Origin: a virus | IMG/VR virus record: IMGVR_UViG_3300045988_001510 | Span: 1-6,066 of that record | Strand: one strand, 5' to 3' | DNA: 6,066 nt | In this document: positions 1-6,066 of the stretch, piece after piece | Layout of the letters: each line of letters begins with the position of its first letter | Numbering within the stretch: the first letter of the stretch is position 1 | Translations under genes and position numbers: made by a program | Notes under the pieces: model-generated | What the model was told of the DNA's origin: nothing | The model's database searches: none | The model's input: the letters and a program-made list of their open reading frames with translations, nothing else

Positions 1-55
1 GCCTGCATCGTCACGAGTGTTAGGCTGATCACCGGCATTAGCCGTCTGAAGAAAC
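1..55. repeat. Terminal direct repeat, copy 1 (identical to 6012..6066). Assembly overlap marking a circular genome with a 6011-nt unit length.
   Basis: gcctgcatcgtcacgagtgttaggctgatcaccggcattagccgtctgaagaaac occurs at 1..55 and again, base for base, at 6012..6066. The capsid reading frame runs continuously through the join. Confidence 0.95.
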
Positions 56-426
56 ACACTAAAAAGATTCTGAGAAACACAAGGTACAGAAGCAAGCGCA
101 GTCGTATTTGCGGTAGAACTAGATGCACTAGTCATATAGTCCGTCATTTGAGTAAACGACTGTGGAAGCGCACGGGAAATCAGACGTAACGGCACAGCGT
201 AGAAATCGTAATATTCCTTAATACGGGTATAAGCAGCGGTATTTACCGGAACAGTACGGGTAAACCAATCCGAAGAAATACGATACTTAGTATCGGGAAT
301 AGCAATCTGCCAATAGCATGGCAAGATTTCACCAACCTTAGCAGTGAATAATTTCTTCGAACTTAAGTCGAAGGAAGACCGGTGAGTAGGAATCTTAGCT
401 CGGTCTAAGGGATTAAAATCACTCAT
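1..426 (-). CDS. VP1: Major capsid protein VP1 (phiX174 F / gokushovirus VP1 family), N-terminal 142 codons. It continues across the circular junction into 6011..4704.
   Basis: The ATG is at 424..426 on the minus strand. Hand translation of 426..1 gives MSDFNPLDRAKIPTHRSSFDLSSKKLFTAKVGEILPCYWQIAIPDTKYRISSDWFTRTVPVNTAAYTRIKEYYDFYAVPLRLISRALPQSF... with no in-frame stop. The RSSFDLS...G.L.P...F.AVPLRLI pattern is the conserved N-terminal signature of microvirus capsid proteins. 426 nt is exactly 142 codons, so the frame joins the 4704..6011 segment without a shift. This ORF is missing from the supplied track because it runs off the window edge. Confidence 0.9.
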   Translation of the reverse strand, partial: MSDFNPLDRAKIPTHRSSFDLSSKKLFTAKVGEILPCYWQIAIPDTKYRISSDWFTRTVPVNTAAYTRIKEYYDFYAVPLRLISRALPQSFTQMTDYMTSASSSTANTTALASVPCVSQNLFSVFLQTANAGDQPNTRDDAG

Positions 427-445
427 AATTAATTAAAATTAAAAA

Positions 446-2125
446 TTAAACCATACGATTGAATATATTATTAGCATCATTAAGAGCCTTATGTTTAATC
501 ATATCACGACAGAATGTCGCACTACGGTACCGGAGTTGCTCAAGGAGTAATACCGTCTCGCGCGAGACATTGGACAAGACATCCGTTTCGCACCCGTTCT
601 GAGGCAGCGAAAACACACAATCAGAAATGACTGGGTTGGCAGAGCGTAAGTCGAATGAATCTCGTAAACTTTCATAATCCTTTTTCTTTTCATATTCTAT
701 GCCTGTTTTAATGATAAACATAATACGACCGGAGTAAGCACTAACATCAGAACCGAAGTCAGGCAGATGCCAGTTACGGAAGAATTTATAGACATATAGG
801 AACAGCCGATATAACTTATTAATATAAGATTCAATATCGACATCGCTAGAACTGTTGCAGAACCTAGTAAGGCACCGAGAAGCATGTAATATAATCTTGT
901 CATCATCAGTAAGAATAGAGTTAACCTTAAGATATTGATAATAGATCCGAACAAGACTCAAAACTGAGTCTTGCTTGTAGTCAACGAATCCGAACTTAGC
1001 AATTCTCTGTGGCGTTCGGTGAACAGCGCAAAGAATTCGAGCAATCGCAGTAACATCGTCATTGCAAGCAGACGAGAATCGGGGCAATAAGGTACGGATA
1101 TACGACAAGGGTGGAGTGGACCGAACACTGACGCCATTGAAATTGTAGACTCTTCCGTTAACGACAGAATCGATTTTTTGCTCAATTTGCGCATAAGGGT
1201 CTTCACCTTCAACGAAATCGCAACCTTTCTCAAAGAATCCAACAGACGCTCGCGACCTGGGTCTAAATGCGCGGCATGATCGATATAACAGGGGAGAAGC
1301 GCACAAGCTGTTAACGTAACTCGCAACGTACGAGCCAGCTCCACCAACGGAACGTTGGAAATCTGAACGACCGAGTTTCCAACTCTTATCGTGACAGTAT
1401 CGTAGAACCTCGGAGACTTCTTTCGAGTTCGTGAATAATAAGAGATGATAATGCGGGCGGAAATGCACGGGTCCGTACTCACCCACAGCGTAGAAATGTA
1501 ACGTTTCATAAGAACCTAATTGTTGGAATAAATGTTTACGTAAGCGCTTAATATAATTCTGAACATCAACATAGTTCAGGAAGGGAATAAGATTATCACG
1601 ACCGTATTGCGGAGAAACGGGATAATCCGTTTTTTCAACGGCTTGCGTCTTAGTGATAAAACTACGAATAGCATCCATACTAAGAAACCAATTGTCCTTA
1701 ACAGGAACATATTTCTTAATTTCGCGGTCATACGGAACAGTACCCTGTACTTGTTCGAAAAAAATATGACGCAACATGGAGTTATCATCACATTGATACT
1801 CAGAAACAGGGATATATTTATGATATTCATCACCGAAATGGATATCTCCTGAAATACCTACAACGTCCTCATATTCACTGTGGAGGACCTTACAATTCAT
1901 AAGAGGAACATGAACATTATCATAAGTAAGAGTTACAAAATAAGAATACTTAAAAGCACTTCCAGCGGTCTTCACACGCATGGACGCTTTTTTAGCACGC
2001 TTATGGATACAATAATCGCATTGGCCACAATCCACGGCAATGCGTGCACCAGTGTAACGATTAGTAATAAACGAACGATGCTGACAATGATCAGCCGCTT
2101 TCAGTAAATCAGGAGAAAATTTCAT
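446..2125 (-). CDS. VP4: Rolling-circle replication initiator protein VP4 (HUH endonuclease, phiX174 gpA family), 559 aa.
   Basis: ATG at 2123..2125 and TAA at 446..448. Motif I is FVTLTY (aa 63-68). The HUH motif is PHYHLLLF, with the HYH codons verified at 1445..1453. The catalytic di-tyrosine motif is YVASYVNS (Tyr codons at 1328..1330 and 1316..1318), closely resembling phiX174 gpA YVAKYVNK. An N-terminal Cys/His cluster HCQH...CGQCDYCIH (2003..2089) is of the kind seen at the N-terminus of many microvirus VP4 proteins. Confidence 0.92.
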   Translation of the reverse strand: MKFSPDLLKAADHCQHRSFITNRYTGARIAVDCGQCDYCIHKRAKKASMRVKTAGSAFKYSYFVTLTYDNVHVPLMNCKVLHSEYEDVVGISGDIHFGDEYHKYIPVSEYQCDDNSMLRHIFFEQVQGTVPYDREIKKYVPVKDNWFLSMDAIRSFITKTQAVEKTDYPVSPQYGRDNLIPFLNYVDVQNYIKRLRKHLFQQLGSYETLHFYAVGEYGPVHFRPHYHLLLFTNSKEVSEVLRYCHDKSWKLGRSDFQRSVGGAGSYVASYVNSLCASPLLYRSCRAFRPRSRASVGFFEKGCDFVEGEDPYAQIEQKIDSVVNGRVYNFNGVSVRSTPPLSYIRTLLPRFSSACNDDVTAIARILCAVHRTPQRIAKFGFVDYKQDSVLSLVRIYYQYLKVNSILTDDDKIILHASRCLTRFCNSSSDVDIESYINKLYRLFLYVYKFFRNWHLPDFGSDVSAYSGRIMFIIKTGIEYEKKKDYESLRDSFDLRSANPVISDCVFSLPQNGCETDVLSNVSRETVLLLEQLRYRSATFCRDMIKHKALNDANNIFNRMV

Positions 2126-2127
2126 AA

Positions 2128-2436
2128 TTAGTTACGCTTGTCTATCACCTGCCGACGATTACGAGAGCAGAATGAAACATGAATAAATGTCGGATATATA
2201 ATAAGCTGGTCGAATGGCGAAACATTATCCGAAAAGATATGGATCATTTCAAGCAACTTACTAAATGTAGTAGAGCCATAAGGCTTAATATCAACAGCCT
2301 CGCCTACAAGGTGCTGAGAATTCGGGGCACCATTGCAAGCTTTATTCTGTTCGGGAGTACGGCGAGCACTAGTTATCGTAAAATGTACGTTAGAATACAA
2401 CAAGTACTCAAGAAAATGCATAAGAGTATAATTCAT
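2128..2436 (-). CDS. Zinc metallopeptidase, M15 family (Peptidase_M15_3 / VanY-like cell-wall peptidase fold), 102 aa. Putative endolysin.
   Basis: ATG at 2434..2436 and TAA at 2128..2130, only 2 nt before the rep ATG. ITSARRTPEQNKACNGAPNSQHLVGEAVDI followed by FIHV matches the family pattern [ST]-G-Y-R-x4-N-x3-G-G-x3-S-x-H-x2-G-x-A-x-D ... F-V-H-V, including the His-Asp-His zinc ligands. There is no N-terminal signal peptide or TM segment. The C-terminal tail is basic (SRNRRQVIDKRN). Confidence 0.8.
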   Translation of the reverse strand: MNYTLMHFLEYLLYSNVHFTITSARRTPEQNKACNGAPNSQHLVGEAVDIKPYGSTTFSKLLEMIHIFSDNVSPFDQLIIYPTFIHVSFCSRNRRQVIDKRN

Positions 2437-2516
2437 ATTCCGATAGCATTAAGAATATAACCTAAAGCAGCGGAAACAGCGCCAATCACAATTTTCCAAA
2501 TATTATTACTTTTCAT
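2433..2516 (-). CDS. 27-codon single-pass transmembrane micro-ORF (MKSNNIWKIVIGAVSAALGYILNAIGI). Candidate holin-like or membrane partner of the peptidase.
   Basis: ATG at 2514..2516, hand translated. Its TGA stop (2433..2435) overlaps the peptidase ATG (2434..2436) as ATGA. Its own ATG sits inside the last codons of ORF64 (GATGAAAAGTAA). It exactly fills the only long (69 nt) inter-ORF gap in an otherwise tightly packed operon. Its small-residue-rich hydrophobic core (G/A/S/I/V) is unlike the Leu-rich junk seen in the +1 frames elsewhere in the genome. Confidence 0.45.
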   Translation of the reverse strand: MKSNNIWKIVIGAVSAALGYILNAIGI

Positions 2517-2700
2517 CACTAGGAGTTTTAAGTTCAACAAAATCATCTTCTTCTTTAATCGAATCCACAATAACAATAAGACCCAACGGAGAAACTCGCT
2601 CAGAATAATTTCCAAGACCATCGAGAGAATTGACAATATAAGGCGAAATAACATCACGACCGGTGTTTTTGTCTTTAACTGAGATAATAAATTTCTGCAT
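2506..2700 (-). CDS. Hypothetical protein, 64 aa, mildly acidic. First ORF downstream of the predicted promoter.
   Basis: ATG at 2698..2700 and TAA at 2506..2508. The amino-acid composition is diverse and protein-like (MQKFIISVKDKNTGRDVISPYIVNSLDGLGNYSERVSPLGLIVIVDSIKEEDDFVELKTPSDEK). It is on the same strand as, and abuts, the downstream genes. I recognise no motif. Confidence 0.55.
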   Translation of the reverse strand: MQKFIISVKDKNTGRDVISPYIVNSLDGLGNYSERVSPLGLIVIVDSIKEEDDFVELKTPSDEK

Positions 2701-2749
2701 AATTGAAATAATTTTAAAGGGTTAATAATAATTGTAACTTCTACTGGGG

Positions 2750-2780
2750 CAAAGGTATGAGTTTTTTTTGTATTTCCAAA
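2750..2780 (-). promoter_or_regulatory. Bacteroides/Bacteroidota-type promoter: -33 TTTG (2780..2777), 19-nt spacer, -7 TAccTTTG (2757..2750), with two phased A8 tracts.
   Basis: The minus strand reads TTTG-gaaatacaaaaaaaactca-TACCTTTG, an exact match to the Bacteroides sigma-AB consensus (-33 TTTG, -7 TAnnTTTG, spacing about 19-21 nt as I recall). It lies about 50 nt upstream of the ORF64 ATG, at the downstream end of the only large non-coding region. A8 tracts (T8 on the plus strand at 2762..2769 and 2783..2790) are offset by 21 nt, two helical turns. It is the only exact TAnnTTTG I found on the coding strand in a non-exhaustive scan by eye. Confidence 0.5.
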
Positions 2781-2828
2781 TATTTTTTTTAGAAATTGTG
2801 GGGAGAGGACCATTTATGATGGAGTGTG

Positions 2829-2897
2829 AGTTGTGCGTTTATGGACAAGAGAATGGAGAATCCGAGAGGATAACTCGGATTTGCTTCGCACACAACT
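2829..2897. other. Nested inverted repeats: a perfect 8-bp hairpin (aatccgag/ctcggatt, 2859..2866 and 2874..2881, 7-nt loop) enclosed by an imperfect 9-bp outer stem (2829..2837 with 2887..2897, 2-nt bulge).
   Basis: Complementarity checked base by base. The element lies in non-coding sequence. Confidence 0.6.
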
Positions 2898-2982
2898 AGG
2901 GGCTTCGCTTAATTAAAATGTCCTAGATCCATTACTAATAGATCCAAGACAGAAGTGGATGTATACAGAGGTGTATAGACAC

Positions 2983-3004
2983 GGCAGGTCAGGTAGAACC
3001 TGCC
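2983..3004. other. Hairpin: 7-bp stem ggcaggt/acctgcc with an 8-nt loop.
   Basis: 2983..2989 is the exact reverse complement of 2998..3004. Non-coding region. It directly abuts the GGTGCGCA motif at 3007..3014 (minus strand). Confidence 0.6.
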
Positions 3005-3021
3005 TTTGCGCACCTACGTGC

Positions 3022-3045
3022 TAAAATACCGAAGCGGAACGCTTC
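3022..3045 (-). terminator. Weak candidate intrinsic terminator on the coding strand: stem gaagcg/cgcttc (3031..3036 and 3040..3045, 3-nt loop) followed on the minus strand by GGUAUUUUA.
   Basis: A 6-bp GC-containing stem and a short U-rich tail about 100 nt downstream of the VP2 stop, the last gene of the unidirectional gene array. The stem is short and the U-tract is interrupted, so support is modest. Confidence 0.3.
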
Positions 3046-3080
3046 TTTAAGGAAGTCGCTCCGCTCCATATTTCGATCAG

Positions 3081-3127
3081 GCCCTACGCGGGCGGCGGGT
3101 GTATATCGCTCAAACGCCGCGATAGGC
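3081..3127. other. GC-rich imperfect hairpin just downstream of the VP2 stop. There are two competing pairings: a 6-bp all-GC stem (gcggcg 3092..3097 with cgccgc 3115..3120) or a 9-bp bulged stem (gccctacgcg 3081..3090 with cgcgataggc 3118..3127).
   Basis: Complementarity checked by hand. It is the most GC-rich patch in an otherwise AT-leaning genome. No U-tract follows on the coding strand, so it is not a canonical terminator. Confidence 0.55.
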
Positions 3128-3148
3128 TTCTAGTCCTGAAGTATGTTC

Positions 3149-4252
3149 TTATTTACGGCCAAAGTTACCAAAACGAGCACCAGCGCCAACAACATTACCA
3201 GCACCAGCGGAAATAGCACCAAGACCACGGGAAACAGAATCCCAATAATGAGTACGGCCTTGTTTGCGAGCCAAGTCTGCACCATATTCAGCAGCTTTCT
3301 GATTCGCCATAGAAGTTTTATACTCCGTATGTTTACGAAGCTTAACATTCTTATAATCATACGTACTATCACGATATTGCAATTCATTAGAGGCGTTAGC
3401 TGCCTTAATCAAAGAGTCAGCCGTCTCGGAAGCTACACGATTGTCAATTTCCTTGCCGGAAGCTTCAGCAGAAGCAAGAATAGCACGCTGGATTTCAGTC
3501 TGTATTTGCTTCTCAGTAAGAGCACCTTGGGACTGGAGATTGGCTAAGGTTTGAGCCTTAATAAACAAATCAGCCTGTTGATTCTGATCCATATATTTAT
3601 TCATAATACGCTGAGCATCAGAATTAAGCAAAATCTGTGCTTCTTGAGCAGCAGATATACGTTCAGCAAACTGGGCGTTTTTTAAATTCTGAGCCTCGGT
3701 AGATTGGTCCAAAGCAGCAGACACACGACCCGTATCCTTATTCCAATAACCGGAAGAGCCAATAGCTAGATTCCTCCAGTTAGTAAGGCCTCTATAATAA
3801 TCAGACAAAAGAGGAGTTACCGTATCAGCCTGACGTGCACGAGAGCCTGATTCACCAGCAGAAGCCTCAGAAGCCTTAGCTTGAGCAAGGGAAGCAAGAG
3901 ACTGAAACACGCTAGAAAAATTAGGCTTATAGGCCTGCATACTAGGAACAGGAGCGGCAGTAGCAGCAGCTCCGCCTGAAGCAGGAGACCTAGAACCAGC
4001 CATAGCAGCAGAACCTTGAACAAACGGATTAAGACCACGAGAAATCATAGCGTCAGGAGAATTGTAGGCATTATTCATGCCCCACATCTGTTGCTGCCAA
4101 TCACGTTGAATTTGTGCCTGTTCTGCATTAAACGCGTTCTGTTCACGCATCATACGGAGATTAACCTTATTCTGATGATTCTGATTAACCATACCGACAA
4201 TGTTGTCGGTAAGGTTTGCAGCCGAGGAAGCTATAGCGTCAAATAGTCCCAT
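3149..4252 (-). CDS. VP2: Minor capsid / DNA pilot protein VP2 (functional analogue of phiX174 H), 367 aa.
   Basis: ATG at 4250..4252, sharing one base with the TAA of ORF146 (TAATG); TAA at 3149..3151. The N-terminal region ...NLRMMREQNAFNAEQAQIQRDWQQQMWGMNNAYNSPDAMISRGLNPF... matches the conserved pattern of microvirus VP2 proteins. It continues with an Ala/Gly-rich low-complexity segment, a long Q/A-rich helical region and a Gly-rich C-terminus. Confidence 0.85.
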   Translation of the reverse strand: MGLFDAIASSAANLTDNIVGMVNQNHQNKVNLRMMREQNAFNAEQAQIQRDWQQQMWGMNNAYNSPDAMISRGLNPFVQGSAAMAGSRSPASGGAAATAAPVPSMQAYKPNFSSVFQSLASLAQAKASEASAGESGSRARQADTVTPLLSDYYRGLTNWRNLAIGSSGYWNKDTGRVSAALDQSTEAQNLKNAQFAERISAAQEAQILLNSDAQRIMNKYMDQNQQADLFIKAQTLANLQSQGALTEKQIQTEIQRAILASAEASGKEIDNRVASETADSLIKAANASNELQYRDSTYDYKNVKLRKHTEYKTSMANQKAAEYGADLARKQGRTHYWDSVSRGLGAISAGAGNVVGAGARFGNFGRK

Positions 4253-4692
4253 TATTCAGGAGAGGCAGATGCGGAATCCGGAGACGGCGCTGCCTGTTGC
4301 TCTGCCAACATAGATTCGGCATAAGCCGATAATTCTGACTTCTCACTAGCCAATTGCTGTAAAACAGCCTGACGTTCAGACATCGTCTGACAATGACGGG
4401 AGATAACACAATCAAAGCGTTCCTCATCAGTCATACCATCCATAACAGTAGACTGAGTAGGATGCATCTGAGCAAGAATATTCTGAACATTCATATCACC
4501 AAGCAACCGGCGATATTTTTCCTGATTCAGCAAAATCTGCGTCATATCACATTGAATCAAGTCCCCATCAGGAGATTCGTCATACATAACTGTATCATAT
4601 ACAGACTGTTGATAACACGGATTATCCTCAATCAACTCGGGAACAACCTCATTTTTAATATAATCAGGGTTTTTATAAGCAAAACTTCTCAT
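4252..4692 (-). CDS. Hypothetical acidic protein, 146 aa, between VP1 and VP2. Positional candidate for an internal scaffolding (VP3-like) protein.
   Basis: ATG at 4690..4692, 11 nt after the VP1 stop. Its stop overlaps the VP2 start. Composition is protein-like, D/E/Q-rich. I recognise no motif, so the scaffolding role rests only on position and size. Confidence 0.7.
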   Translation of the reverse strand: MRSFAYKNPDYIKNEVVPELIEDNPCYQQSVYDTVMYDESPDGDLIQCDMTQILLNQEKYRRLLGDMNVQNILAQMHPTQSTVMDGMTDEERFDCVISRHCQTMSERQAVLQQLASEKSELSAYAESMLAEQQAAPSPDSASASPE

Positions 4693-4703
4693 AACAATAC
4701 AAA

Positions 4704-6066
4704 TTAATAAGGTAAACCATTTCTATCCAAGTTCTGTACGGCATATACTTGGAAATTAACATTACAGAGCAACTGGTCAAACGCAACAGAACAGTTAGCA
4801 GCATCAATTTGAGGAACGAATATAGAATTCAGCTGTTGAGGACGAACCTTCATAGACTGATAAGACCAAGCACCAGCGGAAGTCAATACTTGCCAGCCAT
4901 CAAGAGGAGCAGCCCAAGACTGATAAGCAGCACCAGCACGGAATCCAGCGTGAACGGTATCAATATTAGATTTCCACTGCCAATAACGAAGGTTATAACC
5001 AAGAGAACCGGAAACATTACGGCCTGGGTTATTCTGAAGATTCAGAGCAGGAACGGCCTGCATACCAAGCTGATCAAATGCAGGTTGCGGGAAGTCAGAT
5101 ATAGCGGTCACAGTCAACTGAGGAGCCTGACCAGTCAAATTCCAATCCAGCATAGGTACAGCATGATATACACACATAATCACCTGATGTTCAGCGCCAC
5201 AGTCATAAGTAATAGTATGTCCGGAATTACTGGATACACCTTTACCGGCAATAGAAGCCTGAGAAGAATCAGTATCAAGGTTGGTATTGACTACTTCATT
5301 AATGTTAATGACACTAGACCAACCTCCAATATAATGTGCATGGTTACCCATGTATTCGGGGGCTTTAATACCAAACTGGGCAGCCATTTGGTCTGAATAG
5401 TCCTTGCTGGAAAATTGAACTACTTCTTTCCAACGCTGGAGGTATTCTGTGGCACGGATTGAAAGGGCAGAAAGATCTGAATTAAGAACAACAGTACGAT
5501 TAGAAGAAGCAGAATTTTCGGTTTGGAGGGAAGTAGTGGAAGAAGGATTAGATACCTGCGCAGGAGTACCAGCACCAGCAGAAACAACATAAGAAGATGG
5601 CAAATCACCACGATAGACACTAGGCAAAAGAGCCACCGAACCATACTGAGAAGAAGGAAGCATACCCATAAAGTAGTCTTTCGGATAGTTAGCATAGCGA
5701 AGTTGAACCATGTCCGTAACCAATCCAATATTACCAGCACCGGACCAATAGTCTACATTATAGGCATAAGCCTTATGCTTTTCCCACTGAGAGTTACTGA
5801 AGAAATCATAATAGATTTTCTGATAAGCAAGGAACGGAAGAGCATTGACAGTCTGCGAAGTCTGATAAACCAAAGGGTTATCAGCGTCACCAAGGGCATC
5901 AACACCTAGATATTTCTTAGTAATAGCAGCCTTACCTGTATTTTTAGACTCAATCATAGAACCATAACCAAGCATATCAAGCAACTTACAAGAACCATAG
6001 ACAATAGGGAGGCCTGCATCGTCACGAGTGTTAGGCTGATCACCGGCATTAGCCGTCTGAAGAAAC
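4704..6066 (-). CDS. VP1: Major capsid protein VP1, C-terminal 435 codons plus stop. The unique part is 4704..6011; 6012..6066 duplicates 1..55.
   Basis: The frame is open from the TAA stop (4704..4706) to the right window edge. The M listed at 5984 in the ORF track is an internal TTG (Leu) codon; the upstream residues read ...DDAGLPIVYGSCKLLDMLGYGS. 6011-4704+1 = 1308 nt = 436 codons, which with the 142 N-terminal codons gives a 577-aa protein, typical for microvirus VP1. It is the largest ORF in the genome, and its composition fits a jelly-roll capsid protein with long loop insertions. Confidence 0.9.
   Translation of the reverse strand, partial: FLQTANAGDQPNTRDDAGLPIVYGSCKLLDMLGYGSMIESKNTGKAAITKKYLGVDALGDADNPLVYQTSQTVNALPFLAYQKIYYDFFSNSQWEKHKAYAYNVDYWSGAGNIGLVTDMVQLRYANYPKDYFMGMLPSSQYGSVALLPSVYRGDLPSSYVVSAGAGTPAQVSNPSSTTSLQTENSASSNRTVVLNSDLSALSIRATEYLQRWKEVVQFSSKDYSDQMAAQFGIKAPEYMGNHAHYIGGWSSVININEVVNTNLDTDSSQASIAGKGVSSNSGHTITYDCGAEHQVIMCVYHAVPMLDWNLTGQAPQLTVTAISDFPQPAFDQLGMQAVPALNLQNNPGRNVSGSLGYNLRYWQWKSNIDTVHAGFRAGAAYQSWAAPLDGWQVLTSAGAWSYQSMKVRPQQLNSIFVPQIDAANCSVAFDQLLCNVNFQVYAVQNLDRNGLPY
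6012..6066. repeat. Terminal direct repeat, copy 2 (redundant copy of 1..55).
   Basis: Exact 55/55 identity with 1..55 by direct comparison. Confidence 0.95.

Follow-up and report, generated by a model that had tools for sequence, protein, structure and literature searches.

A conserved 27-residue membrane-type peptide beside an M15 peptidase gene as a candidate lysis protein of gut microviruses

How lysis comes about in microviruses other than the phiX174 group is still an open question, one that concerns phages among the commonest in mammalian guts. The characterised Microviridae, phiX174 and its relatives, lyse by an amurin strategy. The window analysed here, 6,066 nucleotides that form positions 1 to 6,066 of IMG/VR record IMGVR_UViG_3300045988_001510, places a 27-codon ORF with a membrane-type helix directly in front of a peptidase gene. 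A sequence-only reading had suggested a miniature holin/endolysin system. The question is whether these two genes are real, whether they depend on each other, and which of them might open the cell.

The locus is a densely packed chain, ORF64, micro-ORF, peptidase and Rep, in which all genes lie on the minus (-) strand. ORF64 (2506..2700), the first link, is a conserved gene with a dN/dS of 0.25 in its own frame, where the other frames give 0.94 and 2.9, and it matches no family in Pfam or PHROG profile searches. The micro-ORF (2433..2516; 27 codons plus stop) encodes MKSNNIWKIVIGAVSAALGYILNAIGI; its ATG (2516-2514) sits within the end of ORF64, and the peptide is overprinted on that gene for its last 11 nt only. 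The peptidase gene (2128..2436; 102 aa) begins 69 nt after the ORF64 stop, and its ATG (2436-2434) overlaps the micro-ORF TGA (2435-2433) to give the sequence ATGA at 2433..2436. Rep, a VP4-like replication initiator (446..2125), has its ATG at 2125, 2 nt past the peptidase stop, and matches Pfam REP_ORF2-G2P (E=5.9e-15) and PHROG 942. The sequence-only reading had described the nested start, the 69-nt interval, the overlap and the 2-nt gap, and all of them hold; the overlap can be read directly from the letters.

The same reading had spoken of gokushovirus-type phages, a label that seems not to fit. The phage looks Alpavirinae-like and Bacteroidales-associated instead, because its Rep is 559 aa long, its relatives are faecal microviruses from lemur, dog and human, and a Rep homologue occurs in a Bacteroides phage record. 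That record is very likely phiHBP1 (PV598014), the first cultured microvirus of Bacteroidota, whose host is Bacteroides fragilis and whose paper is silent on the peptidase (PMC13064476). A small ORF64 homologue precedes the same slot in all relatives examined, including phiHBP1, where it is g2. The interval between ORF64 and Rep holds a micro-ORF, a micro-ORF plus peptidase, a peptidase, a small lipoprotein-like ORF or nothing, depending on the relative. This interval is a variable accessory slot, a pattern known from fast-evolving lysis genes.

Hydrophobic out-of-frame ORFs abound in these T-rich genomes, so hydropathy alone is no proof that the micro-ORF is a gene; conservation is. The frame is unbroken in every one of the 91 relatives that carry the peptidase and whose upstream DNA is long enough to show it. 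Across 83 unique sequences, its dN/dS is 0.08 in frame versus 1.4 and 8.6 in the shifted frames, and its core codons vary at 9/20 first, 2/20 second and 19/20 third positions. This dN/dS is the lowest of the three small genes, ahead of the peptidase (0.20) and ORF64. Mean amino acid identity reaches 0.91, with 0.935 in the helix core, versus 0.75-0.81 for the neighbours, and is tighter than that of ORF64, the peptidase or Rep. Purifying selection in the region is thus strongest on the micro-ORF, which is a real gene; whether such selection acts on it in relatives had been named as a check by the sequence-only reading. A non-protein reading would make it a translated leader feeding the peptidase start, or a conserved DNA or RNA element, as might be supposed of so short an ORF that is unannotated in the 13 GenBank records inspected. 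Yet the substitutions are three-periodic, with position 3 free and position 2 near-fixed, which shows that the amino acids are what is selected, and the ORF is kept where no downstream peptidase exists. An in-frame dN/dS of 0.07-0.08 against values above 1 in the other frames effectively refutes this reading, and its probability is close to nil.

Prodigal's default minimum gene is 90 nt long, and the micro-ORF, at 84 nt, falls below it. Several GenBank records extend the peptidase start wrongly across it; the 21-codon N-terminal extension given to the Dulem 226, 238 and 243 peptidases is a non-conserved, other-frame reading of micro-ORF DNA that meets stops in other genomes. The micro-ORF also lies at the end of an open frame of 126 codons (2433-2813), which the sequence-only reading missed. 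This longer frame was rejected as the true gene: its dN/dS is 0.94 upstream of the ATG at 2516, and an alternative upstream ATG at -10 codons is not conserved. One apparent ORF64-peptide fusion (P0179) is a frameshifted long-read assembly, and two others (P0165 and P0167) both lie on short contigs.

Database searches place the peptide in many other genomes. A query built as a tandem of two natural variants, which makes the E-values indicative only, matches 313 public protein clusters; the 120 of them that were listed come from small contigs, mostly of about 6 kb, or from named Microviridae, and are annotated as 'hypothetical' or 'membrane protein'. A literature search found no paper describing the 27-aa peptide. 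Beside distant microvirus M15 peptidases (L135-L141), candidates for the same peptide proved to be only spurious out-of-frame hydrophobic ORFs. One 24.7-kb contig (L133), which may be chimeric, has only the micro-ORF, peptidase and Rep in common with the window.

The predicted product is a single-pass, N-in membrane protein. Residues 9-27 (IVIGAVSAALGYILNAIGI; 2436..2492) reach a Kyte-Doolittle mean of 2.05 over 19 residues (threshold about 1.6), while a simple Hessa-scale sum is marginal at +1.5 kcal/mol and marks the helix as moderately hydrophobic. Hydropathy upholds the single membrane-type helix of the sequence-only reading, with the qualification that its hydrophobicity is modest and that one side is lined with small and polar residues. 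These form a stripe of G12, S15, A16, G19, N23 and G26 whose members all fall in a 240-340 degree arc on a helical-wheel projection, a one-sided pattern typical of helix-helix packing. The only charges, K2 and K8, are N-terminal, and the C-terminus (...NAIGI-stop) lies inside the hydrophobic helix. Like holins, the peptide has at least one predicted transmembrane domain on these two scales, but no hydrophilic, charged cytoplasmic tail follows its helix. Searches against Pfam (E up to 1) and PHROGs (E up to 0.1) returned no holin or other family match. A second form, found in type-B relatives, occupies the same locus with the sequence MKSETKSKIWSAIIAAAVSLLTSIAQIFS and differs at most helix positions.

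Downstream, the 102-aa protein is a zinc peptidase of the M15_3 (M15A) kind whose ligands are conserved. Pfam PF08291 (Peptidase_M15_3) aligns residues 18-87 to positions 42-107 of its 108 at 38.4 bits, above the curated cutoff of 23.2 (E=1.5e-9), which bears out the M15 signature seen by the sequence-only reading, S40-Q-H42-L-V-G45-E-A47-V-D49 plus H86. The H42-x6-D49 motif (SQHLVGEAVD) is encoded at 2290..2313, with the H42 codon at 2311-2313 and the D49 codon at 2290-2292, and the third predicted zinc ligand, H86 (TFIHVSF), at 2179..2181. These three ligands, whose conservation had been named as a check, do not vary among 14 diverse homologues from microviruses, the most distant at 42% identity, or among 35 close ones, and R26, S40, Q41 and D76 are likewise invariant in the 14. 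PHROG 894, 'endolysin', matches as well (E=7.9e-15), and the enzyme is a candidate murein-cleaving endolysin. A family profile searched against the PDB finds the T5 L-alanyl-D-glutamate peptidase (2mxz, E=4e-4) and 1LBU, the Streptomyces albus zinc D-Ala-D-Ala carboxypeptidase (E=0.019); both are LAS/M15 metallopeptidases, and the H-x6-D region aligns over about 40 residues.

The AF2 model has a pLDDT of 85.7, with residues 25-50 at 68-74. Foldseek against the PDB returned no match at E<0.2, LdcB ranking 31st with a TM score of 0.33, and against the predicted models of BFVD it returned many 'Peptidase M15A' entries with E from 5e-5 and TM 0.5-0.6. The protein is about 40 N-terminal residues shorter than its 130-170 aa homologues. 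As claimed earlier, it has no signal peptide, and it has no TM segment either: no stretch of 17 residues exceeds a Kyte-Doolittle mean of 1.0, and no K or R occurs in the first 8 residues. No SAR-type N-terminal anchor was found, the N-terminus being predicted to form an amphipathic helix over residues 4-14. The suggestion that a cationic C-terminal tail helps at the outer membrane gains no support, as the tail varies among relatives. Since the peptidase lacks an export signal, it would need a membrane breach to act on murein.

The two genes are also joined at their boundary. The junction reads TATGAA in nearly all of the 71 IMG/VR genomes that carry both and TGTGAA, with a GTG start, in two; an ATGA or GTGA overlap is retained across about 80 genomes and in essentially all relatives. 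In type-B relatives, the micro-ORF stop is followed by one codon and then ATG, or an ATGA overlap is present. Such an overlap is a signature of termination-reinitiation, and this geometry may couple translation of the two genes in vivo. Its survival of the start change from ATG to GTG suggests selected co-expression. A frameshift or readthrough fusion of peptide to peptidase, which would yield a SAR-like anchor, was rejected: no conserved slippery sequence is present, and the relative frame differs, being a -1 overlap in type A, in frame in the type-B Dulem and bajarodmic genomes, and ATGA in mar62. As with a holin gene, the micro-ORF stands just upstream of the putative endolysin gene, both in the window and across the roughly 80 relatives with the overlap. 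Because it immediately precedes a murein peptidase, its position matches that of a lysis cassette.

The enzyme half of the locus has been known since 2012. The sequence-only reading had cautioned that M15-like enzymes in microviruses may not be new, and rightly: Roux et al. 2012 (PMC3394797) reported M15_3 peptidases in Microviridae (Alpavirinae/Gokushovirinae), suggesting that they act as endolysins and were acquired horizontally from Bacteroidetes or their phages. An adjacent 'unknown ORF' was noted there in 5/11 cases, the sole sized example having 153 codons. Kirchberger et al. 2022 (PMC9239249) listed M15_3 genes as lysis-associated accessory genes and left out overprinted genes. The phages in these studies are of the present kind and their peptidases belong to the family found here (PF08291), but the enzyme alone is described and no 27-aa membrane peptide. 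Dozens of GenBank microviruses label this exact gene 'peptidase'.

A parallel for a tiny membrane protein and a muralytic enzyme in one ssDNA microvirus is Ebor (Tainavirinae), which infects an alphaproteobacterial host. Its peptidoglycan hydrolase Gp7 was verified by zymogram, linked by HHpred to PDB 6SSC and called a lysozyme, and its Gp1 is a 45-aa membrane protein predicted by TMHMM, with no role given, encoded six genes from Gp7 (PMC11980548). That paper contains no conservation or coupling analysis of Gp1 and Gp7. Bacteroidales dsDNA prophages (L095, L106, L114 and L117) offer another comparison. In these, a small membrane gene lies directly upstream of a signal-less M15_3 peptidase of about 150 aa, and these peptidases are the nearest cellular homologues of the 102-aa enzyme, at 37-41% identity. 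The upstream protein is different, with 65-68 aa, two TMDs and a charged tail in the manner of class II holins, and has no similarity to the 27-aa peptide. When 185,579 species genomes were searched for prophage copies, the best matches reached only 41-43% identity and lay mostly in Bacteroidales.

Does the peptide depend on the enzyme? Among 79 related IMG/VR genomes with the micro-ORF, 71 carry both genes and 8 carry the micro-ORF without the peptidase; in those 8, tblastn with E up to 10 recovered only noise. These peptidase-less genomes are otherwise intact, their Rep follows the micro-ORF across a T-rich spacer of about 52 nt, and the micro-ORF retains a dN/dS of 0.067. Its conservation there implies that the peptide functions without the enzyme. 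On a neighbour-joining tree of Rep, the peptidase-less genomes are scattered, so the enzyme is freely gained or lost. The reverse case exists as well: Microvirus mar63 and phiHBP1 have the peptidase and no micro-ORF. phiHBP1 has a related Rep and an ORF64-like gene followed by the M15 peptidase g1 (134 aa, full length, SQHLLGCAAD), in the order Rep-g2-peptidase-VP1. The peptidases of mar63 and phiHBP1 lack a signal and have no such peptide beside them, so the enzyme must be able to act or be released in another way.

These distributions bear most heavily on a canonical holin-endolysin pair, in which the peptide would time or gate peptidase release and neither protein would be lytic alone. Gene order, ATGA coupling, the missing signal sequence, the presence of both genes in most micro-ORF genomes and the shared order in Bacteroidales prophages all fit such an obligate pair. 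Against it stand the micro-ORF-only genomes under purifying selection and their scatter on the Rep tree, the peptidase-only mar63 and phiHBP1, and a peptide that has neither a cytoplasmic C-terminal tail nor a consistent dual start. To our knowledge, the smallest known holins are more than twice its size. A holin is expected to co-occur with its partner endolysin, and here each gene is found alone; we consider an obligate pair very unlikely. The miniature holin/endolysin system of the sequence-only reading survives in its peptidase, its membrane peptide and their conserved overlap; its obligate pairing finds no support, given 8 peptide-only and 2 peptidase-only genomes.

The peptide may instead be an autonomous membrane lysis effector, with the peptidase as an optional, coupled endolysin, a reading that we favour tentatively and with somewhat less than even confidence. 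The basic N-terminus would stay in the cytoplasm and the helix would span the inner membrane up to the C-terminus. Late in infection, the peptide would build up in the membrane, self-associate through its Gly/Ser/Asn face, and breach or de-energise the membrane, as the C-terminal TM segment of MS2 L or a very small holin does. In enzyme-free phages, it alone would suffice for lysis. The M15A zinc peptidase would be a horizontally acquired, pared-down addition placed directly downstream. Ribosomes ending at the peptide TGA would restart at the overlapping ATG, making the enzyme in step, and the cytoplasmic enzyme would gain access to murein only after the peptide had damaged the membrane, whereupon cutting of peptide stems could speed or complete lysis. 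That the peptide is more conserved than the enzyme would be easier to understand if it were self-sufficient than if it were an accessory gate.

Small size is not without precedent. For MS2 L, a peptide of the 25 C-terminal residues is enough to dissipate the proton-motive force (Goessens 1988, as cited in bioRxiv 10.1101/2023.10.16.562596), and functional lysis genes of about 25 codons have been reported in ssRNA phages (PMC7693330). Several observations sit uneasily with the autonomous-effector reading, among them the modest hydrophobicity of the helix and the lack of a significant Foldseek match between the peptidase model and solved LAS structures. A near-invariant helix is unusual for lesion-forming holins, which diverge fast, and fits binding to a specific host protein better; a single 27-residue helix opening holes for an 11.7-kDa enzyme would be unprecedented; and mar63 and phiHBP1 have the peptidase without the peptide.

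The near-invariant helix gives weight to an amurin-type mode, in which it would block a conserved inner-membrane enzyme of peptidoglycan precursor supply (MraY, MurJ or similar), cells would lyse because they grow while wall synthesis is blocked, and the peptidase would be an optional booster after rupture. The extreme helix conservation (0.935, dN/dS 0.08) is what docking onto a conserved host protein would produce, and single-gene lysis is defined by just such a case, a peptide that stands alone in a genome free of the enzyme. That situation, a small membrane peptide and no muralytic enzyme, is found in the 8 peptidase-less relatives, whereas in the window the peptidase is present. Known examples have one TMD and a length of 37-91 aa (PMC12506998). 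Among single-gene lysis proteins, phiX174 E (91 aa) blocks MraY, LysM (37 aa) blocks MurJ, and MS2 L (75 aa) has a C-terminal TM segment; these tiny single-TMD proteins lyse without a phage muralytic enzyme, as in the peptidase-less relatives. But the peptide has no sequence similarity to any of them, nor to any PHROG or Pfam family, and no known amurin is tightly coupled to a signal-less muralytic enzyme, none of the three being coupled to an endolysin gene. The type-B peptide, which departs at most helix positions, further argues against one rigid docking surface. On balance, an amurin-type mode is possible but unlikely. The same holds for a bolder version, which we also rate as a minority prospect: a stand-alone lysis protein whose helix would shut down some conserved step of Bacteroidales envelope synthesis at the inner membrane, with a dispensable peptidase swapped by recombination.

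A role outside lysis must also be weighed, such as superinfection exclusion or anchoring of replication or assembly in the membrane, with the peptidase adjacent because it was inserted into a permissive slot before Rep. The peptide persists without the peptidase, adjoins the core genes Rep and ORF64 in a slot that takes unrelated inserts, and is homologous to no lysis protein in Pfam or PHROG. Nevertheless, the more distant relatives Dulem 266, Dulem 252, Dipodfec 446 and phiHBP1 have no equivalent peptide, which argues against a core function in replication or assembly; the overlap at the peptidase start that outlives the GTG change suggests selected co-expression; and a lysis function is needed, for which the peptidase-less genomes show no further candidate. 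A non-lysis role is rather improbable in our estimate. We infer that the peptide, as an autonomous effector, resembles single-gene lysis proteins more closely than it does a classical holin, and it is the best candidate yet for lysis in this large gut-phage group.

The new element of the locus is the conserved 27-aa membrane peptide, a lysis-trigger candidate that can be synthesised and that occurs in hundreds of public clusters. It also carries an annotation lesson, since a micro-ORF below the Prodigal minimum was overlooked while the peptidase was wrongly extended across it. The natural series of peptide-only, peptide-plus-enzyme and enzyme-only phages is well suited to dissecting each part, and phiHBP1, which can be grown on Bacteroides fragilis, makes experiments feasible. 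If the peptide hits a specific host target, it would point to a step of the Bacteroidales envelope not previously seen as vulnerable. Should it prove to lyse cells on its own, its gene would be the first lysis gene identified outside the phiX174 group of Microviridae and the smallest in any DNA phage, and, if it does so by blocking an envelope step, the peptide would be a new 'protein antibiotic' against a dominant gut phylum.

The window is the circular genome of a microvirus, with its genes on the minus strand. An exact 55-nt direct repeat at its ends (1-55 and 6012-6066) is an overlap from the assembly of a circular contig, which leaves 6,011 nt as the true genome length. Among public genomes, the closest are those of faecal microviruses from dog, human and lemur (MG945572 at 87%, OP549867 and the Dulem viruses). 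Genes follow the order VP1 (from 426(-) across the junction to 4704; ~577 aa, with MSDFNPLDRAKI at its start), a 146-aa protein (4252-4692(-)), the VP2 pilot protein (3149-4252(-)), the small gene ORF64 (2506-2700(-)), a 27-codon micro-ORF (2433-2516(-)), a 102-aa peptidase (2128-2436(-)) and the replication initiator Rep (446-2125(-)). The junctions are those described in the sequence-only reading: the micro-ORF ATG is embedded 11 nt inside the end of ORF64, its TGA overlaps the peptidase ATG (ATGA at 2433-2436), and the peptidase stop lies 2 nt from the Rep ATG.

The micro-ORF is a genuine gene. Relatives were retrieved through the peptidase (13 from GenBank and 80 from IMG/VR), and an intact small ORF ends at the peptidase start in 91/91 loci with enough upstream sequence. 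Two sequence types occupy this locus: type A, M-x4-[IVLF]W[KR]-x2-IGA-x-SAALGY[IV]L[NS]-x-[ILF]G[ILVG], with a GTG start in two genomes, and type B, MK[SA]ETKSK[IVL]W[SA]AII[AS]A-x-VSL[LF][TS]… (Dulem 236/257, bajarodmic 410/1134 and mar62). Across 83 unique type-A DNA sequences, 19 of the 20 core codons vary at their third position, 9 at their first and just 2 at their second. The Nei-Gojobori dN/dS of the micro-ORF is 0.08 in frame versus 1.4 and 8.6 in the shifted frames, compared with 0.20 for the peptidase and 0.25 for ORF64. Pairwise identity averages 0.91 for the peptide and 0.935 for its helix, versus 0.81 for ORF64, 0.79 for Rep and 0.75 for the peptidase. The reading that the micro-ORF is not a gene is effectively excluded. 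It is absent from all 13 GenBank annotations inspected. A 126-codon frame containing the micro-ORF was rejected as the gene, its part upstream of the ATG being without selection (dN/dS 0.94). Dulem viruses 226/238/243 (loci L005, L007 and L008) are annotated with a 21-codon upstream extension of the peptidase (locus 1438-1500) that reads micro-ORF DNA in another frame; other genomes have stop codons in this frame, which marks the extension as an artefact of annotation that hides the micro-ORF. Public protein sets contain the peptide as a 29-40 aa 'hypothetical protein [Microviridae sp.]' or 'uncharacterized membrane protein', in 313 clusters; the 120 listed come from small contigs, mostly of ~6 kb, or bear Microviridae names.

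The assignment of the 102-aa protein to the M15 peptidases holds. It matches Pfam Peptidase_M15_3 (E=1.5e-9, over the gathering cutoff) and PHROG 894 'endolysin', and H42, D49 and H86 are invariant in a 14-member alignment of microvirus homologues down to 42% identity, as are R26, S40, Q41 and D76. By sequence, M15_3 membership is established. Against solved structures, the profile of this alignment matched 2MXZ, the L-alanyl-D-glutamate peptidase of phage T5 (E=4e-4), and 1LBU, a Zn D-Ala-D-Ala carboxypeptidase from Streptomyces (E=0.019). The AlphaFold2 model is fairly confident (pLDDT 85.7); a Foldseek search with it gave no significant match in the PDB and, among predicted viral structures, only moderate matches (TM 0.5-0.6, E from 5e-5), named 'Peptidase M15A'. 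The enzyme is a trimmed form, as cellular and dsDNA-phage homologues have 130-170 aa, with ~40 extra N-terminal residues, and no hydrophobic N-terminus was found in it. In one relative (L048, IMGVR_UViG_3300029238_000092), part of the micro-ORF/peptidase junction (36 nt, …AATGCTATCGGATTATGA repeated) is duplicated ~36 nt ahead of the peptidase ATG; the micro-ORF is intact, and an available upstream ATGA-overlapping start would add 12 residues to the peptidase.

This enzyme half of the finding is already known, as the caution attached to the initial proposal had anticipated. M15_3 peptidases were reported in 11 Alpavirinae and Gokushovirinae genomes by Roux et al. 2012 (PMC3394797), who suggested that they act as endolysins and made a case for their horizontal acquisition from hosts including Bacteroidetes, and dozens of GenBank records already label this gene 'peptidase'. 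Peptidases also appear among the lysis-associated accessory genes listed by Kirchberger et al. 2022 (PMC9239249), and peptidoglycan degradation has been shown for a different microvirus enzyme, Ebor Gp7 (PMC11980548).

The nearest enzyme homologues outside the microviruses share 37-43% identity and come mostly from Bacteroidales genomes. In Tannerellaceae/Parabacteroides prophage regions, a conserved holin-like ORF of 65-68 aa with two TMDs (…LVMAILLVVGGIVLIFSGFWVAPEGE…FGEVSTFAGALFGVDYSYK…; loci L095 5573-5780, L106 1377-1581, L114 5564-5762 and L117 5579-5780) lies directly 5' of an ~150-aa M15 peptidase. The microvirus arrangement therefore copies the canonical gene order, whereas its peptide is unrelated to this holin-like partner and far smaller. 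In other Bacteroidales homologues, a single-TMD coiled-coil protein precedes the peptidase, or the peptidase has its own N-terminal hydrophobic segment. Separately, a 24,732-bp Logan contig (SRR29466483, L133) has only the micro-ORF/peptidase/Rep segment in common with the window (81% identity, ~9878-12224). Its flanks are dsDNA-phage-like (dUTPase, D5_N/DUF5906 primase-helicase, T5orf172 and Bro-N, with no VP1 or VP2), and the contig is either an assembly chimera or a larger element that contains a microvirus module.

Micro-ORF and peptidase are not an obligate pair. Scanning IMG/VR for DNA able to encode IGAxSAALGY gave 118 stretches, from which 80 whole contigs were fetched: the peptidase is immediately downstream in 71, the contig end cuts one, and eight have no peptidase (L142, L174, L179, L189, L195, L198, L211 and L219). 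In these eight genomes, a T-rich spacer of ~52 nt (TTGATTTTATTATTTATATTTATATTTATTGCC.TTTCAGGCTCTTGGTTAT; ~50-55 nt after the micro-ORF stop) separates Rep from the micro-ORF, which ends in …IL[SN]AIGV in seven and in …ILSSFGG in L195. The spacer is non-coding, since its indels are not multiples of three; it could be a promoter, an origin or a deletion scar. Their Rep nearly matches the window's at the N-terminus, none of the other genes is missing, and tblastn throughout these genomes found no peptidase. Purifying selection still acts strongly on their micro-ORF (dN/dS 0.067). In a neighbour-joining tree of Rep, built without support values, the eight are scattered among peptidase-bearing genomes yet have the peptide ending and spacer in common, which points to exchange of a peptidase-less module by recombination or to repeated loss of the peptidase.

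The enzyme also occurs without the peptide. In mar63, no membrane ORF is present and the trimmed peptidase is joined by ATGA straight to an ORF64-like gene; in its sister mar62, a type-B micro-ORF precedes the peptidase with an ATGA overlap. The Bacteroides fragilis microvirus phiHBP1 (L266, PV598014), the first cultured from Bacteroidota, encodes a 134-aa M15-type peptidase (84-488(-), …GGVSTSQHLLGCAADI…FIHVS), labelled just 'hypothetical protein' and nowhere mentioned in the phiHBP1 paper (PMC13064476). An ORF64-like 54-aa gene (490-654(-)) lies directly before it, and there is no micro-ORF. The sequence-only reading had proposed a holin/endolysin-type pair; its gene order, overlap and signal-less enzyme stand, but obligate pairing fails on the eight peptide-only genomes and on peptidase-only mar63 and phiHBP1. 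A strictly interdependent holin-endolysin pair is thus very doubtful. For the window's own pair, a coupled lysis module is a reasonable reading because of the gene order, the conserved overlap and an enzyme without an export signal. No paper discussing the 27-aa peptide was found in the open-access literature, and, as far as could be found, this conserved, coupled yet separable membrane peptide is undescribed.

ORF64 (MQKFIISVKDK…IVIVDSIKEE…) represents a small-protein family found before the slot in every relative examined, distant ones included (…VSIQSK…D.VIIIS…), and searches of Pfam and PHROG with it gave no match. Two database proteins from short contigs (P0165 and P0167) have ORF64 fused in frame to the micro-ORF and are putative fusions. 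Near ORF64-Rep, the distant peptidase-less relatives Dulem virus 263 (L261 1107-1298) and Dulem virus 244 (L263 847-1044) have 63-65 aa lipoprotein-like ORFs, whose N-terminal hydrophobic segment closes with VQSC, which resembles a lipobox. Possibly encoding small lipoproteins, these ORFs are further candidates for a lysis or membrane gene. Nothing obvious was seen in this neighbourhood in other distant relatives. Since contents differ among relatives, the ORF64-Rep interval is a variable accessory slot.

Physically, the peptide has K2 and K8 at its N-terminus, followed by a predicted 19-residue helix reaching the C-terminus. This helix is only moderately hydrophobic, averaging 2.05 on the Kyte-Doolittle scale and summing to +1.5 kcal/mol on the Hessa scale. 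One face carries G12, S15, A16, G19, N23 and G26, and the opposite face bulky aliphatic residues. A membrane role outside lysis is a further reading of such a peptide, and a rather improbable one. The main rival gives it an amurin-like action, inhibition of one specific membrane enzyme; the near-invariant helix speaks for this, but the locus also occurs with the divergent type-B sequence, which speaks against it, and we consider this rival unlikely, though worth weighing.

Because the peptide persists alone, exceeds the enzyme in conservation and lacks holin hallmarks, we would say that it is a self-sufficient component and the enzyme an optional addition. To the observed genes, their selection, coupling geometry and distribution, we add functional steps that we infer and tentatively favour: the peptide would damage or depolarise the membrane, which would suffice to trigger lysis, and, in phages that have the peptidase, would open this enzyme's access to murein. 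This action is likened to that of the C-terminal TM segment of MS2 L, of which a 25-residue synthetic C-terminal segment is cited in bioRxiv 10.1101/2023.10.16.562596 as dissipating the proton-motive force. Through this peptide, how gut microviruses lyse their hosts becomes a question for direct experiment, for which a relative that can be grown is now available.
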